Part shown: positions 1-64,000 of the stretch, piece by piece | Layout of the letters: each line of letters starts with the position of its first letter | Position numbering within the stretch: position 1 is the first letter of the stretch | Source: an uncultured delta proteobacterium | GTDB taxonomy: Bacteria; Desulfobacterota; Binatia; Binatales; Binataceae | Reading direction: 5' to 3' | Assembly (NCBI GenBank): GCA_963794325.1 | Contig: CAWCDG010000005.1 | Coordinates: forward strand, 256,001 to 320,000 | Length of the DNA stretch: 64,000 nt | Program-made: the position numbers and the translations under genes | Notes under the pieces: generated by a model | What the model saw: only the letters and a program-made list of their open reading frames with translations | What the model was told of the DNA's origin: nothing | The model's database searches: none

Positions 1-3148
<3,148 letters not shown>

Positions 3149-3273
3149 CTTTTTCCGATCTCAATACGCAAATTCGCCCTGCGGCGATGCGCGCGAGGAG
3201 CGCGCATGCCGCTGGCGTCACGACGATGATAGCAGAAAATCGTGTGGGAACGCGCGGGGATCAAAAAGAAGAG

Positions 3274-4116
3274 CTAGTGCGGGGAGCTGTCAGTACCGGC
3301 CGGCGCCGCATTCGCGATCGGCTCGCCGACCGCGCCTACTTTGACCGCGATTTGGAGCGAGGGACCATGAGTGTGCTCATCCGTGCCGTTTGGCCTGATC
3401 ACCGTTAGGTACATCGTATCTCCCGGCTTGAGCTGCGACATGGCGGACTCCAGATCGCTCTGGTCGCGGACGCGATTGCCGTCAACCGCGATAATCAGAT
3501 CTCCGCCCTGGCCCATCGCGCCGGAACTCGACAGCGCGTTGTTGGCCACGCTCGTACCAAAAGGAAGGCCAATCATTCCGGTCAGTGTCTGGACCGCCGC
3601 GCCGACCGCCGTCATGCCCGACCGCGCATGCAAACCCGCCTGCGCCGCTGGACTGTTGGGATCGATGGTCAGCACCTCGAGTCCGTGTAGCTCGCCGCCT
3701 TTGTAGCACTTCGAAACGTAGGCCGCGGTGATACCGAGGTAGGGGCGCGCATGCGGCCGGTTGCTATCGACGTTATTGTTCTGATTGCTGTTGAGGTTGC
3801 TCTCGTCATTACCGGTGCCGTTCTCGGTGCCCGGTCGAAAGTTGGGATCGATCGAAGAGGTATCCTCGCCCGGATTGAAATTCCGGTCGCTGGGAATTTC
3901 CTTGACGGCGGGCTTTGGCGCGACCAAGCCGGGTTGCGGGGCAATCTCAAGCGTCGCGTCGTCACTGCCGCCCTGCCCCGCTATTCCGTGCGTGACTGAA
4001 TCACCGCCGCCTTGCGAACCATTTTGCGAATCCTGGTTCTGCGCGATTGCAACGTGAGAGAACGCGAACAGCGCCGCTGTCGCTACTCCCAGGCTGAGAA
4101 TCTTTTGCAGCTTCAT
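3274..4116 (-). CDS. Secreted PDZ-domain protein
   Basis: Signal peptide MKLQKILSLG...AIA, N/Q/D-rich linker, and PDZ-like RPYLGI..VLTIDPNSPAAQAGL..GDLIIAVDG..KPGDT. Start taken at ATG 4116. Confidence 0.8.
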   Translation of the reverse strand: MKLQKILSLGVATAALFAFSHVAIAQNQDSQNGSQGGGDSVTHGIAGQGGSDDATLEIAPQPGLVAPKPAVKEIPSDRNFNPGEDTSSIDPNFRPGTENGTGNDESNLNSNQNNNVDSNRPHARPYLGITAAYVSKCYKGGELHGLEVLTIDPNSPAAQAGLHARSGMTAVGAAVQTLTGMIGLPFGTSVANNALSSSGAMGQGGDLIIAVDGNRVRDQSDLESAMSQLKPGDTMYLTVIRPNGTDEHTHGPSLQIAVKVGAVGEPIANAAPAGTDSSPH

Positions 4117-4240
4117 CTTTGTCACTATCGGTCGATCCGGCGATCCAGTGGCTGTCCAAATATAAGCCCGCTGTGAGATCTCCTCAAGCTGGACGATTTC
4201 TCCTTGAAGGCCGCGCAAACCCATGCGAGAGTTTTGCTCG

Positions 4241-5248
4241 ATGAAAATAATTTCCACAGTTGCGCTCCAACCTGCGCATCGCGCCGCGATTGCGCACGCC
4301 GTGCCCGGAGCCGAGGTGCTCGACCGGGAGGTTCGGTCGCGAGAGGACTTCAGCGAGCTGCTGAGCGGAGGATGCGATGTCCTGCTGACGTTCCGGCTGC
4401 CGCACGACGCCGTGGAACGAGCGCCGAACATCCGCTGGATTCAATTGCTCAGCGCGGGCGCCGACCATGCGCTGGGCGGCCCGCTCAAGGGCAGCTCGAT
4501 ACCGCTCACGACTGCCAGTGGGATTCATGCGACGCCGATCGCGGAATACACGCTAGGGTCGATGCTGGCATATGCGCATCGGATTCATCTGGCGATTCGC
4601 GCGCAGATTCGCCATGAGTGGTCGCGTTCCCGCGTCTTAACCGAAAATATCGACGAGCTCCGCGGGCACACGATTGGAATCATTGGCTACGGGTCAATCG
4701 GCAGGGAAACTGCGCGGCTCGCGCAAACATTCGGGATGACGGTGCTGGCGCTCAAGCGCGACCCGGCCAACCGCGCAGATACTGGATGGTGTCCCGCGGG
4801 GCTGGGCGATCCCGACGGCAAAATTCCCGCTCGCTTCTACGGTCCCGATGAACGCGAAGCGATCTTGCGCGACAGCGACTACGTGTCGGTCACGCTCCCG
4901 CTCAGCGCGCACACGCGCAAATTTATCGGCGCACGGGAAATCGCCGCGATGAAACCGGGCGCATACCTGGTCAACATCGGGCGCGGCCAGGTGATCGACG
5001 AGGCCGCGATGATCGCGGCGCTGAAGGCGGGCAAGATTGGCGGCGCGGGGCTGGACGTATTCGAGCACGAGCCGCTCGAACCGGACAGTCCGCTGTGGGA
5101 CATGGAGAACGTGATTCTGACGCCACACGTGTCGGGCGACAATCGCGGGTATATGGACAAGGCCTGCGAGCTATTCGTAGAGAACCTGAAACGCTTCGCC
5201 GCCAATCGTCCGCTGCTGAACCTGGTCGATCCGAACCTCGGCTATTAG
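4241..5248 (+). CDS. D-2-hydroxyacid dehydrogenase
   Basis: GIIGYGSIG Rossmann motif, VNIGRG, LDVFEHEPL, TPHVSG. Confidence 0.93.
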   Translation: MKIISTVALQPAHRAAIAHAVPGAEVLDREVRSREDFSELLSGGCDVLLTFRLPHDAVERAPNIRWIQLLSAGADHALGGPLKGSSIPLTTASGIHATPIAEYTLGSMLAYAHRIHLAIRAQIRHEWSRSRVLTENIDELRGHTIGIIGYGSIGRETARLAQTFGMTVLALKRDPANRADTGWCPAGLGDPDGKIPARFYGPDEREAILRDSDYVSVTLPLSAHTRKFIGAREIAAMKPGAYLVNIGRGQVIDEAAMIAALKAGKIGGAGLDVFEHEPLEPDSPLWDMENVILTPHVSGDNRGYMDKACELFVENLKRFAANRPLLNLVDPNLGY

Positions 5249-5255
5249 CTTCACG

Positions 5256-5284
5256 TTGACACTGGCTATCGGCTGTTCTAGATT
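5256..5284 (+). promoter_or_regulatory. Sigma70-type promoter for the exosortase cluster
   Basis: TTGACA (5256-5261), 17-nt spacer, TAGATT (5279-5284); about 40 nt upstream of ATG 5326. Confidence 0.75.
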
Positions 5285-5325
5285 CACGCCGCGTTCCGCT
5301 AATCAGTATCGATACAAACAAAATA

Positions 5326-7074
5326 ATGGCGAAAGGTGCGCATTCGCTGGCACAGGGTACTACCCTGGAACCGTCGATCGCGCCGGATACGATTCCGATC
5401 GCGTCGGGCTCGCGTGATCTCAATCGCCAGGTCTCCGCACCCCCATACGTCGCGTTCCTGATCGTCGTTCTGTCCGGCGAAGTTATAGCTTACTACCGTT
5501 TTTCAAATTCAGCGGCGATTCTCATGCAAGGCGGTCCCGACGTCCGCTACTTGCTGATCATGCTCACGGAATGGATCCGCTACATGATCCTGGCTGCGGC
5601 AGCGACGACGATTCTGCTGAGCCGGAACGAGTTTGCCGCGACAGCGATGCGGATGTGGGTCACCCCGGTTCCGATTTCCAGACGCAAGAAAATTCTCGCG
5701 ATTCAAGTGATACTGGCGGGCGCGCTGGTGGCGTGGAGCGGCATCCGTCCCAGGTATTTTGCGTCGCCGGAAGCTGTCGCGGGCTGGGCGCTGGTCCGGC
5801 TGGCGCTGGCCATGGGCGCGATGGCGACGTTCGCGATCGCATTTACTCCACTCGAGGTCTGGCGCGAATGGTACCTCGCGCGGCCGGGCGCATTCCGAGC
5901 AGGCCTCGTCGTTGGACTCGTCGCCGGGCCCGTCCTGCGAAACTTCCTTCCAATGTTCTCTTCGGCAATGTGTGAGATTCCTATTCTGACGGCGGCGATG
6001 TACGACTTTACCATTTGGATCGCGGCCGCGACGCTGAGGGCGCTTGGACAGCATGCGGTGATCAACTGGCAGCGCCAGTCCATCGGGGTCCCGGGTTTCA
6101 GGGTTATTGTCTCGCCGCAATGCGCGGGAATCGATGGCATCGTTGTTATCACGCTTTTTCTTACGGCATATCTCTGGTTTTGCCGCCGCGATTTGCGATT
6201 CCCGGTTGCTCTGATCCTTCTTCCGCTGGGCATGATTCTGAGTTGGATTTTGAACGACGTCCGGCTCACGGCGTTGATAATGATTGGCCCGCACAATCCG
6301 AAGATCGCGATAGGATTTTTTCACACGATCGCAGGATGGGCCTTCCTCAATCTGCTGGGAATCGCGATGGTTGTATCGAGCCGGACTATGTCCATCTTCC
6401 GCGCGGAACCACTCGACGCGCTCCCGCAGGCGAGCGAGCGAACCTCGTCAGCGGACATGTATATCCTTCCGATGCTGGTGACACTCGCGGTCGGGATGCT
6501 GACCCGGCCGTTCGCGGCGTCACTCGACTTTCTATATCCGTTGACCGTGATTGCAACCGCCGCGGTCTTGTTCGCGTATCGCGGCAAGATCTTGGCACTC
6601 GGATGGAATCCAGACTGGACCGCGCCAGCGGCGGGCGCCGTGGTTTTTGCGATCTGGATTGCGATCGCGCGACAGTCCGGGACGTTGCACGATTCGGCGA
6701 TGGCGGCTTCGTTGCAAAGCCTTCCTGATTGGGACCGCTGCTGCTGGCTAGTATTCCGGGTGGCGGGCGCGGTGATCAGCGTGCCTATCGCGGAAGAGTT
6801 GTTTTTTCGCGGTTACCTGTTGAGAAAGCTGGTCTCGGCGGACTTCGAATCCGTCGATGCGCGGCAGTTCACCTGGATGTCTTTTCTAATCTCGTCGATG
6901 TTATTCGGCGTGCTGCATCGTAATTGGATCGGCGGCATCCTTGCGGGGATGGGCTTCGCAATCGTGCAATATCGGCGCGGACGGCTGACCGACGCAATCG
7001 TCGCGCATTCCGCCTGCAATGCGCTGGTGGCGGCGTACGTGATAGCGACGGGCAGTTGGGGACTATGGAATTAG
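5326..7074 (+). CDS. xrtE: Exosortase E-like / CPBP (CAAX) intramembrane protease fusion
   Basis: Polytopic membrane protein. Exosortase Cys-Arg-His triad in SPQCAGIDG, LNDVRL and FFHTIAGW. C-terminal CPBP motifs EELFFRGYL, FGVLH and AHSACN. Architecture matches the exosortase E/protease of VPEID-CTERM systems. Confidence 0.88.
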   Translation: MAKGAHSLAQGTTLEPSIAPDTIPIASGSRDLNRQVSAPPYVAFLIVVLSGEVIAYYRFSNSAAILMQGGPDVRYLLIMLTEWIRYMILAAAATTILLSRNEFAATAMRMWVTPVPISRRKKILAIQVILAGALVAWSGIRPRYFASPEAVAGWALVRLALAMGAMATFAIAFTPLEVWREWYLARPGAFRAGLVVGLVAGPVLRNFLPMFSSAMCEIPILTAAMYDFTIWIAAATLRALGQHAVINWQRQSIGVPGFRVIVSPQCAGIDGIVVITLFLTAYLWFCRRDLRFPVALILLPLGMILSWILNDVRLTALIMIGPHNPKIAIGFFHTIAGWAFLNLLGIAMVVSSRTMSIFRAEPLDALPQASERTSSADMYILPMLVTLAVGMLTRPFAASLDFLYPLTVIATAAVLFAYRGKILALGWNPDWTAPAAGAVVFAIWIAIARQSGTLHDSAMAASLQSLPDWDRCCWLVFRVAGAVISVPIAEELFFRGYLLRKLVSADFESVDARQFTWMSFLISSMLFGVLHRNWIGGILAGMGFAIVQYRRGRLTDAIVAHSACNALVAAYVIATGSWGLWN

Positions 7075-8118
7075 CGCCTCGACCTTTCCGGCTTACGACC
7101 GGGGCGAGCGCAGCGGTGTTCTCGATTTTGGCGGCCGGCCTGATTGCCGGTTCCATCCTCTATACACACATCGCCGCGACCCACCCGGGTGCACTGGTGG
7201 GAATGCCGGCGCTTGCGGGGATGAACAACCTGAGGCTGTCGCGCTTTCTGCTGGGCGCGGGGATCTGGGCTGCGGCCGTACTGATGTGGAGCTTCGCGCT
7301 CCAGCGGCTATTTCCGATGGACGCGTCCGATCGCATGATGACGCGAGGCCTCTGGTTCGATTCGATCTGGTTCGGCGGGGAGCTGGCGCGCCAACTGACC
7401 TGGATACCCCTGTATTTCGTTTTTCTCATCTGGATCAAGCGCAACCTGCTCGGCAACTTCGAATTGATTGCGCCAGGAACGATGCCACGCGCGATGCTGC
7501 TGATCGTAGGCAATATTGGCCGGTGATTTTCTCGCCTACCTAAGTCACATCGCACGGCATCGATTCGATTTTCTGTGGAATTTTCATGCCGTCCACCACT
7601 CGCAAAGGGAACTCAACTTATTCACGCAGCATCGCTTTCACGACCTTGATACTTTCGCCGACATGGCGATCAGGACTTTGCCGGTTTTGATTCTGACGCC
7701 GGGTCTCGTCGTGGTTGGCGTTTACAATACTGTGGCGCTGATTCATTTTCGCCTCTACCATTGCCCGATCCGATCGAACTACGGACCGTTGCGATACATC
7801 CTGGTGACGCCGCAGTCTCATCGCATTCATCACGCGAGCGATCCGCGCCTGCAGAATAGTAATTTCGGAATATTCTTTAGCGTGTGGGATCATATTTTCG
7901 GGACGCAGCATCGCTCCTACGATGAGTACGAAGTACAGCTCGGCCTTCAGGATGTTGCCTTTCCCGTCGAACAGGACGCTTCCGTAGGCGAATTTGTCGC
8001 AGCGTATGCGGCGCAACTGGTCTATCCGCTCGCGAGACTTCTACACGCGACTACACCCGCAACGGCGCCAGAGTTAGTGGGCAACAAAGGATTTGAAATA
8101 ACGAAGTCATCCGAGTAG
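7065..8118 (+). CDS. Fatty-acid hydroxylase / sterol desaturase family protein, split by a 1-nt frameshift near 7510
   Basis: ATG 7065 overlaps the xrtE stop. His boxes HIARH, HAVHH, HRFH, HRIHH and NFG..WDHIFGT. Removing one G at 7509-7510 joins the frames (..LIVAILAGDFLAY..). Confidence 0.85.
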
Positions 8119-8149
8119 ATAAGGCTGTCACTGGGGAGGATCAGATTGG

Positions 8150-8338
8150 ATGAGAGATGCGTTGCGAGTCGCCGGGGTTGTGGCGTTGATCGTATTCGTT
8201 CTCGTACCGGGAGCCGCGTTTGCGGGGGCCCCAGTGGCGGCGCCTGAGCTCGATCCAGGTCTAGGTATAGCGGGGTTGGCGTTGCTGGGTGGCACCGCCG
8301 CTTTTGTAGTCGAGCGCTATCGCCGGCGTTCGAAGTAA
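8150..8338 (+). CDS. APELD-CTERM micro-substrate 1 (core GAPVA)
   Basis: SD GGAGG, 25-aa signal peptide ending AFA, APELDP, hydrophobic helix, ERYRRRSK. Confidence 0.88.
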   Translation: MRDALRVAGVVALIVFVLVPGAAFAGAPVAAPELDPGLGIAGLALLGGTAAFVVERYRRRSK

Positions 8339-8382
8339 GAGACTGGTAACCGGGGGAGATTGGGTTCGTCAGAGAGGATCAG

Positions 8383-8568
8383 ATGGAGAATGCGTTGCGA
8401 GTGGCTGGGGTTGTGGGATTGATAGTCTTCGTTGTCGCGCCCAGAGCCGCGTTAGCAGGTGCGGTCGGCGCACCTGAGCTCGACCCGAGCCTCGGCATCG
8501 CGGGGTTAGCGTTGCTGGGTGGCACCGCCGCTTTTGTAATCGAGCGTTATCGGCGCCGCGCGAAATAA
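8383..8568 (+). CDS. APELD-CTERM micro-substrate 2 (core GAVG)
   Basis: SD GAGGA, signal peptide ending ALA, APELDP-TM-ERYRRRAK; paralog of its neighbours. Confidence 0.88.
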   Translation: MENALRVAGVVGLIVFVVAPRAALAGAVGAPELDPSLGIAGLALLGGTAAFVIERYRRRAK

Positions 8569-8587
8569 CCGGGAGGAGTCGGACTCA

Positions 8588-8773
8588 ATGAAAGATATGA
8601 TCCGCTTCGCGGGGGTCCTTGCGTTGATTGCATTCGTTCTCGCACCGGGAGCCGCGTTCGCTGGTATCACGCCGGCGCCTGAGCTCGATCCAAGCCTGGG
8701 TATCGCTGGGTTGGCGTTGATGGGTGGAACTGCAGCCTTTGTAATCGAGCGTTATCGGCGGCGTTCGAAATAA
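8588..8773 (+). CDS. APELD-CTERM micro-substrate 3 (core GITP)
   Basis: SD GGAGGAG, signal peptide ending AFA, APELDP-TM-ERYRRRSK. Confidence 0.88.
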   Translation: MKDMIRFAGVLALIAFVLAPGAAFAGITPAPELDPSLGIAGLALMGGTAAFVIERYRRRSK

Positions 8774-8792
8774 CCGGGAGGAGTCGGATTCA

Positions 8793-8975
8793 ATGAAAGA
8801 TACGATCCGAGTCGCGGGGGTCCTTGCATTGATCGCGTTCGTTCTCGCACCGGGAGCCGCGTTGGCGAGTGTGGGCGCGCCTGAGCTTGATCCAGGCATG
8901 AGCGTCGCTGGGTTGGCGTTGCTGGGCGGTTCAGCCGCTTTTGTAATCGAGCGTTATCGGCGCCGCCCGAAGTAA
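8793..8975 (+). CDS. APELD-CTERM micro-substrate 4 (core SVG)
   Basis: SD GGAGGAG, signal peptide ending ALA, APELDP-TM-ERYRRRPK. Confidence 0.88.
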   Translation: MKDTIRVAGVLALIAFVLAPGAALASVGAPELDPGMSVAGLALLGGSAAFVIERYRRRPK

Positions 8976-9002
8976 GACCTCGATCCGTTCCTTTGCAGAA
9001 GG

Positions 9003-10454
9003 CTATCGGGCCTGCAGTTTCGCCAAGAACCGTTCCTTTAATCCATCGAACGGGCCGTTCGACATGAACAGCGCGATGTCGCCTGAGCGCGCGTCGGCGA
9101 GCATCCGCTCGAGGATTTCATCGTTCGACGCGCACGCAATCGCATGCGCTCCGCGCGCGCTGATCGCACTGGCGAGCGCGCCAGTTTCGAGCCGCTCGTT
9201 CGGGGCGATCTGATCGTTCTCCTTGAAATAGACCGGCCCCAGGTAAACCCGCGAGGCTCGATCGAATGCGCACGCGAATGCGTTTTGGAAAACGTTACGC
9301 CGCGCCGTGTTCGAGCGTGGCTCGAACGCCGCAAGTATACGACGGCCGGGAAATCGCTCGGCGATCGCTTCGAGCGTGACGCCGATCGCCGTCGGATGAT
9401 GCGCGAAGTCGTCCACCACGGTCACTCCTGCCGCCTCGCCGATCACCTGCTGCCGCCGCACCACGCCTTTGAAGGTCCGCAGGCCGGCGGCGATCTCGTC
9501 GCCGGAAACTCCAAACGCGCTGAGCAGCACGTAAACGCCGAGCGCATTGGCGACGTTCATGCGGCCGCCGATCGGCAGATGGATCGATTCGTGGATTCGA
9601 TCGCCGTCGCGCGTCACCGAAAATCTCGCGCCGTCTGAGCCTACCGTCACGTCCGTCGCGCGATATTCACCTTCGCGCAGTCCGTAGGTGAGCCGTCGCG
9701 AGCGAGCGCTCGCGCTGACTTCGAGTGCGTGCGGAAAATCGGCGCATACCGCGAGCACGCGCCACGAATCCATCTGATCGACGAGCGCACGGAAGCTCGA
9801 CTTCACGTGCTCGAGATCGCGATAGATATCCGCATGATCGAATTCCACCGCGGTGATTATCGCGCCGCTGGCGCGGTAGTGCAGAAACTTCGGGCCTTTG
9901 TCGAAAAATGCGGTGTCGTACTCGTCGCCCTCGATCACGAAGTCGGCGCCATTGCCTAACCGGTAGTTCGAGCCGAAATCGCTTGCGACACCTCCAACCA
10001 GCATCGATGGGTCGCGGCCCGCGGCTTCGAGCACGTGCGCCATCATCGCGGTTGAAGTGGTCTTGCCATGCGTTCCCGTGATCATCAGCACGCGCCGGTC
10101 CTTCAGAAAAAAATGCCAGAGCGCCTCGGGCATCGAGAGATATGGAATCGGCGAAGCGAGGAGCGCGACGGCTTCGGGATTGGCCGGCACGATCACGTTG
10201 CCCACCACGGCCAGGTCGGGAGCAGGCGATAAATTCGCGGGCGAAAATCCGGTCATCAATTCGACTCGCGAATTTTTGAGCAGCGACAGGGTTGGCTCGT
10301 AGAGCTGATTGTCGGAGCCGGTGACAGAAAATCCGCGCTCGACCAGCATCCCGGCCAGCGCAGCCATCGCGGTGCCGCCGACTCCTACAAGGTGCACGCG
10401 GCGGACGGACGCTGGAATGCGCGCGAGGCGCGATGCGCTTGCAACATCAGCCAC
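9003..10454 (-). CDS. mpl: Murein peptide ligase (UDP-MurNAc:tripeptide ligase)
   Basis: GVGGTAM, GTHGKTTS, EGDEYDTAFFDKGPKF, DDFAHHP, FEPRSNT. Confidence 0.88.
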   Translation of the reverse strand: MADVASASRLARIPASVRRVHLVGVGGTAMAALAGMLVERGFSVTGSDNQLYEPTLSLLKNSRVELMTGFSPANLSPAPDLAVVGNVIVPANPEAVALLASPIPYLSMPEALWHFFLKDRRVLMITGTHGKTTSTAMMAHVLEAAGRDPSMLVGGVASDFGSNYRLGNGADFVIEGDEYDTAFFDKGPKFLHYRASGAIITAVEFDHADIYRDLEHVKSSFRALVDQMDSWRVLAVCADFPHALEVSASARSRRLTYGLREGEYRATDVTVGSDGARFSVTRDGDRIHESIHLPIGGRMNVANALGVYVLLSAFGVSGDEIAAGLRTFKGVVRRQQVIGEAAGVTVVDDFAHHPTAIGVTLEAIAERFPGRRILAAFEPRSNTARRNVFQNAFACAFDRASRVYLGPVYFKENDQIAPNERLETGALASAISARGAHAIACASNDEILERMLADARSGDIALFMSNGPFDGLKERFLAKLQAR

Positions 10455-11577
10455 TGGCGAGTGCGTCCATGATCAAATCGTGAATCTTCGGGCGGAAGTC
10501 GCGAATCTTCTGATTGTCGCGCCGCGGATGAACGCGGTTGGTCAGCATCGAGATCGCAACTTCGCTCTCCGGCTCGATCCAGATAGAAGTCCCGGTGAAG
10601 CCGAGATGCCCGACAGCCGCAGGCGAGAAGCGATGGCCCGAGCTGGAATGCTCGGCCGACGGCGTGTCCCATCCGAGCGCCCAGGTCGAGCCGGGCACGG
10701 TCGCATCGCGGGTCCAGAACTCGCGGATTATTTTCTGCGGCACGAAATCCGAGCGTCCCGCGTAACAGGCGATCAGCTCGCCAGCGATTCGATCGACCTC
10801 GCGCACCGGCGCGAACAGTCCCGCATGACCGGCGACTCCGCCCATCGCGAAGGCGTTCTCGTCGTCAACCTCGCCGACCAGCAGTCGCTTGCGTGAAGGG
10901 CAAATCTCGGTTGGCGCGAACATGTCGGGGACCGGCTCGAGGCGCCGCGACCGAACATGCGAGATGTCTATATAATCGGTCGCGCGCAAACCGAGCGGGC
11001 GGAAAATTTTCTCGCGGCAGAATCGGTTGAGCGCGACGCTCGATACCTTCTCGATCGTTTCGCCGAGCAGGATGAATCCAAGATCCGAGTATATAGTTTT
11101 GGTCGCGGGCGTCGCTTCGGGTTTCTCGCGATGAATCTCCTCGTAGGCGAACTCCTTGGCGCCGTAGCTCGCCATGAAATTCACCCGCCCGCCTTTTTCG
11201 ATTTCCGCAATCCGCTGATAGAACGGACGCCACGCCGCCAGGCCCGAACAATGCGCCAGCAGATGCCGAAACGTGATGACGGTCTTGCCGTGCACGCCAA
11301 AGTTCGGGAAAAAGCGCGTCGCGCGATCGTCGAGGCGAAACTTGCCGTCGCGCGCCAGAATCATCAGCGCGACCGTCGTCGCCAGCGCCTTGGTGAGCGA
11401 CGACAGGTCGTAAACAGTTTCGAGTTTGGCTGGCGAACGGGCCGGCTCGATCGACCTGAATCCGAACGCGCCTTCGAACGCGACATCCGCGCCGTGCCGC
11501 ACGACCAGCGTCGCGCCGGGAATCACCCCTTGCTCGACCGCGTCGTTGAAAGCCTGCTCGACCTCACTCCAACCCAA
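10447..11577 (-). CDS. Serine hydrolase, beta-lactamase/AmpC-like family
   Basis: SxxK (SLTK), YSDLG, GHAGLF, HLGFTGT, LTNRVHP. Confidence 0.9.
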   Translation of the reverse strand: MGWSEVEQAFNDAVEQGVIPGATLVVRHGADVAFEGAFGFRSIEPARSPAKLETVYDLSSLTKALATTVALMILARDGKFRLDDRATRFFPNFGVHGKTVITFRHLLAHCSGLAAWRPFYQRIAEIEKGGRVNFMASYGAKEFAYEEIHREKPEATPATKTIYSDLGFILLGETIEKVSSVALNRFCREKIFRPLGLRATDYIDISHVRSRRLEPVPDMFAPTEICPSRKRLLVGEVDDENAFAMGGVAGHAGLFAPVREVDRIAGELIACYAGRSDFVPQKIIREFWTRDATVPGSTWALGWDTPSAEHSSSGHRFSPAAVGHLGFTGTSIWIEPESEVAISMLTNRVHPRRDNQKIRDFRPKIHDLIMDALASG

Positions 11578-11600
11578 CGCCCATCCTCCAAAAACTGCCG

Positions 11601-12527
11601 TTAATGTGAAACGGCCGGCTCCGTAAAAATAATCCGGCGCGCGCTGGAATCGATTCGCGCGACCACGCCGAACGGAATCGTAAAATTCTCAGTGCCATGC
11701 CCGGCTTCGACGCCGTACAGCACGGGACATCCGAGGCCCGCGGTCTGCTCGGCAGCGAAGCGCGCTATCAATTGAGTCTCCTGCTCATTTCCATCGATCG
11801 CGCGAATCGCGCCGAAAACAATTCCCGCAACTCTGCCGAGCGCTCCCGACTGGCGCAACTGCACGAGCATCCGGTCGATACGATAAGCCTTCTCGCCGGT
11901 GTCTTCGAGGAACAAAATTCGCCCGTCGAAGCGCGGCTCGAACGGCGTGCCGATCATCGCAACCAGCACCGACAGGCATCCGCCGATAACTTCGCCCTGC
12001 GCTCTCCCGGGATGCATCGCTTCGCGCGCCTCGAGTTCGAAGCCGTCGAGCTTGCCGGTGAGCAGTCCTTGCAGGTGTTCGAGCGCGCGCGGACTCAAGC
12101 CTCGGGCAAAATCCATCGCGACCATCGGTCCGTGAAACGACACAATTCCTGCTAGATCGACCAGCGCGTTGAGCAGGAATGTGGGGTCCGAAAAGCCGAC
12201 GAAAATTTTTGGCGTGCGCGCAATCGCCTTGAAATCGAGGAGCGGCAGCAGCCGCCCGCATCCGTAACCGCCACGCGCAGAAAAAATCGCCTTGACCTCG
12301 GGGTCGGCGAAGTAGGTTTGAAGCTCACTCGCGCGCTCGCGATCATCGCCAGCTAAAATCCCGGAACGCGCCAGCACCCGCTCCGAAACTTTGACTCGGT
12401 AGCCCATCGAGCCAAGCACGTTGACGCCGCGCTCGAGATGCGCCCGCTCGATCGCGGCGGCGGACGCGACGACGGCTACCGTCTCGCCCGGTTGGAGCGC
12501 GTCAGGTTTGATTGGTTTGTTCTTCAC
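11601..12527 (-). CDS. ldcA: LD-carboxypeptidase (peptidase S66)
   Basis: RGGYG, GFSD nucleophile, HGPM, LFLED, GH. Confidence 0.9.
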   Translation of the reverse strand: MKNKPIKPDALQPGETVAVVASAAAIERAHLERGVNVLGSMGYRVKVSERVLARSGILAGDDRERASELQTYFADPEVKAIFSARGGYGCGRLLPLLDFKAIARTPKIFVGFSDPTFLLNALVDLAGIVSFHGPMVAMDFARGLSPRALEHLQGLLTGKLDGFELEAREAMHPGRAQGEVIGGCLSVLVAMIGTPFEPRFDGRILFLEDTGEKAYRIDRMLVQLRQSGALGRVAGIVFGAIRAIDGNEQETQLIARFAAEQTAGLGCPVLYGVEAGHGTENFTIPFGVVARIDSSARRIIFTEPAVSH

Positions 12528-12608
12528 GCTGTCGATCCGAATCCTACCAGATGGACCGCGCCAACGCCCGTCAGTCGCGCGAAATTACGCCGCTTCTGAT
12601 TTTTCGGA

Positions 12609-13913
12609 TCATTCGGCGACAGCCGGCGCGGCATGCTCTTCCATCCCGGTCAGCGAACCCACTTCCGAGAAACCGAGCAGCGCGGCCGTGACCCACAGAC
12701 CCGCCGCACCGATCGCGATCGTCGGACGGAGTCCAATCAGCCCGCCCGCGATTCCGGCGACGAGTTGGCCGCCGAGCACGCTGGCGAGCCTTACGAAGCG
12801 CAGGCTCGCGTTGACGCGGCCGAGCATCGGCTTGGGAGTGATCGTCTGGATCAAGCTGACGGCGTTGATGAAATAGACCGTCGCGGCGCTGTCACCGATT
12901 AGCTGCTGTGCGACCAGCAGCGCCACCGATATGGGTCCGCTGCCCCGCGCGATCGGCAGCAGCATGTATGCGACGCCCTCGATCGCGAGTCCCGCCACCA
13001 TCGCACGTCCGGTGCCGAAAATCTCGGCGCTACGGCGTGCCGCCAATGCGCCGAAGAGCGAGCTCGCGCCACCGACTGCGAAGATCATGCCGAGGACGCC
13101 GGGCCTGAAGCCGAGCGCATTGACGACGAACAGCATGTAGAGCGTGCCGACCAGGCTGTTCGCGAAGCCGCCGGCGATCACGTTGACTCCGAATGCGCGC
13201 AGACGGCCGTCGGCAAATATCAGTCGCGCCCCGGCCGCTATGTCGCCGGCTACGCTGGAATCGCGGGCACGCGGCGCAGGAACGGGTTCGGGCTTGCGGA
13301 TGAGCGCGATCGCAAGCGCCGACGCGAGAAATGATATCGCGTCGATCAGAATTGCGAAGGGCGCCGTCAGCCATTGCACGAGCCAACCCGATAGCGCGAA
13401 ACCGCCGGCTTCGGCGACCCCGGCGCTCGCGGTGAGCTTGCTGTTGGCGTCGATGAGATCTTCGCGCTCGACCAGGGACGGCAGGTACGATCGATAGGCG
13501 ACGTCAAAGAAGAGATCGAGTGCCGAGTACGCGAGCATCACGGCGCATAGCTGTCCCATCGTCAGCGAAGCGAACATCGCGGCAACTGGAATCGTTCCCA
13601 ATACAACGAAGCGGCCGATGTCGGTAGCGATCAGAATCGGGCGGCGTCGGACGCGATCCACCAGCACGCCAGCGAACAGGCCGAGGACCAGCGTCGGGAC
13701 AATCCCGGCCGCCGCCAGGAAGCCCATCTGAAATGGAGTCGCCTTGAGCGCAATCACCGCGGCGAAGCTGATCGCGACGTCGCCCATTCGCGTGCCGAAT
13801 AGAGAGACCGTCTCGCCGGTCCACAATTTCATGAAGTCGGCGTGGCGAAATAATACGCTCGTACGGCGCACGTCTGTGCCGATTGGTTCGTTGTCTTTTT
13901 CGTTCGAGTACAT
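12609..13913 (-). CDS. MFS transporter (DHA3/efflux-like)
   Basis: 12-TM pattern, F..LW.G.TVS.FG, GVLVDRVRRR motif A, LGRVNA. Start is ATG 13913 or GTG 13925. Confidence 0.9.
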   Translation of the reverse strand: MYSNEKDNEPIGTDVRRTSVLFRHADFMKLWTGETVSLFGTRMGDVAISFAAVIALKATPFQMGFLAAAGIVPTLVLGLFAGVLVDRVRRRPILIATDIGRFVVLGTIPVAAMFASLTMGQLCAVMLAYSALDLFFDVAYRSYLPSLVEREDLIDANSKLTASAGVAEAGGFALSGWLVQWLTAPFAILIDAISFLASALAIALIRKPEPVPAPRARDSSVAGDIAAGARLIFADGRLRAFGVNVIAGGFANSLVGTLYMLFVVNALGFRPGVLGMIFAVGGASSLFGALAARRSAEIFGTGRAMVAGLAIEGVAYMLLPIARGSGPISVALLVAQQLIGDSAATVYFINAVSLIQTITPKPMLGRVNASLRFVRLASVLGGQLVAGIAGGLIGLRPTIAIGAAGLWVTAALLGFSEVGSLTGMEEHAAPAVAE

Positions 13914-13943
13914 TTTAGGTCTCACGCGCGGCGCGCCGCGCAG

Positions 13944-13982
13944 AAAACAAAAGAGCCCCAGGCTCCGACGCCCGAGGCTCTT
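13944..13982 (-). terminator. Intrinsic terminator (attenuator) in the MFS leader
   Basis: Minus strand AAGAGCCTCGGGC-GTCGGA-GCCTGGGGCTCTT (13-bp stem with GU pairs) followed by TTGTTTT. Confidence 0.85.
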
Positions 13983-14006
13983 TCAAGCCAGGTTTCGAAG
14001 TATTCC

Positions 14007-14051
14007 TCAACCAGTAGGTGGTTGGTTGATATGGATGAGGGTGACTTTCAT
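14007..14051 (-). CDS. Putative leader peptide MKVTLIHINQPPTG
   Basis: SD GGAGA just upstream of ATG 14051; TGA at 14007-14009; lies between a promoter and the terminator. Confidence 0.7.
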   Translation of the reverse strand: MKVTLIHINQPPTG

Positions 14052-14086
14052 GGGATTCTCCGACTTCTGACTTCTAACCAGCCGCG

Positions 14087-14115
14087 AGACTAATCGCGGC
14101 GCGCGGATGGGTCAA
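14087..14115 (-). promoter_or_regulatory. Sigma70-type promoter of the leader/MFS transcript
   Basis: TTGACC (14115-14110), 17-nt spacer, TAGTCT (14092-14087). Confidence 0.7.
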
Positions 14116-14124
14116 GAAACCGCA

Positions 14125-15105
14125 TCAGTCGAACTTGAGAACAATTTTGCCGAAGTGCTCGCTCGCCTGCATCATGCGATGCGCGGTCGGCGCGTCCGCG
14201 GCCGGTATCACTTTGTAGATAGGCGGGCGTAAACGTCCCGCCGAGAGCGCAGCGCCGAATTGCTCGAGGAACGCGGCGACGATCTGCGCTTTCTCCAACG
14301 CCGGGCGGTTGCGCAAAGTCGAGCCGAAGATTTTCAGATGGCGCCGCAGTACTGCTGCGAGGTCGAGCTCTGCGCGCATCCCGTTCATCAGGCCAATCAG
14401 CACCAACCGCCCGTCTTGCCCCAGCGACTCGATATTCGGCGCGAGATAGGCGCCGCCGATGCTGTCGAGAATCACGTCAACGCCGCGTCCGTCGGTCGCG
14501 GCCTTCACTGCCGGCACGAATGGCCCGCTCTTGTAGTTGATGGCGACGTCGGCGCCGAGCTTGCGGCACTGCTCGCATTTCTCGTCGGTGCCGGCGGTCA
14601 CGATCACGCGCACGCCCGCTTCCTTGAGCAACTGAATCGAAGCGGTGCCGATGCCGCTGCCGCCGCCATGAATCAGGCCAGTCTCGCCGCGCTTTATTCC
14701 GGCGAGCATAAAAAAATTCAGGAACACCGTAAGAAAGACTTCGGGGAGTCCGGCGGCTTCCTCGAAGCTCAGCAGTGCGGGGATTTTCATCGCGGAGCCG
14801 TAATGCGCGCCGGCCTTCTCCGCGTACCCGCCGCCGGGTATCAGCGCCATCGCGCGATTCCCGATTTGCCATCCTTTGACCGCCGCACCGACCGCGACAA
14901 CTTCGCCGGCGACCTCCATCCCGATAATTTCCGACGCGCCAGGTGGCGGCGGGTAGAATCCCTGGCGCTGCAGAAGGTCCGCGCGATTCACCCCGGCAGC
15001 TCGCACGCGAATCAGGATTTCATCGGGCTTGATCGCGGGCTCGGGAACTTCACCGAGTTTCAGCGCATTTTCGTCGCCCGGTTTTTCGACAATTACTGCT
15101 TTCAT
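14125..15105 (-). CDS. NAD(P)H-quinone oxidoreductase (PIG3/zeta-crystallin family)
   Basis: GVNRADLLQRQGFYPPPPG, HGGGSGIG, GSTLR, HFGKIVL. Confidence 0.93.
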   Translation of the reverse strand: MKAVIVEKPGDENALKLGEVPEPAIKPDEILIRVRAAGVNRADLLQRQGFYPPPPGASEIIGMEVAGEVVAVGAAVKGWQIGNRAMALIPGGGYAEKAGAHYGSAMKIPALLSFEEAAGLPEVFLTVFLNFFMLAGIKRGETGLIHGGGSGIGTASIQLLKEAGVRVIVTAGTDEKCEQCRKLGADVAINYKSGPFVPAVKAATDGRGVDVILDSIGGAYLAPNIESLGQDGRLVLIGLMNGMRAELDLAAVLRRHLKIFGSTLRNRPALEKAQIVAAFLEQFGAALSAGRLRPPIYKVIPAADAPTAHRMMQASEHFGKIVLKFD

Positions 15106-15114
15106 AAATTCACA

Positions 15115-15576
15115 CTATCTATAGATCATCTTTACCGGTATCTGCTTCCAGCCATTGCCGTCGTAGTGAAATTTGCACTGGTCGAATGTCGGCGCGCTGA
15201 ATTGCGGCACGACGTTGTTCGAAAATCCGTAGCCCTCGAGCGGATAGCCGATCATATTCGATTTGAATTTGCCGCTGTTGTCCTCGTCGTGAAAAAGCGT
15301 GACGGCGTAGTCGCCAGCCGCAAAATTTCCCCCGAAGACGCATTCGCCGCCGGCGTTCTTAATCGGCCCCGTGACGTGCTTCAGGATGTGCGAGTCGTCG
15401 CGCGGGAAACCCGCCGGTCCCGGCCACAGCGAGCATACCAATTGCCCGTTGTTATTTCGAAGTCCCGTGATTTCAACCTTGATACCCTTCGACGCGTCCT
15501 GCGCTCGCGACGGGACGGGCAGCGCGACCACTGGCAGCAACAGTGCCAGTGCTACGAACCGGATTCTCACTCTCAT
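15115..15576 (-). CDS. DUF2141-family exported protein
   Basis: Signal peptide, GDYAV..FHDEDNSGK and GYPLEGYGFSNN motif. Start at ATG 15576. Confidence 0.85.
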   Translation of the reverse strand: MRVRIRFVALALLLPVVALPVPSRAQDASKGIKVEITGLRNNNGQLVCSLWPGPAGFPRDDSHILKHVTGPIKNAGGECVFGGNFAAGDYAVTLFHDEDNSGKFKSNMIGYPLEGYGFSNNVVPQFSAPTFDQCKFHYDGNGWKQIPVKMIYR

Positions 15577-15654
15577 CAAATTACGACTCCACAAACGAAG
15601 AGGGTCCACTGAGGACCCTCTCACGGGTTAATTCTCGCGAACGCGAATGCGCGT

Positions 15655-16710
15655 CTAGTTGTAGTTGTTGATCACCGTGACGCCGACATTCTGGAACGTG
15701 TTCATCTCATTGAAAATCTTATTTATGCCGTCGAGTGCGCAAGTGCCGGTCACCATCGCCTTGGGCGTGACCTTCTTTGCCACGACCATTTGCAGCATCG
15801 CCGGATAATGTGACGCCTGCATCCCGAGGGATCCGATCATCTGCAGTTCCATCGTGACGATTCGGTCGATCGGCATCGGAATCTCGCCCTGCTCCGCCGC
15901 AGTCGTCAATCCGATCTGCAGATGACGTCCCTGTTTGCGCAGACTCATGATCGAATTCCGGCACGTCGCCGAAACCCCGAGCGCATCGACCGATACGTGC
16001 GCGCCGCTGCCGGTCAGATCCATTATCGCGGAAATCGGATCGGTCTTCTTCGCGTTGATTACGTGCGCCGCACCCATGCCCTTGGCGAGTTCGAGCTTGG
16101 CCGAATCGAGATCGACGCCGATCACGTTGGCTCCCATAGCGGCCGCGATATTGATCGCCGAGAGCCCGATCCCGCCGCATCCATGCACGACGACCCATTC
16201 GCCCGGCTTTACCTGCGCGCGATCGACGACTCCATGAAATGACGTCATGAAGCGGCAGCCCATCGAGGCGGCCTCGACGAAATCGATACTCGGCGGCAGC
16301 GTGACGAGGTTCATATCAGCGAACGGCACCGCAACCAGATGACCGAATCCGCCGTGATACGAAAATCCCGGCAGCAGCGGCGTGAGGCATACGTTGGATT
16401 GCCCGTTGCGGCAGTATTCGCAGGTGCCGTCGCCCTGGCTGAACGGCACGACCACGCGCGCGCCCTTCTTGAAGTTGCGCACGTCCTTGCCGACTTCCTC
16501 GACCACGCCGGTGAACTCATGCCCAAGGATCGCGCCGGGCTGCGCCGACAGGCCCATCCAGGTCCAATCGCCCGACCATGCGTGCCAGTCCGACCGGCAG
16601 ATGCCGTTGGCTTCGACGCGAACGATCGCGCTGGTCGGTTCGCACTCGGGATCGGGAACAGTTTTGACGACGAGCGGCTTCTTGGTTGCTTCGAACACTG
16701 CAGCTTTCAT
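15655..16710 (-). CDS. Zinc-dependent alcohol dehydrogenase
   Basis: GICRSDWH, GHE, structural Zn site D/C-x2-C-x2-C-x7-C, GCGGIG. Confidence 0.93.
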   Translation of the reverse strand: MKAAVFEATKKPLVVKTVPDPECEPTSAIVRVEANGICRSDWHAWSGDWTWMGLSAQPGAILGHEFTGVVEEVGKDVRNFKKGARVVVPFSQGDGTCEYCRNGQSNVCLTPLLPGFSYHGGFGHLVAVPFADMNLVTLPPSIDFVEAASMGCRFMTSFHGVVDRAQVKPGEWVVVHGCGGIGLSAINIAAAMGANVIGVDLDSAKLELAKGMGAAHVINAKKTDPISAIMDLTGSGAHVSVDALGVSATCRNSIMSLRKQGRHLQIGLTTAAEQGEIPMPIDRIVTMELQMIGSLGMQASHYPAMLQMVVAKKVTPKAMVTGTCALDGINKIFNEMNTFQNVGVTVINNYN

Positions 16711-16803
16711 TGTTGGCTGAGCCTCCTAATCAATGTCGCGATCGATTTCGATATAGCGCCTTCTAACAAGTTCTTAAAAACCGGTGATCTACCCTTCGCT
16801 GTC

Positions 16804-17799
16804 CTAGAGCAGCCGCGCGACAGTCTTCTCGAACTCGGCCGGCGTGCTCGCGTCGATGTCCACCGGATGCAAATCGACGCCCGCTTCGTCCTGCGCCTTC
16901 AGGCGCTCGACCGCTCCTTCGATGCCGCCGATATAACCCAACTCCGCGAGCAGCTTGGGCGATAGCGCCGCAGTTCCCTGTTTTGAGCCGCCCGCTTCCC
17001 ACGCCTGCTTGACCTTCTGCACATCGTCGCCGAAGCCGAAGCGCGTGAGTTGCTCCGAATAGAAAGTCCCCATGCGCGCGGCATAGAACGCGACGTTCGC
17101 AGCATGTCCCGCCACCGCGCGATCGACGTTTGCGGTAACGGTCACATGTCCGGGAGCCTTCACTGCCACGTCGCGCGGATTGCGTCCCGCGGTGGTCGCA
17201 ATCTCACGGAAGTCCGCGATCGCTTTCTTGAGTGAGTTGATCGGGATCATCACCGGCAGCCATCCGTCGGTTTTCTTCGCGGTGAACTCGACGCTCTTCT
17301 TGTTGAGCGACGCGATCCAGATTGGGATGTGCTTGCGCGGAGTCTCGAAGCGCATCGTGAAGCCGCGCTGCAGCTTGAACACCTTGCCATCGAAGTTCAG
17401 CGGCGTCTGCGCGAAAATCATGTTGATAATTTCCACGTATTCCTTCATCCGGGTGAGCGGCGGATTGAACGGGACGCCGTGGAAATGCTCAATCACCTGC
17501 GGGCCGCTGGTGCCGAGCCCGATGATCATGCGGCCGTTGCTCAACTCGTCGAGCGTGCCGAAATGCTGCGCGAGCGCGGCCGGCGTGCGCGAGTAGATAT
17601 TCACGATCGAGGTCGCGAGCTGAATCTTGCTGGTATGCTCGGCGAGCAGGGTCAGCACCGTGAACGCGTCGCGGCCCCAGGCCTCAGCCACCCAAATAGA
17701 ATGGATACCCGCGGCCTCCGCGATTTTCGCGTGCTCGATCGTCTTCTTGAAATCGGGCTTGCCTTGCCAATTGACTCCGACTGCTAATTTGCGCGCCAT
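16804..17799 (-). CDS. LLM-class flavin/F420-dependent oxidoreductase
   Basis: WVAEAWGRD, RTPAALAQ..TLDELSNGR..LGTSGPQVIE. Confidence 0.9.
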   Translation of the reverse strand: MARKLAVGVNWQGKPDFKKTIEHAKIAEAAGIHSIWVAEAWGRDAFTVLTLLAEHTSKIQLATSIVNIYSRTPAALAQHFGTLDELSNGRMIIGLGTSGPQVIEHFHGVPFNPPLTRMKEYVEIINMIFAQTPLNFDGKVFKLQRGFTMRFETPRKHIPIWIASLNKKSVEFTAKKTDGWLPVMIPINSLKKAIADFREIATTAGRNPRDVAVKAPGHVTVTANVDRAVAGHAANVAFYAARMGTFYSEQLTRFGFGDDVQKVKQAWEAGGSKQGTAALSPKLLAELGYIGGIEGAVERLKAQDEAGVDLHPVDIDASTPAEFEKTVARLL

Positions 17800-17811
17800 T
17801 AAAATTTCCTC

Positions 17812-18450
17812 CTAAGCGATATCGCGAACTCTTTCATGCCATCGACTGACGTTTTTGAAATCCTTCACCATCGAAAAGTTCGACGGGTTGAGCGCGAGAA
17901 AAAACAGCGGATGGTAGAGCGACGCGTCCGCCATCGTAAAGCTCTTGCCGAGAAAAAAATCCTTGCCCGCGAGCTGATCGTCGATCATCTTCAGACAGGC
18001 CGCCAGCTGCTCCTTCATCGGCGCGTGACGCTCGCGCATCTGCGCGGTCGTCATCCCGATCAGCTTCTCGCGATTCGCCGAGAGCTTCGCGTCGCCGACG
18101 CCGTCAAGCAAATCGGGAATCGTCAGAAGTAAAATCGGCATGAAGAAAGTGTTGTCGGCCCAATGATCGATAATCTCGATCAGTCCGCGCGCGTCGTCGG
18201 GAATCACGCGATTCGCCGGCACCTTGCGATCGATCCATTTGATGATGTCGGCCGAGTTGTAAACGACCTCGCCGTTCCATTCGAGCACCGGCACGCGGGT
18301 CCACGCGCCCTTGGTCACCGCGAGGAGATTGGTCTTGTCCTCATAATGACAATCAATCGGATGCCATTTGAGATGCTTGAAGGTAAGCACGCGCCGCACC
18401 TTCTCGGTGAACGGCGAGATTGGATACTGGTAGAGATTTATTTCGCCCAT
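17812..18450 (-). CDS. Glutathione S-transferase family protein
   Basis: SPFTEKVR, VPVL, NSADI, FTMAD. Confidence 0.88.
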   Translation of the reverse strand: MGEINLYQYPISPFTEKVRRVLTFKHLKWHPIDCHYEDKTNLLAVTKGAWTRVPVLEWNGEVVYNSADIIKWIDRKVPANRVIPDDARGLIEIIDHWADNTFFMPILLLTIPDLLDGVGDAKLSANREKLIGMTTAQMRERHAPMKEQLAACLKMIDDQLAGKDFFLGKSFTMADASLYHPLFFLALNPSNFSMVKDFKNVSRWHERVRDIA

Positions 18451-18454
18451 TTTT

Positions 18455-18940
18455 TTAGAGCCGTCTAATCTCCAACGCGAACGACACGTCGTCGCGGATC
18501 AGGTTTCGTATGTGGCATCCGCGCTCGGCGACTTCGACCAATCGACGAAGCTGTTCGTCATTCGCGCTGGATTCAACTTGAAGTTCTACTTTAATTTCTT
18601 TCAGATGTCCTTTTTCATTAGTCCGCGCATGAACTGACGACCGCCCCAGCTCGACTTTGCGCACGCGCGCAGCGACTCGGAGCGACATCAGCAGGCATCC
18701 ACCGAGCGCGCCAAGGAACGACGACACCGGATCAGGCGCGGTTGAATCCTCTCCCGACAGACGCCATCGCAGCTCGCCGTACGTCACCTCGGCGTTGAGC
18801 GAATCGCCCACCGCCTCGATCGTGACGTCGCGATGACGCGTCGGGTCCTGCGATGAATCCGTACCTGGCACTGAAGTCGCTCCGTCCTCCAACGCCCAAC
18901 CTAGCCGAGAGTGAGACTTTTCTACAAACCGTTCGTTCAA
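18455..18940 (-). CDS. OsmC-family protein
   Basis: PDPVSSFLGALGGC ... AERGCHI two-Cys pattern; start uncertain. Confidence 0.8.
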   Translation of the reverse strand: MNERFVEKSHSRLGWALEDGATSVPGTDSSQDPTRHRDVTIEAVGDSLNAEVTYGELRWRLSGEDSTAPDPVSSFLGALGGCLLMSLRVAARVRKVELGRSSVHARTNEKGHLKEIKVELQVESSANDEQLRRLVEVAERGCHIRNLIRDDVSFALEIRRL

Positions 18941-19008
18941 GGATTTTTCGGCTGCTCGATTTATCCGCGGCGAAGTATCATTGTACGAGATAGCCCGGGG
19001 GTCAGGTC

Positions 19009-19859
19009 ATGAAGACACGATTCATATCTCTTTTCGTCGCCGTCGCATTAGTCGCCGCTCTCACCTCATACGCGATTGGCCACGACATGGACAACATGGA
19101 TTCGGATTCCGGCAACGACAGCGGCGGCACCGGCGCGATGGGCCAGATGGGCGCGCATATGAAGATGAGCGACCACATGACGATGACCGAGACGCGGCCG
19201 ATGACGCCGGCAGACACGCAGCGCGGCGAGCAGATCATCGCGACGATGCGCGCGAAACTGACAAATACGAGGACTACAAGGCCGCGATGGCCGACGGGTA
19301 CGTGCCTTACATGGAGTCGGTGCCGCAGGACGTTTACCACTTCGCCAATCGAGAGGCGACGGCCTCCGAGTACATGGGCGATTTCGATCTCGCGCGGCCG
19401 GGCTCGCTGCTCTATGAAAAAAAGACTTTCGGCGGATACAAGCTGGTCGGAGCAATGTACGATGCACCGGCCGCCGACACTCCGGAGCAGCTCGACGCGT
19501 TGATCCCGCTGAGCCTTTCTCACTGGCACGCGCACACCAATATATGCCTCCCGAAAGGCGTGACCGAAGAAGACGTGATGAGTGGCAATGTCGCTGCGAG
19601 GATGCGTCCGGATATTTCGTCAGCGTCCCGTGCTCCGGACGAATTTGGTCGTCGCAGCAGCGGCGCGGGCGACGCCGTGCGGATGCGGGTTGGGTACCTG
19701 GCCGATCCGCGCTTCGGCTTCACCGGCACGATTTCAAATCAGGCGGACTGCGAGGCGGCGGACGGAAATTTTCACAAGCAGATTTTCGGCTGGATGATCC
19801 ACGTCTATCCGTTCGCGAGTGAAGATCTCAAGGTTGCGTTCAGCCTCGAAGCGCCGTGA
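19009..19859 (+). CDS. Secreted Met/His-rich hypothetical protein, split by a 1-nt frameshift near 19261
   Basis: Signal peptide and M/H-rich N-terminus (frame of 19009) continue into KYEDYKAA..YHF..PGSLLY..WHAHTNIC..WMIHVYP (frame ending 19859). Confidence 0.7.
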
Positions 19860-19871
19860 CCGACGCCTGAA

Positions 19872-20514
19872 TCACAAGTCCGCCGCAGTGATCCGATACG
19901 CGCAGCGGCGGGCGCCTGCGAGGATGTGATCGGTGCGCTCGACCCGCGCCTTCTCGCCAAGCACCGCGCGGAACAGCGACAGCTCTTCGCGGCATAGGCC
20001 CTGGCAGGTCGAGGCCGCCGCGCAAATCGGACAATGGTTCTCCGCCAACAGCATCGAGCCGTCGGGCAACCGCGAGCATTCGGCCATATAGCCCTGCTCG
20101 CGGCGAATCTCGGCCAACGCGTGCGCACGCTTCGCGATCGACGTTCCCGCGGGGCGAAGCCGCGTGCGGTATTCTTCGATCTGGCGGCGCGTCCTCTCGC
20201 GCAGCAGCTTGTCCATCCCCGCCTCGCCGAACGCCGCGCGAACCGCAGCCGATGATCTCAACGGTCAGGTCGCCGTGCGTGTCGGGAAAGCGCTCGGCCG
20301 CGGCGCTGGTCAATCTCCACACTCGCGCCGGCCGTCCCACCTTGCGCCGTTCGTCGGAGAATTCGACGAGGCCCTCAACCCTCAGTCGATACAGATGCTG
20401 CCGTACGGCCATCGCCGTGACGCCGAGGCGTCGCGCTACCTGCGCCGCAGTTTGCGGCCCGCGAGTCTTGAGCTGGAACAGGACACCCTCTTCCGCACGC
20501 GCATCATTCTTCAT
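19872..20514 (-). CDS. ArsR/SufR-like HTH metalloregulator, split by a frameshift near 20250
   Basis: N-terminal HTH (AQVARRLGVTAMAVRQHL, GRP..W.LT) and C-terminal ENHCPIC..CQGLC..E..C, in two frames. Confidence 0.8.
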
Positions 20515-20544
20515 GGAATGAGATGGTACCCGTCGCAGAATATT

Positions 20545-20588
20545 AGTCAAGATATCGCTTGACTTAGTATATAAAGCGAGTACTTTAT
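20545..20588. promoter_or_regulatory. Divergent promoter/operator region
   Basis: Inverted repeats AGTCAAG-N6-CTTGACT (back-to-back TTGACT -35 boxes) and ATAAAG-N6-CTTTAT in an AT-rich patch. Confidence 0.6.
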
Positions 20589-20620
20589 TAATTGTCGAGA
20601 CGCGAGGAGGATTCGCATCG

Positions 20621-21685
20621 ATGAACAGCACACTTGCCGCCGACTATTCTGCCCTTGATGAGACGCTCGAAATCATGGCGCCGATGGGGCCTGACCTGAG
20701 CAACGGCTTTTCCAATCATGCGCCAATGGCGATCGAAGCGATGTGCGCGATGAGTCGAGGCGACGCTGTGATGCCGTGGTTCGAGAACTATCGACATTCG
20801 CTTATGCCGCGTCGTGCGCGTGTCGCGCGCCTCACGAATGACAATTGGCGCGCCGCGCTTGGCGACCATCGTCGCACCGAGGATTGGTTCGAGTTCTTTC
20901 GCAACGAGCTCGAAGAGCGTCAATGGCCCGAGTTGCTGGACACCTGGGCTGCGCGGCTCGGTCCGGGTTTGATGGCGGCCGCGACACACGGGGTCATCCG
21001 CACCGGGCATGCGACTCGCGCATTGGCTCTCGACAACAATCCTGCACGCCGGCGCGAATTGGCCGACGGACTCGCATACTGGGCCGCCGAATACATGCCG
21101 CTTCCCGCTGAGCGCCACAAGGTTGCTCGCGCGATCCCGTCGAAAGCCATCGCTCGCGTGCAGATGATTCCGCTGAACCTTCGCGGCGGCAACTTCGGCG
21201 CACTCACCGACGCGCTCGCGCAGCTCGATTCTTTCCCGCCGTTCAAGGACACGCTCGACGCGGTCGATCCTTCCGGCGACGCAGGCGCATTTCTATCTGA
21301 TCTGACGGCGACCTTTGCGCGCGTCTTTCTAGCCAACGCTCACGACGTTTATACCACCATCGCGTTCGTTCATGCGGTCACTGGACCGTCCGCACTACGT
21401 CCCTTAATCCCACACCTGCGCGATAAGACTCTGCGCGACGCGCTCGCCTATGCGTGGCAAACTGCGGCTGCGATGTATGCGACCTTCGGCACAAACGCAG
21501 ACCTATCGCAGTTCGATGAGACCAAGGCGTGGAGTAAGGATGAACTCTTCGATCGTGCGATAGGGTGCGGCGACGAGCACGCGATCAAATTCACAGAGGT
21601 TTGCCTGCGGGAGCATGCGCTCAAAACTGACCCCGCGTTTCTTGCGGCGGCCAGCCATGCGATTCGAATGCTGAGCCCTACTTGA
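20621..21685 (+). CDS. Questin oxidase-like (DUF4243) protein
   Basis: GFSNHAPM, ATHGVIR.GH, ELADGLAYWAA, VHAVT, DEHAIK His-rich motifs. Confidence 0.8.
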   Translation: MNSTLAADYSALDETLEIMAPMGPDLSNGFSNHAPMAIEAMCAMSRGDAVMPWFENYRHSLMPRRARVARLTNDNWRAALGDHRRTEDWFEFFRNELEERQWPELLDTWAARLGPGLMAAATHGVIRTGHATRALALDNNPARRRELADGLAYWAAEYMPLPAERHKVARAIPSKAIARVQMIPLNLRGGNFGALTDALAQLDSFPPFKDTLDAVDPSGDAGAFLSDLTATFARVFLANAHDVYTTIAFVHAVTGPSALRPLIPHLRDKTLRDALAYAWQTAAAMYATFGTNADLSQFDETKAWSKDELFDRAIGCGDEHAIKFTEVCLREHALKTDPAFLAAASHAIRMLSPT

Positions 21686-22358
21686 GGCCGCAGTAAACGG
21701 CGAAGATGAGGTTCTTATAGGCGCAATCGATGTCGCGGAAGCCTGTCTCGCGCATCCATTCGAGTTGATCTTCGAGCGTCGCCGCGCGATCGAACTTCAT
21801 TCGGTCGAGCGCGGCAGTCAGATCACGATCGTCCACGCCCAGTTCGCGCACCCGCGTGACCCATCGCTCGTGATGAAACGTATGGCGCTCCGGCGTCGCG
21901 CAGCGAAACTGCTCGGCGTTGACGAATACCCCACCGTCGTTGAGCGCGCCGTGGATTCGACCGAACAAGGAACGCTTTTGCTCGTCGGTCAGGTGATGGA
22001 TCGACAGCGCAGAGACGATCGCGTCGTACTTCTCCTGGATCTGATCGATGCCGTAGTCGGAGACCTCGAAGCGGAAGCGCTCACCGGCCAGTTCGAAGCG
22101 AGCGCGCGCCCGCTCGAGCATCTCGTTGGAGATATCGACCATCGTGATTCGCGCATTCGGGAAACTGTAAGCGATAAATGCCGCCATCAGGCCCGTGCCG
22201 GCGCCGAGATCAAGCACCTTGATCGCGCTCTCGCGCGGGAACCGGATCAGATCGATAGCAGCGCGGTAAAAGTCGTCGAAGCCGGGCACCAAGCGGCGCC
22301 GCGTGCGGTCGTAATCCTCCGCCGCAATATCGAACGCGTGCTGTACTGAATTCGCCAT
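21678..22358 (-). CDS. Class I SAM-dependent methyltransferase
   Basis: VLDLGAGTG, VDISNEML, SALSIHH. Confidence 0.9.
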   Translation of the reverse strand: MANSVQHAFDIAAEDYDRTRRRLVPGFDDFYRAAIDLIRFPRESAIKVLDLGAGTGLMAAFIAYSFPNARITMVDISNEMLERARARFELAGERFRFEVSDYGIDQIQEKYDAIVSALSIHHLTDEQKRSLFGRIHGALNDGGVFVNAEQFRCATPERHTFHHERWVTRVRELGVDDRDLTAALDRMKFDRAATLEDQLEWMRETGFRDIDCAYKNLIFAVYCGLK

Positions 22359-22431
22359 CTGAAGATTGTGCGGACGCGACGGGCGTGAATCAACCGCACG
22401 CTTGAGACGGCTGTCAAAAATGCCGTCTCGC

Positions 22432-22689
22432 TTACTTGCCGAGTTTCGTCATTCCTTTCTTTCGGCGCTCGGCCCATCGCTTCTTCATTAGCTCAGAAAG
22501 CCGCTTGCGACCTTCCTTGCTGATGCCGCCGCGCCGTTTTCTTGTCGTGGTGGTGGCCGCCTTAGGACCAGGTTTGCGGCCTCTGCGCTTGCCGGTGGAC
22601 GCAGCACCCACGCCTACCAGGGCCGCGATCGCTTTGACCAGACGGTCTCTTTCCTTCTTCAAATCTGAAACGATTTTGTCGATCTCCAA
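22432..22689 (-). CDS. Small basic putative DNA-binding protein
   Basis: SD GGAG before TTG 22689. Coiled-coil N-terminus, KRRGRKP, and RGGISKEGRKRLSELMKKRWAERR. Confidence 0.7.
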   Translation of the reverse strand: MEIDKIVSDLKKERDRLVKAIAALVGVGAASTGKRRGRKPGPKAATTTTRKRRGGISKEGRKRLSELMKKRWAERRKKGMTKLGK

Positions 22690-22823
22690 GTAAGTGCTCC
22701 TGTAGGTCTCCGGAGTTTTATTAGTTGCAACGATAACCTGTCCCAACAATTATAATTGCTGGAGTTACCAGGAATTGCAATTCTATAAAGCTAGCTTGCA
22801 AGACCTTATCATAGGACTCGCGC

Positions 22824-24515
22824 TTACTTGGCGGCGTGGCCGTGGCGCAATAGTTTGCCCGGCAATGAGCCGTCTGCGGTGACTTGGTCCTTGTTCTCAC
22901 GCCTTATGACTGTTCCATTGACGATTACTGCGTCAATTCCTTCCGCATCTGCGACCAGCCGGTCCTGATTTGCCGGAAGGTCGTAAACGCGACGTAGTTT
23001 ACTCGCACCTACCTTGTCAGGATCGAAAATAGTGACGTCGGCAGCCAAGCCCGGCAAAAGGCGCCCCCGGTCCGTGATTCCAAATACTTCGGCAGGCCGC
23101 GCGGTAAGCATCCAGATTGCACGCTCCATCGGGATTGCCCGCTTCTCACGAACCCATCGGCCCAGCATGTAGGTCGAGAAGCATGCATCGCAGAGCTGGC
23201 TTGCATGCGCGCCGGCGTCGGACAGGCCCAGCACTGTATGCCGTCCGGCGAGGAGTTCCGCGACTTCATCTTCGACGTTATTGAGAATCGACATGCGAAA
23301 GCGTGCTTCGAGATTCGACGCCAGCGCGAGATCGAGCGCCAGGTCGATTGGATCGAGGCCGCGCTCGCGCGCGACTTCATTGAGGTTGCGCTCTTCGAGT
23401 TTCGGATCGGTTGGCGAGAACGAAATCACCGTGCGATCCCAGCGGTTGGCGAACGCACCGTGCGAGCCCTCGCCCGCCTTAGATTTGAAAGCGCGGCGGA
23501 ATTCCGGGTCGGCGTAGATTTTCTTCTTGCCCTCGAAGTCGGCGGCTGACACCGGCGCGAACAGACTCATGCTTTCGAAAATGAACGGCGCCTTGAACTG
23601 GAATTCGAAGTTCAGCGGCCGGCAGGTAACCTGCGGAATGATGCTAAGCCCTTCGTCGCACAGTTTCTGCGACGCCTCGAGCGGCCCGCGATGTCCGCCG
23701 GGTCCGTTCATGCCGGCGAGCAGTGCGGTGTAGGTAATCGGGCGATGAATCTCTCTCGCGATTTCCGCAAACTCGCGCAGGAACAGCTCGCGACCGATAG
23801 TCGCCTGCATGATTCCGTGACCGGCCTCGCCCATCGCCGACGCGAGCGATCGAATCTCATCGAAATCCGACATGCGGCTCGGGACCGGCTTGCCGCTGTA
23901 TCCGACGTGGGTGGGAGACTTCGAGGTCGCGAAGCCAATTGCGCCGGCGTCGAGCGCGCGACGGACCAACAGCTTCATCTGTGCGACTTCGTCGGCGCTG
24001 GCGGAACGCTCGGTCGCTTCCTCGCCCATCACGTAGAGTCTTATCGGCGTGTGTCCGACCAGAGCGCCGAGGTTGATCGCGGTGCCGCGCCGCTCGATGG
24101 TATCCATGTAATCCTCGAAACTCTCGAACGGCCACTCGTAGCCGAGTCCGGTCTCGAGCGCCTTCAGACTCATCCCTTCGACGTTTTCGAGCGTCCGCAT
24201 GATTAGCCCGCGATGCTCGGGACGGGTTGGCGCGACGCCGAAACCACAGTTGCCCATGACGACTGTGGTCACGCCGTGCCACGGCGAGATGGTCATCATG
24301 CGATCCCACATCACTTGCGCATCGTAATGCGTATGAATATCGACGAAGCCCGGCGCGACGACCTTGCCTTTGGCCTCGATGGTCTGCGCCGCTTTGCCTT
24401 TCGCTTCGCCGACCGCCGCGAGCTTGCCGTCCTTAATCGCAACGTCGCCGACGCGTCCGGGCGCGCCAGTACCGTCGTAAATCGTGCCGCCAGTGATCTT
24501 TAGATCGTAATCCAT
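22824..24515 (-). CDS. N-acyl-D-amino-acid deacylase family amidohydrolase
   Basis: PGFVDIHTHYD, GNCG, SDAGAH, GLAADVTIFDP. Start at ATG 24515. Confidence 0.92.
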   Translation of the reverse strand: MDYDLKITGGTIYDGTGAPGRVGDVAIKDGKLAAVGEAKGKAAQTIEAKGKVVAPGFVDIHTHYDAQVMWDRMMTISPWHGVTTVVMGNCGFGVAPTRPEHRGLIMRTLENVEGMSLKALETGLGYEWPFESFEDYMDTIERRGTAINLGALVGHTPIRLYVMGEEATERSASADEVAQMKLLVRRALDAGAIGFATSKSPTHVGYSGKPVPSRMSDFDEIRSLASAMGEAGHGIMQATIGRELFLREFAEIAREIHRPITYTALLAGMNGPGGHRGPLEASQKLCDEGLSIIPQVTCRPLNFEFQFKAPFIFESMSLFAPVSAADFEGKKKIYADPEFRRAFKSKAGEGSHGAFANRWDRTVISFSPTDPKLEERNLNEVARERGLDPIDLALDLALASNLEARFRMSILNNVEDEVAELLAGRHTVLGLSDAGAHASQLCDACFSTYMLGRWVREKRAIPMERAIWMLTARPAEVFGITDRGRLLPGLAADVTIFDPDKVGASKLRRVYDLPANQDRLVADAEGIDAVIVNGTVIRRENKDQVTADGSLPGKLLRHGHAAK

Positions 24516-24700
24516 CGTAGTGCGCCTCGATTTCCTAGCTATATCGTGCGGGGTTCGTCGCGGTCCAGACCGATCGGTATGTGACCGCCACGTTGTAAAT
24601 CCCACGATGCTCTAGTAATAGGAATCTCAGCAGTCATCACTTTTCACAGAAAAACCCGGTCAGGAGTTCGCGCCGCCGCGAAGCCAATCGAGGGCGAAAA

Positions 24701-25798
24701 ATGCAGAAGCCAATCATCTCAGCCGATTCTCACATTACCGAACCGCCCAACACTTACGTCGATCGAATCGATCACAAGTACAAGGACACGGCGCCGCACA
24801 TGGTGCATGACGAGAAGCTGGGCGACGTGTTTATCGTCAAAGACTTCCCGCGTCCTATCAACGTCGCGCTGGCGGCAGCCGCGGGCAAGGACGCAAGCGA
24901 GCTGAGGACGATTGGCGCGAAGTTCGAGGAAATGCATAAAGGCGGATGGGATCCCAACGCGCGCATGGCCGATCAGGATCGCGATGGTGTCGCGGCCGAA
25001 GTTATCTACCCGACGGTCGGCATGATTCTCTGTAACCATCGTGACTTCGACTACAAGAAGGCTTGCTTCGACGCCTACAACCTGTGGATAGGCGAGTACT
25101 GCGCGACGCATCCGGATCGCTTGATAGGAACCGGGCAGACTGCGATGCGATCGGTCGAAGAAGGTATCTCGGATCTGCGCAAGATGAAGGACCTCGGGCT
25201 TAAGGGCGTCATGATGCCCGGCAACCCCGCGCTCGAGGATTACGACAGTCCTGTCTATGCGCCTTTCTATGAGGCCGCGATCGATCTCGAGATGCCGCTG
25301 AGCTTTCATATCCTGACCAGCAGCAGCGACAACTTTCAGACTCGCGGCCCCAAGCTCAACAGTTTCCTGTCGATCATCCGCGGATGCCAGGACATCATCG
25401 GCACGTTCGTGCTCGGCGGAGTTTTCGAGCGCCATCCGAAGTTGAAAGTAGTTTGCGTCGAGGCGGACGCGGGATGGGTGCCGCATTATATGTATCGGAT
25501 GGATCACGCTTATGATCGCCATCGCTACTGGCTACCGGCCGGCACGCTTAGCAAGATGCCGAGTGAGTATTTCCGCGAGAACGTGTACACGACATTCCAG
25601 GACGACTACGTCGCGTTCCAGGTGAGGAATCTTTGCAACATCAAGCGCCTGATGTGGGCGAGTGACTTCCCGCATAGCGACTCGACGTGGCCGTGGTCGC
25701 AAGACGTCATAGCCAAGCACACGGTCGGGATGACGGCGGACGAGAAGAACCTGGTGCTGCACGACAACGTCGCGGAGCTGTATCATCTGAGTATCTAG
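24701..25798 (+). CDS. Amidohydrolase-2 family protein
   Basis: ISADSHITEP, SFHI, FERHPKL, SDFPHSDS. Confidence 0.92.
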   Translation: MQKPIISADSHITEPPNTYVDRIDHKYKDTAPHMVHDEKLGDVFIVKDFPRPINVALAAAAGKDASELRTIGAKFEEMHKGGWDPNARMADQDRDGVAAEVIYPTVGMILCNHRDFDYKKACFDAYNLWIGEYCATHPDRLIGTGQTAMRSVEEGISDLRKMKDLGLKGVMMPGNPALEDYDSPVYAPFYEAAIDLEMPLSFHILTSSSDNFQTRGPKLNSFLSIIRGCQDIIGTFVLGGVFERHPKLKVVCVEADAGWVPHYMYRMDHAYDRHRYWLPAGTLSKMPSEYFRENVYTTFQDDYVAFQVRNLCNIKRLMWASDFPHSDSTWPWSQDVIAKHTVGMTADEKNLVLHDNVAELYHLSI

Positions 25799-25838
25799 CG
25801 GGTCCGCTGCTACACGTCGATTTGGGATTCACACCGTA

Positions 25839-26550
25839 TGTAGTGGTTCCTCGGGTTGGGGCCACTACCACTGGGCACTGGTTCAGTTTGAAAGCGAAAC
25901 CAATTCTTCGATAGTCGATCGGCCAAACACGAAAAATGCGGAGGGCATCAAATGAAGACCGTTCGCGAGCTGCTCGAAACTGCTTCAATCATTGAGCTGG
26001 TTGATTGGCCCAACCAAGAAGTACCTGCGACGCTTTTTCGAGCCGGTTACACTGTTGTTGGCCACGAACCTCGGGGCTTCCTATCTTACGTAGTCGCCTC
26101 AAGTCCGGCTGAAGACGCAAGCATCCGCTCGTTACCGCTCGCCGACGGTGCTTATCTCGTCGCTCATCCAATAGATGCGTTGCCGGACGGGATCGACATC
26201 GTCAACACATACCGACCAGCGGAGGAACAGTCCGACATTGCTCGCAGTGCGATTTCGCTTGGCGCGCAGGCTTTTTGGGTCCAACCAGGAGAAAAAACAT
26301 CAGACGAAGCTAGAAAGATCGCTGGTGAGGCTGGTCTCATTTTCGTCGAGGGTATCTGTATCGCGGATACGGTTCGCAAGCTTGGCATCTCCAATCGGTC
26401 ACGTACGTAAGGGTGTGCGCCCAAGACCAGCCGACAAGCGCGAGCGCGGCAGTGTGTCGAGATTTCATGACCCCTTGTCTATCTGGCTCGCTTCCCAATC
26501 GTCCACGATCCCGATCAGATCGTCAAACGACATAGATGATCGGTAACGCC
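25839..26550 (-). mobile_element. Degenerate IS1-like element remnant carrying a cargo gene
   Basis: Minus strand 26550-26465 reads GVTDHL(W)SFDDLIGIVDDWE.. with one missing base, resembling an IS1-like transposase C-terminus. End-like TTTCAAACTGAACCAGTGCCC at 25893-25873 and a GTAGTGG..CCACTAC palindrome at 25840-25868. Confidence 0.45.
25952..26410 (+). CDS. CoA-binding (YccU-like) protein
   Basis: IDIVNTYRP, A.AFWVQPG, A..AGLIFVEGICI; visibly lower GC than its neighbours. Confidence 0.8.
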   Translation: MKTVRELLETASIIELVDWPNQEVPATLFRAGYTVVGHEPRGFLSYVVASSPAEDASIRSLPLADGAYLVAHPIDALPDGIDIVNTYRPAEEQSDIARSAISLGAQAFWVQPGEKTSDEARKIAGEAGLIFVEGICIADTVRKLGISNRSRT

Positions 26551-26554
26551 CGGG

Positions 26555-27955
26555 TCAGACTTGGATGTGTTCCCAGTGGCCGGTTTGGAAGCGCCAGACT
26601 TTTACGGTTGAGCGGACGATGTAGTCGGCGAGCAGCGACCACCAGATGTAGTTGATGCTGCCGCCGTGGTACCAAATCAGAATCGTCAGGAAGAGGCGCA
26701 TCCCGTAGAAGCCCGCGAGCGAGCCGTAGAGCGGGAAGCGTGAGTCGCCTGCGCCGCGCAGTGCGCCGGTGATGGTCCAGTCGATTGCCATCAGCGGTTG
26801 CGCGGCGGCGAGTGCGTACATGAACTGCACCGTGTCGGCGATCACAGTTTTGTCGTCGATGAAGAGCGCGGCGATGAAGTGGGCGAAGATGATGAACACC
26901 AGGCCCATCGCGGTCATCAGCACGATCGACATCCGGGTCGCTTCCCATCCGGCCTTGCGCGAAAACTTCGGATCGCCCGCGCCGAGGCCCTGGCCGACGA
27001 GCGTCGCGGAGGCGGCGGAGAATCCGAAGCCGGGCAGGAATGAGAGCGCGAGGATTCGAACGCCGATGAAGTATGCGGCGATTTCCTTGGCGCCGTAGCG
27101 CGCGACGAATCCGACGTAGGCGACGAAGCCGAACTGGATCAACAATTGTTCGATGGCGGCGGGATTGCCGACGCTGAGCATTCGCCGGCCCAGGTCGAAG
27201 TCGGGCCACAACCCCTTCCATCGAAAGTTGAGCACCATTCCGGGGATCGACAGTGCGTAGAAAAACAAAATCCCGCCGATCGCGATTGCGAGCAACGTCG
27301 CAACCGCCGAGCCGTCAACCCCGAGTGCGGGAAATCCGAACTTGCCGAAGATGAGCACGTAGTTGAAGAAGATCGCGATCACGTCGATGATGCCGCCGAT
27401 CCACAGCGGGGTGCGGGTGTCGCCCGCGCCGCGCAGCGCCGACGCGCACATCAGGAAGATTCCCTGGAACGGCTCCGAGAGCATCACGACTTGCAGGTAA
27501 CGCGCGCCCATGTCGGCCATCCGGCCGTGCACCTGGAACAGTCCCATCAGAGGACGCGCGAAAATGATCACGGGGATAGCGATGATGGTCGAGACCAGTA
27601 CGCCGAAGACGACGGATTGCTTCAGCACGTCCTCGGCGCTGTCACGATCGCTCGCGCCGATGTAACGCGCGACCAACGCGACGGTGCCGGTACCGACCGC
27701 CGCGATTCCCGCGCGCACAGCGCCGAGAATTTGGGTCGCGAGTCCGACTGCGCCGACGGCGTCCGCGCCAAGCCGTCCTACCATCAGCATCGAGGAGAGG
27801 CTGAGAATCGAATCGAGGGCGAACGACAGGATCACCGGCCACGCGAGCGCCCACACCTCGAAGCGGATGCGCTCGATTGGTGGCAGGGTCATCGCGACCC
27901 CGCCGCCCCGCCCGCCGGCTTCGACTTCGGGAACCGCTTCGAGAAACTCAGACAT
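26555..27955 (-). CDS. MATE family efflux transporter
   Basis: LAWPV, MVGRLG, two LRGAGD(T/S)R repeats, LVGQGLGAG. Confidence 0.93.
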   Translation of the reverse strand: MSEFLEAVPEVEAGGRGGGVAMTLPPIERIRFEVWALAWPVILSFALDSILSLSSMLMVGRLGADAVGAVGLATQILGAVRAGIAAVGTGTVALVARYIGASDRDSAEDVLKQSVVFGVLVSTIIAIPVIIFARPLMGLFQVHGRMADMGARYLQVVMLSEPFQGIFLMCASALRGAGDTRTPLWIGGIIDVIAIFFNYVLIFGKFGFPALGVDGSAVATLLAIAIGGILFFYALSIPGMVLNFRWKGLWPDFDLGRRMLSVGNPAAIEQLLIQFGFVAYVGFVARYGAKEIAAYFIGVRILALSFLPGFGFSAASATLVGQGLGAGDPKFSRKAGWEATRMSIVLMTAMGLVFIIFAHFIAALFIDDKTVIADTVQFMYALAAAQPLMAIDWTITGALRGAGDSRFPLYGSLAGFYGMRLFLTILIWYHGGSINYIWWSLLADYIVRSTVKVWRFQTGHWEHIQV

Positions 27956-28076
27956 GATCCAGATCAGTTACGCCAGCACGGGGCATGATAGTCAATGGAC
28001 TCTGCACGCGAGCGCGTGAGGATGAAGATCGTGCGTGCGAAATCGGTTACTATGCGGTTCACGAAGCGGGGTGGAG

Positions 28077-29561
28077 ATGAGGCAGGCAGATTCACTGACA
28101 TTGGAATCGCCGCGAGCAGAAGCTTCACGCTGGGAGCTGTCATCGATCCGGCCGACGGCAATATTCGCCGCGATCTTCGGCGTCGCCGCAATCATATATT
28201 CGTATCACTTGGGCGCCGATGCGCTGGGCGCGAGCGAGGCGTTCAGTGCGTGGTCGGCGGCAAAGCCGGGAATCGGCGCGATTGCGCGAACCCCGGTACT
28301 CGAGGAGCCGGGAAAGTTTCTGTTCTACTACGCCGCGCTGCATTACTACACGCGGATTTTCGGGCTGAGCGAAACCTCGCTGCGATCGATGTCGGTAGTA
28401 CTTTCGTTGGCGACGCTGGTGCTGGTGTTCGCGATCGGGCGCGAAATGTTCGACCAAGGCACGGCGCTCGCGGCGGCTGCGATGTGGGCGTTCAACCCGT
28501 TGGCAGTAGCGTTCGCGCACACGGCGCGAATGTACCCAATGATCATGGCGCTCGCGCTCGCGCAACTGCTGATGCTGTGGCGGATACGCAAGCGTCCGCG
28601 CGCGAGCCTCGCCGTGATGTGCGGTTTCGCAGGCGCTGCGATGCTCTATACACACATGGGTGGGATTCTGTTCATCGGTGCGGGACTGGCGATGCTGGTG
28701 CGCGACTACGTACGCGGGCTGCGAAGTCCAATGGCGTGGCTGGCGATGGCAGTAACGCTGGCGCTGTTCGTTCCGTATCTGCCGGTGCTGCGCGCGCAAA
28801 GCGAGACGATGATCTCCGGCCATTGGCTCGATTGGATCGGAACCGCGTACGAGTATCCACTCTGGATCAAAATAGCGGCGGCGCTGATAGCAGCGGCGGT
28901 CGCGGCCTGGTTCGTGTTCGGTGCATCAACAGCATCGGATGACGACGAGAAACTGCGCTGGCTAGGCGCATGGACGATCCTGCCGGGACTCATGCTAGCG
29001 GCGGGATCGATCGCGATACATCCGATGTTCAATCTGCGGTACGTTGCTCCGTCGCTGGCCACATTCGCGTTGCTGCTTGCCGCAGGAGTCGCGCGGGTGA
29101 GCGTGAAATGGCGCAATCTGATGGCGGCAGGTTTCGCACTGGTCTGTTTGATCGTGCTGCCGTTCGATCGGACCACGCCGCAGCCGTGGCGAGAGCTGGC
29201 GGCGCAGGTGTCGGCGGGCGGCGGAGCGTCGGAGCCGGTGTTCTTTGAATCGGGGTTCGTCTCGACGGACACCGCGCCGAGTGTCCCCAATGGCGGATTT
29301 CCGTTTGGGTTCTACTCTGTTCCCTTCGATTACTACTTCAAAGGAAAAAATCCGCGAATAGCTATTCCGGGATTTGATAGTGCGGCGGCGCGAGTGACTA
29401 TTGAGAAGCGCGTTGCAGCGGCGGGCGGCGGATGGCTGGTGAGTTGGAAGGGTCGCGACGCAGTAAGTTCCGAACTTCCGGACCCGACGCGGTTCAAGGC
29501 TGTCGAGAAATATCGCGGCGACCGGCTGGCATTCTATCGGATTACGCCGATCAGGAGGTGA
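28077..29561 (+). CDS. GT-C (family 39/PMT-like) membrane glycosyltransferase
   Basis: Polytopic; LG..EAFS, FGLSE.SLR.MSV, ARMY, RY, PWRE. Start at ATG 28077. Confidence 0.75.
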   Translation: MRQADSLTLESPRAEASRWELSSIRPTAIFAAIFGVAAIIYSYHLGADALGASEAFSAWSAAKPGIGAIARTPVLEEPGKFLFYYAALHYYTRIFGLSETSLRSMSVVLSLATLVLVFAIGREMFDQGTALAAAAMWAFNPLAVAFAHTARMYPMIMALALAQLLMLWRIRKRPRASLAVMCGFAGAAMLYTHMGGILFIGAGLAMLVRDYVRGLRSPMAWLAMAVTLALFVPYLPVLRAQSETMISGHWLDWIGTAYEYPLWIKIAAALIAAAVAAWFVFGASTASDDDEKLRWLGAWTILPGLMLAAGSIAIHPMFNLRYVAPSLATFALLLAAGVARVSVKWRNLMAAGFALVCLIVLPFDRTTPQPWRELAAQVSAGGGASEPVFFESGFVSTDTAPSVPNGGFPFGFYSVPFDYYFKGKNPRIAIPGFDSAAARVTIEKRVAAAGGGWLVSWKGRDAVSSELPDPTRFKAVEKYRGDRLAFYRITPIRR

Positions 29562-29596
29562 TCATCAGGCGTTGTGATCGCTTTTCGCGCCGCTTC

Positions 29597-29630
29597 GGGA
29601 TTCTTCGCCGCGGCGGCTCTGAATGACACA
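29597..29630 (-). repeat. Copy of the TGTGTCATTCAGAGC..GCGAAGAATCC interspersed repeat
   Basis: Reverse complement matches the copies at 44765-44966; lies between convergent genes. Confidence 0.65.
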
Positions 29631-29643
29631 AAACGAAAAAAGA

Positions 29644-31707
29644 TTACGCGGCTTGGGAGGTTTGCGGGATTGCCATCGAGCCGGCGCCGACGCGGATCGG
29701 CAGGATCACGAGGCTGTAGCCGTAGAGCTGCAACCAGTTCTGGATCTCGACCGAGGTATGATTGTGCAGGAAGCGGCCGATGAACCCTTCGACCTCGTCG
29801 GAGAAGATGAGCTTGCCGGCGAAGAACACGACGTGCGGGAATTCGTGCGCGACTTCCAGGCATAGCCGGCGCAGCTCGACGACGACGTCGGGCGCGAGGC
29901 CCGCGCGCAGTTCAGGATGAAGGCCCAGGTCGGCGGCGAACTGGCAGTACTCATTCAAGTCGTCGGTCATCCGCTGCTCAAGCTCGTGCACTTCTTCGGG
30001 ACCTTTTAACAACGCCGCATCGACTTCGCCGACTCCGATGAAGACCACGTTGCGGAACTCGTTGGGAAACAACTGATTGACTGCGATCAAAGTCGCCAGC
30101 CCGAGGCCGTTGTAGCCGCTGACCAGGATTGCGGCGGTCGGCGCATTGGGATCGCGCGGGGCGGGTGGCTGCTTCTTGACCGAGTACAATTTCGGCAGGA
30201 TGTCGGCCTCGAGCTGTTCGATTGCCTTCGAGACCCGCTCGTAATGCCGCCGGACTGTGTGACACAGCGCGATCAGACCTCCCGTGATGACGACGGTCAC
30301 CCATCCTCCGTCGTGGAACTTGAGTGTCAGCGTGATCACCAGGATGGTCGCGGTAAAGAAGGTTCCGATGCCGTTGATGATCAGCTTGCGGAGCCATCGC
30401 TTTTCGGTCTTGCGCTCAAGCCACCAATGCGTCGTCATCCCGAGTTGCGAGAGCGTGAACGTCACGAAAACGTTGATCGCGTAGAGGACGACCAGCACAT
30501 CGACCTTCGCCTCGGTGCCTATTAGCAACAGGATTGCGGCGAGTCCGATCGTGATGACGCCGTCCTGCGTCACCAGCCGCGCGCTCAGGTTGGCGAAGCG
30601 CCGCGGCAGCCATCGGTCACTCGCCATCGTGGCAAGCACTCGCGGTCCGTCAACGAACCCGGTCTGCGCGGCGACGAACAGCAGCGCGCCCTCGGTCAGC
30701 AGCGCGAAGGTGATTATCTCGGGCCCGACGTGCAAGCCGAATATCTGCCAGTTGGACGCCAGCCGCTCGAACATCACGGCGTTGAGGGTCTTGCCGGCTT
30801 CGGCCTCGACGTTGAGCAGCAGGTAGCCGAGCAGGATTCCGCCGGCGACAAAGGCGAGCGATAGCGCCATGTAGATCATCGTGCGCTTGCCGGTCTCGGC
30901 GCGCGGCTCGCGTAGAATCGGGAGGCCGTTGCTGACCGCCTCGATCCCGGTGTAAGTGCCGCCGCCGAGGCTGTAGGCGCGGAAGAAAATCACCGCGAGC
31001 GCGAGCATCCCGATGCTGTTGGCGCTGGCGTGGACTTCGCGCACGGCATGGCCGACGATTGACGGAAGCTCGGGAGCGCGGCTCAGGATCGCGTAGCCAA
31101 CCAGCCACGCGTGCATGATGATGAAGGCGATGAAAATCGGCAGCAGCGACAGGACCGATTCCTTCACTCCACGCAGATTCATCAGGACCATCAACACTAC
31201 AACCAGGATGCAGAGCCAGAACTTGAAGGGGAGCCAATCGACGGGCAGGAAGCTGAAAATCGCGTCGGCGCCGCTCGCGATCGAAATAGCGATGGTCAGC
31301 ACGTAGTCGACGACCAGCGCCGAGCCGGATACGAGGCCGAAGTATTTGCCGAGTAGTTTGGTCGCGACCAGGTAACCGCCGCCGCCGGTCGGGAACAGGT
31401 CGATGGTTTGCGAATACGACGCCGAGATGATGAAGACCGTCAGCGCCATCAGCATCGCGAGGAACACTGCCAGGTACTGGTGGTGTCCGAGCGCGAGGAA
31501 GGCCTCCTCGGGTCCGTAGCAGGAAGAGCTCAGGCCGTCAGAGCCGAGGCCGACCCACGCGAGAAATGCGACGAGCGAGAGGCTATGGAAGATTTCGGGG
31601 TCGCGGACGTCGCGAGCCGGTCCGATCAGAACGTCACTGAGCGTGCGTTTGCCGGACTTGCCGCCGCTGGAGCCGGTAATCTTCGAACCGTTGGTCGGTG
31701 ATGCCAT
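29644..31707 (-). CDS. APC-family permease (KimA-like K+/amino-acid transporter)
   Basis: DGLSSSCYGPEE, GGGGY, DYVLTIAISIA, TGIEAVSNG, LYAINVF, LHNH. Start at ATG 31707. Confidence 0.88.
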   Translation of the reverse strand: MASPTNGSKITGSSGGKSGKRTLSDVLIGPARDVRDPEIFHSLSLVAFLAWVGLGSDGLSSSCYGPEEAFLALGHHQYLAVFLAMLMALTVFIISASYSQTIDLFPTGGGGYLVATKLLGKYFGLVSGSALVVDYVLTIAISIASGADAIFSFLPVDWLPFKFWLCILVVVLMVLMNLRGVKESVLSLLPIFIAFIIMHAWLVGYAILSRAPELPSIVGHAVREVHASANSIGMLALAVIFFRAYSLGGGTYTGIEAVSNGLPILREPRAETGKRTMIYMALSLAFVAGGILLGYLLLNVEAEAGKTLNAVMFERLASNWQIFGLHVGPEIITFALLTEGALLFVAAQTGFVDGPRVLATMASDRWLPRRFANLSARLVTQDGVITIGLAAILLLIGTEAKVDVLVVLYAINVFVTFTLSQLGMTTHWWLERKTEKRWLRKLIINGIGTFFTATILVITLTLKFHDGGWVTVVITGGLIALCHTVRRHYERVSKAIEQLEADILPKLYSVKKQPPAPRDPNAPTAAILVSGYNGLGLATLIAVNQLFPNEFRNVVFIGVGEVDAALLKGPEEVHELEQRMTDDLNEYCQFAADLGLHPELRAGLAPDVVVELRRLCLEVAHEFPHVVFFAGKLIFSDEVEGFIGRFLHNHTSVEIQNWLQLYGYSLVILPIRVGAGSMAIPQTSQAA

Positions 31708-31805
31708 TCGATTTGTGCGGCGGTCCCCTGATGCAATTTGCAAATGTACGGGAAACTCGAACCTTGCGCAAAGCAATGCGGGTCGGGTTTTGGAAACGGC
31801 CCGTC

Positions 31806-32708
31806 TCAGACGGAATACGTGGCGCGCGGCATCCCGAGTTGGTAGCGGGTCGCGTCGATCAGGTTTTGCATTAATGCAGCCACGGTCATCGGGCCGGTGC
31901 CGCCGGGATTGAGGGTAATCCAGCCGGCGACTGTTTTGACCGCTTCGAAATCGACGTCGCCCACGAACTTGCCGGGGCCGACGCGCCGGAAGCCCACGTC
32001 AATCACGCACGCGCCCGCTTTCACCATGTCGGCGGTGATCAGGTAGGGCTGGCCGGTATAGGCGCCGACGCATGGGATGAGAATGTCGGCCTCGCGGCAA
32101 ATCGTGGCGAGGTCGCGGGTGTGGCGATGGCACCAGGTAATTGTTGCGTTGCGCAGGCGGCCGCCGAGAATCAGGGCGGTAGGCTTGCCGGCGATATCGC
32201 TGCGTCCAATTATGACGGCGCGCGCACCGTCAACCGGCACCTTGTAGTAGTCGAGCAGGGTCAGGATGCCGCGCGGAGTGCACGGAATAAACTGTCCCCA
32301 ATTGCCGCGGTAGAAGCCGCCGACGCTGGCCGAGCCGACGGCGTCGAGATCCTTCTCGGGCGCGATGGCGTCGAACAAACGGAAGCGATCGACGGAATCG
32401 GGAATCGGCAACTGCAGCAGAATCGCGTTGACGGACTGGTCGGCGTTGAGTTCCTCGATCACGCGGAGCAGCGAGTCGGTGGTCGCCTCGGCGGAGGCCA
32501 TTCGGATTGTGCGGCTGTCGCATCCGAGTTCGGCGGCGAGGCGCTGCTTGTTCTTGACGTATTGGCGCGACGCGGGATCGTCACCGACCAGGATCGCCGC
32601 CAGCGACGGCGTGCATCCGAACTTGCTTTTGAGCTCGTCGACGTTGGCGCGCAACTCCGGCATCAAAAGCGCGCTGAGCGCCCGGCCATCCATGATAATC
32701 GCAGCCAT
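31806..32708 (-). CDS. folD: Methylene-THF dehydrogenase/cyclohydrolase
   Basis: VGDDPAS..YV..K, LLQLP, PCTP.G, GRSDIAGKP, GDVDF, PGGTGPMT. Confidence 0.95.
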   Translation of the reverse strand: MAAIIMDGRALSALLMPELRANVDELKSKFGCTPSLAAILVGDDPASRQYVKNKQRLAAELGCDSRTIRMASAEATTDSLLRVIEELNADQSVNAILLQLPIPDSVDRFRLFDAIAPEKDLDAVGSASVGGFYRGNWGQFIPCTPRGILTLLDYYKVPVDGARAVIIGRSDIAGKPTALILGGRLRNATITWCHRHTRDLATICREADILIPCVGAYTGQPYLITADMVKAGACVIDVGFRRVGPGKFVGDVDFEAVKTVAGWITLNPGGTGPMTVAALMQNLIDATRYQLGMPRATYSV

Positions 32709-32837
32709 CGGGTATCAGTAGATAATAGCACTGGATCGCGCCGAGCAAGGCGCTGTGGACAGAAGTCGCGCGGTTGTTGGCAGATCACACGCGCTCGCTC
32801 GTTCGAGTGAAACCGGTCTGTTAGACTTTTGCCGCTG

Positions 32838-33957
32838 ATGAATGCGCCCAAGCGCACTGTTCTGTTCGACCTTCACCAGAAACTCGGCGCACGAATGACG
32901 GTTTTCGGTGGCTTCGAGATGCCCGTGAGTTACAGCGGGATTATCGAGGAGCATCTTGCGGTCCGCAATTCGGCGGGAGTTTTCGATCTGAGTCATATGG
33001 GCGAGTTTGAAATCAGCGGACCGCATGCGCTCGAGACTCTGGAGCGAACGTTCACGAATTCCGCCGCGCGCCTGAAACAAGGGCAAGCGCAGTACACGAT
33101 TATGTGCGCGGAAGACGGCGGCACTATCGACGATCTGATCGTGTATCGGCTCGGGCCGGAGCGCTACATGCTGTGCGTCAACGCGTCGAATATCGACGCC
33201 GATCGCGAATGGATCGTCGAACTGAACGGCGGACGCGCGAAGTTTGAAGATGTCAGCGAGGCCACCGCGCTGATAGCAGTGCAGGGGCCGGTGGCCGTCG
33301 CGATACTGGCGATACTTGCAGAGTTTCCGATCGCAGACGTTCCGCGCTTCGGCGTCGCCGAAGGAAACGTCGCAGGAATCAAATGCCTCGCGGCGCGCAC
33401 GGGCTACACCGGCGAAGATGGCTTCGAACTGTTCGTGGACAAATGCGGGCGCGAAGAAATTGTTCGAGGCGATTCTCGACGCCGGCGCTGCCGCGAATAT
33501 CAAGCCGGTCGGACTGGGCGCGCGCGATACGCTGCGGCTCGAGGCGGGATTGCCGCTCTACGGTCACGAACTCGATCGCAACACGTCGCCGCTGGAAGCG
33601 GGACTGGGGATCTTCGTGAAGCTGGGTCGTCCGTTCGTCGGCGAGAAGGCCCTTGCGGCGCAACGACAGCAAGGATTGAAGAAGCGGCTGGCCGGCTTGC
33701 AAACCGACGACGGCAGGATGGTCGCGCGGCAGGGCTACAGGATATTTCGAAACGGCGACGAGGCGGGAGTTGTGACCAGCGGGACGTTTGCGCCGTCGAT
33801 TCAGCGGCCGATCGCGATGGCATATCTGACTACTGCGGCTGGCGTCGGCGAGACGCTCGAAGTCGAAATTCGCAATCGCAAGACTGGCGCGACTGTCGTG
33901 CGGCGACCGTTCTATCGGCGCGATGAGCAATATGCGGCATCAACTGCGAGCGTGTGA
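32838..33957 (+). CDS. gcvT: Glycine cleavage T protein, split by an extra A at 33441-33443
   Basis: FGGFEMPVSY, FDLSHMG, RTGYTGEDGFE in the first frame; GLGARDTLRLEAGLPLYG and VTSG in the second. Confidence 0.93.
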
Positions 33958-33980
33958 TTGAATGAGGGCTAGTTGATTCG

Positions 33981-35333
33981 ATGAGATTCATGCCACATAC
34001 CGAGAGCGATGTCGCGTCGATGCTCGAGACGATCGGCGCCAGGCATCTCGACGACTTGATCGCGCACGTCCCGGCCAACTTGCGTGCGAGCGCGACGATC
34101 AATCTCGAGCGCGGGCGCAGCGAGGCTGACGTCGTTCACGAGATTTCAGCACTCGCGGATCGCAACAGCGGGGCGTCGGGATTCACGAGTTTTCTCGGCG
34201 CCGGCTACTACCGGCATTTCGTTCCTGCCGCGGTGCGCGCGGTGATTGGGCGCGCGGAATTCGCGACCAGCTATACGCCCTACCAGGCCGAGGCGAGCCA
34301 GGGGACGACGCAAGCGATTTTCGAATTTCAGACGTTGATTACGCAGCTCACCGGGATGGAAGTCGCGAACGCCAGCATGTACGACGGCGCATCGGCGGCG
34401 GCAGAGGCGGTCCTGATGGCGCGGCGGCTGATGCCGAAGCGCGCGGTCGTCGCGCTTTCGCGAGCGCTGTGGCCGGACTATCGCGCGACAGTCCGCACCT
34501 ACTTGAGCGCGCTCAAGGGAATCGAGATCGTCGAAGTTCCGTTTGACGACGCGACCGGTGCGACCGACGCGGCCGCGCTCGATCGTATCGCCAATGATCA
34601 ATTGTTATGCACCGTCACCGGCTATCCCAATGCGTTCGGCGTGATCGAACCGCTTGGCGCGATTACTGAAAAAACCCATCGCGCGGGCGCGCTCGCGATT
34701 TCCGCGACCGCCGAGGGAATCGCGCTGGGTCTGCTGCGCGCGCCGGGCGAGCTCGGCGTCGATATCGCAGTGGGCGAGGGCCAGAGTTTCGGACTGCCGC
34801 TTCAATACGGCGGACCTGGAGTCGGCTTCATGGCCGCGCGGACGGCGCATCTCCGGCAGATGCCAGGAAGATTGGTCGGACAGACTCGAGATCGCGACGG
34901 GCGCCGCGCGTTCTGCCTGACGCTCAATACTCGCGAGCAACACATTCGTCGCGAACGGGCGACCTCGAACATCTGCACTAATCATTCGCTGTGCGCGCTG
35001 GCCGCGACGGTCTATCTCTCGTTGATGGGCCGCACTGGATTGCGCGAACTGGCGGAGCGGAACGTCGAGCTATCGCATCAGGCGGCGGAAGTGCTCGCGA
35101 ACGCGGGCATCCAGCGACGCTTCTCGGGACCGTTCTTCAACGAATTCGCGCTCAAACTTGCGAACCCCATGGCGGCTCTGGAAGCGGCTGAGCGCAAGCA
35201 TATCCTCGCGGGTGTCCCGCTTGGAGACGACTATCCCGAGCTCTCCGGCGCGATCCTGGTTTCGGTCACTGAAATGAATCGCGGCGATGAGTTCACTCGG
35301 CTGGCGGCGGCGATTGCGGGAGGGGAGCGGTGA
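33981..35333 (+). CDS. gcvPA: Glycine dehydrogenase subunit 1
   Basis: YTPYQAEASQG, NASMYDGA, TREQHIRRERATSNICTN. Confidence 0.96.
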   Translation: MRFMPHTESDVASMLETIGARHLDDLIAHVPANLRASATINLERGRSEADVVHEISALADRNSGASGFTSFLGAGYYRHFVPAAVRAVIGRAEFATSYTPYQAEASQGTTQAIFEFQTLITQLTGMEVANASMYDGASAAAEAVLMARRLMPKRAVVALSRALWPDYRATVRTYLSALKGIEIVEVPFDDATGATDAAALDRIANDQLLCTVTGYPNAFGVIEPLGAITEKTHRAGALAISATAEGIALGLLRAPGELGVDIAVGEGQSFGLPLQYGGPGVGFMAARTAHLRQMPGRLVGQTRDRDGRRAFCLTLNTREQHIRRERATSNICTNHSLCALAATVYLSLMGRTGLRELAERNVELSHQAAEVLANAGIQRRFSGPFFNEFALKLANPMAALEAAERKHILAGVPLGDDYPELSGAILVSVTEMNRGDEFTRLAAAIAGGER

Positions 35334-36871
35334 TGGCGAGCGCAGGCAGAATCGGACCAGTCGCGGTACCTGAAACTCCTTCGACCGTGGACCGGGTCGA
35401 ACCGACCGCGGGCGTGCCGCTCATTTTCGAACTTTCATCCGAAGGCCGCCGCGGAACCGATTTGTCGCCGCGTGCTGCCGGCGATCGGCGTGGCGCGGAA
35501 CTTCTCGGCGCGGAGCTTTGCCGCGAGGATCTTCGCGGCTTTCCCGAGCTCAGCGAGCCGCAGGTGCTGCGGCACTTTCTGCGGCTGTCGCAGCTCAACT
35601 TCGCGCAGGCGCTCGAGTTCTACCCGCTCGGATCGTGCACGATGAAATACAACCCCGTCGTGAACGACGAGCTGGCGGCGCTCCCGGGGTTGGCGGCGCT
35701 GCATCCCGCGACGCCGGCTCATCTCGCACAAGGCGCGCTCGAATTGATCGCGCGGATGGAAGCGGCGCTGGCCGAAATCACCGGGATGGACGCGGTGTCG
35801 CTGCATCCGGCGGCCGGTGCGCAAGGCGAATTGACCGGGCTGTTGATGGTCCGCGCGTATCATCGCAAGCACGGCGAGGTGCGGCACAAGGTGATCATCC
35901 CGGATACGGCGCACGGCACGAATCCGGCGAGCTGCACACTGGCGGGCTTCGAGGTGATCGTCGCGAAATCGAATCGACGCGGCTATCTCGAAGCGGCTGA
36001 AGTTCGCCGCCTGATGAGCGACGACGTTGCGGCGATGATGGTCACGAATCCGAACACGCTCGGAATCTTCGAGCCGGAAATCCAGGAGATCGCGGCGGCA
36101 CTGCATGAACGCGGCGCGATGCTCTACCTGGACGGCGCGAATATGAACGCTCTGCTCGGCGTCGCGAAGCCGGGGCACATGGGCGCGGATATCGTGCAAT
36201 TGAATCTGCACAAGAGTTTCTCGACCCCGCACGGCGGCGGTGGGCCGGGCGCGGGACCGGTCGCGGTGAGAAAGCATCTGGAGCCGTTCCTGCCGCTCCC
36301 GCGCTTGAAGCATTCCAGTGCCGGTTACGAAATCGACGGCGACCGGCCGGATTCGATCGGACGGATGCGCTCGTATCACAATAATTTCGGAATGATCGTT
36401 CGCGCGTACGCGTACATTCTCGCACTCGGCGGCGACGGCCTCGGGATGGCAAGCAGGCTGGCGATTCTCGGCGCGAACTATATCCGCAAACGGCTGGAGC
36501 CGCATTTTCCGAGTGCAACCGGCGAGCCGTCGATGCATGAATGCGTGTTGTCGCACGACCTCGAGAAACGCGCCGATGTGAGCACGCTCGAGATTGCCAA
36601 GCGACTGCTCGATTTCGGGATTCATCCGCCGACGATCTATTTCCCGCTGGTGGTGCCGGGCGCGCTGATGATTGAGCCGACCGAGACCGAGAGCAAACAA
36701 ATCCTCGACAGCTTCATCGAGACGATGGAGCGAATTTACGAAGAAGCGCTGAACGATCCCGAGCGAGTCAAGAACGCGCCGCAGACGTTGCCGGTCTCGC
36801 GCGTGGACGAGGCGCTGGCCGCGCGCCGCCCGATTCTGCGGTGGGAGAAGAAAGCGCCTCAGTCATCCTGA
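35333..36871 (+). CDS. gcvPB: Glycine dehydrogenase subunit 2
   Basis: PLGSCTMKYNP, AHGTNPAS, NLHKSFSTPHGGGGPG, IEPTETE. Confidence 0.96.
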   Translation: MASAGRIGPVAVPETPSTVDRVEPTAGVPLIFELSSEGRRGTDLSPRAAGDRRGAELLGAELCREDLRGFPELSEPQVLRHFLRLSQLNFAQALEFYPLGSCTMKYNPVVNDELAALPGLAALHPATPAHLAQGALELIARMEAALAEITGMDAVSLHPAAGAQGELTGLLMVRAYHRKHGEVRHKVIIPDTAHGTNPASCTLAGFEVIVAKSNRRGYLEAAEVRRLMSDDVAAMMVTNPNTLGIFEPEIQEIAAALHERGAMLYLDGANMNALLGVAKPGHMGADIVQLNLHKSFSTPHGGGGPGAGPVAVRKHLEPFLPLPRLKHSSAGYEIDGDRPDSIGRMRSYHNNFGMIVRAYAYILALGGDGLGMASRLAILGANYIRKRLEPHFPSATGEPSMHECVLSHDLEKRADVSTLEIAKRLLDFGIHPPTIYFPLVVPGALMIEPTETESKQILDSFIETMERIYEEALNDPERVKNAPQTLPVSRVDEALAARRPILRWEKKAPQSS

Positions 36872-36878
36872 CCTTTCA

Positions 36879-37050
36879 TTCCAGTTCCCCTTCCCGAGCG
36901 GGAAGGGGTTAGGGGTTAGGTTCTTCGCATCGTCCGCAACGCCGTCAGCAAAGGAGCGCTGCGCGATTTCAGAAACCGGAACCGTAAAGCGCGAACGATG
37001 CGAGCGACCTAACCCCTAACCCCTTCCCATAGTGGGAAGGGGAACCGGAA
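36879..37050. repeat. Nested inverted-repeat (REP/MITE-like) element
   Basis: Left arm TTCCAGTTCCCCTTCCC-GAGC-GGGAAGGGGTTAGGGGTTAGGT mirrors right arm ACCTAACCCCTAACCCCTTCCC-ATAGT-GGGAAGGGGAACCGGAA; each arm is itself a hairpin. Confidence 0.85.
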
Positions 37051-37058
37051 CTGAAAAG

Positions 37059-37676
37059 TCATGAGGACAAACGGGCCAACTCGAGAGCGCGCTGGTAATC
37101 CTCGGGCGTGTTCACGTTGAAAAAACTCGTGAGCTGCGGATCGATTGTTCTCAGCTCATCTTCGCTGACCTTTCTTGCATTGATCGCGCTGGCGCTGGCG
37201 GTTAGCCGCTTCTCGCCGCTGGCACTGAGCGACTCGATCGCGTTTGCGCATTGCTTGCGATAGACGGCGTGCAGCGGCTGGAGCTTGCCCCCCACTTCGG
37301 GAATCACCGCGTCAAAGTCGTCGAGCATCGCGACCAGGTCGGCTGCAACGTCGGAATTCAGCAGCGGCAGATCGCATGAGCATGCGAACGCGATGCTGTG
37401 ATCGAGCGCATTCAGACCGCGCCGCAGCGCGTCGAGCGGCCCCGCGAACGCCGTCTCGTCGTGGACGATCTTCAATCCGGGAATCTCGATGCGGGGCAGG
37501 CCTTCAGATTTGGGCGCCGCGACGATCACGACTTCATCGAACCGCCATTTGAGCTCGATAACGATCCTGGTGAGCAGCGGCATCCCGCCGAAATCGAGCG
37601 CCGCCTTGGGCTGGCCCATCCGCGAGCTGCGCCCTCCGACCAGCACGATCGCGCCCGCGTCTTTCGCTGATGACAC
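37059..37676 (-). CDS. mobA: Molybdenum cofactor guanylyltransferase
   Basis: LVGGRSSRMG.PKA, GPL, SCDLP, QPLHAVY, FFNVNTPEDY. Confidence 0.93.
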   Translation of the reverse strand: MSSAKDAGAIVLVGGRSSRMGQPKAALDFGGMPLLTRIVIELKWRFDEVVIVAAPKSEGLPRIEIPGLKIVHDETAFAGPLDALRRGLNALDHSIAFACSCDLPLLNSDVAADLVAMLDDFDAVIPEVGGKLQPLHAVYRKQCANAIESLSASGEKRLTASASAINARKVSEDELRTIDPQLTSFFNVNTPEDYQRALELARLSS

Positions 37677-37715
37677 TCGACGAGTTTAGAGCGCGTTCAT
37701 CTGACGCGCCAGTGC

Positions 37716-38341
37716 TTACGCCGCCGCCCGGCTCTCGGGTGCGCGATTTGCGCGCAACTCGGTACCGATGATCCGCAGCGCTTCGGGATGGAAGATCAGT
37801 GCGAGATGCCCGACGTCGTGCAGTGTCACGATTCGCCCGAACGCTGCGCTATTGGTCAGCTCCGCGACGGGGGCCGGCACGATGGGGTCGTCGTCGCCGA
37901 AAATACCGACCTCGACGGGACTCCATTGTCCGTAGGAATACGGCGAGCCGAGCGTGATCAGCGATCGCACTGCACGCTTTCGAGCGCGCCAGCCGCGTAA
38001 CGCCGCGCCACGGTGCCGCCGAGGCTATGTCCGATCAGATGAACGCCGTTGCCGCCTGATTTTTCTTCTGCGACGCGCCCAAGTTGCGTGGCGGAATCAG
38101 CGAGCGTTTGCCATCGCGGGTACTCGAAATAAGAAACGTTGTCGAATCCGGCCAGCCGCAGATACGCCGCCAGCGCCAGCAGATTCGATCGGCTGCCGCC
38201 GAAGCCGTGCAGCAGAATGACCGGCTCGCTCGACGGCTCGCAGAAATACGGCTCGCCTCTCTTGACCAGCCAGTCCATCGGATACGAGCCGATCAGCGCG
38301 CCCGCCGCGGCGATTTCAGTAAAGACCGTTCTCGACTTCAT
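37716..38341 (-). CDS. Alpha/beta hydrolase (lipase-like), split by a frameshift near 37975
   Basis: PVILLHG and GHSLGG in one frame; LITLGSP, D.IVP and VGHL in the next. Confidence 0.8.
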
Positions 38342-38517
38342 AAATTTCCCTCCACCCCATCGCGAGCCCCACCGTATTCAAAGCTAACCACGCCACATCT
38401 CGCGGGCAACTCGCCCAGCAAAGGGTTTGCGCGTGCGCGGGGTGCGGGCGCACAATGCCAAACGCGACGCCCCCAACATCAGTTCCGTGCCGCGGCGCCC
38501 CAATCGAGGTGACGGTA

Positions 38518-39399
38518 ATGAGCGAAGCCAAGCGCGAATCCAAAGGTCCGGTGCGCGGATATTTCTTCGACAAATCTGTGGTGGTAACCGGCGCGTCCAG
38601 CGGCATCGGGCACGACGTAGCGCTCGCGTTCGGCGAACAAGGCGCTCAGGTTGCCCTGCTCGCTCGCCGGCGCGTGCAGCTCGAGGAGCTCGCGCACAAA
38701 ATCAACAAGGCGGGCGGCAAGGCGCTCGCGCTGGATTGCGACGTGACCGATCGCGCGCGCGTATTCTGGGCTATCGAGCAGGTCAAGGAAGCCTTCGGCA
38801 AAGTCGACATCCTGATTAACTCGGCCGGATTGCTCGTCGCAGAAACGGTCGAGCAGATGCGCCCTGAAGACCTTGAAAGGATGATGGCGGTGAACGTCTT
38901 CGGCGCGCTCAACGCGATGCAGGCGGTGCTGCCGGTGATGCGCAAGGCAAAGTCGGGCAACATCGTGAATATTTCGTCGCTGGCGGGACGCCGCGGTATC
39001 AGCCCGCTCGGCGGCTACAGCTCGACCAAGTTCGCGCTGGTCGGCATGACCGAAGCACTGCGCATGGAGCTGTTCAACACCGGAATAAAGGTGTCGCTCG
39101 TGATGCCGGGAGTGATCGACACGCCGATGGCGCGCAACGCGCTCAAGCACGACACGCTGAAGGGAGTATCCGCGATGATGGCGATGCCGGCGCGATGGGT
39201 GACGTGGGCGGTGCTGGCCGCGGCCGCGTTCGGGCTGACGGAAGTGGACGTTCCACCGGGCGCGGCAGTCGCGGAAAAACTCGCGTCGCTGTTCCCCGGC
39301 GTCACCGATGCGCTGCTGAGCGTCGGCACCCGGGTGATGCAGGGCGCGGCCACGTTCATGGGCGGCGGCGCGAAAGCGGAGCAGAAGGCGAAGTCCTAG
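38518..39399 (+). CDS. Short-chain dehydrogenase/reductase
   Basis: TGASSGIG, INSAG, YSSTK. Start at ATG 38518. Confidence 0.93.
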   Translation: MSEAKRESKGPVRGYFFDKSVVVTGASSGIGHDVALAFGEQGAQVALLARRRVQLEELAHKINKAGGKALALDCDVTDRARVFWAIEQVKEAFGKVDILINSAGLLVAETVEQMRPEDLERMMAVNVFGALNAMQAVLPVMRKAKSGNIVNISSLAGRRGISPLGGYSSTKFALVGMTEALRMELFNTGIKVSLVMPGVIDTPMARNALKHDTLKGVSAMMAMPARWVTWAVLAAAAFGLTEVDVPPGAAVAEKLASLFPGVTDALLSVGTRVMQGAATFMGGGAKAEQKAKS

Positions 39400-39414
39400 C
39401 AGTGTAGCAAAATC

Positions 39415-40134
39415 CTACATGAAGTACGGCTTGGCCATCTCGTCGAATCTGCCGTACATCAGCCAGACCTTTACGTTGAATGCGTGCGGATGCTCGACCG
39501 GCTCGCGCCCTACCGTCTTCAGACCCAGCTGTTTGTACATTTCGTAGAGCGGCTCGACTGGATTCGTAATCAGCAGCTTGGGGCGTCGCGAGAAGACGAA
39601 GAGGCGCGCCGTGTCGGACATCATCTTGACCAGACCTTTGCCCTGGTAGGTCGGGTCGATCACCATCCCGCCGAACTCGAAGACCTCCGACGCGAGCATC
39701 CCCTTGAACAACTGCGCGGGATAGAGATGACCGAGCGTCAACGGCGCATCCGCGAGGCATCGCGCCCAGAACGCGCCAATCAGCGGCGGGCGGCGACGCT
39801 CGCTCGCACCCACCGAATAAAGCCCGAAATGAATCGCAAGCGGCCATAGCAGCACGTGCACGCGCTTTTCCTGCACGTTGAGCATCTTCCAGGTTCGCTT
39901 GTGCAGCGCGGCGAGCTCGCGCAAACCCAACGGCGTGCCGATCGGACGAACTTCGAGCCGTCCCTCGAACTGCACGTTGGTCGGCGGACGCAGAGGCGGA
40001 GAATGAGGCGCGCGCCTGGGTTTTTCTGGCGGCGGCCTTTCTTCGGGAGGCGGTTGTTCGGCAGGCGTCTCACGATCCGGCGTCAGCGACGAGAGCATCG
40101 CCTCGATCGGATCATCGTTCTTCTCACCTGCCAT
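39415..40134 (-). CDS. Hypothetical protein with C-terminal GNAT-like (LuxI/FeeM-like) fold
   Basis: Pro-rich N-terminus; EFGGMVIDPTYQGKGL (motif A) and LYEMYKQLGL..G (motif B). Confidence 0.6.
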   Translation of the reverse strand: MAGEKNDDPIEAMLSSLTPDRETPAEQPPPEERPPPEKPRRAPHSPPLRPPTNVQFEGRLEVRPIGTPLGLRELAALHKRTWKMLNVQEKRVHVLLWPLAIHFGLYSVGASERRRPPLIGAFWARCLADAPLTLGHLYPAQLFKGMLASEVFEFGGMVIDPTYQGKGLVKMMSDTARLFVFSRRPKLLITNPVEPLYEMYKQLGLKTVGREPVEHPHAFNVKVWLMYGRFDEMAKPYFM

Positions 40135-40386
40135 CAGTGAACCCCGCCGCGCCGCCGAATTCCGGCGACGCCGATTTCACACCACCCAACTCGATGCCGT
40201 CCCGCAGGACAGCTCATCCACACGCCGTGAGACGCGCGCCCGCCGCGATCGGTCGATTGCGGCACGACGCCAACCACTACTGGCTCACTGGTTATCAATA
40301 TTAGGGAATCGAAGGGTCAAGCGAAACATGAACCGACCCCGAAAACGTCAGTTATTTACACAGGAAGAGTGGGAAGGGGGAAGCCA

Positions 40387-40458
40387 TTACACTTGAGGTG
40401 GAACCCGCGGTGGGTTTCACACCTCCTTCGGCAGGGGTGACCCCTGCACCCAGTGTAA
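40387..40458. other. Unclassified three-way-junction structured element
   Basis: Closing stem TTACACT/AGTGTAA encloses hairpins GAGGTGGAACCC..GGGTTTCACACCTC and GCAGGGG-TGA-CCCCTGC. Confidence 0.45.
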
Positions 40459-40489
40459 AAAGAAAGGGCGCCCAGTTGGGCGCCCTCTC
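40457..40489 (-). terminator. Intrinsic terminator of the aldehyde dehydrogenase gene
   Basis: Minus strand GAGAGGGCGCCCA-AC-TGGGCGCCCTTTC followed by TTTTT, about 25 nt after the stop. Confidence 0.85.
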
Positions 40490-40512
40490 CTGCTATTCGA
40501 TCTGTTCTCGAA

Positions 40513-42027
40513 CTACCCGATCTTCGCGTATACCGACTTGATCTGCGTGTACAGATCGATCGCGTACTTGCCGAGTTCGCGGCCGAAGCCGGACTGCTTG
40601 TAGCCGCCAAACGGGGACATCGGATCGATCTGACCGTAGGTGTTGATCCAGACCGTGCCGGCTTTGAGCTTGCGCGCGACGCCGAGCGCACGGTTGATAT
40701 CCTTGGTCCAGACTGCGGCGGCCAGCCCGTAGGTTGTGTCGTTGCCCTGGGCGATGACGTCGTTCTCGTCCTTGAACTTGATCGCCGAGGCGACCGGGCC
40801 AAAGATTTCTTCGCGCGCGATTTTCATCTGGTTGTTCACGCCGGTGAAAACCGTCGGCTGAATGAAGTAGCCGGATTCCTGCTTGCCGGGCTCGCCGCCA
40901 GTCTTGGCCGTCGCGCCTTCCGCCTTGCCGGTCTTCAGATATCCCTTGACGCGATCGTGCTGCTCTTTGGAAACCAGCGGTCCCATGCGGGTGTTCGGAT
41001 CCAGTGGATTGCCGAGCGTCAGGCCGCTCGCGATCTTCGACAGCTCATCGGTGAACTGATCGTAAACCTTCTCCTGCACGAACACGCGCGAGCCGGCGCA
41101 GCAGACCTGGCCCTGGTTCATGAAAATGCCCAGCGCGGATCCGAATACCGCGGACGGCATGTCAGCGTCGGGGAAAATGATGTTGGGCGACTTGCCACCG
41201 AGCTCGAGCGAGACGCGCTTCAAGTTGCCAGTCGAGGCCTGCAGGATCAATTTGCCGACCTCGGTCGAGCCGGTGAATGCGACCTTGTCGACATCGGGAT
41301 GCTCGGCGAGCGCGCTGCCGGCGCCGGGGCCGAAGCCGGTGATGATTTGCACGACGCCCTCAGGCAGTCCCGCCTCGAGGATAAGTTCGCCGAGGCGAAG
41401 CGCAGTCAGCGGAGTCTGCTCGGCAGGCTTCAGGATGACGACGTTGCCGCATGCGAGCGCGGGCGCAATTTTCCACGACGCCATCAGCAGCGGGAAATTC
41501 CACGGGATGATCTGTCCGCACACGCCAACCGGTTCGCGCAGCGTGTAGTTGAACATCGAGGGATCGGACGGGTTGGTCTCGCCATAAATCTTGGTCGCGA
41601 AGCCGGCGTAGTAGCGGAAGGTCTCGGCGGCGCCCGGGATGTCGATATTCTTCGACTCGAACAGCGGCTTGCCGTTGTCGAGCGTCTCGAGCTCGGAGAG
41701 CTCTTCGGCATGCTTGTCGATCAGCTCCGCAATCTTGAGCAGGAAGTGCGTGCGCGCGTGTGGGCTGAGCTTGGACCACTGGCCTTCTTCGTATGCCTTG
41801 CGCGCGTGCTTGACCGCCTCGTCGACGTCGGCCTTGTCGCCCTCGGCAACCAGCGCGAGCACCTGCTCGTTGGACGGGTTGAGGGTCTCGAAGGTCTTGC
41901 CGGACTTCGACGGCACCCATTTGTTGTTGATAAGAAGTTTTTTGGGCGAGCTCTTGAGAAACTCAAGCGCTGCGCTCGACTTGGCGCCGCGAGTCGCGGA
42001 CTCCAATGACGCTGATGCTGATGCCAT
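40513..42027 (-). CDS. Aldehyde dehydrogenase
   Basis: IPWNFP, FTGSTEVG, LELGGKSP, NQGQVCCAGSR, EEIFGPV. Confidence 0.97.
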   Translation of the reverse strand: MASASASLESATRGAKSSAALEFLKSSPKKLLINNKWVPSKSGKTFETLNPSNEQVLALVAEGDKADVDEAVKHARKAYEEGQWSKLSPHARTHFLLKIAELIDKHAEELSELETLDNGKPLFESKNIDIPGAAETFRYYAGFATKIYGETNPSDPSMFNYTLREPVGVCGQIIPWNFPLLMASWKIAPALACGNVVILKPAEQTPLTALRLGELILEAGLPEGVVQIITGFGPGAGSALAEHPDVDKVAFTGSTEVGKLILQASTGNLKRVSLELGGKSPNIIFPDADMPSAVFGSALGIFMNQGQVCCAGSRVFVQEKVYDQFTDELSKIASGLTLGNPLDPNTRMGPLVSKEQHDRVKGYLKTGKAEGATAKTGGEPGKQESGYFIQPTVFTGVNNQMKIAREEIFGPVASAIKFKDENDVIAQGNDTTYGLAAAVWTKDINRALGVARKLKAGTVWINTYGQIDPMSPFGGYKQSGFGRELGKYAIDLYTQIKSVYAKIG

Positions 42028-42167
42028 TTTACCTAATCTCCTGTCGGTGATGTGTCGGTGCGATCAGAGCCTGATTAACACTCGAACCATAGTAAATCGA
42101 GATGTATTCGGCAAAGCGAAAAGTGGGCGCGCCGCCCTTGCTATTGCTATTGTGAGCGCAACCGTCA

Positions 42168-44750
42168 GTGCCCGTGGCAGTCAAGCAGACACCCCTCATC
42201 GCGCAGTATCTCAGCGTCAAGCAGCGCGTCCCCGACGCGATCCTGTTTTTTCGCCTCGGCGATTTCTACGAGATGTTCTTCGAGGACGCCGAAGTCGGCG
42301 CGCGCGTGCTCGATATCCAGCTCACTTCGCGCAACAAGGACGGCGTGCCGCTGTGCGGCGTGCCCTACCATAGTGCGGAACCGTACATCGCCAAGCTGCT
42401 GAAGGCCGGCCACAAGGTCGCGATCTGCGAGCAAGGCACGCCCGACCCCAAGACGCCCAAGTTGATGCCGCGGCAAATCGTGCGCGTGATCACGCCCGGC
42501 ACCGTCGGCGAGGAGATGGTGCTGACGGCGGCGGAGAAAAGCTACCTGGTCGCGGTCACCGGCGCCGAGGGTACCGGATTCACGCTGGCAGCGCTCGACG
42601 TGTCGACGGGCGAGTTCCTGGCGACACAGGTTCGCGAGGCCTCGACGCTGTGCGAGGAGATCGCGCGAATCGCGCCGCGCGAAATTGTGATCGCGGCGAA
42701 AGACGGCGAGTTGGGAGCGCTGCTGAAAGACTTGAACTGCTCGCTGACGACGCTCGATCACGAATCGTTCGGCGCCGAGCGCGCGATGGCGGCATTCTCG
42801 AATCGGTTCGCGAGCGCATCTGCGGAACTTAACCAATCGATCGCCCACACGGCGGGAATCGCGCTGCTCTATGTCGAGGATACCTTCGGGCACGACCTGG
42901 CGCATATCGCAGCGCCGCGTCTGTACCGGATTGCCGAGTACATGGTGGTGGACGAGACCACGCGGCGGCATCTCGAACTGATCGCGTCCACCGACGGCGC
43001 GCGCAAAGGATCGTTGCTCTCGATTCTCGACGAGACGCTGACCGCGGTCGGCGCGCGCACGCTGGGCAACTGGATCATCTATCCGCTCATGGCGCTCGAC
43101 GCGATTCACGCGCGACACGACGCGCTCGAAGAACTGTTCGACGCGGACCTCGGCGGTACGCTGGCGGAGTCGTTGAAGCGAATCGGCGACCTCGAGCGGC
43201 TCGCGGGACGAATCGGTGCGATGCGCGCATCGCCGCGGGATTGTCTTCGTCTCGGCGATGCGCTCGGCGCGGCGGACTCGCTCAAACAAGCGATGGGAGC
43301 GCTGAAGAGCCCGCTCATCCGCGAGCAGGCTGCGCGAATCTCGCCGATACCCGCGCTGGTCGCGCAAATCGCGGCCACGCTGTCCGACGAGCCTCCCGTC
43401 AATCCGCGCGACGGCAACGTGATTCGAGCGGGCCTCAGCGCCGAGGTCGATGAACTGCGGAGTCTGGCGTCGGGCGCCCGCGGGGTGATCGCGAAGTTGG
43501 AAGCCACCGAGCGCGAGCGCACCAGCATCCCGTCGCTCAAGGTCCGCTACAACAATATCTTCGGCTATTACATCGAGGTCACCAAATCCAATCTCGAACG
43601 GGTGCCCGCCGACTATGAGCGCAAACAGACGCTGGTCAGTGCCGAACGCTTCACCACGCCCGCGCTCAAGGAACTCGAGCGTAAAATCCTGACGGCGGAA
43701 TCTGCGCTCAAGGAACTCGAGCTGCAGATTTTCACCAAGCTGTTACGCGACCTGCAGTCGCACGCTGCCAGGATCCTTGAAACCGCTCGCGCCATTGGCG
43801 AATTCGACGCATTGATGTCGCTGGCGAAAGTCGCGCGGCATCGCGGGTACGTTCGTCCGAAGATCAACACCGGCCTTCGGATTCGGGTGCGTGACGGACG
43901 GCATCCGGTGCTCGAAGCCGGGATGCGCGCGGGCGAGTTCGTGCCCAACGACCTCGACGCGGAGCCCGACGCGCGTCAAATCCTGCTGATCACCGGACCC
44001 AACATGGCCGGCAAATCGACCTACCTGCGGCAGGTCGCGTTGATCGCGATCATGGCGCAAATCGGCAGCTTCGTTCCCGCCGCCGAGGCGACTATCGGGC
44101 TTATCGATCGCGTGCTGACGCGAATCGGCGCGCGCGACGAGCTGCGGCGCGGCGAGTCAACTTTCATGGTCGAGATGAGCGAGACGGCGCGCCTGCTGAA
44201 GGGGCTCTCCGAGCGCAGCCTGCTGCTGCTCGACGAGGTCGGGCGCGGCACCAGCACTTTCGATGGGCTTGCGATCGCGTGGGCCGTCGCCGAGTACCTG
44301 CACGATCAGACTCGCGCGAAGGTGCTGTTCGCGACGCATTTTCACGAGCTGACCGACCTCGCGCGCGAGCGTCCGCGAGTAAAGAACCTGAGCATGGCGG
44401 TGCGCGAATGGGGCGACGAGGTAATTTTCCTGCGCCGCGTTATCGAGCAGCCGGCGTCGCGAAGTTACGGAATCGAAGTGGCGCGCCTGGCGGGATTGCC
44501 TGATTCGATAATCACCCGCGCGCGGGAAATTCTCGCCAACCTCGAGCAAGGCGAACTCGACGAAGCCGGGATGCCGCGAATCGCCCGCGACCGCCGCGCG
44601 AAAATGCCAGCGCCCCAGCTCGGCCTGTTCTCGCCACGAGAAGAGCGCATCGTCGATGAACTCCGCTCGCTCGACATCGAACGAATGACCCCAATGGACG
44701 CGCTGAACGCCCTAGCCCGCCTCGCCGCCCGCCTCAAGCAGGAGAAGTAG
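42168..44750 (+). CDS. mutS: DNA mismatch repair protein MutS
   Basis: FRLGDFYEMF, TGPNMAGKST, STFMVEM, DEVGRGTST, FATHFHEL. Confidence 0.98.
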   Translation: MPVAVKQTPLIAQYLSVKQRVPDAILFFRLGDFYEMFFEDAEVGARVLDIQLTSRNKDGVPLCGVPYHSAEPYIAKLLKAGHKVAICEQGTPDPKTPKLMPRQIVRVITPGTVGEEMVLTAAEKSYLVAVTGAEGTGFTLAALDVSTGEFLATQVREASTLCEEIARIAPREIVIAAKDGELGALLKDLNCSLTTLDHESFGAERAMAAFSNRFASASAELNQSIAHTAGIALLYVEDTFGHDLAHIAAPRLYRIAEYMVVDETTRRHLELIASTDGARKGSLLSILDETLTAVGARTLGNWIIYPLMALDAIHARHDALEELFDADLGGTLAESLKRIGDLERLAGRIGAMRASPRDCLRLGDALGAADSLKQAMGALKSPLIREQAARISPIPALVAQIAATLSDEPPVNPRDGNVIRAGLSAEVDELRSLASGARGVIAKLEATERERTSIPSLKVRYNNIFGYYIEVTKSNLERVPADYERKQTLVSAERFTTPALKELERKILTAESALKELELQIFTKLLRDLQSHAARILETARAIGEFDALMSLAKVARHRGYVRPKINTGLRIRVRDGRHPVLEAGMRAGEFVPNDLDAEPDARQILLITGPNMAGKSTYLRQVALIAIMAQIGSFVPAAEATIGLIDRVLTRIGARDELRRGESTFMVEMSETARLLKGLSERSLLLLDEVGRGTSTFDGLAIAWAVAEYLHDQTRAKVLFATHFHELTDLARERPRVKNLSMAVREWGDEVIFLRRVIEQPASRSYGIEVARLAGLPDSIITRAREILANLEQGELDEAGMPRIARDRRAKMPAPQLGLFSPREERIVDELRSLDIERMTPMDALNALARLAARLKQEK

Positions 44751-44764
44751 CAAGGGTACCTTTT

Positions 44765-44966
44765 CCTTGTGTCATTCAGAGCGAAGCGATCCCTTGTGTC
44801 ATCCTGACGAAGCGAGCAACGCGAGCGGCAGGACATGGCTTCTGGCCTCCGGACTGCTTCGCGCCACACGCGAAGCCGGTTCCGGTCTCCGAGTTCGCGC
44901 GCTGCGCGCGCTCCATTTCGGCCGCTGTTCAATTCGCTCACAAACTCAGAACGAAGCGAAGAATCC
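44765..44966 (+). repeat. Cluster of degenerate GTCAT(T/C)C(A/T)GAGCGAAGCGA repeats
   Basis: Tandem copies at 44765-44789 and 44792-44815; partial copy TCAGAACGAAGCGAAGAATCC at 44946-44966. Confidence 0.7.
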
Positions 44967-44975
44967 TGACAGCGC

Positions 44976-45009
44976 GTACATTTTCAGGTACGTGTACTAT
45001 GAAAGGTAC
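44976..45009. promoter_or_regulatory. Palindromic operator upstream of the HTH gene
   Basis: GTACATTTTCA..GTACGTGTAC..TGAAAGGTAC imperfect inverted repeat containing four GTAC boxes. Confidence 0.5.
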
Positions 45010-45020
45010 AAGTTGGAACG

Positions 45021-45299
45021 ATGAGTAGGAAACACATGGGCTCCAGAATCGATGATTTCCTCAAGGAGGAGGGAATTTTTGATGAGGCGGAAGCAGAGGC
45101 GGTCAAGGAAGTCGTGGCATGGCAGCTCGCCGAGGCCATGAAGAAGCGGGGAATCTCGAAGAATAAGATGGCAGCGCGGCTCAAGACCAGTCGCAGCCAG
45201 GTTGACCGCATTCTTGATCCGAAGAACGACATCACACTTTCCAGTTTGCAGCGGGCGGCAGCGATCGTCGGTCGGCGCGTCTCGATCGAGCTGGTCTAG
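45021..45299 (+). CDS. XRE/HigA-like HTH antitoxin-type regulator (orphan)
   Basis: HMGSRIDDFLKEEG..K.V.AWQL..AM..MA.RLKTSRSQVDRILDP..ITLSSLQRAA. Confidence 0.8.
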   Translation: MSRKHMGSRIDDFLKEEGIFDEAEAEAVKEVVAWQLAEAMKKRGISKNKMAARLKTSRSQVDRILDPKNDITLSSLQRAAAIVGRRVSIELV

Positions 45300-45418
45300 A
45301 GAAGGAATAAAGCACCGCCCCCTCCATTGACAGAATCTGCCCAAAGCCTGAATGTCCGGAAGATTGAAGATTGTGCCTGTTCAAAAAATTCACTTTTGAT
45401 CACTCAGAGGGGACACCG

Positions 45419-46465
45419 ATGTTTGTCCGTAATGCCTGGTACATAGCAGCGTGGTCTGACGAAGTTGCACAGTCGCCGCTGGGCCGACGGGTTCTTGGCG
45501 AGCCGGTCGTCCTGTTCAGGGATTCCGCGGGAGCAATCGCCGCGCTCCAGGACCGATGCTGCCATCGCGGCGCGCCGTTATCGTTGGGCGAGGTCGTCCC
45601 GCGCGGAATCCAATGCGGGTACCACGGGCTGGTCTTCGACTCCGCAGGACAATGCGTGCTGGTGCCGGGAGATCATAAGGTGCCACCGGGCGCTCAGGTC
45701 CGCTCTTATCCGGTCGTCGAGCGGGACGCGTTCGTATGGATATGGATGGGGAAGCCCGAACAGGCGGATCGCTCGCTGATCATCGACTTCCCTTACCACA
45801 ACGATTCCCGAAATTGGCCGCATCAACATACGATGATGCATTTGCGCAGCGGCTACTTGCTGGTGTTGGACAACCTGATGGATCTTTCGCATCTGGGCTA
45901 CGTGCATAAAGGCACTGTCGGCGGTGACGCGACTACTCACGTCGAGGCCAAAATGCGGACCGTGCGCACGCCCAACGGCGTGAGATTCGAGCGCTGGATG
46001 ATCGACTCGGTGCCGCCACCGACTTACGTCAAGGCTGTCGGATTCAAAGGCAAGGTGGATCGATGGCAGGAGATCGAATTCGTCGCGCCCAACGCGGTGC
46101 TTCAATGGAACGGCGCGATCGACGCGGGGACAGGTGTGTTGCGCGACTGGAAATACGATAGACCCCGCGAAAACTGTTTCTCGTTCAGGCTATTCCACGG
46201 CATAACGCCCGAAACTGAGAACAGCAGCTTTTATTTTTGGTCGTCGGCAAATGGCTACAGCCAAAATGATCCCAGTGCGACTCGCCAGCTATTTGATGAA
46301 ATCGCCAGGACTTTCGAACAGGACAAGGCGGTCCTCGAAGCTCAGCAACAGCGACTGCTCGAGCTTCCCGACGGGCCGCTGGTCGAAATTCACGGCGATG
46401 CGGCACGGATTCATGCGCGGCGCGCAATTGATCGTCTGATCGCAACCGAGCAGTCGCCGCGTTGA
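45419..46465 (+). CDS. Rieske non-heme iron oxygenase (VanA-like demethylase alpha subunit)
   Basis: CCHRG..CGYHG Rieske motif, DNLMDLSHLGYVH iron site, FEQD. Start at ATG 45419. Confidence 0.92.
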   Translation: MFVRNAWYIAAWSDEVAQSPLGRRVLGEPVVLFRDSAGAIAALQDRCCHRGAPLSLGEVVPRGIQCGYHGLVFDSAGQCVLVPGDHKVPPGAQVRSYPVVERDAFVWIWMGKPEQADRSLIIDFPYHNDSRNWPHQHTMMHLRSGYLLVLDNLMDLSHLGYVHKGTVGGDATTHVEAKMRTVRTPNGVRFERWMIDSVPPPTYVKAVGFKGKVDRWQEIEFVAPNAVLQWNGAIDAGTGVLRDWKYDRPRENCFSFRLFHGITPETENSSFYFWSSANGYSQNDPSATRQLFDEIARTFEQDKAVLEAQQQRLLELPDGPLVEIHGDAARIHARRAIDRLIATEQSPR

Positions 46466-46599
46466 AACCAGGACAATACGACGCGCGCCAAGGTAAGCCC
46501 TTTATAGTGGGGCGGGCCGCCGTGCCCGCCATCGACGCGCGGGCGTCCGCGCCCACGCTTACCGATGAATGGCGCTGGGTGTGGCCGGGACCTCGAGCC

Positions 46600-47369
46600 C
46601 TATCGAACGATGCGCAAGGACTGGATGATGCGGTTGATTTCCGGCTGCGAAACGCCCCGTCGCTTCCCTTGGCTCTGCAAGCGAAGGTGAATTCAACGCG
46701 CTCGTCGTCTGAAAATAGCTCGTCCACCACTTCGTGCGGCCGATTTTGCGGATTTCCGAATTGGAAGCCTCGGAAATCCTTTGTTCGAATAAGATAGATG
46801 CCTGAGTCCGCTTCGCGCGCCATGGTCCCCTTGAGTAGCAGCAGCATCATGGCTCGAACGGCTTCTTTTCGCGACGTGAAAATCGAGATACTGCCGGGAG
46901 TCATCTCAAGAATATTGCGCGTGAGGGCATAGTCTGATCGAAAGGTCTCATCTCCGTAGAGAGCCCTCAGCTTTGTTAAACTTTCTGCATCAAACTTCTG
47001 GCCCAACGTGGGGTATAAAGTGATTCGCTCTTTTGCTGGGAAAGTCTGTAAGACGATTCCTTTCCCCGAATGAAAGTCGATCAGTTGCCACGTTCCGATG
47101 AGCCTGGTTTTCTGCTCGTCCAGATCGTTCCAGGGAACTTCGAATTCAGAGTCGAAATAGGAAAGTCGCTTGCCCGGCGCCTTGGAAATAGATGCGTCCG
47201 TCAGTTCAACCGGGACTTGCCACAGCGCGGGATCTTCCCAACCGAAATAGCGCGCTTCTAAAGCAATCGCAGTTTGGACGCCGAAGAACCACACGTATAT
47301 GGTGAGGGCACCGGCTGCAATTCCGAACCAAATCAGGATGCGACGCCATCTAGGCATTCTGTCTGCCAC
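46600..47369 (-). CDS. Membrane-anchored hypothetical protein, frameshift at the C-run 46655-46658
   Basis: N-terminal TM helix. Correcting one base gives the terminus GVSQPEINRIIQSLRIVR* (TAG 46600-46602) and removes the overlap with the Rieske gene. Lower GC than its neighbours. Confidence 0.6.
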
Positions 47370-47488
47370 GAAATCTTAAGAGCAGGGCCAAGAAAGAAAA
47401 GCAAGGGAGGTTCGCGGTGACACCGTTCAGGGCGTGGCAGTCGCCTCAACTGGCAGCTATCCTTGGATGTTGTGGGTAGCTTGCGGTG

Positions 47489-48760
47489 ATGCGGAAAATG
47501 ATGGCGGTTGCGGTTGCGACGGCGGCGATTTGTGCGACGCCCGCCTTCGTACGCGCCAGTGTTCCCACCTCAGTCTTGAGCTCGGCACGAATTGAGCATC
47601 GCGGGGCTACTCTCGAAATACATTTTGGATTCAGCGGACCTGCTCCACGATTCGAGCTCAGCACGCACGGCAACGAACTCTGGATTGCGCTCGGTCGGAC
47701 TCGCGTCGCGATTCCGCCGCGGCCGTTGTTCGGCCGTGAGTCGGGGCCGGTTTTGAGCGTCCGCGCGATTCAGTCCGAAGGTGGCTCGCGAATCGTGGTC
47801 GAGGTGGTCGGCAATTCCGATTACTCGATCGCGCGGCTCCGCGACAGAAACGAAATAGTGCTGCGCGTCGCGACGAGCGGCGCTGATCCGAATATCATGG
47901 CGCCGATCATCGTTCACAATGATGCGCCGCGCCGCCCTGCCCCGCCCATCGCGCGCCCGGTGGCGTTCGCGCCGGCGGAGAATCCTCGTCCTCGTCCTGT
48001 TTCGCTGGCGCAGCCGATCGCGCCCGCGCCCGTCGCTTTGAATGAGGACAATCGTCAGCCGGGGCATTTTCTCGTGATGATCGATCCCGGTCATGGCGGC
48101 TACGATCCCGGGACACAATCGTCGGACGGCGCGATGGAGAAAGATCTCGCGCTCCAAATCGCGACGCGTCTCAAAGCCGCTCTGGAAGCCCGCGGAATCC
48201 GCGCTCAACTTACGCGCTCGACCGACACTTTCATCAGTCTCGCCGCGCGCACTCGAATTGCGAATAGCGCCGGCGCCGACCTGTTCGTTTCGATCCATCT
48301 CAATTCGAGCCCGAACGCCGACACCACTGGAATCGAAGTCTATTATCTGAACAACACTACGGACCGTGCGACGATTCGGCTGGCGCGGATGGAGAACGGC
48401 GGCGACGGCGGCTATGGCACCCCGAACGACTCCAACTTAAACTACATCCTGACCGACCTGCGCCAGAACTATAAGGCGACGGAAGCGGCTTCTCTGGCCC
48501 GGATGATCGATGCGCAGACGGTCGCCGATCTCGATGCGGGACTTGGACTGAACGTGAACGCGCTCGGAGCAAAGATGGGACCATTTTACGTGCTGGTCGG
48601 CGCGCATATGCCGGCTGTGCTGGTCGAATGCGGCTTCATGTCGAATGCGGCGGAAGCGGCCCGGCTCGAATCGCCGGCGTACGAGGACGTGCTTGGCCGC
48701 GCGATCGCCACCTCAGTCGCGGACTATTTCGACGCCGATGTGGCAGCGGGAAATTTGTGA
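47489..48760 (+). CDS. N-acetylmuramoyl-L-alanine amidase (Amidase_3, AMIN-like N-terminus)
   Basis: Signal peptide, IDPGHGGYDPG, EK, FVSIHLNS, LVECGFMSN. Confidence 0.92.
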   Translation: MRKMMAVAVATAAICATPAFVRASVPTSVLSSARIEHRGATLEIHFGFSGPAPRFELSTHGNELWIALGRTRVAIPPRPLFGRESGPVLSVRAIQSEGGSRIVVEVVGNSDYSIARLRDRNEIVLRVATSGADPNIMAPIIVHNDAPRRPAPPIARPVAFAPAENPRPRPVSLAQPIAPAPVALNEDNRQPGHFLVMIDPGHGGYDPGTQSSDGAMEKDLALQIATRLKAALEARGIRAQLTRSTDTFISLAARTRIANSAGADLFVSIHLNSSPNADTTGIEVYYLNNTTDRATIRLARMENGGDGGYGTPNDSNLNYILTDLRQNYKATEAASLARMIDAQTVADLDAGLGLNVNALGAKMGPFYVLVGAHMPAVLVECGFMSNAAEAARLESPAYEDVLGRAIATSVADYFDADVAAGNL

Positions 48761-51504
48761 GCCTCCTGACGGCGGATCACGCCGAGCTAGTCCCCGGTAC
48801 CGCATCTTCGCCGCGTGGCGAGGACGCGCTGCTCGCGCAATTCGTTGCGAGCAAGACCCCCGGCCTCAATGCCCGCGCTTATTTGGAATCCATCCGCGCC
48901 GAGCTAGGTGAGCGTCATTTCTCCGGCGCGAGCGGCGGCGAGATCACAGCTGCGATGACCTCGGCGATGGACGATCTGCTGCGCGCGCTGTTCCGCTATG
49001 CGGAGGCGGAGCACAGCCGGCGCGGTCCCAAGCTCAACCAGAAAATCGCGGTAGTCGCACGCGGCGGTTACGGGCGCGGCGAGCTGAATCCGCAATCCGA
49101 CGTCGATCTCCTCTTTCTGCACGATTACAAGCGCGGTCCGTACGCGGAAATCGTCACCGAAATAATTTTGCACGCGCTATGGGATGCGGGCCTGATGGTC
49201 GGACACGGGGTTCGCACGGCCAAGGAATGCGTGCGGCTCGCGAATGAAGACCTGAAAGAAAAGACCGCGATCCTCGACGCGCGATTTTTATGCGGTGACG
49301 AAAAGCTCTACGCCGAATTCGACAAGCTGCTCATCGCCGAGGTCCTCAATCGCAACCAGGACAAGTTCTTCGCCAGCAAGCTCGAGGAAAGCCGCAAACG
49401 CCACGCCCAGTATGGCGATTCGATCTACCTGCTCGAGCCGCAGATCAAGGACGGCGAAGGCGGGCTGCGCGATCTGCACACTGCGATGTGGCTGGCCAAG
49501 GTAAAATACAAGGTCCATTCGCTCGAAGAGCTGGTGCAAAAGGCCGTCATCACCGAGCCCGAAGCGGCCGAGGTGATCGAGGCGCGCGATTTTCTCTGGC
49601 GCGTGCGCAACTCGCTGCACTTTCTGAGCGGCCGCCACTTCGATCAGATCACATTCGAGATGCAGGAGCGGATCGAGCCGATGCTCGGCTTCAAGCCCGA
49701 GGAAGGACAGGCCGCGGGCTCGGCCCTGATGCGCGCGTACTATCAGCATGCATCGACGGTCCATCGATTTGCCGAGGGGCTGATTGCGCGAGTGATCGAG
49801 AACAGTCCCGGAGGACGATTTTTTCGTCGCACCCCGACCCGCAAGATTCGTCCCGGCGTGATCGTTCAGGGCAGCCTGCTGAGTATCGTGCAGACCGATT
49901 TCTTTCAGCGCGATCCCTTGAACCTGATTACGATCTACGCCGACTGCCAGGCGCAGGACGTGAGGCTATCGGGCAGCACATACCAGTTGATTCGCGACAA
50001 CGTCGGATTGATCGACGACAACATGCGCAAAAATCCACGCGTCGCCGAGGCGCTGATGACGATTCTGTCGGCGCGCCAGCGTGTTGCCGAAACGCTCGAA
50101 GCGATGCATCTGTCGGGCGTGCTCGGCGCGATTATTCCCGAGTTCGGCAATCTCTACGCGCGCGTCCTGCACGACCTCTACCATATCTACACCGTCGATC
50201 GTCATTCACTGGTCGCAGTGCGCGAGCTTGAGCGATTGCGCACCGGGGAGTTCAAGGATTCGACTCCGCTACTCACCGAAGTCGCGCGCGAGCTCCCTCA
50301 CCTGCCGCTGGTGTTCCTCGCGCTGCTGCTACATGACATCGGCAAGGGCCACGGCCACGACCATCATGAGCGCGGCGCGAGCCTGACCGCGGAAGTGTCG
50401 CAGCGTCTCGGACTCAACAACGAGGAAATCGATCTCGTTGTGTTCCTGGTGCGCAATCATCTGATGATGTCGCAGACCGCGCAGAAGGGTGACCTCGACG
50501 ATCGAACTACCGTCACGGAATTTGCGCGCATTGTCGGATCGATCGATCGTCTGAAGGCGCTCTACCTGCTTACATACGCGGACATGCGCGCCGTCGCGCC
50601 GAAGGTCTACAACAACTGGCGCGACATGTTGCTGAGCGATCTCTACCTGCGCGCGCTCAAGGTGCTCGAGCAGGGCGATCGCGAGGCGGTCGATCCTGCA
50701 CGCCGGCTGGCGACAGTTAAAGCCAGCGTGCGCGAGACCTTGCTCGCCGCGTCGGCTCCTGAAGCGGACGTCGCCGCTTTCCTCGATGAGATGCCGGACC
50801 GCTACTTCTTCACCGTGCCTGAGGACGACATCCCGCTGCACTTCGACTTGATGCGATCGCTCGACGATCGTCCGCTGGTCTGTCGCGTCAGACACTTTCC
50901 CGAACTCGAATTCAGCGAGTTTATCGTCGTGACGCACGATCGGCCGGGACTGTTCGCGATGATCGCGGGCGCGCTGACCGCCAACAATCTCAACATCCTG
51001 TCGGCTCGAATCACGACGCGCTCCAACGGTGTCGCGATGGACGTGTTTCGCGTGTCGCATCATATGGGGCAGGCCTCGATGGCGCTGGAAGAGGACCGAT
51101 GGCTGCGGGTCGAGCATGACCTGGAACGCGTCATCACCGGCCAGCAGGATATCGCGGCGCTGGTTGCCGCCGCGCATCACGTGCAGAGCGCCGGTCGCAA
51201 GTTCGTGCGCCACGTGCCGACCGAAGTCACCGTTGACAATCGTACCTCCGAGCAGTTCACCGTCATCGACGTGTTCACCCAGGACCGCGGCGGTCTGCTG
51301 TTCGCGATCACCCACACGCTCTTCCGGCTGGGCCTGCGAATCCACCTCGCGCGCATCTCAACCAATGCCGATCAGGCGCTCGACGTATTTTATGTTAGCG
51401 ATCGCGACGGTGGGAAAATTGAGGATCTGGATCGAATGCGCGAGCTGCGCGCCGCGCTGCTCGAGAAGGTCGAGCAGAATCCCCGCGCCGGGGCAGCAGC
51501 GTGA
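48757..51504 (+). CDS. glnD: [Protein-PII] uridylyltransferase
   Basis: GGYGRGELNPQSDVD, K.GEGGLRD, HIYTVDRH, LLHDIGKG, two ACT domains. GTG start overlaps the amidase stop. Confidence 0.96.
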   Translation: MSLLTADHAELVPGTASSPRGEDALLAQFVASKTPGLNARAYLESIRAELGERHFSGASGGEITAAMTSAMDDLLRALFRYAEAEHSRRGPKLNQKIAVVARGGYGRGELNPQSDVDLLFLHDYKRGPYAEIVTEIILHALWDAGLMVGHGVRTAKECVRLANEDLKEKTAILDARFLCGDEKLYAEFDKLLIAEVLNRNQDKFFASKLEESRKRHAQYGDSIYLLEPQIKDGEGGLRDLHTAMWLAKVKYKVHSLEELVQKAVITEPEAAEVIEARDFLWRVRNSLHFLSGRHFDQITFEMQERIEPMLGFKPEEGQAAGSALMRAYYQHASTVHRFAEGLIARVIENSPGGRFFRRTPTRKIRPGVIVQGSLLSIVQTDFFQRDPLNLITIYADCQAQDVRLSGSTYQLIRDNVGLIDDNMRKNPRVAEALMTILSARQRVAETLEAMHLSGVLGAIIPEFGNLYARVLHDLYHIYTVDRHSLVAVRELERLRTGEFKDSTPLLTEVARELPHLPLVFLALLLHDIGKGHGHDHHERGASLTAEVSQRLGLNNEEIDLVVFLVRNHLMMSQTAQKGDLDDRTTVTEFARIVGSIDRLKALYLLTYADMRAVAPKVYNNWRDMLLSDLYLRALKVLEQGDREAVDPARRLATVKASVRETLLAASAPEADVAAFLDEMPDRYFFTVPEDDIPLHFDLMRSLDDRPLVCRVRHFPELEFSEFIVVTHDRPGLFAMIAGALTANNLNILSARITTRSNGVAMDVFRVSHHMGQASMALEEDRWLRVEHDLERVITGQQDIAALVAAAHHVQSAGRKFVRHVPTEVTVDNRTSEQFTVIDVFTQDRGGLLFAITHTLFRLGLRIHLARISTNADQALDVFYVSDRDGGKIEDLDRMRELRAALLEKVEQNPRAGAAA

Positions 51505-52460
51505 GTGCAGCCGGCTGGGACGAGCTTATCGATCGCCATCTGTCGCGCCAGGCGGTCGAGCGCGGGCTGAGCCGCCATTCGATGGAGGCATACGCGCACG
51601 ACCTCAGCCTGTTTCAATCGTGGTGCCGCGAATCCGGCCTCGAGCCCGCGCAGCTCGACGCGGCGGCACTGACGGCGTACCTCGAAGCGCTCGCCGATCA
51701 GGGATTTGCGGTCAGCTCACAACGCCGGCATCTCGCCAGCCTGCGCGGGCTCGCGCGCGAGCTGGTGGACGAGAAGATCATCGAGCGCGACCCCGCACCC
51801 GCGCTGAAACTCAGGCCGCATCCGCGCAAACTGCCTCGTACGCTGTCGTCGAATGACATCGAAAATCTGATCGCCGCGATCGACGCGCACGATGCTCGCG
51901 GACTACGCGATCGCGCGATGCTCGAGATGGCGTATGGATGCGGGCTGCGGGTCTCGGAGCTGGTCGGCTTGCAATTGCATCAGGTGAATCTCGCGGCCGG
52001 CGCGGTGGTGGTGCTCGGCAAGGGCAGCAAGGAGCGGATGGTGCCGATGGGCGGTGCCGCGATTCGCACGCTGAAGGCTTACCTCGAGCGCCGCGACGAG
52101 ATTCTCAATCGGGCAGGCAGCGCCAACGGCAAGAAGAAAGTTCCACGACGGGTGTCGGCGGTTTTCATCACGAGGCTTGGGCGCGCGATGACCCGGCAAG
52201 GATTTTTCAAGGCGCTCAAAGGATGGGCCGCCAACGACCCGCGACTCTCATGGATCAGCCCGCATACGTTGCGGCATTGCTTCGCCACGCATTTGCTCGA
52301 GGGCGGGGCCGATTTGCGCGCCGTGCAGGAGATGCTCGGTCACAGCGATATTTCGACCACCCAGATTTACACGCATCTCTCGAAGAGCCACCTGCGCAAG
52401 GTGCATCGCACGTTTCATCCGCGCGCCACCCGCGCGAGCGTGGGCGAAGGTACGGTCTGA
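51501..52460 (+). CDS. xerD: Site-specific tyrosine recombinase XerD
   Basis: RDRAMLE..YGCGLRVSEL, GKGSKER, SPHTLRHCFATHLL, LGHSDISTTQIYTH; housekeeping context. Confidence 0.9.
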   Translation: MSAAGWDELIDRHLSRQAVERGLSRHSMEAYAHDLSLFQSWCRESGLEPAQLDAAALTAYLEALADQGFAVSSQRRHLASLRGLARELVDEKIIERDPAPALKLRPHPRKLPRTLSSNDIENLIAAIDAHDARGLRDRAMLEMAYGCGLRVSELVGLQLHQVNLAAGAVVVLGKGSKERMVPMGGAAIRTLKAYLERRDEILNRAGSANGKKKVPRRVSAVFITRLGRAMTRQGFFKALKGWAANDPRLSWISPHTLRHCFATHLLEGGADLRAVQEMLGHSDISTTQIYTHLSKSHLRKVHRTFHPRATRASVGEGTV

Positions 52461-52461
52461 C

Positions 52462-53124
52462 TTGGGCGATCTCAGCGGAACCCTCGCGACCATTTGCATC
52501 GTCGCGCCGCCAATCATGTTCGCGATCATCGCGCACGAGGTCATGCATGGCGTGGTCGCGCTGCGGCTTGGCGACGATACCGCGCGGCGCGCCGGACGGC
52601 TCACCTTGAATCCGATTTCGCACATCGATCTCTTCGGCACGATCATCCTGCCGTTCGCGCTGTTTCTGTTTCATCTGCCGGTGCTTGGCTACGCGAAGCC
52701 GGTGCCGGTCGATTTTCGCGTGCTGCGCGGCGGACGTAGCGGAATGCTGAAAGTTGCCGCGGCCGGACCGCTGACGAATTTCGTGCTCGCAATCGTGAGC
52801 GGACTCCTGCTGCGCGCGGTTCCCGCATTTTTGCACGGCTCGCTTGGACCCACCGTCGTCGTTCCGCTCGCACGGATGCTGCAGGCGTCGGTGATCGTCA
52901 ACGTCGAACTGGGCGTCTTCAATCTCTTCCCCGTCTTGCCGCTCGACGGTGGCCGCGTGCTGTTCAGCGTTCTGCCGATCGCCGCGGCGCGCGCCTACGC
53001 GCAAACCGAGCGTTACGGCTTCCTTATACTGCTGTTGCTGCTGTATACGCATTGGTTGGATGTCGCGATTTATCCGGTGATGAACCTGGCGCTCAACGCG
53101 ATCTCCTGGATGGTGCAGCTGTGA
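52462..53124 (+). CDS. Site-2 protease family protein
   Basis: HEVMH, AGPLTN, FNLFPVLPLDG. Confidence 0.93.
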   Translation: MGDLSGTLATICIVAPPIMFAIIAHEVMHGVVALRLGDDTARRAGRLTLNPISHIDLFGTIILPFALFLFHLPVLGYAKPVPVDFRVLRGGRSGMLKVAAAGPLTNFVLAIVSGLLLRAVPAFLHGSLGPTVVVPLARMLQASVIVNVELGVFNLFPVLPLDGGRVLFSVLPIAAARAYAQTERYGFLILLLLLYTHWLDVAIYPVMNLALNAISWMVQL

Positions 53125-53879
53125 GCAACCAAAACGAAGGCAACCCGCTGCCGGTAATCGGCGCCGACGGCGGCACGCGCTTCCGGCTCCCGATTTACGA
53201 GGGACCGCTCGACCTGCTGCTGCATCTGCTCAAGCGCGCTGAGCTCGATCCGCACGAAGTCACCGCCAGCGTTATTACCGAGCAGTATCTCGCGTGGCTC
53301 GAACTGCTCGATCAGTTGAACCTCGACGTCGCGGGCGAGTACCTCGTGATGGCGGCGACGCTGCTGTTGATCAAGTCGTTCGCGATGCTGCCGCATCCGG
53401 AGCTTGCGGACACCGAGGAAGCTGAGGAGCTGAAGCGCGATCTGGTCGAGCGGCTGCTCGAGTATCAACGTTATCGCGAGGCGGCCGAGAAGCTTTCCGA
53501 GCGTGCCCTGCTTGGCCGCGACGTTTTCACCACGCCCGGCATGAGCGCGCCGGAAGACGCCAACGCAAAGCAATACACCGTTTCGATTTTCGATCTGGTC
53601 GAGGCGATCGGCGCGGTGCTCAAGCGCGTCGCCGATAAGACGCCGCGGAAAATCGAGCTGCGCGACATCCCAGTGGCGGAATGTATCCCGCGAATCCTGC
53701 GCGCGCTGGAAGGCACGGGACGGATCCAGTTCGCCGCTCTGTTCGAGGATGCGCACGATCGATCGCTGGTAATCGCAACGTTCATGGCGCTGCTCGAATT
53801 GATCCGGCGGCGCGACGTTCGCGCGTTTCAGGAAGTGCGCTTCGGCCCGATTTATCTCGAACGCGGCGCGGCGGCATGA
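53121..53879 (+). CDS. scpA: Segregation and condensation protein A
   Basis: YEGPLDLLLHL, EYLVMAATLLLIKS, TFMALLEL. Start at GTG 53121. Confidence 0.95.
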   Translation: MSNQNEGNPLPVIGADGGTRFRLPIYEGPLDLLLHLLKRAELDPHEVTASVITEQYLAWLELLDQLNLDVAGEYLVMAATLLLIKSFAMLPHPELADTEEAEELKRDLVERLLEYQRYREAAEKLSERALLGRDVFTTPGMSAPEDANAKQYTVSIFDLVEAIGAVLKRVADKTPRKIELRDIPVAECIPRILRALEGTGRIQFAALFEDAHDRSLVIATFMALLELIRRRDVRAFQEVRFGPIYLERGAAA

Positions 53880-53889
53880 CGGAGGCCGA

Positions 53890-54555
53890 GTGGAAGAAGA
53901 TCGATTGAAATCAATTCTCGCGAGCTTGCTGTTCGCGGCCGGCGAGCCGGTCTCGATTGCGCGGCTGTCCGCCGTGTTCGACGACATGCCGCGTGCGACG
54001 GTACAGAAGGCGCTGGCCGAGATGGCGTCGCAGTACGCCGCTGAAAATCGCGGCATCGCGATCGACGAAGTTGCCGGCGGCTACCAGATGCGCACGCCGA
54101 AGGATCACGCCGGGTACGTTCGCAAGCTGCTCGCCGCGCGGCCGCCGCGACTTAGCCGTCCGCTGATGGAGACGGTCGCGATAATCGCGTATCGCCAGCC
54201 GATCACGCGTCCTGAGATCGAGCAGTTGCGCGGCGTCGATACCGGCGGCGTGCTCGAAACGCTGCTCGAAAAACGGCTCATCAAAATTGCCGGCCGCAAG
54301 GAAGCGCCCGGACGCCCGATGGTCTACGAGACCACTCCTGAGTTCCTCGAATTGTTCGGGCTGAAGGATCTCGAGAGTCTGCCCGACCTGTCGGAGTTCC
54401 GTGAAATCGAGCGCGCCGTCGAGCAAGCCACCACCGGTCCGGTGGAAGGCATCGAGACTCATCCTGAGGATGTTGCGCACGCAGCGCCTTCGTCAGAAGA
54501 AGAACCGGCCGAGCCCGCGCCTGAGACATCCGACGACGACAAGACCTCGCACTGA
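53890..54555 (+). CDS. scpB: Segregation and condensation protein B
   Basis: LSRPLMETVAIIAYRQPITR.EIEQLRGV, PGRP..Y.TT..FL..FGL. Confidence 0.96.
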   Translation: MEEDRLKSILASLLFAAGEPVSIARLSAVFDDMPRATVQKALAEMASQYAAENRGIAIDEVAGGYQMRTPKDHAGYVRKLLAARPPRLSRPLMETVAIIAYRQPITRPEIEQLRGVDTGGVLETLLEKRLIKIAGRKEAPGRPMVYETTPEFLELFGLKDLESLPDLSEFREIERAVEQATTGPVEGIETHPEDVAHAAPSSEEEPAEPAPETSDDDKTSH

Positions 54556-54570
54556 ACGGAGAACAGATTG

Positions 54571-55752
54571 ATGCATCGATTCCGGCTGCTGATTCTTGTG
54601 GCGATGACCTCGTTTGTGTTCGCGGGATCGTCGCTCGCGCAGCAAAAGCCGGCACCCGCGCCGCCGCCCGAAAACGATCCGCTCTACATGCGCGTCGTTG
54701 CGATGCCGTATCCGCCCGAGGCGCAAATCCTCGACGGCGGCGGTCGTCGCCATTCAGCCTACGAGTTGTACGTGACGAACTGGGGCAAGACGCCGCTGAA
54801 GATCACCAAGCTCGACGTGATCGGAAAGGACGACGACAAAGTTGTCGTCAACCAATCGGCCAGTGGCAAACAATTGGCCGCGATGTTCGTGCCAATCAAC
54901 GGCGACGGCACCAAGCCCAACGATCCGGGTCTCAAGCCGGGCGAGACCGGCGTCTTTTTTATCTTTACCGATTGGCTTCCCGACCAGGGAGACCCGGACA
55001 ATTTTGATACTGCGATTACGATCGAGCAGCATGGCGAGCGCAGCGGTTCCGGCACAATACACACTGCCGCGATCGATCTGAATCAGGACGACCCGATCGT
55101 GATCAACGCTCCCATCCACGGCAAAAATTGGCTCGCTGCCAACGCACCGTCCAATACCTCGGCGCATCGCCGCGCGATGCTCCCAGTTAACGGTCAACCG
55201 CACATCGGCCAGCGTTATGCGATCGACTGGATCCAGCTCGGCGACGACGGCAAAGCGTTCACCGGCGACGAGCACGACAACAAGAGCTATCACGCATGGG
55301 ACCAGGAGATTCACGCGGTCGCCGACGGCAAGATCGTCGAGGTCAAGGACGGTATCGCCGAGAACGTCCCCAACAGCGGCAAGCTCGCGGTGCAGATCAC
55401 CAATGACACTCTGCCCGGCAATCGCGTCATCGAGGAGCTGAGCGAAGGCCACTACGCCGCGTACGCGCATCTGCGGCCCGGCACGATTAAGGTGAAGGTG
55501 GGCGACACTGTCCACGCCGGCGACGTGCTCGCGCATCTCGGCAACAGCGGCAACTCAACCGAGCCGCATCTACATTTCCAGGTCTGCGACGCGCCGTCGT
55601 TCCCGGCCTCGGAGGGCCTGCCGTTCGCGATCGATCAGTACATGTACGAGGACTACAAGATCGACAAAGCGCCGAAACCTGCACTGACGGTCAAATCGTC
55701 GCATTCAGTAACGAAACAAGAACCAATGGAAAACGAACTCGATTCGTTCTAG
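54571..55752 (+). CDS. M23-family metallopeptidase
   Basis: Signal peptide, YAIDW, AVADG, GN.V, YAHL, GNSGNSTEPHLHFQ. Confidence 0.9.
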   Translation: MHRFRLLILVAMTSFVFAGSSLAQQKPAPAPPPENDPLYMRVVAMPYPPEAQILDGGGRRHSAYELYVTNWGKTPLKITKLDVIGKDDDKVVVNQSASGKQLAAMFVPINGDGTKPNDPGLKPGETGVFFIFTDWLPDQGDPDNFDTAITIEQHGERSGSGTIHTAAIDLNQDDPIVINAPIHGKNWLAANAPSNTSAHRRAMLPVNGQPHIGQRYAIDWIQLGDDGKAFTGDEHDNKSYHAWDQEIHAVADGKIVEVKDGIAENVPNSGKLAVQITNDTLPGNRVIEELSEGHYAAYAHLRPGTIKVKVGDTVHAGDVLAHLGNSGNSTEPHLHFQVCDAPSFPASEGLPFAIDQYMYEDYKIDKAPKPALTVKSSHSVTKQEPMENELDSF

Positions 55753-55761
55753 ACGACAGTC

Positions 55762-56499
55762 CTATGCCGTCGAAGCTAAGGCCGTCTCAAGAGAACGCTC
55801 CGGGATCGTTGCTGATTGGAATAGGCTGGCATTCTTGCGAATCTCGCGGTCCATAGCATCCGGAGTAATCACCGACTCGATAATTACCGCGCAGTTACTG
55901 GGTATGAAACGGGCGACAAGCTGAAACGCATAGATTGCAAGGGCACTTAGCGGGAGGTGCTCTCCGGAGCGGCCAATTTCGCTAACGTGTAATTGCCGCA
56001 GTCGTCGCGAAAATTCTTGGGCCATTTTCATGGCGGTAGCCATCGTCGGGTCAATTTGCCGAGCGTGGCCTAGGTCCAGGCAAAACTCCGCGTCGGGTAG
56101 CCATTCGAATAGCTGTCGCATTTCTCTTAGGGTGCGGCCGTTAGTCTTCCTGTTGTCCATGTTCTCCAGACAAACCCTTCGACCCAAACTCTTCCACAAC
56201 GATGGAGTCGGCATAAGCTCAGGATGCACGATAATAGGCCAATTTTGAGGTACCTCATGAAGGATGGAAAAAGCTTCTTTTTCCGACAGGGTCGTAAGTT
56301 TGCTGGGGGCGTGAATTGACACGTAGGTAAAATAGCTTAGGTCGAGTTGGTCTAAACCCGAGATTAAGGGCCGAAGCTCATCATCACGAAGTGCGGACAG
56401 TTCAATTGCTCGGAGCGACGGTTTCGTTCGCTGTAGCGAAATGCCGGTCCGAAAGTCGCCCTTTGCCAATGCACCAGTCGAAAACCCTAGTGGTCTCAT
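55762..56499 (-). CDS. Xylose-isomerase/AP-endonuclease-like TIM-barrel protein
   Basis: IELS, SIHAP, VHP, ENMD, DLGHA, LHVSE..H, IIES metal-ligand pattern; lower GC. Confidence 0.75.
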   Translation of the reverse strand: MRPLGFSTGALAKGDFRTGISLQRTKPSLRAIELSALRDDELRPLISGLDQLDLSYFTYVSIHAPSKLTTLSEKEAFSILHEVPQNWPIIVHPELMPTPSLWKSLGRRVCLENMDNRKTNGRTLREMRQLFEWLPDAEFCLDLGHARQIDPTMATAMKMAQEFSRRLRQLHVSEIGRSGEHLPLSALAIYAFQLVARFIPSNCAVIIESVITPDAMDREIRKNASLFQSATIPERSLETALASTA

Positions 56500-57544
56500 T
56501 AGAACACCCCAAATCTCCGAATCAGCCTGCGGAGAGGGTCATGATCAAAAAACAGTTCTTCGATCGCATTTCGGTATACGTTACTCTTGTCGCGCAGCTT
56601 CTGGTAGACCGGCTCTGCGGGGGCAGTTCGAACGTAAGTTTATTGAGAGTTTTCCGTTTGTCGACGTCGCTGAGCGTTGCGAGAAAAACCTCGTATGAGT
56701 CGAAGATCTTACGTCCGCAATCTGGGTACGCCAGCGCCGCTCTAGCTAACTTATCGAGCGGGACAATTCGTGTTTCCTCCCCTATTAGGTACGCCGACTT
56801 TAATAGAAACTCTTCCGCCTTCGTCGCTCTATCTAGGCCATCCGGACCTTTGACTGCGGCTGTGAACACGTAAGTAAGCCGGCAACGAAAAGGAGCTTCC
56901 GCGAAAAACGAAGTTTATATTCCTGATCGCCCATCCTTCTTGGCTCCGCTCCCACATCTTGGATGCGAAATCGGCAGCCATAGTGCGCCAATATCGAACA
57001 ACGTCGTTCAGCAGAAAATGAGGAATGAGATTGAATTTTCCGGATCGGCTCGGGATAGATCGATCGTATACGATATATCGTGCAAGGACATTTTGTATGA
57101 CTCTCTCTCGAAGGGTCGCGTTAGTGATCGCAGTCGATTCGAGGAGCAGAAGTATCCGCCTAGTCAGATTCTCGTTCGTGTCTTTGCTCCCGGCGATGTA
57201 GTGAACGAGATCATGACTGCTAACAAGCTTGCCGAACGTTTCAGTTGAACCTGGTTTGTTAATCTACAGTTTTTCCAGCGTACTAAAGATTTCTTTAGCG
57301 AGCATGAAGTGGGCTGGGTCAGAGGCGCCGTCTACGAGGAGCATCCAGTCGAAGCGCTGCCGGGTGTCGCTTCACAGCGAACAAAGGAGCCCATTACCAC
57401 GATGGACGTTTGTGGATCGTAGAATTTGGTGAGCTCCTTTCTAACTCGATCTATCTGAGCGAGGGCATTCGCCCGGGCTGCCTGAATTGCCGGCCAGTTT
57501 CCACCACATTGCTCAGCAAGCGCTTCAACAGCCGTCAGTTCCAT
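56499..57544 (-). pseudogene. Pol-beta-type nucleotidyltransferase, disrupted
   Basis: Manual reconstruction: GSFVRCEATPGS[D]FDW..LVDG..FG..DTNENLTRRILLLLES..FLLNDVVRYWRT..WAIRNI[K][15 protein letters not shown]. Needs four 1-nt insertions (about 57355, 56915, 56867, 56628) and has an in-frame TAG at 57264-57266. Confidence 0.75.
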
Positions 57545-57660
57545 AGTAGACAGTCTCTCAGAAACCCACGGAACCGGCCAGCACTCGCCGCAAGAACGAC
57601 GATCGTGGATGAGTCTGCCGTTTGCGCCGACCCGCGAGCGATCATCTGCATGCGTTGCTT

Positions 57661-59043
57661 CTAGACGCCGGTGTCCTCGAACACTCCCGTTTCCGGCGTG
57701 TAGTTCTCGAAGCGCGTGTAGTGATTGATGTAGGTGAGCTTCGCGGTGTCGGTGGGGCCGTTACGCTGCTTGGCGACGATTATCTCGGCGACGCCCGGCT
57801 CCTTGCTCTCTTTGCCCTTGTACATCTCCTCGCGGTAGATGAACGCGATCACGTCGGCGTCCTGCTCGAGCGCGCCCGACTCGCGCAGATCGGCCAGCAT
57901 CGGCCGGCGATTCTCGCGCGACTCGACCTGCCGATTGAGCTGCGACAGCGCGATCACCGGGACCTTCAGTTCTTTCGCCAGCGCCTTGAGCGAGCGCGAG
58001 ATTTCCGCGATCTCCTTTTCGCGCGATTCACCCGGACGCGCCGATCTCATCAACTGCAGATAGTCGACGACTATCAGCCCCAGGTTCCTCGCCCGCTCGC
58101 GCTTGAGCCGCCGGCACTTCGCCTTGAGCGTGATCGACGTCGTATCCGACGAGTCATCGATAAAGATGTTCGACTCCGACAGCCGCGCTGCCGCCTGCGC
58201 CAGCTTGGGAAAGTCGCGCTCGCCCAGGAATCCCTGGCGCGCCCGCGCGCTGTCCACCCGCGCCTCGGAGCAAAGCATGCGCAGCACGAGCTGTTCCTTC
58301 GACATTTCCAGCGAAAAAAATGCGACCCCTACAGGCTTGTCCGCTTCTATCGCCGCGTAGGTCGCGATGTTCAGCGCGAGCGCCGATTTGCCCACGCTGG
58401 GACGGGCCGCGATGATAATCAGGTCCGACGGCTGGAAGCCCGCCGTGATTCGATCGAGATCGATGAACCCGCTCGGCACGCCAGTGATCATCTCACGGTT
58501 TTCGTACAGCCGCTCGAGGATCTTCAGCGACTCGCGCGTCAGCTCGGGCATCGTGTGGAACGACGGCTTAATCCGCTTCTCGGAAATCTCGAAGATGCGA
58601 TGCTCGGCTTCGTCGAGGAAGCCATCAACATCCGCCGGCGCCTCGTACGACGCGCTCGCGATGTCAGTCGCAATCGAGCCGAGGCTCCGGAGCACGGCCT
58701 TGTCGTGCACGATTCTCGCGTAGTGCGCGACGTTCGCGGCAGTCGGCACGATTGACGCCAACTCCGCGATATAAGCCGGGCCGCCGATCTGCTCGATCAC
58801 CCCGCGCGTGCGCAGCGCATCGGTCAGCGTAATCGCGTCGACCGGCTGGCTGTGGTCGGTGAGTTCCGCCATCGCGCGGAATATCTGGCGATGCGACTCG
58901 CGATAGAAATCGTCGTCCGAAAGAATCTCGAGCGCGTGATTGATCGCGTCGTTGTCGAGCAGAATCGCGCCGAGCACCGACTGTTCTGCTTCGAGATTTT
59001 GCGGAGGAACGCGCTTTAGAATATCGTCTGACGACACCGCCAC
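57661..59043 (-). CDS. dnaB: Replicative DNA helicase
   Basis: PPQNLEAEQSVLG, AARPSVGKS, FSLEM, DYLQLM, LSQLNR, DLRESGALEQDAD, KQRNGP. Confidence 0.98.
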   Translation of the reverse strand: MAVSSDDILKRVPPQNLEAEQSVLGAILLDNDAINHALEILSDDDFYRESHRQIFRAMAELTDHSQPVDAITLTDALRTRGVIEQIGGPAYIAELASIVPTAANVAHYARIVHDKAVLRSLGSIATDIASASYEAPADVDGFLDEAEHRIFEISEKRIKPSFHTMPELTRESLKILERLYENREMITGVPSGFIDLDRITAGFQPSDLIIIAARPSVGKSALALNIATYAAIEADKPVGVAFFSLEMSKEQLVLRMLCSEARVDSARARQGFLGERDFPKLAQAAARLSESNIFIDDSSDTTSITLKAKCRRLKRERARNLGLIVVDYLQLMRSARPGESREKEIAEISRSLKALAKELKVPVIALSQLNRQVESRENRRPMLADLRESGALEQDADVIAFIYREEMYKGKESKEPGVAEIIVAKQRNGPTDTAKLTYINHYTRFENYTPETGVFEDTGV

Positions 59044-59185
59044 CTGCCCACTACCTCCTCAACCACCGCGCGCTCAGAATTCCAGGAGCGCCGATTATTT
59101 CCGATAGCTTCACCGCATACAACAATTACACCCGCGATCGGCCAACGGTTGTCATCATGCCGTCCACAGCCGATGCACAGTTCGG

Positions 59186-59887
59186 TTAGCGGGAGCGTCG
59201 CCGCGGCTGACGATTTATCGCGAGCATCGGGCCCGTCGCGACGCCGAACATGAATCCTCCGACATGCGCCCACCACGCGACACCGCCCATCGCGGCTTCG
59301 CCTCCGCTTTGCGCGAGGCCCGCATATAGCTGAACCGCAAACCAGAACAGCAGGTAGACGACCGCCGGAATCTCAATGAACTGGATAAAAATGAAAATCG
59401 GCAGAATCGTCAGGATGCGTCCGCGCGGATAGAAAATGAAATACGCGCCGAGCACGCCGGCAATCGCACCGCTCGCGCCGATCACCGGCACAGTGGATTC
59501 GGGCGCAATCCATACCGTCGCGAGTGCCGCTGCGATTCCCGCGGCAAAATAAAAAATCAGGTAGCGCACCGATCCCAGCCGATACTCGACGGCAGCGCCG
59601 AAGATGAACAGATAGAGCATATTGCCCGCGATGTGCAGTACGCCGCCGTGGATGAACATCGAGCTAACCGGGGTTATCAAGGGCTCGAGCGCGCCGACGC
59701 CACGAGGCATGCCCCCGGAGAGCGCTTGCGTTGTTAGGGCCGGAACCAATGCGAATCGGTGCACGAAAATCGCGAGACGCGGGCCTAGCAATAGTTCGTA
59801 AACGAATACCGCGATATTCGCGGCTATCAGCGCTATGTTGACCGGCGTCAGCCGGCGCAGCGCGGCATTATCACGAAGCGGAATCAT
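59186..59887 (-). CDS. Rhomboid intramembrane serine protease
   Basis: MIPLRD, HIAGNM, GASGAIAG, AHVGGF. Confidence 0.93.
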   Translation of the reverse strand: MIPLRDNAALRRLTPVNIALIAANIAVFVYELLLGPRLAIFVHRFALVPALTTQALSGGMPRGVGALEPLITPVSSMFIHGGVLHIAGNMLYLFIFGAAVEYRLGSVRYLIFYFAAGIAAALATVWIAPESTVPVIGASGAIAGVLGAYFIFYPRGRILTILPIFIFIQFIEIPAVVYLLFWFAVQLYAGLAQSGGEAAMGGVAWWAHVGGFMFGVATGPMLAINRQPRRRSR

Positions 59888-60117
59888 CAGGGTAGACCGG
59901 CCGAGCAATACTACCGGCGTGCGGCAGCCCGGCGCGAGACGGTGCAGTCAAAGGGTTCGCGAAATTTTCTCATGCGGGGGCGCCCTGATCTTTCTCGCTT
60001 GAGCGAGACTTCATCGTATGCGACAAAGGTGGGCGGGTCGCTCGTCTTCCTCGAACGCGATCCGCGATCGCGACCCGCTGATTGGCGGACGCGAATCTTC
60101 TAACGGAGGTTTTGTTC

Positions 60118-60843
60118 ATGGAAGTTGTTTCCAGTGAAGTGTCGATTCTAACCGGCGCCGAGAAGATGCCTGCGCATCTCGCGCGCCCGGCGTCCGGCGG
60201 TCCTTATCCAGCACTGGTTGTCGTGATGGAGGCGTTCGGCCTCAACGATCAGATCAAGCGCATCACCAATCAATTCGCATCCGAAGGCTTCGTCGCCATC
60301 TCGCCGAATCTTTATTTTCGCCAGCCCAACAACGTCGTCGGCTACAACGATTTGCCCGGCGCGTTTCGCCTGATGGGCTCGATCAACGACGATCAAATCG
60401 TCGCCGACATGGGCGCCGCGATCGATCACCTGAAAGCCATGAAGGAAGTGAAGCCGTCGTTCGGCACCACAGGATTCTGCATGGGCGGACGCGTCTGTTT
60501 CTTGACCGCATGCCGCAATCCCGCTGTCAGAGCCACCGCGCCATACTACGGCGGCGGGATCGTCAAGTCGCGACAGCCGAACGTCAAACCGCCGATCGAA
60601 TACGTCGACGGGCTCAAAGCCCCGGTGCTGGCCTTCTTCGGCGGCAAGGACGCTTTCATTCCGATCACCGAAGTCGATGAATTTCGCGACGCCCTGAAGA
60701 AAGCCGGCAAGCCGGCCGAAGTGGTCTTCTACCCCGACGCCGACCATGGCTTCATGTGCGACGATCGGCCGTCGTTCCATCCCGTGCATTCCAAGGAAGC
60801 GTGGGCGCGCACTATCGCGTTCTTCAAAGAGTACCTGGGCTGA
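60118..60843 (+). CDS. Dienelactone hydrolase family protein
   Basis: EAFGLN, GFCMGG, D, HGF. Confidence 0.93.
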   Translation: MEVVSSEVSILTGAEKMPAHLARPASGGPYPALVVVMEAFGLNDQIKRITNQFASEGFVAISPNLYFRQPNNVVGYNDLPGAFRLMGSINDDQIVADMGAAIDHLKAMKEVKPSFGTTGFCMGGRVCFLTACRNPAVRATAPYYGGGIVKSRQPNVKPPIEYVDGLKAPVLAFFGGKDAFIPITEVDEFRDALKKAGKPAEVVFYPDADHGFMCDDRPSFHPVHSKEAWARTIAFFKEYLG

Positions 60844-60887
60844 AACTGCGTGGTTGTATTTTCTTGAAATCGATGCGGCGGGCCGGT

Positions 60888-61328
60888 ATGCGCCGGCCCG
60901 CCTTTTTTCTTGCAGTGGCGATTGCCATCATGGCGGCCGGCGGATGCTACTCGTCGGACTATCGCCGCACGATGGCCGCGAACGTGTCGCTGCTGTCCGA
61001 TATGTCCGACAAGCTGGCAGACTACTGCCGCACGTTTTTCAAGCTCGACGATCGTCAACTGTCATCCGAAGAGATGGGCGAGTTCTATTACGCCTTCAAC
61101 AAGGCGAACGCGTTCTCATCGGCAACGCCGCGCGAAGTGTCGCGGCCATCGCACCGCGATTTCGTCAAGCTTCTGAACGCTTACGAGAAATTCGCGCACG
61201 CTGCCGACGAGTACCGCCTCAACGGCAAGTCCGACCCCGCGATACTCGCGTCGTTGCTCTCGCAACACGCCCAAGTCCGCCACCTCGCCGGCAAAGTCAC
61301 CGAAGATTTGAAGAACGAGCCCGACTGA
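60888..61328 (+). CDS. Hypothetical lipoprotein
   Basis: MRRPAFFLAVAIAIMAAGGC lipobox-like signal; GC3-rich codon pattern. Confidence 0.65.
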   Translation: MRRPAFFLAVAIAIMAAGGCYSSDYRRTMAANVSLLSDMSDKLADYCRTFFKLDDRQLSSEEMGEFYYAFNKANAFSSATPREVSRPSHRDFVKLLNAYEKFAHAADEYRLNGKSDPAILASLLSQHAQVRHLAGKVTEDLKNEPD

Positions 61329-61331
61329 CGC

Positions 61332-62012
61332 TCAGCCCTTCCAGTGCTGACCGTACTTGTCGAGGTACGCGACCTCGCTCACCGGCCTGCGCTTGATCGG
61401 TCCGAATTTTCCCTGCGGATATCCGATCGGCATCAGCGCGTAGGTCATCACTTCCGGCGGCAGCCCGAGTATCTGTTTCACCTCGTCCTCGAAGAAAGTG
61501 TGAATCGTGGTCAGCACCGTGCCGAGGCCCAGTCCGCGGCACGCGAGGATGATATTCTGCACGGCAGGATAGATACTCGAACCCGAGATTCGCGCCTGGC
61601 TCTTCATCGCGGCAGCCACCTCGGGTGGAAGCTTGGGCGGCGCGCCCGTCATCGGAACCTGCTTCAGGCATACGAGCAGCAGCACGGGCGCATCGGCCAT
61701 GTGATCGATCAGGTAGTACGCCGACGCCATGAGTTTCTTGTAGGTGTCCTCGGTCATGTGCTCGGGCTTGACGCGGTCGGTGTAGAGCGCCTTCAGGATC
61801 GCACCGCCCTTTTGATAGACCGCGCCAATCTTCTTGCGTTGCGCCGCATCCTTGATAACCACGAACTCCCAACTCTGCTGATTGCTGCCCGACGGCGCGC
61901 GAATCGCCGCGTCGAGCACCTTGGTGATCACATCGTCGGGGACCGGATCGGGCTTGAAGCGCCGAAGCGACCGCGCCGAGTAAATTGCGTCGAAAAGTCC
62001 TATCTCTGCCAT
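61332..62012 (-). CDS. Nitroreductase family protein
   Basis: RSLRRF, APSGSNQQSW, QNIILACRGLGLG, PIGYP. Confidence 0.93.
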   Translation of the reverse strand: MAEIGLFDAIYSARSLRRFKPDPVPDDVITKVLDAAIRAPSGSNQQSWEFVVIKDAAQRKKIGAVYQKGGAILKALYTDRVKPEHMTEDTYKKLMASAYYLIDHMADAPVLLLVCLKQVPMTGAPPKLPPEVAAAMKSQARISGSSIYPAVQNIILACRGLGLGTVLTTIHTFFEDEVKQILGLPPEVMTYALMPIGYPQGKFGPIKRRPVSEVAYLDKYGQHWKG

Positions 62013-62151
62013 TGTCAAAACTCCTGCTTTGGATTTGTGCTCATCCGCGAGAATGCATCGCGCGGTGAAAAAAGAAAAGCAGCCGTGCGATCCCGATCGA
62101 TCGCCCAGCCGCTTCTTTCAATCGTCGAATCGGTAGCGCGCTAGTGCCCGC

Positions 62152-62721
62152 TCACACCGGCGTGCGATTCGCTTTCGGCGAGGACTGAGGACCCATCAGC
62201 ATCTGGTGGACTTTCTTCGCGTCCTCCGGATTGGTCACCATCGGCCCCGGCTGATCATGATGCCTCATCACCTTGTCTTCCGCGGTGAACGCGCGAACCG
62301 TCGTGCAATATTCGAGCAGCAGCCCGTTCGGGTCGCGGAAGTAGATCGAGCGGCACCATTCATGATCGACCACCGGCGTCACATCGACACCTTTGCCGAT
62401 CAGTTCCTCGCGCTTCGCCTCGAGCTCCTTCACGTCGTCGCAATGAAACGCGAAATGATAGAACGCGCCCGGCAATCCCTGCGCGCTATTGATGTCGGTC
62501 GCCCACTCGGTCGGCACGCCCGGCACTTTTTCCGGACACATGAACGCCACCAGGCTGCCGTCGCCGGTGTTGAGAAAGACGTGTTTGATCTTGCCCTCGC
62601 CCGCCGTCTCGATAATATCCGCCCACGCCACTTCCCAGCCAAGTTTCGTAGTGTAGAACTCGACCGTGCGATCGATATCGAGAGTGGCCAAACCCAGATG
62701 ATGGACGCCCGTGCGTTTCAT
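62152..62721 (-). CDS. VOC/glyoxalase family protein
   Basis: HHLGL..FY..LG, HFAF, SIYFRDPNGLLLE. Confidence 0.92.
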   Translation of the reverse strand: MKRTGVHHLGLATLDIDRTVEFYTTKLGWEVAWADIIETAGEGKIKHVFLNTGDGSLVAFMCPEKVPGVPTEWATDINSAQGLPGAFYHFAFHCDDVKELEAKREELIGKGVDVTPVVDHEWCRSIYFRDPNGLLLEYCTTVRAFTAEDKVMRHHDQPGPMVTNPEDAKKVHQMLMGPQSSPKANRTPV

Positions 62722-62751
62722 AGCCGCGCCTCCTGTCGCCGATCGTCGCCA

Positions 62752-62826
62752 GAACGATCGTTCAATTCGATTCGATTACTAACACGGCGCCGCCAATACT
62801 TAAAGCCTCCGGAACGATCGTTCAAT
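62752..62826. promoter_or_regulatory. Two identical palindromic operators
   Basis: GAACGATCGTTCAAT at 62752 and 62812, exactly 60 bp apart, upstream of the VOC gene. Confidence 0.7.
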
Positions 62827-62843
62827 CGTTACGAGTGAACGCC

Positions 62844-63530
62844 TCACTCGATGCACTGATTCCATGTCTGCGAGGGCGCGTTGTTGTAGTTGAACCTGAC
62901 GCATGCGATCGACGCGCAAGCATTGACCAAATCCGCCGTCGGCGGCACGTTGGCATTCTTCATCAGCCACAGATTCAGCTCGTTGACCATCTGCGGGCCG
63001 AGCCCGTTCAGCTCCGGCACAACCACGATGTAGAGCGCATCCTCCTGGCGGCGCGCCGTCGACCATGATCCCGGATGCGCGATGGACGGAAATGCCTGCA
63101 TCCTGCGATGCGTCGTTGGACCTTCGACCACCTTCCAGTTGTCGGCAATCTCGACAGCGAGATGACGCGGGAACTCGTTGATCAGATCGCCAACGTCGGT
63201 GTCCCCGGGCGGCTCGACGCCAACCGCACAGGCACGAACCTCGCCCCAGTAGCGATCGATCGCGTCCGCCGCCGCCTTCTTCGACGCGTCGGTCTTATAC
63301 TGCCCGTTAGTCTTGACGCGAATTCCGGTAGCGGTGACCAAATCAGCCGCAAATTCCGATGACGACAACTCAAGCGGCCGCTTCTCGACCTCAGCAGCCG
63401 CGCCGGTGTTCTCGGGAGTATACGTAGACTGCGTCGCGCAGCCGATCAGCATGGTCGCGACTGCGATCGCGAAGACGGCCACCGAAACGCTCCGCACCGC
63501 CCCATCCACCACCACTCGTGCCACTCGCAT
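62844..63530 (-). CDS. Hypothetical lipoprotein
   Basis: Hydrophobic N-terminus ending LIGC; follows the CoA-transferase stop closely. Confidence 0.6.
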   Translation of the reverse strand: MRVARVVVDGAVRSVSVAVFAIAVATMLIGCATQSTYTPENTGAAAEVEKRPLELSSSEFAADLVTATGIRVKTNGQYKTDASKKAAADAIDRYWGEVRACAVGVEPPGDTDVGDLINEFPRHLAVEIADNWKVVEGPTTHRRMQAFPSIAHPGSWSTARRQEDALYIVVVPELNGLGPQMVNELNLWLMKNANVPPTADLVNACASIACVRFNYNNAPSQTWNQCIE

Positions 63531-63535
63531 CCGAC

Positions 63536-64000
63536 TCAGATGACTCCGTCTCGCTTGAGGCGTTCCAGTTCGTCCGCGCTGATTCCGATCGATGCAAGCA
63601 CTTCACTGGTGTGTTCGCCCAGCTCGGGAGGCCTTCTCATTGGCCTCTCGCTGTCGGGCGCGTCGGACATTTTTATTGGAGTGCCTGCGACGCGGATTTT
63701 GCCGCGGGTCGGATAGTCGCTGTCGATTAGCATTCGGCGCTGCGCGGTCTCGGGATCTGCAATCACTTCCTCGATCGTACGCACTGGTGCGCATGGGATT
63801 CCTGCTTCGATCAGTCCTTCGACCATCGCATCGCGCGGTTGCGAGCCGGTCCACTCGGCGACGAGCGCGTCGAGTTCGTCGGCGATCTTGAGGCGCGCTC
63901 CGTGATTTTTGCATCGCGGATCGGCGATGAGTTCTTCGTGTCCCATCAATTTCGCCAGCGTGCGCCAATGCGCCTCGGTCAGACAGAAAATCAGAATCTC
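63536..64000 (-). CDS. CaiB/BaiF (family III) CoA-transferase, 3' part
   Basis: DPR....R, GIPCAPV, P.KMS, PPELGEHT..VL; open to the window end. Confidence 0.88.
   Translation of the reverse strand, partial: EILIFCLTEAHWRTLAKLMGHEELIADPRCKNHGARLKIADELDALVAEWTGSQPRDAMVEGLIEAGIPCAPVRTIEEVIADPETAQRRMLIDSDYPTRGKIRVAGTPIKMSDAPDSERPMRRPPELGEHTSEVLASIGISADELERLKRDGVI

What the first reader, a model, noticed from the sequence alone, without database searches (positions are those of the whole stretch)
5256..8975. Exosortase-protease fusion, lipid hydroxylase and four micro-peptide precursors: candidate new peptide/lipopeptide biosynthetic system
Seen: one apparent operon with a TTGACA-17-TAGATT promoter, an exosortase-CPBP fusion with all catalytic residues intact, an overlapping His-box hydroxylase/desaturase, and four paralogous 60-62 aa genes with APELD-TM-RRR tails. 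Known: exosortases cut near PEP-CTERM-like motifs, probably as transpeptidases; archaeosortase and rhombosortase substrates gain phospholipid-derived C-terminal anchors; XrtE-type fusions pair with small VPEID-CTERM proteins. Inference: no folded passenger domain is present. After signal-peptide removal only 3-5 residues precede APELD, so the product would be a tiny peptide (lipid-linked, cyclised or released) rather than an anchored surface protein. This reads as a RiPP-like signal or peptidolipid pathway tailored by the hydroxylase. I cannot confirm novelty without a search.
Basis: partly seen in the sequence, partly recalled or inferred. Interest (0 to 1): 0.92.

Follow-up and report, generated by a model that had tools for sequence, protein, structure and literature searches.

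The report
Exosortase E module with hydroxylase partner
This is a soil acidobacterium's version of the little-studied exosortase E sorting system, whose targets are always tiny proteins, here joined by a dedicated membrane hydroxylase that hints the tiny peptides end up on a lipid.

Summary
Window 5326-7074 encodes exosortase E (XrtE, TIGR04162, 204 bits against a cut-off of 150). It is followed by a fatty-acid-hydroxylase-family gene split by a one-base frameshift, then four tandem 60-62-aa genes: signal peptide, 4-6 residues, PELD, a membrane helix, ERYRRR.

"New system" overstates it. This is the known VPEID-CTERM/XrtE system. Pfam's VPEID-CTERM family already covers three of the four small genes. 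Tiny targets are the rule for this family: the best 150 of 2,837 relatives are 39-121 aa.

What is new is the hydroxylase:
- All 7 close hydroxylase relatives found in 165 genomes of the order lie beside an XrtE gene.
- In metagenomes, 27 of 30 loci with a hydroxylase at least 45% identical carry such small genes, in three gene orders. None of 50 loci with more distant hydroxylases do.

The small genes are under purifying selection (tail dN/dS 0.11-0.16). The few residues before PELD evolve almost freely (0.75). No long target exists elsewhere in the genome.

My best reading is that a short peptide is passed to a membrane lipid that the hydroxylase modifies. The chemistry is inferred, not shown. 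I rate it a new variant of a known kind, of moderate interest.

The parts
5256..5284 (+). sigma-70-like promoter candidate, TTGACA-17-TAGATT
   Evidence: 10 of 12 matches, the only site in 5000-9300, but not more than shuffles give; kept in L009 (TTGACT ... TAGATT) and L011 (TTGACA ... TAAGTT).
5326..7074 (+). xrtE: exosortase E domain (about residues 155-400) fused to a CPBP/Rce1-like intramembrane protease domain (about 400-581)
   Evidence: TIGR04162 204.1 bits > 150; TIGR03008 147 bits. PF02517 58 bits. C266, R313, H333 and E491, R495, H561 kept in 40 of 40.
7065..7526 (+). hydroxylase gene, N-terminal membrane part (153 codons) up to the frameshift
   Evidence: matches residues 1-157 of the intact 350-aa ortholog at 68% identity. 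The start overlaps the xrtE stop by 10 nt.
7516..8118 (+). hydroxylase gene, catalytic part with three His boxes (HIARH, HAVHH, HRIHH), in the +1 frame
   Evidence: PF04116 88.1 bits > 31; matches residues 149-348 of the ortholog at 84% identity; one contig of run X1 lacks one base at 7511, which joins the two frames.
8150..8338 (+). micro-substrate 1 (62 aa): signal peptide ...AFA, then stub GAPVAA, then PELD, helix, ERYRRRSK
   Evidence: 79.8 bits against the family profile; identical protein P0014 carries PF27847.
8383..8568 (+). micro-substrate 2 (61 aa): stub GAVGA
   Evidence: 75.0 bits. P0038 carries PF27847. TIGR04161 17.6 bits, below 33.
8588..8773 (+). micro-substrate 3 (61 aa): stub GITPA
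   Evidence: 81.1 bits; 113 relatives of 51-72 aa.
8793..8975 (+). micro-substrate 4 (60 aa): stub SVGA
   Evidence: 84.4 bits; no TIGR04161 match. P0030 has no Pfam entry.

Best explanation
This is a dedicated exosortase E (XrtE)/VPEID-CTERM-type sorting module of an uncultured Acidobacteriota bacterium. A relative's record title, checked against the taxonomy, places it in the order named Candidatus Acidiferrales. A lineage-specific membrane hydroxylase has been added to the module.

Shown:
- One XrtE gene, one hydroxylase gene and four tandem micro-substrate genes form a unit that is gained or lost as a block.
- XrtE is the only exosortase found in the genome.
- The four small proteins are the only proteins in the genome with its sorting signal.
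- The hydroxylase subfamily occurs only next to such small genes.

Inferred:
1. Each small protein is exported by Sec and cut by signal peptidase I after an invariant A-x-A. This leaves a peptide of about 35 residues, with 4-6 variable residues outside, PELD at the membrane surface, one helix, and ERYRRR inside.
2. The exosortase domain (Cys266/Arg313/His333) cuts at PELD and passes the short N-terminal piece to an acceptor.
3. The fused CPBP protease domain cuts or clears the remaining helix, perhaps near the invariant Glu-Arg at its cytoplasmic end.
4. The acceptor is most likely a membrane lipid. The hydroxylase either prepares it or modifies the product. Lineages without the hydroxylase run the same module without that step.
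For: Identity:
- TIGR04162 scores 204 against a cut-off of 150, with all catalytic residues kept.
- Pfam VPEID-CTERM is recorded on 3 of the 4 small proteins or their clusters.
- The architecture matches the 57-75-aa partners of annotated xrtE genes in Rhodobacterales.

Dedicated pairing:
- 36 of 40 XrtE loci from 39 genomes of the order have at least one adjacent small PExD-helix-basic gene.
- One exosortase signature is found in the genome, and only four profile matches.

Signal peptidase site: across 48 diverse members, A at -1 and P, E, D of the motif are invariant. A at -3, P after D, a helix Gly, and the cytoplasmic E and R are kept in at least 90%.

Coding: the tail has dN/dS 0.11 in the window paralogs and 0.16 across 35 genes, at dS 0.56-0.65.

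Hydroxylase link:
- All 7 orthologs of at least 51% identity in 165 genomes abut XrtE. The next best hit is at most 35% identical and lies elsewhere.
- 27 of 30 metagenome loci with a hydroxylase at least 45% identical carry small genes, in same-strand, convergent and upstream orders. None of 50 below 45% do.
- The 4 hydroxylase-linked XrtE rows form one group, SH-aLRT 99.

Block gain or loss: same-genus genome G421 has 212 nt between the two flanking genes and no module.

Lipid transfer by relatives: ArtA and rhombosortase are linked to lipid attachment, per passages of Haft's preprint 10.1101/2023.06.07.544157.
Against: - No experiment on any XrtE system was found in print. The cleavage site, acceptor and product are all unknown.
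- Thirty-five of the 40 XrtE loci have no hydroxylase within 7 kb, so the hydroxylase is not needed for the core reaction.
- In some convergent metagenome loci, no XrtE lies within the 1-5 kb that is held.
- The His boxes of this enzyme family face the cytoplasm (recalled), whereas PELD is outside. A direct action on the transferred peptide is therefore awkward.
- The hydroxylase is frameshifted in this assembly. The only read evidence for an intact frame is one contig of one run, and that contig differs at 4 other places.
- The NCBIfam VPEID-CTERM model scores the small proteins at 13.9-17.6 bits or not at all, below its cut-off of 33.
- No RNA or protein evidence was obtained.
Confidence: 0.6

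Rival explanations
1. The working product is the membrane-retained micro-protein itself, whole or as its C-terminal helix. It could be a small subunit or regulator of XrtE, of the hydroxylase or of another membrane complex. In this reading the few residues before PELD are only a spacer, and XrtE matures or turns the protein over.
For: - The helix and tail are the most constrained part (dN/dS 0.11-0.16), while the stub is nearly free (0.75) and varies in length.
- There are 74 distinct stubs among 107 parsed relatives.
- The helix has kept Gly positions, and the cytoplasmic E and R are kept in at least 90% of 48 members.
- A cargo of 4-6 residues is hard to see as a surface structure.
Against: - The motif-helix-basic layout at the extreme C terminus is that of sorting signals that are removed in ArtA and rhombosortase systems.
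- Tail conservation is also what recognition by a two-domain enzyme would need.
- Stub make-up is not free. Charged residues are 1%, the first residue is Gly in 51 of 65, and length is at most 8 in 60 of 65 hydroxylase-linked members.
Confidence: 0.15
2. The stub plus part of PELD is released as a free or head-to-tail cyclised peptide of 5-9 residues that acts as a signal or antibiotic. The tandem paralogs would give a small library.
For: - The conserved flanks with a hypervariable middle, and 1-6 tandem copies per locus, resemble precursor arrays of some RiPPs (recalled).
- A predicted N-terminal Gly in 79 of 107 relatives could serve as the attacking amine, as in sortase cyclisation (recalled).
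Against: - No exporter, immunity or receptor gene is conserved beside the module.
- The stub dN/dS of 0.75 shows no clear positive selection.
- A lipid hydroxylase has no clear role in this reading.
- Other family members have stubs of 2-3 residues or Gly/His/Trp-rich stretches (read by eye), which is unlike a defined signal.
Confidence: 0.12
3. The hydroxylase is only a neighbour, or the module is decaying in this genome. On this view the frameshift is real and the locus is on its way out.
For: - There is a frameshift at 7509-7524 in the assembly.
- The module is present in only part of the genus: 18 of 46 other genomes have an XrtE match.
- The site is empty in G421.
Against: - Linkage holds in 27 of 30 loci across three gene orders, against 0 of 50, and in 7 of 7 orthologs. 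That is not what chance neighbours give.
- xrtE and all four small genes are intact and constrained.
- A 99.5%-identical contig lacks the extra base.
Confidence: 0.05

Closest known systems
VPEID-CTERM / exosortase E (XrtE) system of Rhodobacterales (NCBIfam TIGR04162 and TIGR04161; Pfam PF27847). I recall the abstract of Haft et al. 2012, J Bacteriol 194:36, describing it as a dedicated single-target system; the paper is not held.
   Same: - The same exosortase-CPBP fusion, above the curated cut-off.
- The same tiny partner: signal peptide, short stub, [VA]PE[IL]D, helix, E/W-R-rich end.
- The partner gene lies next to the enzyme gene.
   Different: - XrtE is only 30-36% identical.
- The motif is APELD rather than VPEID.
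- There are four (elsewhere 1-6) tandem partners downstream, instead of one upstream.
- A hydroxylase gene is translationally coupled to xrtE. None is annotated within 5 kb in the 3 Rhodobacterales loci read.
- The host is Acidobacteriota.
PGF-CTERM / archaeosortase A and GlyGly-CTERM / rhombosortase
   Same: A tripartite C-terminal signal is cut by a deeply membrane-embedded enzyme. In both systems processing is coupled to attachment of a lipid-derived anchor (passages).
   Different: Their cargoes are large folded proteins; here the cargo is 4-6 residues. Rhombosortase is an unrelated serine protease. No lipid link has been shown for any bacterial exosortase.
Myxosortases (CPBP-family MrtC/MrtX/MrtJ) with MYXO-CTERM and JDVT-CTERM
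   Same: A CPBP/Rce1-like glutamic intramembrane protease is tied to a C-terminal sorting signal. The weak NCBIfam hits are NF040914, NF040674 and NF033192.
   Different: All scores are far below cut-off (30-40 bits against 75-250). Those signals have an invariant Cys, which is absent here. Here the CPBP domain is fused to an exosortase.
Ornithine lipid hydroxylase OlsE and other fatty acid hydroxylase superfamily enzymes (PF04116)
   Same: The same His-box di-iron membrane fold family. OlsE is the best NCBIfam hit.
   Different: It scores 88-101 bits against a cut-off of 475, so it is not OlsE. It carries an extra N-terminal membrane region of about 140 residues. Its substrate is unknown, and it has no solved relative by sequence or Foldseek.

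Membership tests
Exosortase E, XrtE (TIGR04162) | Score above the curated cut-off of the family model | tested here: met
   204.1 bits against 150; 206.6 bits in the genome scan.
Exosortase E, XrtE (TIGR04162) | Exosortase Cys/Arg/His residues and a fused CPBP domain with its Glu/His motifs | tested here: met
   C266, R313, H333, E491, R495 and H561 are kept in 40 of 40. E490, H531 and N565 are present in the window protein. PF02517 scores 58 bits.
Exosortase E, XrtE (TIGR04162) | Adjacent small protein with a VPEID-type C-terminal signal | tested here: met
   Four in the window; 36 of 40 related loci.
VPEID-CTERM sorting domain (NCBIfam TIGR04161) | Score of at least 33 bits | tested here: not met
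   13.9, 17.6 and 16.4 bits, and no match for ORF4. The model is narrow: of 3 partners of annotated Rhodobacterales xrtE genes, one passes (35.1 bits) and two fail (29.7 and 15.8 bits).
VPEID-CTERM (Pfam PF27847, release 38.1) | Pfam match on record | tested here: inconclusive
   Precomputed PF27847 is recorded on P0014 (ORF1), P0038 (ORF2) and P0001 (the cluster of ORF3), but not on P0030 (ORF4). The model is not in the local Pfam copy, so I could not score it myself.
VPEID-CTERM (either model) | Motif, hydrophobic helix and basic cluster at the very C terminus, after a signal peptide | tested here: met
   Read. P, E, D and A(-1) are invariant in 48 members.
Fatty acid hydroxylase superfamily (PF04116) | Score above the gathering cut-off, with three His boxes | tested here: met
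   88.1 bits against 31. H161, H165, H174, H177, H178, H252, H255 and H256 of the ortholog are invariant in 40 sequences.
Fatty acid hydroxylase superfamily (PF04116) | One intact reading frame in this window | tested here: not met
   There is a +1 shift between 7509 and 7524. The frame is intact in orthologs and in one near-identical contig.
Ornithine lipid hydroxylase OlsE (NF052566) | Score of at least 475 bits | tested here: not met
   88.2 bits for the window piece and 100.9 bits for the intact ortholog.
Classical PEP-CTERM / XrtA-type system | PEP-CTERM proteins (TIGR02595) and a second exosortase in the genome | tested here: inconclusive
   No TIGR02595 match at E <= 0.01, but the control genomes were silent too. 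Only one exosortase signature was found, and that is XrtE itself. The genome is 85% complete.
RiPP (ribosomally made, post-translationally modified peptide) | A modified peptide product derived from the core region | not testable with these tools
   It needs mass spectrometry. Only the precursor-like layout is seen.

The most novel reading that the evidence does not exclude
XrtE together with this hydroxylase makes ribosomally templated lipopeptides. Gene-encoded peptides of 4-8 residues, in several variants per cell from tandem genes, would be joined by transpeptidation to a hydroxylated membrane lipid. That would give a new class of peptidolipid head groups. It would also be the first defined acceptor for any bacterial exosortase.
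Probability: 0.2. Interest if true: 0.85.

Novelty: new variant of a known kind. Interest (0 to 1): 0.5.

Why it matters
Exosortases were predicted in 2006, yet neither their cleavage site nor their acceptor has been defined in bacteria (passages).

The XrtE branch is the smallest version of the problem: one enzyme and a cargo of a few residues. The strict tie between one hydroxylase subfamily and these micro-substrates is the first genomic clue I could find to what the acceptor might be, namely a lipid. It also gives a three-gene set that could be tested directly by mass spectrometry.

The family is large, at 2,837 clusters at 50% identity. Standard annotation mostly misses it, because the NCBIfam model is narrow.

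The window's own copy is not special for such work. Cultured XrtE holders such as Paracoccus or Rhodobacter would be easier models, but they lack the hydroxylase.

Tried and rejected
- Complex prediction of the intact ortholog hydroxylase with its micro-protein (alignments A1 and A3): score 0.01 against a mark of 0.32. No verdict, and not evidence either way.
- Fold search: the AlphaFold2 model of the hydroxylase was good (pLDDT 85), but Foldseek against the PDB gave 0 matches at E <= 0.001. A profile search of PDB sequences gave 0 at E <= 1.
- Expression: no RNA holder was listed for the stretch, and the 4 runs found are DNA contigs of one study. Nothing can be said on transcription.
- 'Longer' protein search with ORF3: none of 865 candidates scored E <= 0.01. 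The tool rates this weak evidence.
- Literature:
  - 'VPEID-CTERM', 'XrtE', 'exosortase E': 39 papers hold a term and 20 were listed. None of those listed holds VPEID-CTERM, and the 'xrte' hits are xrTestis.
  - The one 'exosortase E' hit is 'exosortase epsH'.
  - 'VPEID', 'PF27847', 'TIGR04162', 'TIGR04161' anywhere in a word: 4 papers, unrelated by their titles in the search listing. I did not open them.
  - Haft et al. 2012 (PMC3256604) is not held. What I say of it is recalled from its abstract.
  - Supplements were not consulted.
- Parsing slips:
  - Searches placed the signal-peptidase site wrongly. One search replaces them, with 107 of 113 parsed.
  - One search returned nothing because of a regex slip.
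  - misplaced the site, and one search replaces it.
  - The site heuristic cuts too early, so I use only its lengths of whole proteins and my reading of the printed rows.
  - In one search the 'unlinked' set was anchored on the wrong column, so only the 'linked' figures are used.
- Programmed frameshift in the hydroxylase: rejected, because all orthologs are in one frame.
- Other conserved accessory genes: none was found beyond the small genes. A subset of 6-8 loci lies near polysaccharide genes.
- Counts that include genomes flagged unpublished:
  - XrtE matches in 53 of 165 genomes include G559 and G560. Without them the count is 51 of 163.
  - Any hydroxylase-family match in 77 of 165 includes G497, G553, G558, G559 and G560. 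Without them the count is 72 of 160.
  - None of the 7 close hydroxylase orthologs and none of the fetched loci comes from these genomes.
- Rows dropped:
  - L072 and L073 were left out of the XrtE alignment and tree because their xrtE is split.
  - L098 and L107 were left out as truncated or split.
  - G402's locus ends just after xrtE, so its hydroxylase cannot be seen.

Full report
**What is there.** On the + strand the window carries the following features.
- A promoter-like site lies at 5256-5284 (TTGACA, 17 nt, TAGATT). It is kept in two orthologous loci.
- A 582-aa gene spans 5326-7074.
- A second gene starts at ATG 7065, overlapping the first gene's stop by 10 nt. It changes frame by +1 between 7509 and 7524, giving pieces 7065-7526 and 7516-8118.
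- Four small genes lie at 8150-8338, 8383-8568, 8588-8773 and 8793-8975. Gaps between genes are 19-44 nt. Each small gene has a GGAGG-like site 4-10 nt before its ATG (read).
- The array ends 27 nt before the stop of a convergent Mur-ligase gene.

**The enzyme.** The first gene is exosortase E.
- NCBIfam TIGR04162 scores 204.1 bits against a curated cut-off of 150. The C-terminal third also matches the PEP-CTERM-associated CAAX-protease model TIGR03008 (147 bits) and Pfam Rce1-like (58 bits).
- I aligned 40 XrtE proteins: the window's, 36 from the same order, and 3 annotated ones from Rhodobacterales plasmids. The exosortase residues C266, N310, R313 and H333, and the CPBP residues E491, R495 and H561, are kept in all 40. 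E490, H531 and N565 are kept in 33-36, and the window protein has them all.
- It is the only exosortase signature in the 85%-complete genome.

**The small genes.** All four share one plan.
- The plan is a Sec-type signal peptide ending P-G-A-A-[FL]-A, then 4-6 residues (GAPVAA, GAVGA, GITPA, SVGA), then PELDP, a Gly/Ala-rich helix, and ERYRRR-x-K.
- They are real genes. For the last 31 codons, dN/dS is 0.11 among the four paralogs and 0.16 among 35 genes of the close clade, at dS 0.56-0.65. The signal peptide gives 0.31-0.39.
- A database search found 113 clusters of relatives, all 51-72 aa.
- NCBIfam's VPEID-CTERM model scores them only 13.9-17.6 bits, or nothing for ORF4, below its cut-off of 33. 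That model is narrow, because it also fails two of three partners of annotated Rhodobacterales xrtE genes.
- Pfam 38.1 family PF27847, named VPEID-CTERM, is on record for ORF1, ORF2 and the cluster of ORF3. I could not score that model myself.

**Tiny substrates are the rule, not the novelty.**
- In three annotated Rhodobacterales loci, the gene just upstream of xrtE encodes 57, 64 and 75 residues with the same plan.
- In the window's own order, an XrtE homolog was found in 53 of 165 genomes. Of 40 loci fetched, 36 have at least one adjacent small PExD-helix-basic gene, usually upstream of xrtE.
- A profile of 48 diverse members found 2,837 cluster representatives at E <= 0.001 among 1.84 billion proteins. 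The best 150 are 39-121 aa, with a median of 68.
- Across those 48 members, A at -1 of the signal-peptidase site and P, E, D of the motif never vary. A at -3, the P after D, one helix Gly, and the cytoplasmic E and R are kept in at least 90%.
- No long protein with this tail exists in the genome. The four local frames score 75-84 bits against the profile, and the next of 82,098 frames scores 13 bits.

**The stub.**
- In 107 parsed relatives of the close clade (of 113), the stretch between the predicted signal-peptidase cut and PELD is 3-8 residues, with mode 4 in 57.
- It starts with Gly in 79 and ends with Ala or Val in 103. There are 74 different sequences.
- Its dN/dS is 0.75 over 161 gene pairs of equal length. 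That is close to neutral, and it is not clear positive selection.
- Its make-up is restricted. In 65 distinct hydroxylase-linked members, charged residues are 1% and 60 stubs are at most 8 long.
- Elsewhere in the family, stubs run from 2-3 residues to some 40 and are often rich in Gly, His, Trp or Pro (rows printed, read by eye).

**The hydroxylase is the new part.** The second gene belongs to the fatty acid hydroxylase superfamily (PF04116, 88 bits; three His boxes) and is not OlsE (88-101 bits against 475).
- In the order, orthologs of at least 51% identity occur at 7 places in 6 genomes: G000, G406, G436, G439, G419 and twice in G418. Every one abuts an XrtE match. All other hits are at most 35% identical, cover only the catalytic core and lie elsewhere.
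- From the hydroxylase side, I examined 80 metagenome loci, the best of 404 confirmed. Small PExD genes are adjacent in 9 of 10 loci at 70% identity or more, 7 of 7 at 55-70%, and 11 of 13 at 45-55%. They are adjacent in 0 of 50 below 45%. The three misses are two contigs that end within 190 nt of the gene and one short partial match.
- The gene order differs between groups. Small genes lie on the same strand downstream in the close clade, up to six in L115. They are convergent on the opposite strand in the 45-64% group, and upstream in L113 and L122. Linkage that survives rearrangement argues for a shared function.
- The four hydroxylase-linked XrtE rows form one group in a quick tree (SH-aLRT 99).
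- Against a universal role, 35 of the 40 XrtE loci have no hydroxylase within 7 kb. None was found in 400 other genomes sampled from the phylum. None is annotated within 5 kb of xrtE in the three Rhodobacterales loci.

**The frameshift.** The two pieces cover residues 1-157 and 149-348 of the intact ortholog, so nothing but the frame is lost. One contig of run X1 (851 nt, depth 11.6, 4 other differences) lacks one base at 7511, which joins the frames. The other three runs do not cover the place. The shift is therefore an assembly error or a strain variant, and I cannot tell which.

**A mobile block.** XrtE passes its cut-off in only 2 of 401 sampled genomes of the phylum and occurs in 18 of 46 other genomes of the genus. 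In same-genus genome G421, the two flanking genes (2-hydroxyacid dehydrogenase and the Mur ligase) are 212 nt apart, with no trace of the module. In G420 another gene fills the gap. XrtE genes of one genus also fall in several clades of the tree.

**How it most likely works.**
- Shown: the parts, their exclusive pairing, their conservation and their joint gain or loss.
- Inferred from the family (passages of 10.1101/2023.06.07.544157): after export and the signal-peptidase cut, the exosortase domain cuts at PELD and may pass the short N-terminal piece to an acceptor. ArtA and rhombosortase are thought to do this with lipid-derived anchors.
- My own inference: the CPBP domain deals with the leftover helix, perhaps at the invariant Glu-Arg end. 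The tie to a lipid-type hydroxylase points to a membrane lipid as the acceptor or product.
- A co-fold of hydroxylase and peptide gave no verdict.
- Rivals: the retained micro-protein is the product; or a free or cyclic peptide is released; or the hydroxylase is a bystander.

**Verdict.** The system is a known kind (XrtE/VPEID-CTERM), seen here in a new, hydroxylase-coupled, multi-copy variant in Acidobacteriota. I found no experimental work on any XrtE system in the held literature.

Noticed in passing
window 9003-13925, minus strand: A run of genes that looks like a peptidoglycan-recycling set: a Mur-ligase family gene (Mpl-like), a beta-lactamase-family serine hydrolase, an LD-carboxypeptidase (S66) and an MFS transporter. 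It converges on the XrtE module.
   Followed up: partly
L195 (G421) 6410-6622; L194 (G420) 5493-6731: The site of the module is variable within the genus. G421 has 212 nt there with no module. G420 has a 399-aa minus-strand frame there instead; I did not scan it against families.
   Followed up: partly
L115 653-1889: Six tandem micro-substrate genes follow the hydroxylase on one metagenome contig, the largest array seen.
   Followed up: no
L083, L084, L099, L103, L190 and proteins P0252, P0266, P0282, P0284: Many family members without a hydroxylase have stubs rich in His, Gly and Trp, with runs of HG or HH. This suggests metal binding (read by eye).
   Followed up: no
L014 1119-4016; L015 1130-4099: In two Rhodobacterales plasmid loci, a 965-989-aa protein gene lies directly upstream of the tiny VPEID-CTERM gene and xrtE. 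One is annotated as SdrD B-like domain-containing. It may be a further partner in the canonical system.
   Followed up: no
L011/L072, L012, L073, L191 (G439): xrtE is split by frameshifts or in-frame stops in several related genomes assembled in few large contigs. These may be sequencing errors rather than decay.
   Followed up: no
L076, L077, L081, L082, L085, L102, L104, L108, L109: A subset of XrtE loci in the order lies beside polysaccharide-type genes: a glycosyltransferase, a sugar-nucleotide enzyme, an epimerase and an export protein. This is usual for other exosortases (functions read by eye from sequences).
   Followed up: no
window 2-3148, minus strand: A transcription-repair coupling factor (Mfd-like; DEAD, Helicase_C, CarD_TRCF and UvrB_inter domains) runs off the start of the window.
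   Followed up: no

Follow-up and report, generated by a model that had tools for sequence, protein, structure and literature searches.

Four tandem short-precursor genes behind an exosortase E/CPBP protease fusion gene as its probable dedicated VPEID-CTERM-like substrates

The window analysed here is a 64,000-nucleotide stretch of a contig from an uncultured member of the Binatia, in which Mfd, a PDZ protein, a 2-hydroxyacid dehydrogenase, XrtE, a fatty-acid hydroxylase, Mpl, a beta-lactamase-family protein and LdcA are encoded as neighbours. About 1.1 kb 3' of xrtE, on the same strand and behind the hydroxylase gene, begins an array of four tandem open reading frames (ORFs) (Table 1). Each encodes a leader of 25 residues, a variable middle, or core, of 3–5 residues and a near-invariant tail of 31 residues, and 37 of the 62 columns in an alignment of the four proteins are invariant. 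The promoter-like site ahead of xrtE might, from its position, serve as an operon promoter, and the promoter scan returned 2 sites in the region where 1.7 were expected from shuffles. A terminator scan 3' of precursor 4 gave nothing convincing (5 sites, 6.4 expected); the only site there, 8921–8935, lies inside the precursor 4 gene itself.

Table 1. Features of the xrtE–precursor region, numbered from the first nucleotide of the window
Feature	Position	Strand	Description
Promoter-like site	5256–5284	+	TTGACA-17-TAGATT; 42 nt 5' of the xrtE start; 10/12 matches
XrtE, exosortase E/CPBP (CAAX-type glutamic) intramembrane protease fusion	5326–7074	+	582 aa; TIGR04162, PF02517
Membrane fatty-acid-hydroxylase-superfamily gene	7065–8118	+	PF04116; ATG overlaps the xrtE stop
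Shine–Dalgarno (SD) sequence of precursor 1	8133–8140		GGGGAGGA
Precursor 1	8150–8338	+	62 aa; predicted 25-aa signal peptide, core GAPVA, APELDP-TM-RRR tail
Precursor 2	8383–8568	+	61 aa; core GAVG
SD sequence of precursor 3	8571–8578		GGGAGGAG
Precursor 3	8588–8773	+	61 aa; core GITP
SD sequence of precursor 4	8776–8783		GGGAGGAG
Precursor 4	8793–8975	+	60 aa; core SVG

The regular layout of the array had been recognized in a preliminary description, and its sequence observations were reproduced throughout. The last three gene starts are spaced by 205 bp, and Tandem Repeats Finder likewise assigns a period of 205 to positions 8465–8975 (2.5 copies, 83% matches, score 715). A purine-rich SD sequence stands 6–10 nt 5' of the ATG in each of the four genes, and the spacer that carries the GGGAGGAG SD is present in two copies, 8563–8597 and 8768–8802, with a single C/T difference. 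Alignment confirmed that all four leaders are exactly 25 aa long with an A-F/L-A site ending at residue 25 and that all four tails conform to APELDP(G/S)..(I/V)AGLAL(L/M)GG(T/S)AAFV.ERYRRR.K, and the ORF translations gave the same four cores. The array sequence is contained in four soil-metagenome DNA runs from one study and in no listed RNA run. Contig pieces of at least 99% identity from runs X1–X3 cover it with no joints seen; X1 is possibly the source sample and so does not count as independent support.

Between the four paralogs pS is approximately 0.40–0.43, and at this divergence dN/dS is 0.31 for the leader and 0.10 for the tail. Moreover, a family profile matched 355 database proteins at E ≤ 0.001 (8000 candidates scored). 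Together, the low dN/dS and the database homologues establish that the four ORFs are real genes. The same pS of about 0.4 indicates that the duplication which built the array is old and not recent. PF27847 is precomputed on many homologues of the precursors, and a few carry the automatic JGI name ‘membrane protein implicated in regulation of membrane protease activity’.

At the extreme C-terminus of each precursor APELDP is followed by approximately 19 hydrophobic or small residues, then by ERYRRRxK and the stop codon. From this order the tail can be identified as a tripartite C-terminal sorting signal, consisting of the APELDP motif, a predicted transmembrane helix and an RRR cluster. The VPEID-CTERM model TIGR04161 was matched over its full length (1–31 of 31) by precursors 1, 2 and 3, with 13.9, 17.6 and 16.4 bits, respectively; precursor 4 gave no match to it at E ≤ 1. 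Since these scores lie under the curated cut-off of 33, the four precursors are best filed as VPEID-CTERM-like and not as formal TIGR04161 members. The same model was matched at E ≤ 1 by 16 of 26 peptides from relatives (best E 7.2e-9). The P, E and D of the motif are invariant in 26 peptides, the four from the window having A for V and L for I by comparison with V-P-E-I-D, and both spellings (V-P-E-I-D and A-P-E-L-D) are found adjoining XrtE in relatives. None of the four precursors matched the PEP-CTERM model TIGR02595 at E ≤ 1. An LPXTG (PF00746) or other sorting identity was rejected, the scores being sub-threshold throughout (for example 10.6–12.1 bits for PF00746, cut-off 20) and attributed to the common helix-plus-Arg-cluster architecture. 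Judged by sequence rules, the leader combines a basic n-region with an h-region of 13 residues; position −6 is Pro, and positions −3 and −1 are Ala. Within the close subfamily the −1 Ala never varies, and the −3 Ala and −6 Pro hardly do (entropy 0.0–0.2 bits).

The enzyme that would act on such a tail is encoded upstream. The XrtE ORF can be assigned with confidence to the exosortase E/protease, VPEID-CTERM family: it scores 204.1 bits against TIGR04162 (E 4.4e-60, model positions 108–515 of 516; cut-off 150), and its JGI and NCBI homologues bear the name ‘exosortase E/protease, VPEID-CTERM system’. The exosortase/archaeosortase signature TIGR04178 is matched at residues 260–349 (46.3 bits, cut-off 23), TIGR03008 in the C-terminal half (147.4 bits, cut-off 81) and PF02517 at residues 474–567 (58.1 bits). 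Ten residues (C266, R313, H333, E490, E491, R495, F527, H531, H561 and N565) do not vary among 12 homologues that are 28–70% identical, and the C-terminal CPBP domain carries EExxxR, FxxxH and HxxxN motifs. Cys, Arg and His are the suspected catalytic triad of exosortases according to the available part of the Haft preprint. The preliminary description had proposed a sortase-like transpeptidase for the array. The follower is indeed the predicted sorting signal of the exosortase encoded next to it; cyclization or polymerization of the cores, which had been proposed at the same time, found no support.

Enzyme and precursors are paired one to few at the level of the genome. XrtE is the sole exosortase-signature match in the source genome, which is 85% complete, and the four precursors are the only ORFs in it that match the full-length profile. 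With a tail-only profile, precursors 1–4 scored 66.3, 67.1, 67.6 and 67.8 bits, and the next match in the genome reached 14 bits (E 0.235). Genome-wide, TIGR02595 gave no match over its cut-off of 16, the best two (13.8 and 13.7 bits) lying away from the array. The four precursors are thus the only predicted substrates of XrtE in this genome. In five relatives that are 92–100% complete, just one to three tail-bearing ORFs were found each, all in open frames of 65–106 aa.

The pairing extends well beyond the Binatia. Tiny precursors adjoin XrtE in 15 of 18 loci from relatives and, by an HMM scan, in 68 of 80 loci from Binatia, Acidobacteriota, Planctomycetota, Gammaproteobacteria and others; the scan, run at E ≤ 0.1, missed at least one real precursor, which was found by eye in locus L099 and raises the count to at least 69 of 80. 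There are one to four such ‘cargo-less’ precursors per XrtE in the related and other-phyla loci. Across 98 XrtE loci no other gene family of at least 100 aa was common to more than 8. The XrtE branch is present in at least 279 species-level genomes; a cultured carrier is Silvibacterium bohemicum S15 (locus L104), and in a related clade (L036, L038 and L040) the XrtE–precursor pair lies within an exopolysaccharide locus. In precursor ORFs from other phyla the core had a median length of 4 residues; of 87 cores, 67 had at most 12 residues, 7 had over 30 and 24 had 0–1; these lengths are approximate and biased short, as they were taken from the last A-x-A-like site before the motif, a site that was lacking in 1 of 88 ORFs. 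Since cargo-less pairing holds in 15/18 related and at least 69/80 other-phyla loci, a short variable core appears to be a hallmark of the whole XrtE system. Larger proteins with this tail numbered four, of 150–225 aa, at E ≤ 0.001 in a search that is counted as weak evidence. Two of them, P0195 and P0196, have a real passenger of approximately 150–190 aa ahead of an APEIDP tail, so that larger substrates do exist elsewhere but seem to be rare in that search.

Variation within the precursors is concentrated in the core. Of 101 close homologues, 96 have a leader of 25 aa and 100 have a tail of 31 aa, which places all length variation in the middle of the peptide. The 101 proteins contain 62 distinct cores, with Gly first in 75, and the cores are built from A, G, V, P, T, S and I, with no Cys or Lys. 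The leader, at a dN/dS of 0.30, and the tail, at 0.14, are both under purifying selection. For the core dN/dS was 0.74, a figure of low power that comes from 19 alignable pairs of 66 with 77 synonymous sites in all, and in these pairs there was no sign of positive selection. Core dN (0.91) is greater than flank dS (0.53–0.67), but homology within the core is uncertain owing to indels. The core therefore looks to be under relaxed constraint. Of the earlier proposal of tandem duplication with diversification focused on the core, the tandem duplicates, the conserved flanks and the variable core stand; the duplication is old, and core variation amounts to no more than relaxed constraint would give.

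A structural model of the complex between XrtE and a precursor peptide gave a median ipSAE of 0.61, against 0.00 for the best of three controls. By the tool's own statement, 58 of 80 solved complexes attain the ipSAE mark, as do 2 of 110 mismatched pairs. At least 61% of contacts are shared between model runs, with a partner pLDDT of at least 52; the complex score is the model's own confidence, and the input alignments were small (12 and 26 rows). As XrtE has no match among PDB chains at E ≤ 0.01, the result is unlikely to reflect memory of a solved complex. In the model, XrtE residues 263, 265–271, 310, 313 and 333–335 make confident contacts with peptide residues 30–35, and XrtE helices with peptide residues 38–57. 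The A-A-P-E-L-D residues are placed at the invariant Cys266, Arg313 and His333. Peptide residues 1–29 make no confident contact with XrtE in the best model run.

Taken together, these data make it probable that the four genes encode dedicated substrates of XrtE and belong to a divergent, A-P-E-L-D-P form of the VPEID-CTERM sorting system. A plausible sequence of events can be proposed. The xrtE, hydroxylase and precursor genes would be transcribed together, with each precursor translated from its own SD. The leader would act as a Sec signal peptide, to be cut by signal peptidase I after A-F/L-A, and the tail would anchor the peptide in the inner membrane by its transmembrane helix and cytoplasmic ERYRRR cluster. 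The exosortase domain may then dock the tail helix, as in the complex model, with A-A-P-E-L-D at Cys266, Arg313 and His333, where the chain would be cut. On the model of sortase, archaeosortase ArtA and rhombosortase, the resulting 6–9-residue peptide would be transferred by its new C-terminus to an acceptor and not to water. Finally, and speculatively, the fused CPBP domain might remove the membrane stub or trim it further.

The acceptor could perhaps be a hydroxylated membrane lipid, as suggested by the co-located lipid hydroxylase. The hydroxylase gene of the window is in two frames, with a break near 7511–7526; the part at 7516–8118 scores 88.1 bits against PF04116, and the gene gave a weak OlsE-like match (88 bits, cut-off 475). 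The gene is a single frame in the orthologous loci L028 and L033, and in the run X1 contig one base fewer at 7511 joins the two frames. PF04116 genes also flank XrtE in L054, L079, L090, L099 and L124. The hydroxylase–XrtE neighbourhood, seen in the window, in 4 of 18 relatives' loci and in 5 of 80 other loci, points to at most a possible link of this gene to the XrtE system.

Exosortase subfamilies were reportedly defined in a 2012 J Bacteriol paper by Haft. The locus agrees with the TIGR04162/TIGR04161 system in that the enzyme scores above the TIGR04162 cut-off and unites an exosortase with a CPBP domain, the substrates combine a predicted signal peptide with a motif-helix-Arg-cluster tail, the genes are adjacent and one enzyme is paired with few substrates. 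It differs in the A-P-E-L-D-P motif and an extra conserved E-R-Y ahead of the Arg cluster, and in gene order, since the peptides of most loci are encoded immediately upstream of XrtE, whereas here the array lies downstream, behind the hydroxylase gene. With XrtA/EpsH and PEP-CTERM the locus has in common a homologous exosortase core, a three-part C-terminal signal that opens with Pro-Glu, and a CAAX-type protease family (TIGR03008) that accompanies the exosortase. PEP-CTERM systems, as far as the available part of the Haft preprint describes them, have many proteins per genome, often large and Ser/Thr-rich; here, in contrast, there are four precursors of the 60-aa class, no PEP-CTERM protein over cut-off and a protease fused to the exosortase. 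ArtA of Haloferax volcanii belongs to the same enzyme superfamily as XrtE, with the suspected Cys/Arg/His triad, and is needed for removal of a C-terminal helix and attachment of a large lipid (from the part of the source available), which provides a precedent for a lipid acceptor in the XrtE system. However, the ArtA substrate is a large S-layer glycoprotein, and the PGF-CTERM system is archaeal, with another motif and no CPBP fusion. For the myxosortase MrtX, the accessible part of the source shows that a tripartite C-terminal tag, MYXO-CTERM, can be cut by a CPBP glutamic intramembrane protease on its own. Its EExxxR and HxxxN motifs are also present in the C-terminal half of XrtE, but MrtX lacks an exosortase domain, and MYXO-CTERM has an invariant, probably lipidated Cys that is absent from the tails in the window.

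A passenger of three to five residues fits poorly with the usual picture of protein sorting to the surface. Because this passenger seems to evolve almost freely, what is conserved would be two targeting signals and not a cargo domain. One bolder reading, which we consider rather unlikely, is that XrtE and its cargo-less precursors do not sort proteins at all and instead produce very short envelope peptides by way of the ribosome. A 6–9-mer would be excised by signal peptidase and exosortase together, and the acyl-enzyme would be resolved either onto a membrane lipid that the co-located hydroxylase-family enzyme has hydroxylated, giving a ribosomally made lipopeptide, or by the peptide's own N-terminus, giving a cyclic peptide, with the paralogues supplying a palette of head groups.

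The AgrD peptides of staphylococci, of about 46–60 aa, have an N-terminal membrane-targeting leader that signal peptidase takes off, then a short hypervariable core, and a conserved C-terminal tail that is cut away by the polytopic membrane Cys peptidase AgrB. The leader-core-tail layout and size of the precursors are similar, and on this logic the array could be a factory for ribosomal peptides or pheromones: the core would be the product, the follower would be cut through an XrtE acyl-enzyme, and the free Gly/Ser amine would close a head-to-tail cyclic 6–9-mer, or water would release a linear one, with a distinct peptide from each paralogue. The many distinct, mostly Gly-first cores between conserved flanks, the several diverged paralogues per genome under purifying selection at both flanks, and an enzyme that is a polytopic membrane Cys peptidase, with the motif adjoining the core placed at its active site in the model, would all be in keeping with it. 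Yet the core shows a dN/dS of 0.74 without positive selection and only small neutral residues, and lacks Cys or Lys as an internal nucleophile, including the Cys that the Agr thiolactone uses. There is also no sequence relationship to AgrD/AgrB and no linked two-component receptor. The RiPP or pheromone signature that the preliminary description had seen could not be upheld, as the 98 XrtE loci have no conserved neighbouring gene for a receptor kinase, an exporter or a further modifying enzyme, and the window has none either. The N-terminal Gly/Ser that it proposed as a nucleophile is a preference specific to this clade; in Acidobacteriota and Planctomycetota, inspection by eye showed that many of the predicted first residues listed are Gln or others, and across other phyla they include Asp, Asn and aromatic residues, with heuristic core lengths of 0–1 in 24/87. 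A clade-specific preference argues against a family-wide N-terminal-amine nucleophile, and the peptide-factory reading is decidedly unlikely.

Less probable still, to the point of being very unlikely, is that the peptides persist as uncleaved two-helix hairpins, the N-terminal helix being a signal anchor and the proteins small subunits or pseudo-substrate regulators of the XrtE/CPBP enzyme that are not consumed. Both hydrophobic segments are conserved, the leader (dN/dS 0.30) more tightly than a generic signal peptide needs, and the loop between them is very short; the JGI name on a few homologues also speaks of regulation. However, an h-region of about 13 residues followed by Pro-Gly and a (near-)invariant A-x-A is the pattern of a cleaved signal peptide, the complex model gives residues 1–29 no confident contact with XrtE, and the invariant P-E-x-D at the Cys/Arg/His site resembles a scissile sorting signal. 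Chance ORFs within a non-coding tandem repeat, which short frames in a 205-bp repeat might suggest, are refuted by tail dN/dS of 0.10–0.14 at pS of about 0.4, an SD for each gene, the 355 homologues and an XrtE pairing conserved across phyla.

As probable dedicated XrtE substrates, the four precursors make the array a further member of a database-defined, uncharacterized XrtE/VPEID-CTERM system, and for the window alone it is ordinary and well explained. A search of the available literature found no relevant paper on XrtE/VPEID-CTERM systems. Exosortases are widespread in environmental bacteria, and we know of no acceptor established for them. Whether they act as one-step transpeptidases is still unclear in the available part of the Haft preprint. 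In the XrtE branch, one enzyme is combined with substrates of 50–80 residues whose mature part is a few residues, so its product should be small enough for direct identification by mass spectrometry. If the short-peptide reading is true, such a minimal substrate would offer the simplest known way to find out what exosortases join their substrates to. There is also a consequence for annotation: among ten sampled XrtE-adjacent peptides from other phyla only one reached the TIGR04161 cut-off, and because the majority of these substrates go unrecognized by the curated VPEID-CTERM model, the precursors are mostly labelled hypothetical.

The array, examined by reading the sequence of 7900–9300 and listing its ORFs, comprises four tandem precursor genes. 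When the four products are aligned, 37 of the 62 columns are invariant. In each of them a 25-residue N-terminal segment (the leader) is closed by A-F/L-A, a core of 3–5 residues follows, and the chain ends in a 31-residue tail in which APELDP is succeeded by a hydrophobic stretch and then ERYRRRxK. Genes 2, 3 and 4 start at intervals of exactly 205 bp, a period that Tandem Repeats Finder recovers as well (2.5 copies, 83% matches), and a spacer bearing the GGGAGGAG Shine–Dalgarno sequence is present in two copies with one C/T difference. The preliminary description was therefore borne out in every detail checked, from the ORFs, leader, cores and tail to the 205-bp spacing and the spacer. The observed array is genuine and can now be accounted for as a divergent representative of the database-defined XrtE/VPEID-CTERM system. 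The proposed tandem duplication is also upheld; approximately 40% of synonymous sites differ among the four paralogues, and therefore the duplications are old and each copy has been maintained.

Coordinates of the features discussed (window positions, unless an xrtE-bearing locus, L, or a genome and contig, G and C, is given)
Feature	Position	Strand	Remarks
xrtE	5326–7074		582-aa product
PF04116 fatty-acid-hydroxylase-superfamily gene	7065–8118, between xrtE and array	+	88.1 bits; weak OlsE-like match
Precursor gene 1	8150–8338	+	62 aa, core GAPVA
Precursor gene 2	8383–8568	+	61 aa, core GAVG
Precursor gene 3	8588–8773	+	61 aa, core GITP
Precursor gene 4	8793–8975	+	60 aa, core SVG
Mur-ligase-family protein, Mpl-like	9003–10454	-	peptidoglycan-recycling-like set
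Beta-lactamase-family protein	10447–11577	-	peptidoglycan-recycling-like set
LD-carboxypeptidase	11601–12527	-	peptidoglycan-recycling-like set
Orphan tiny ORFs of G018	G018:C2:1179652–1179744 and 1295968–1296060		tail-bearing
Orphan tiny ORFs of G027	G027:C11:830207–830299 and C2:336572–336664		tail-bearing
Trp/Pro-rich-core precursors	L128:3082–3378, L129:3027–3377, L037:7835–8056, L109:2823–3290, L055:2388–2735		XrtE-adjacent

The xrtE product matches TIGR04162 at 204.1 bits (cut-off 150) and the exosortase signature TIGR04178 at 46.3 bits (cut-off 23), and a CAAX/CPBP protease domain forms its C-terminal part. It is the exosortase E/protease of the VPEID-CTERM system, and its homologues are named 'exosortase E/protease (VPEID-CTERM system)' by JGI and NCBI. 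In an alignment of 12 homologues (28–70% identity) residues C266, R313 and H333 are invariant, as are E490, E491, R495, H531, H561 and N565 of the CPBP domain. Sorting systems are treated in PMC3237569, PMC11980579 and a preprint (Haft, 2023; 10.1101/2023.06.07.544157), the last of which names Cys, Arg and His as the residues suspected to form the triad of exosortases and archaeosortases. A literature search on VPEID-CTERM, XrtE, TIGR04161 and TIGR04162 found no relevant paper, and the 'exosortase E' match that was examined concerns epsH instead.

The window's genome (4.45 Mb in 10 contigs, 85% complete) contains one exosortase-signature match, and the peptide profile matches exactly four ORFs across it. 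The same four are picked by a tail-only profile at 66–68 bits, with the next-best match at 14 bits (E = 0.235), and a genome-wide search for PEP-CTERM gave no match over the cut-off. In five relatives that are 92–100% complete the tail profile finds just 1–3 ORFs per genome, each in an open frame of 65–106 aa. With one exosortase, four tail-bearing ORFs and these few small ORFs in relatives, XrtE therefore appears to have none but tiny substrates in this lineage. Larger substrates with this type of signal exist outside it, since in the database proteins P0195 and P0196 (192 and 225 aa) a real passenger of ∼150–190 residues precedes an APEIDP-type tail. Two near-complete relatives have orphan tail-bearing ORFs (frames of 65–72 aa) distant from the xrtE gene.

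The tail is built like a tripartite C-terminal sorting signal, in which a motif is followed by a membrane helix and then by a basic cluster. In NCBIfam, three of the four window peptides match VPEID-CTERM (TIGR04161) across the whole 31-position model, at only 13.9–17.6 bits where the cut-off is 33; even at E ≤ 1 the fourth is not matched. Among 10 precursors sampled from other phyla, one reaches 33 bits, five score 21–31 bits and four have no match at E ≤ 0.01. The curated model is narrow, and precursor homologues are mostly labelled hypothetical in the source databases.

A complex was predicted for XrtE (12-row alignment) with precursor 1 (26-row alignment). As judged from the model's own confidence, the median ipSAE was 0.61, whereas the best of three controls scored 0.00; this mark is attained by 58 of 80 solved complexes and by 2 of 110 mismatched pairs. 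The runs share at least 61% of contacts, with a partner pLDDT of at least 52. In the model, XrtE residues 263, 265–271, 310, 313 and 333–335, which include C266, R313 and H333, make confident contacts with precursor residues 30–35 (A-A-P-E-L-D), and precursor helix 38–57 is contacted by XrtE helices. Precursor residues 1–29 are without confident XrtE contact in the best run. Recall of a solved complex is unlikely, because no PDB chain matches the XrtE profile at E ≤ 0.01.

The hydroxylase gene starts with an ATG at 7065, just before the xrtE stop codon (7072–7074), so that the two genes overlap. Near 7511–7526 it is broken into two frames (6924/7065–7526 and 7516–8118). It is a single frame in loci L028 and L033, and in a contig from the soil-metagenome run X1 the two frames are joined by the absence of one base at 7511. 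Either an assembly error (indel) or strain variation probably accounts for the break. PF04116 genes adjoin XrtE in the loci of four relatives (L028, L033, L042 and L045, the last cut by a contig end) and also in L054, L079, L090, L099 and L124, with record titles of delta proteobacterium, Acidobacteriota, Bryobacterales and Vicinamibacteria. As in the window, xrtE precedes the precursors in such loci. This recurrent minority architecture is a hint, and the sole pointer, to an acceptor.

When 8000 candidates were scored with a profile of 26 precursors, 355 proteins matched at E ≤ 0.001, and almost all of them have 59–64 aa; the window's close subfamily accounts for 102 of the 120 matches listed, and 101 of these were parsed. 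Of these 101 homologues, 96 have a leader of 25 aa and 100 a tail of 31 aa, and the stretch between them (including the A/V before PELDP) spans 3–8 aa and takes 62 distinct sequences. Entropy is 2.3–3.2 bits at mid-core, with means of 0.97 in the leader and 0.42 in the tail. The cores consist almost solely of A, G, V, P, T, S and I, with D found five times, R three times and H once; K, E, C, W and Y are absent, and Gly is the first core residue in 75. Nei–Gojobori counts on 12 genes (the window's four plus eight from L028, L033 and L042) put dN/dS at 0.30 in the leader and at 0.14 in the tail. The core value is 0.74, drawn from just 19 of 66 pairs, those of equal length, with 77 synonymous sites in all. 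Core dN (0.91) exceeds flank dS (0.53–0.67), but indels blur core homology, so positive selection on the core is not concluded.

Enzyme identity, pairing, selection pattern and architecture are established, and a pathway can be proposed on them. The precursor would be exported by Sec and cut by signal peptidase I after residue 25, the tail would retain the peptide, and the Cys266 site of XrtE would cleave at the A-P-E-L-D motif, which it meets in the docking model. The resulting 6–9-residue peptide would be transferred to an acceptor; a lipid is a speculative candidate, raised because PF04116 genes recur beside XrtE. The CPBP domain presumably also has a role. The main alternative retains the same enzyme–substrate pair and would yield the core itself as a released peptide, free or cyclic, in the manner of AgrD/AgrB; however, it is without a receptor, an exporter, internal nucleophiles or evidence of diversifying selection, and the Gly/Ser start is clade-specific. 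Persistence of the precursors as uncleaved hairpins is less likely. In the 101 homologues Ala never varies at −1 and hardly varies at −3, Pro is almost fixed at −6 and −2 is variable, as would be expected at the sequence level for cleavage by signal peptidase I. The chief value of the array lies in offering a minimal model substrate for exosortase chemistry.

Chance ORFs are likewise a less likely explanation, and the same build recurs widely. Of 61 genomes searched, 15 have a TIGR04162 match over the cut-off, and among 36 same-genus genomes 16 have one at E ≤ 0.001. On the flanks of 18 relatives' loci the four-peptide profile finds 22 small ORFs with this build, spread over 15 loci (1–4 per locus); the other three are contig-end cuts or partial enzyme matches only. 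A scan of species-representative genomes gave 279 relatives of XrtE, and the best 80 loci were surveyed, with record titles that include Binataceae, Bryobacteraceae, Terriglobia, Vicinamibacteria, Gemmataceae, Isosphaeraceae, Methylobacter, Burkholderiales and Silvibacterium bohemicum. In 68 of these 80 the tail profile detects 88 small ORFs, most of which immediately precede the enzyme gene and many of which are in tandem, and one extra precursor was seen by eye in L099. The build is constant: a signal-peptide-like start, a very short middle, then [V/A/T]-P-E-[I/L/V/M]-[D/N/G], a helix and an R/K cluster. By a rough cleavage-site heuristic that is biased short, the median middle is 4 residues, with 67 of 87 at 12 or fewer and 7 above 30. 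The short hypervariable core thus characterizes the XrtE system as a whole and is not peculiar to the window. When all ORFs of at least 100 aa from the 98 loci were clustered, no other family was common to more than eight loci; the conserved module is the enzyme plus tiny precursors, nothing more. In one precursor subclass the small neutral residues are replaced by Trp/Pro-rich cores of ∼9–40 residues (runs such as WWPWWW and GWGWSGG), and the L069 precursor has a GRGND-repeat core.

In the clade of L036, L038 and L040 (e.g. L038:2314–10750) the precursor–XrtE pair lies within an exopolysaccharide locus that also encodes a polysaccharide export protein and a bacterial sugar transferase and holds four genes of the dTDP-rhamnose pathway. 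The remaining neighbours in the window look unrelated to the array; they are Mfd, a PDZ protein and a 2-hydroxyacid dehydrogenase and, on the opposite strand, Mpl, the beta-lactamase-family protein and the LD-carboxypeptidase. The peptidoglycan-recycling-like set (9003–12527) is syntenic in L033 and L042, with no evident link to the array. L042 (G021:C9:212000–224000) is the syntenic four-copy array of a relative whose genome is 64% complete. There the genes for XrtE, the PDZ protein, the hydroxylase and Mpl are all split into several frames, which suggests an indel-rich assembly rather than decay.
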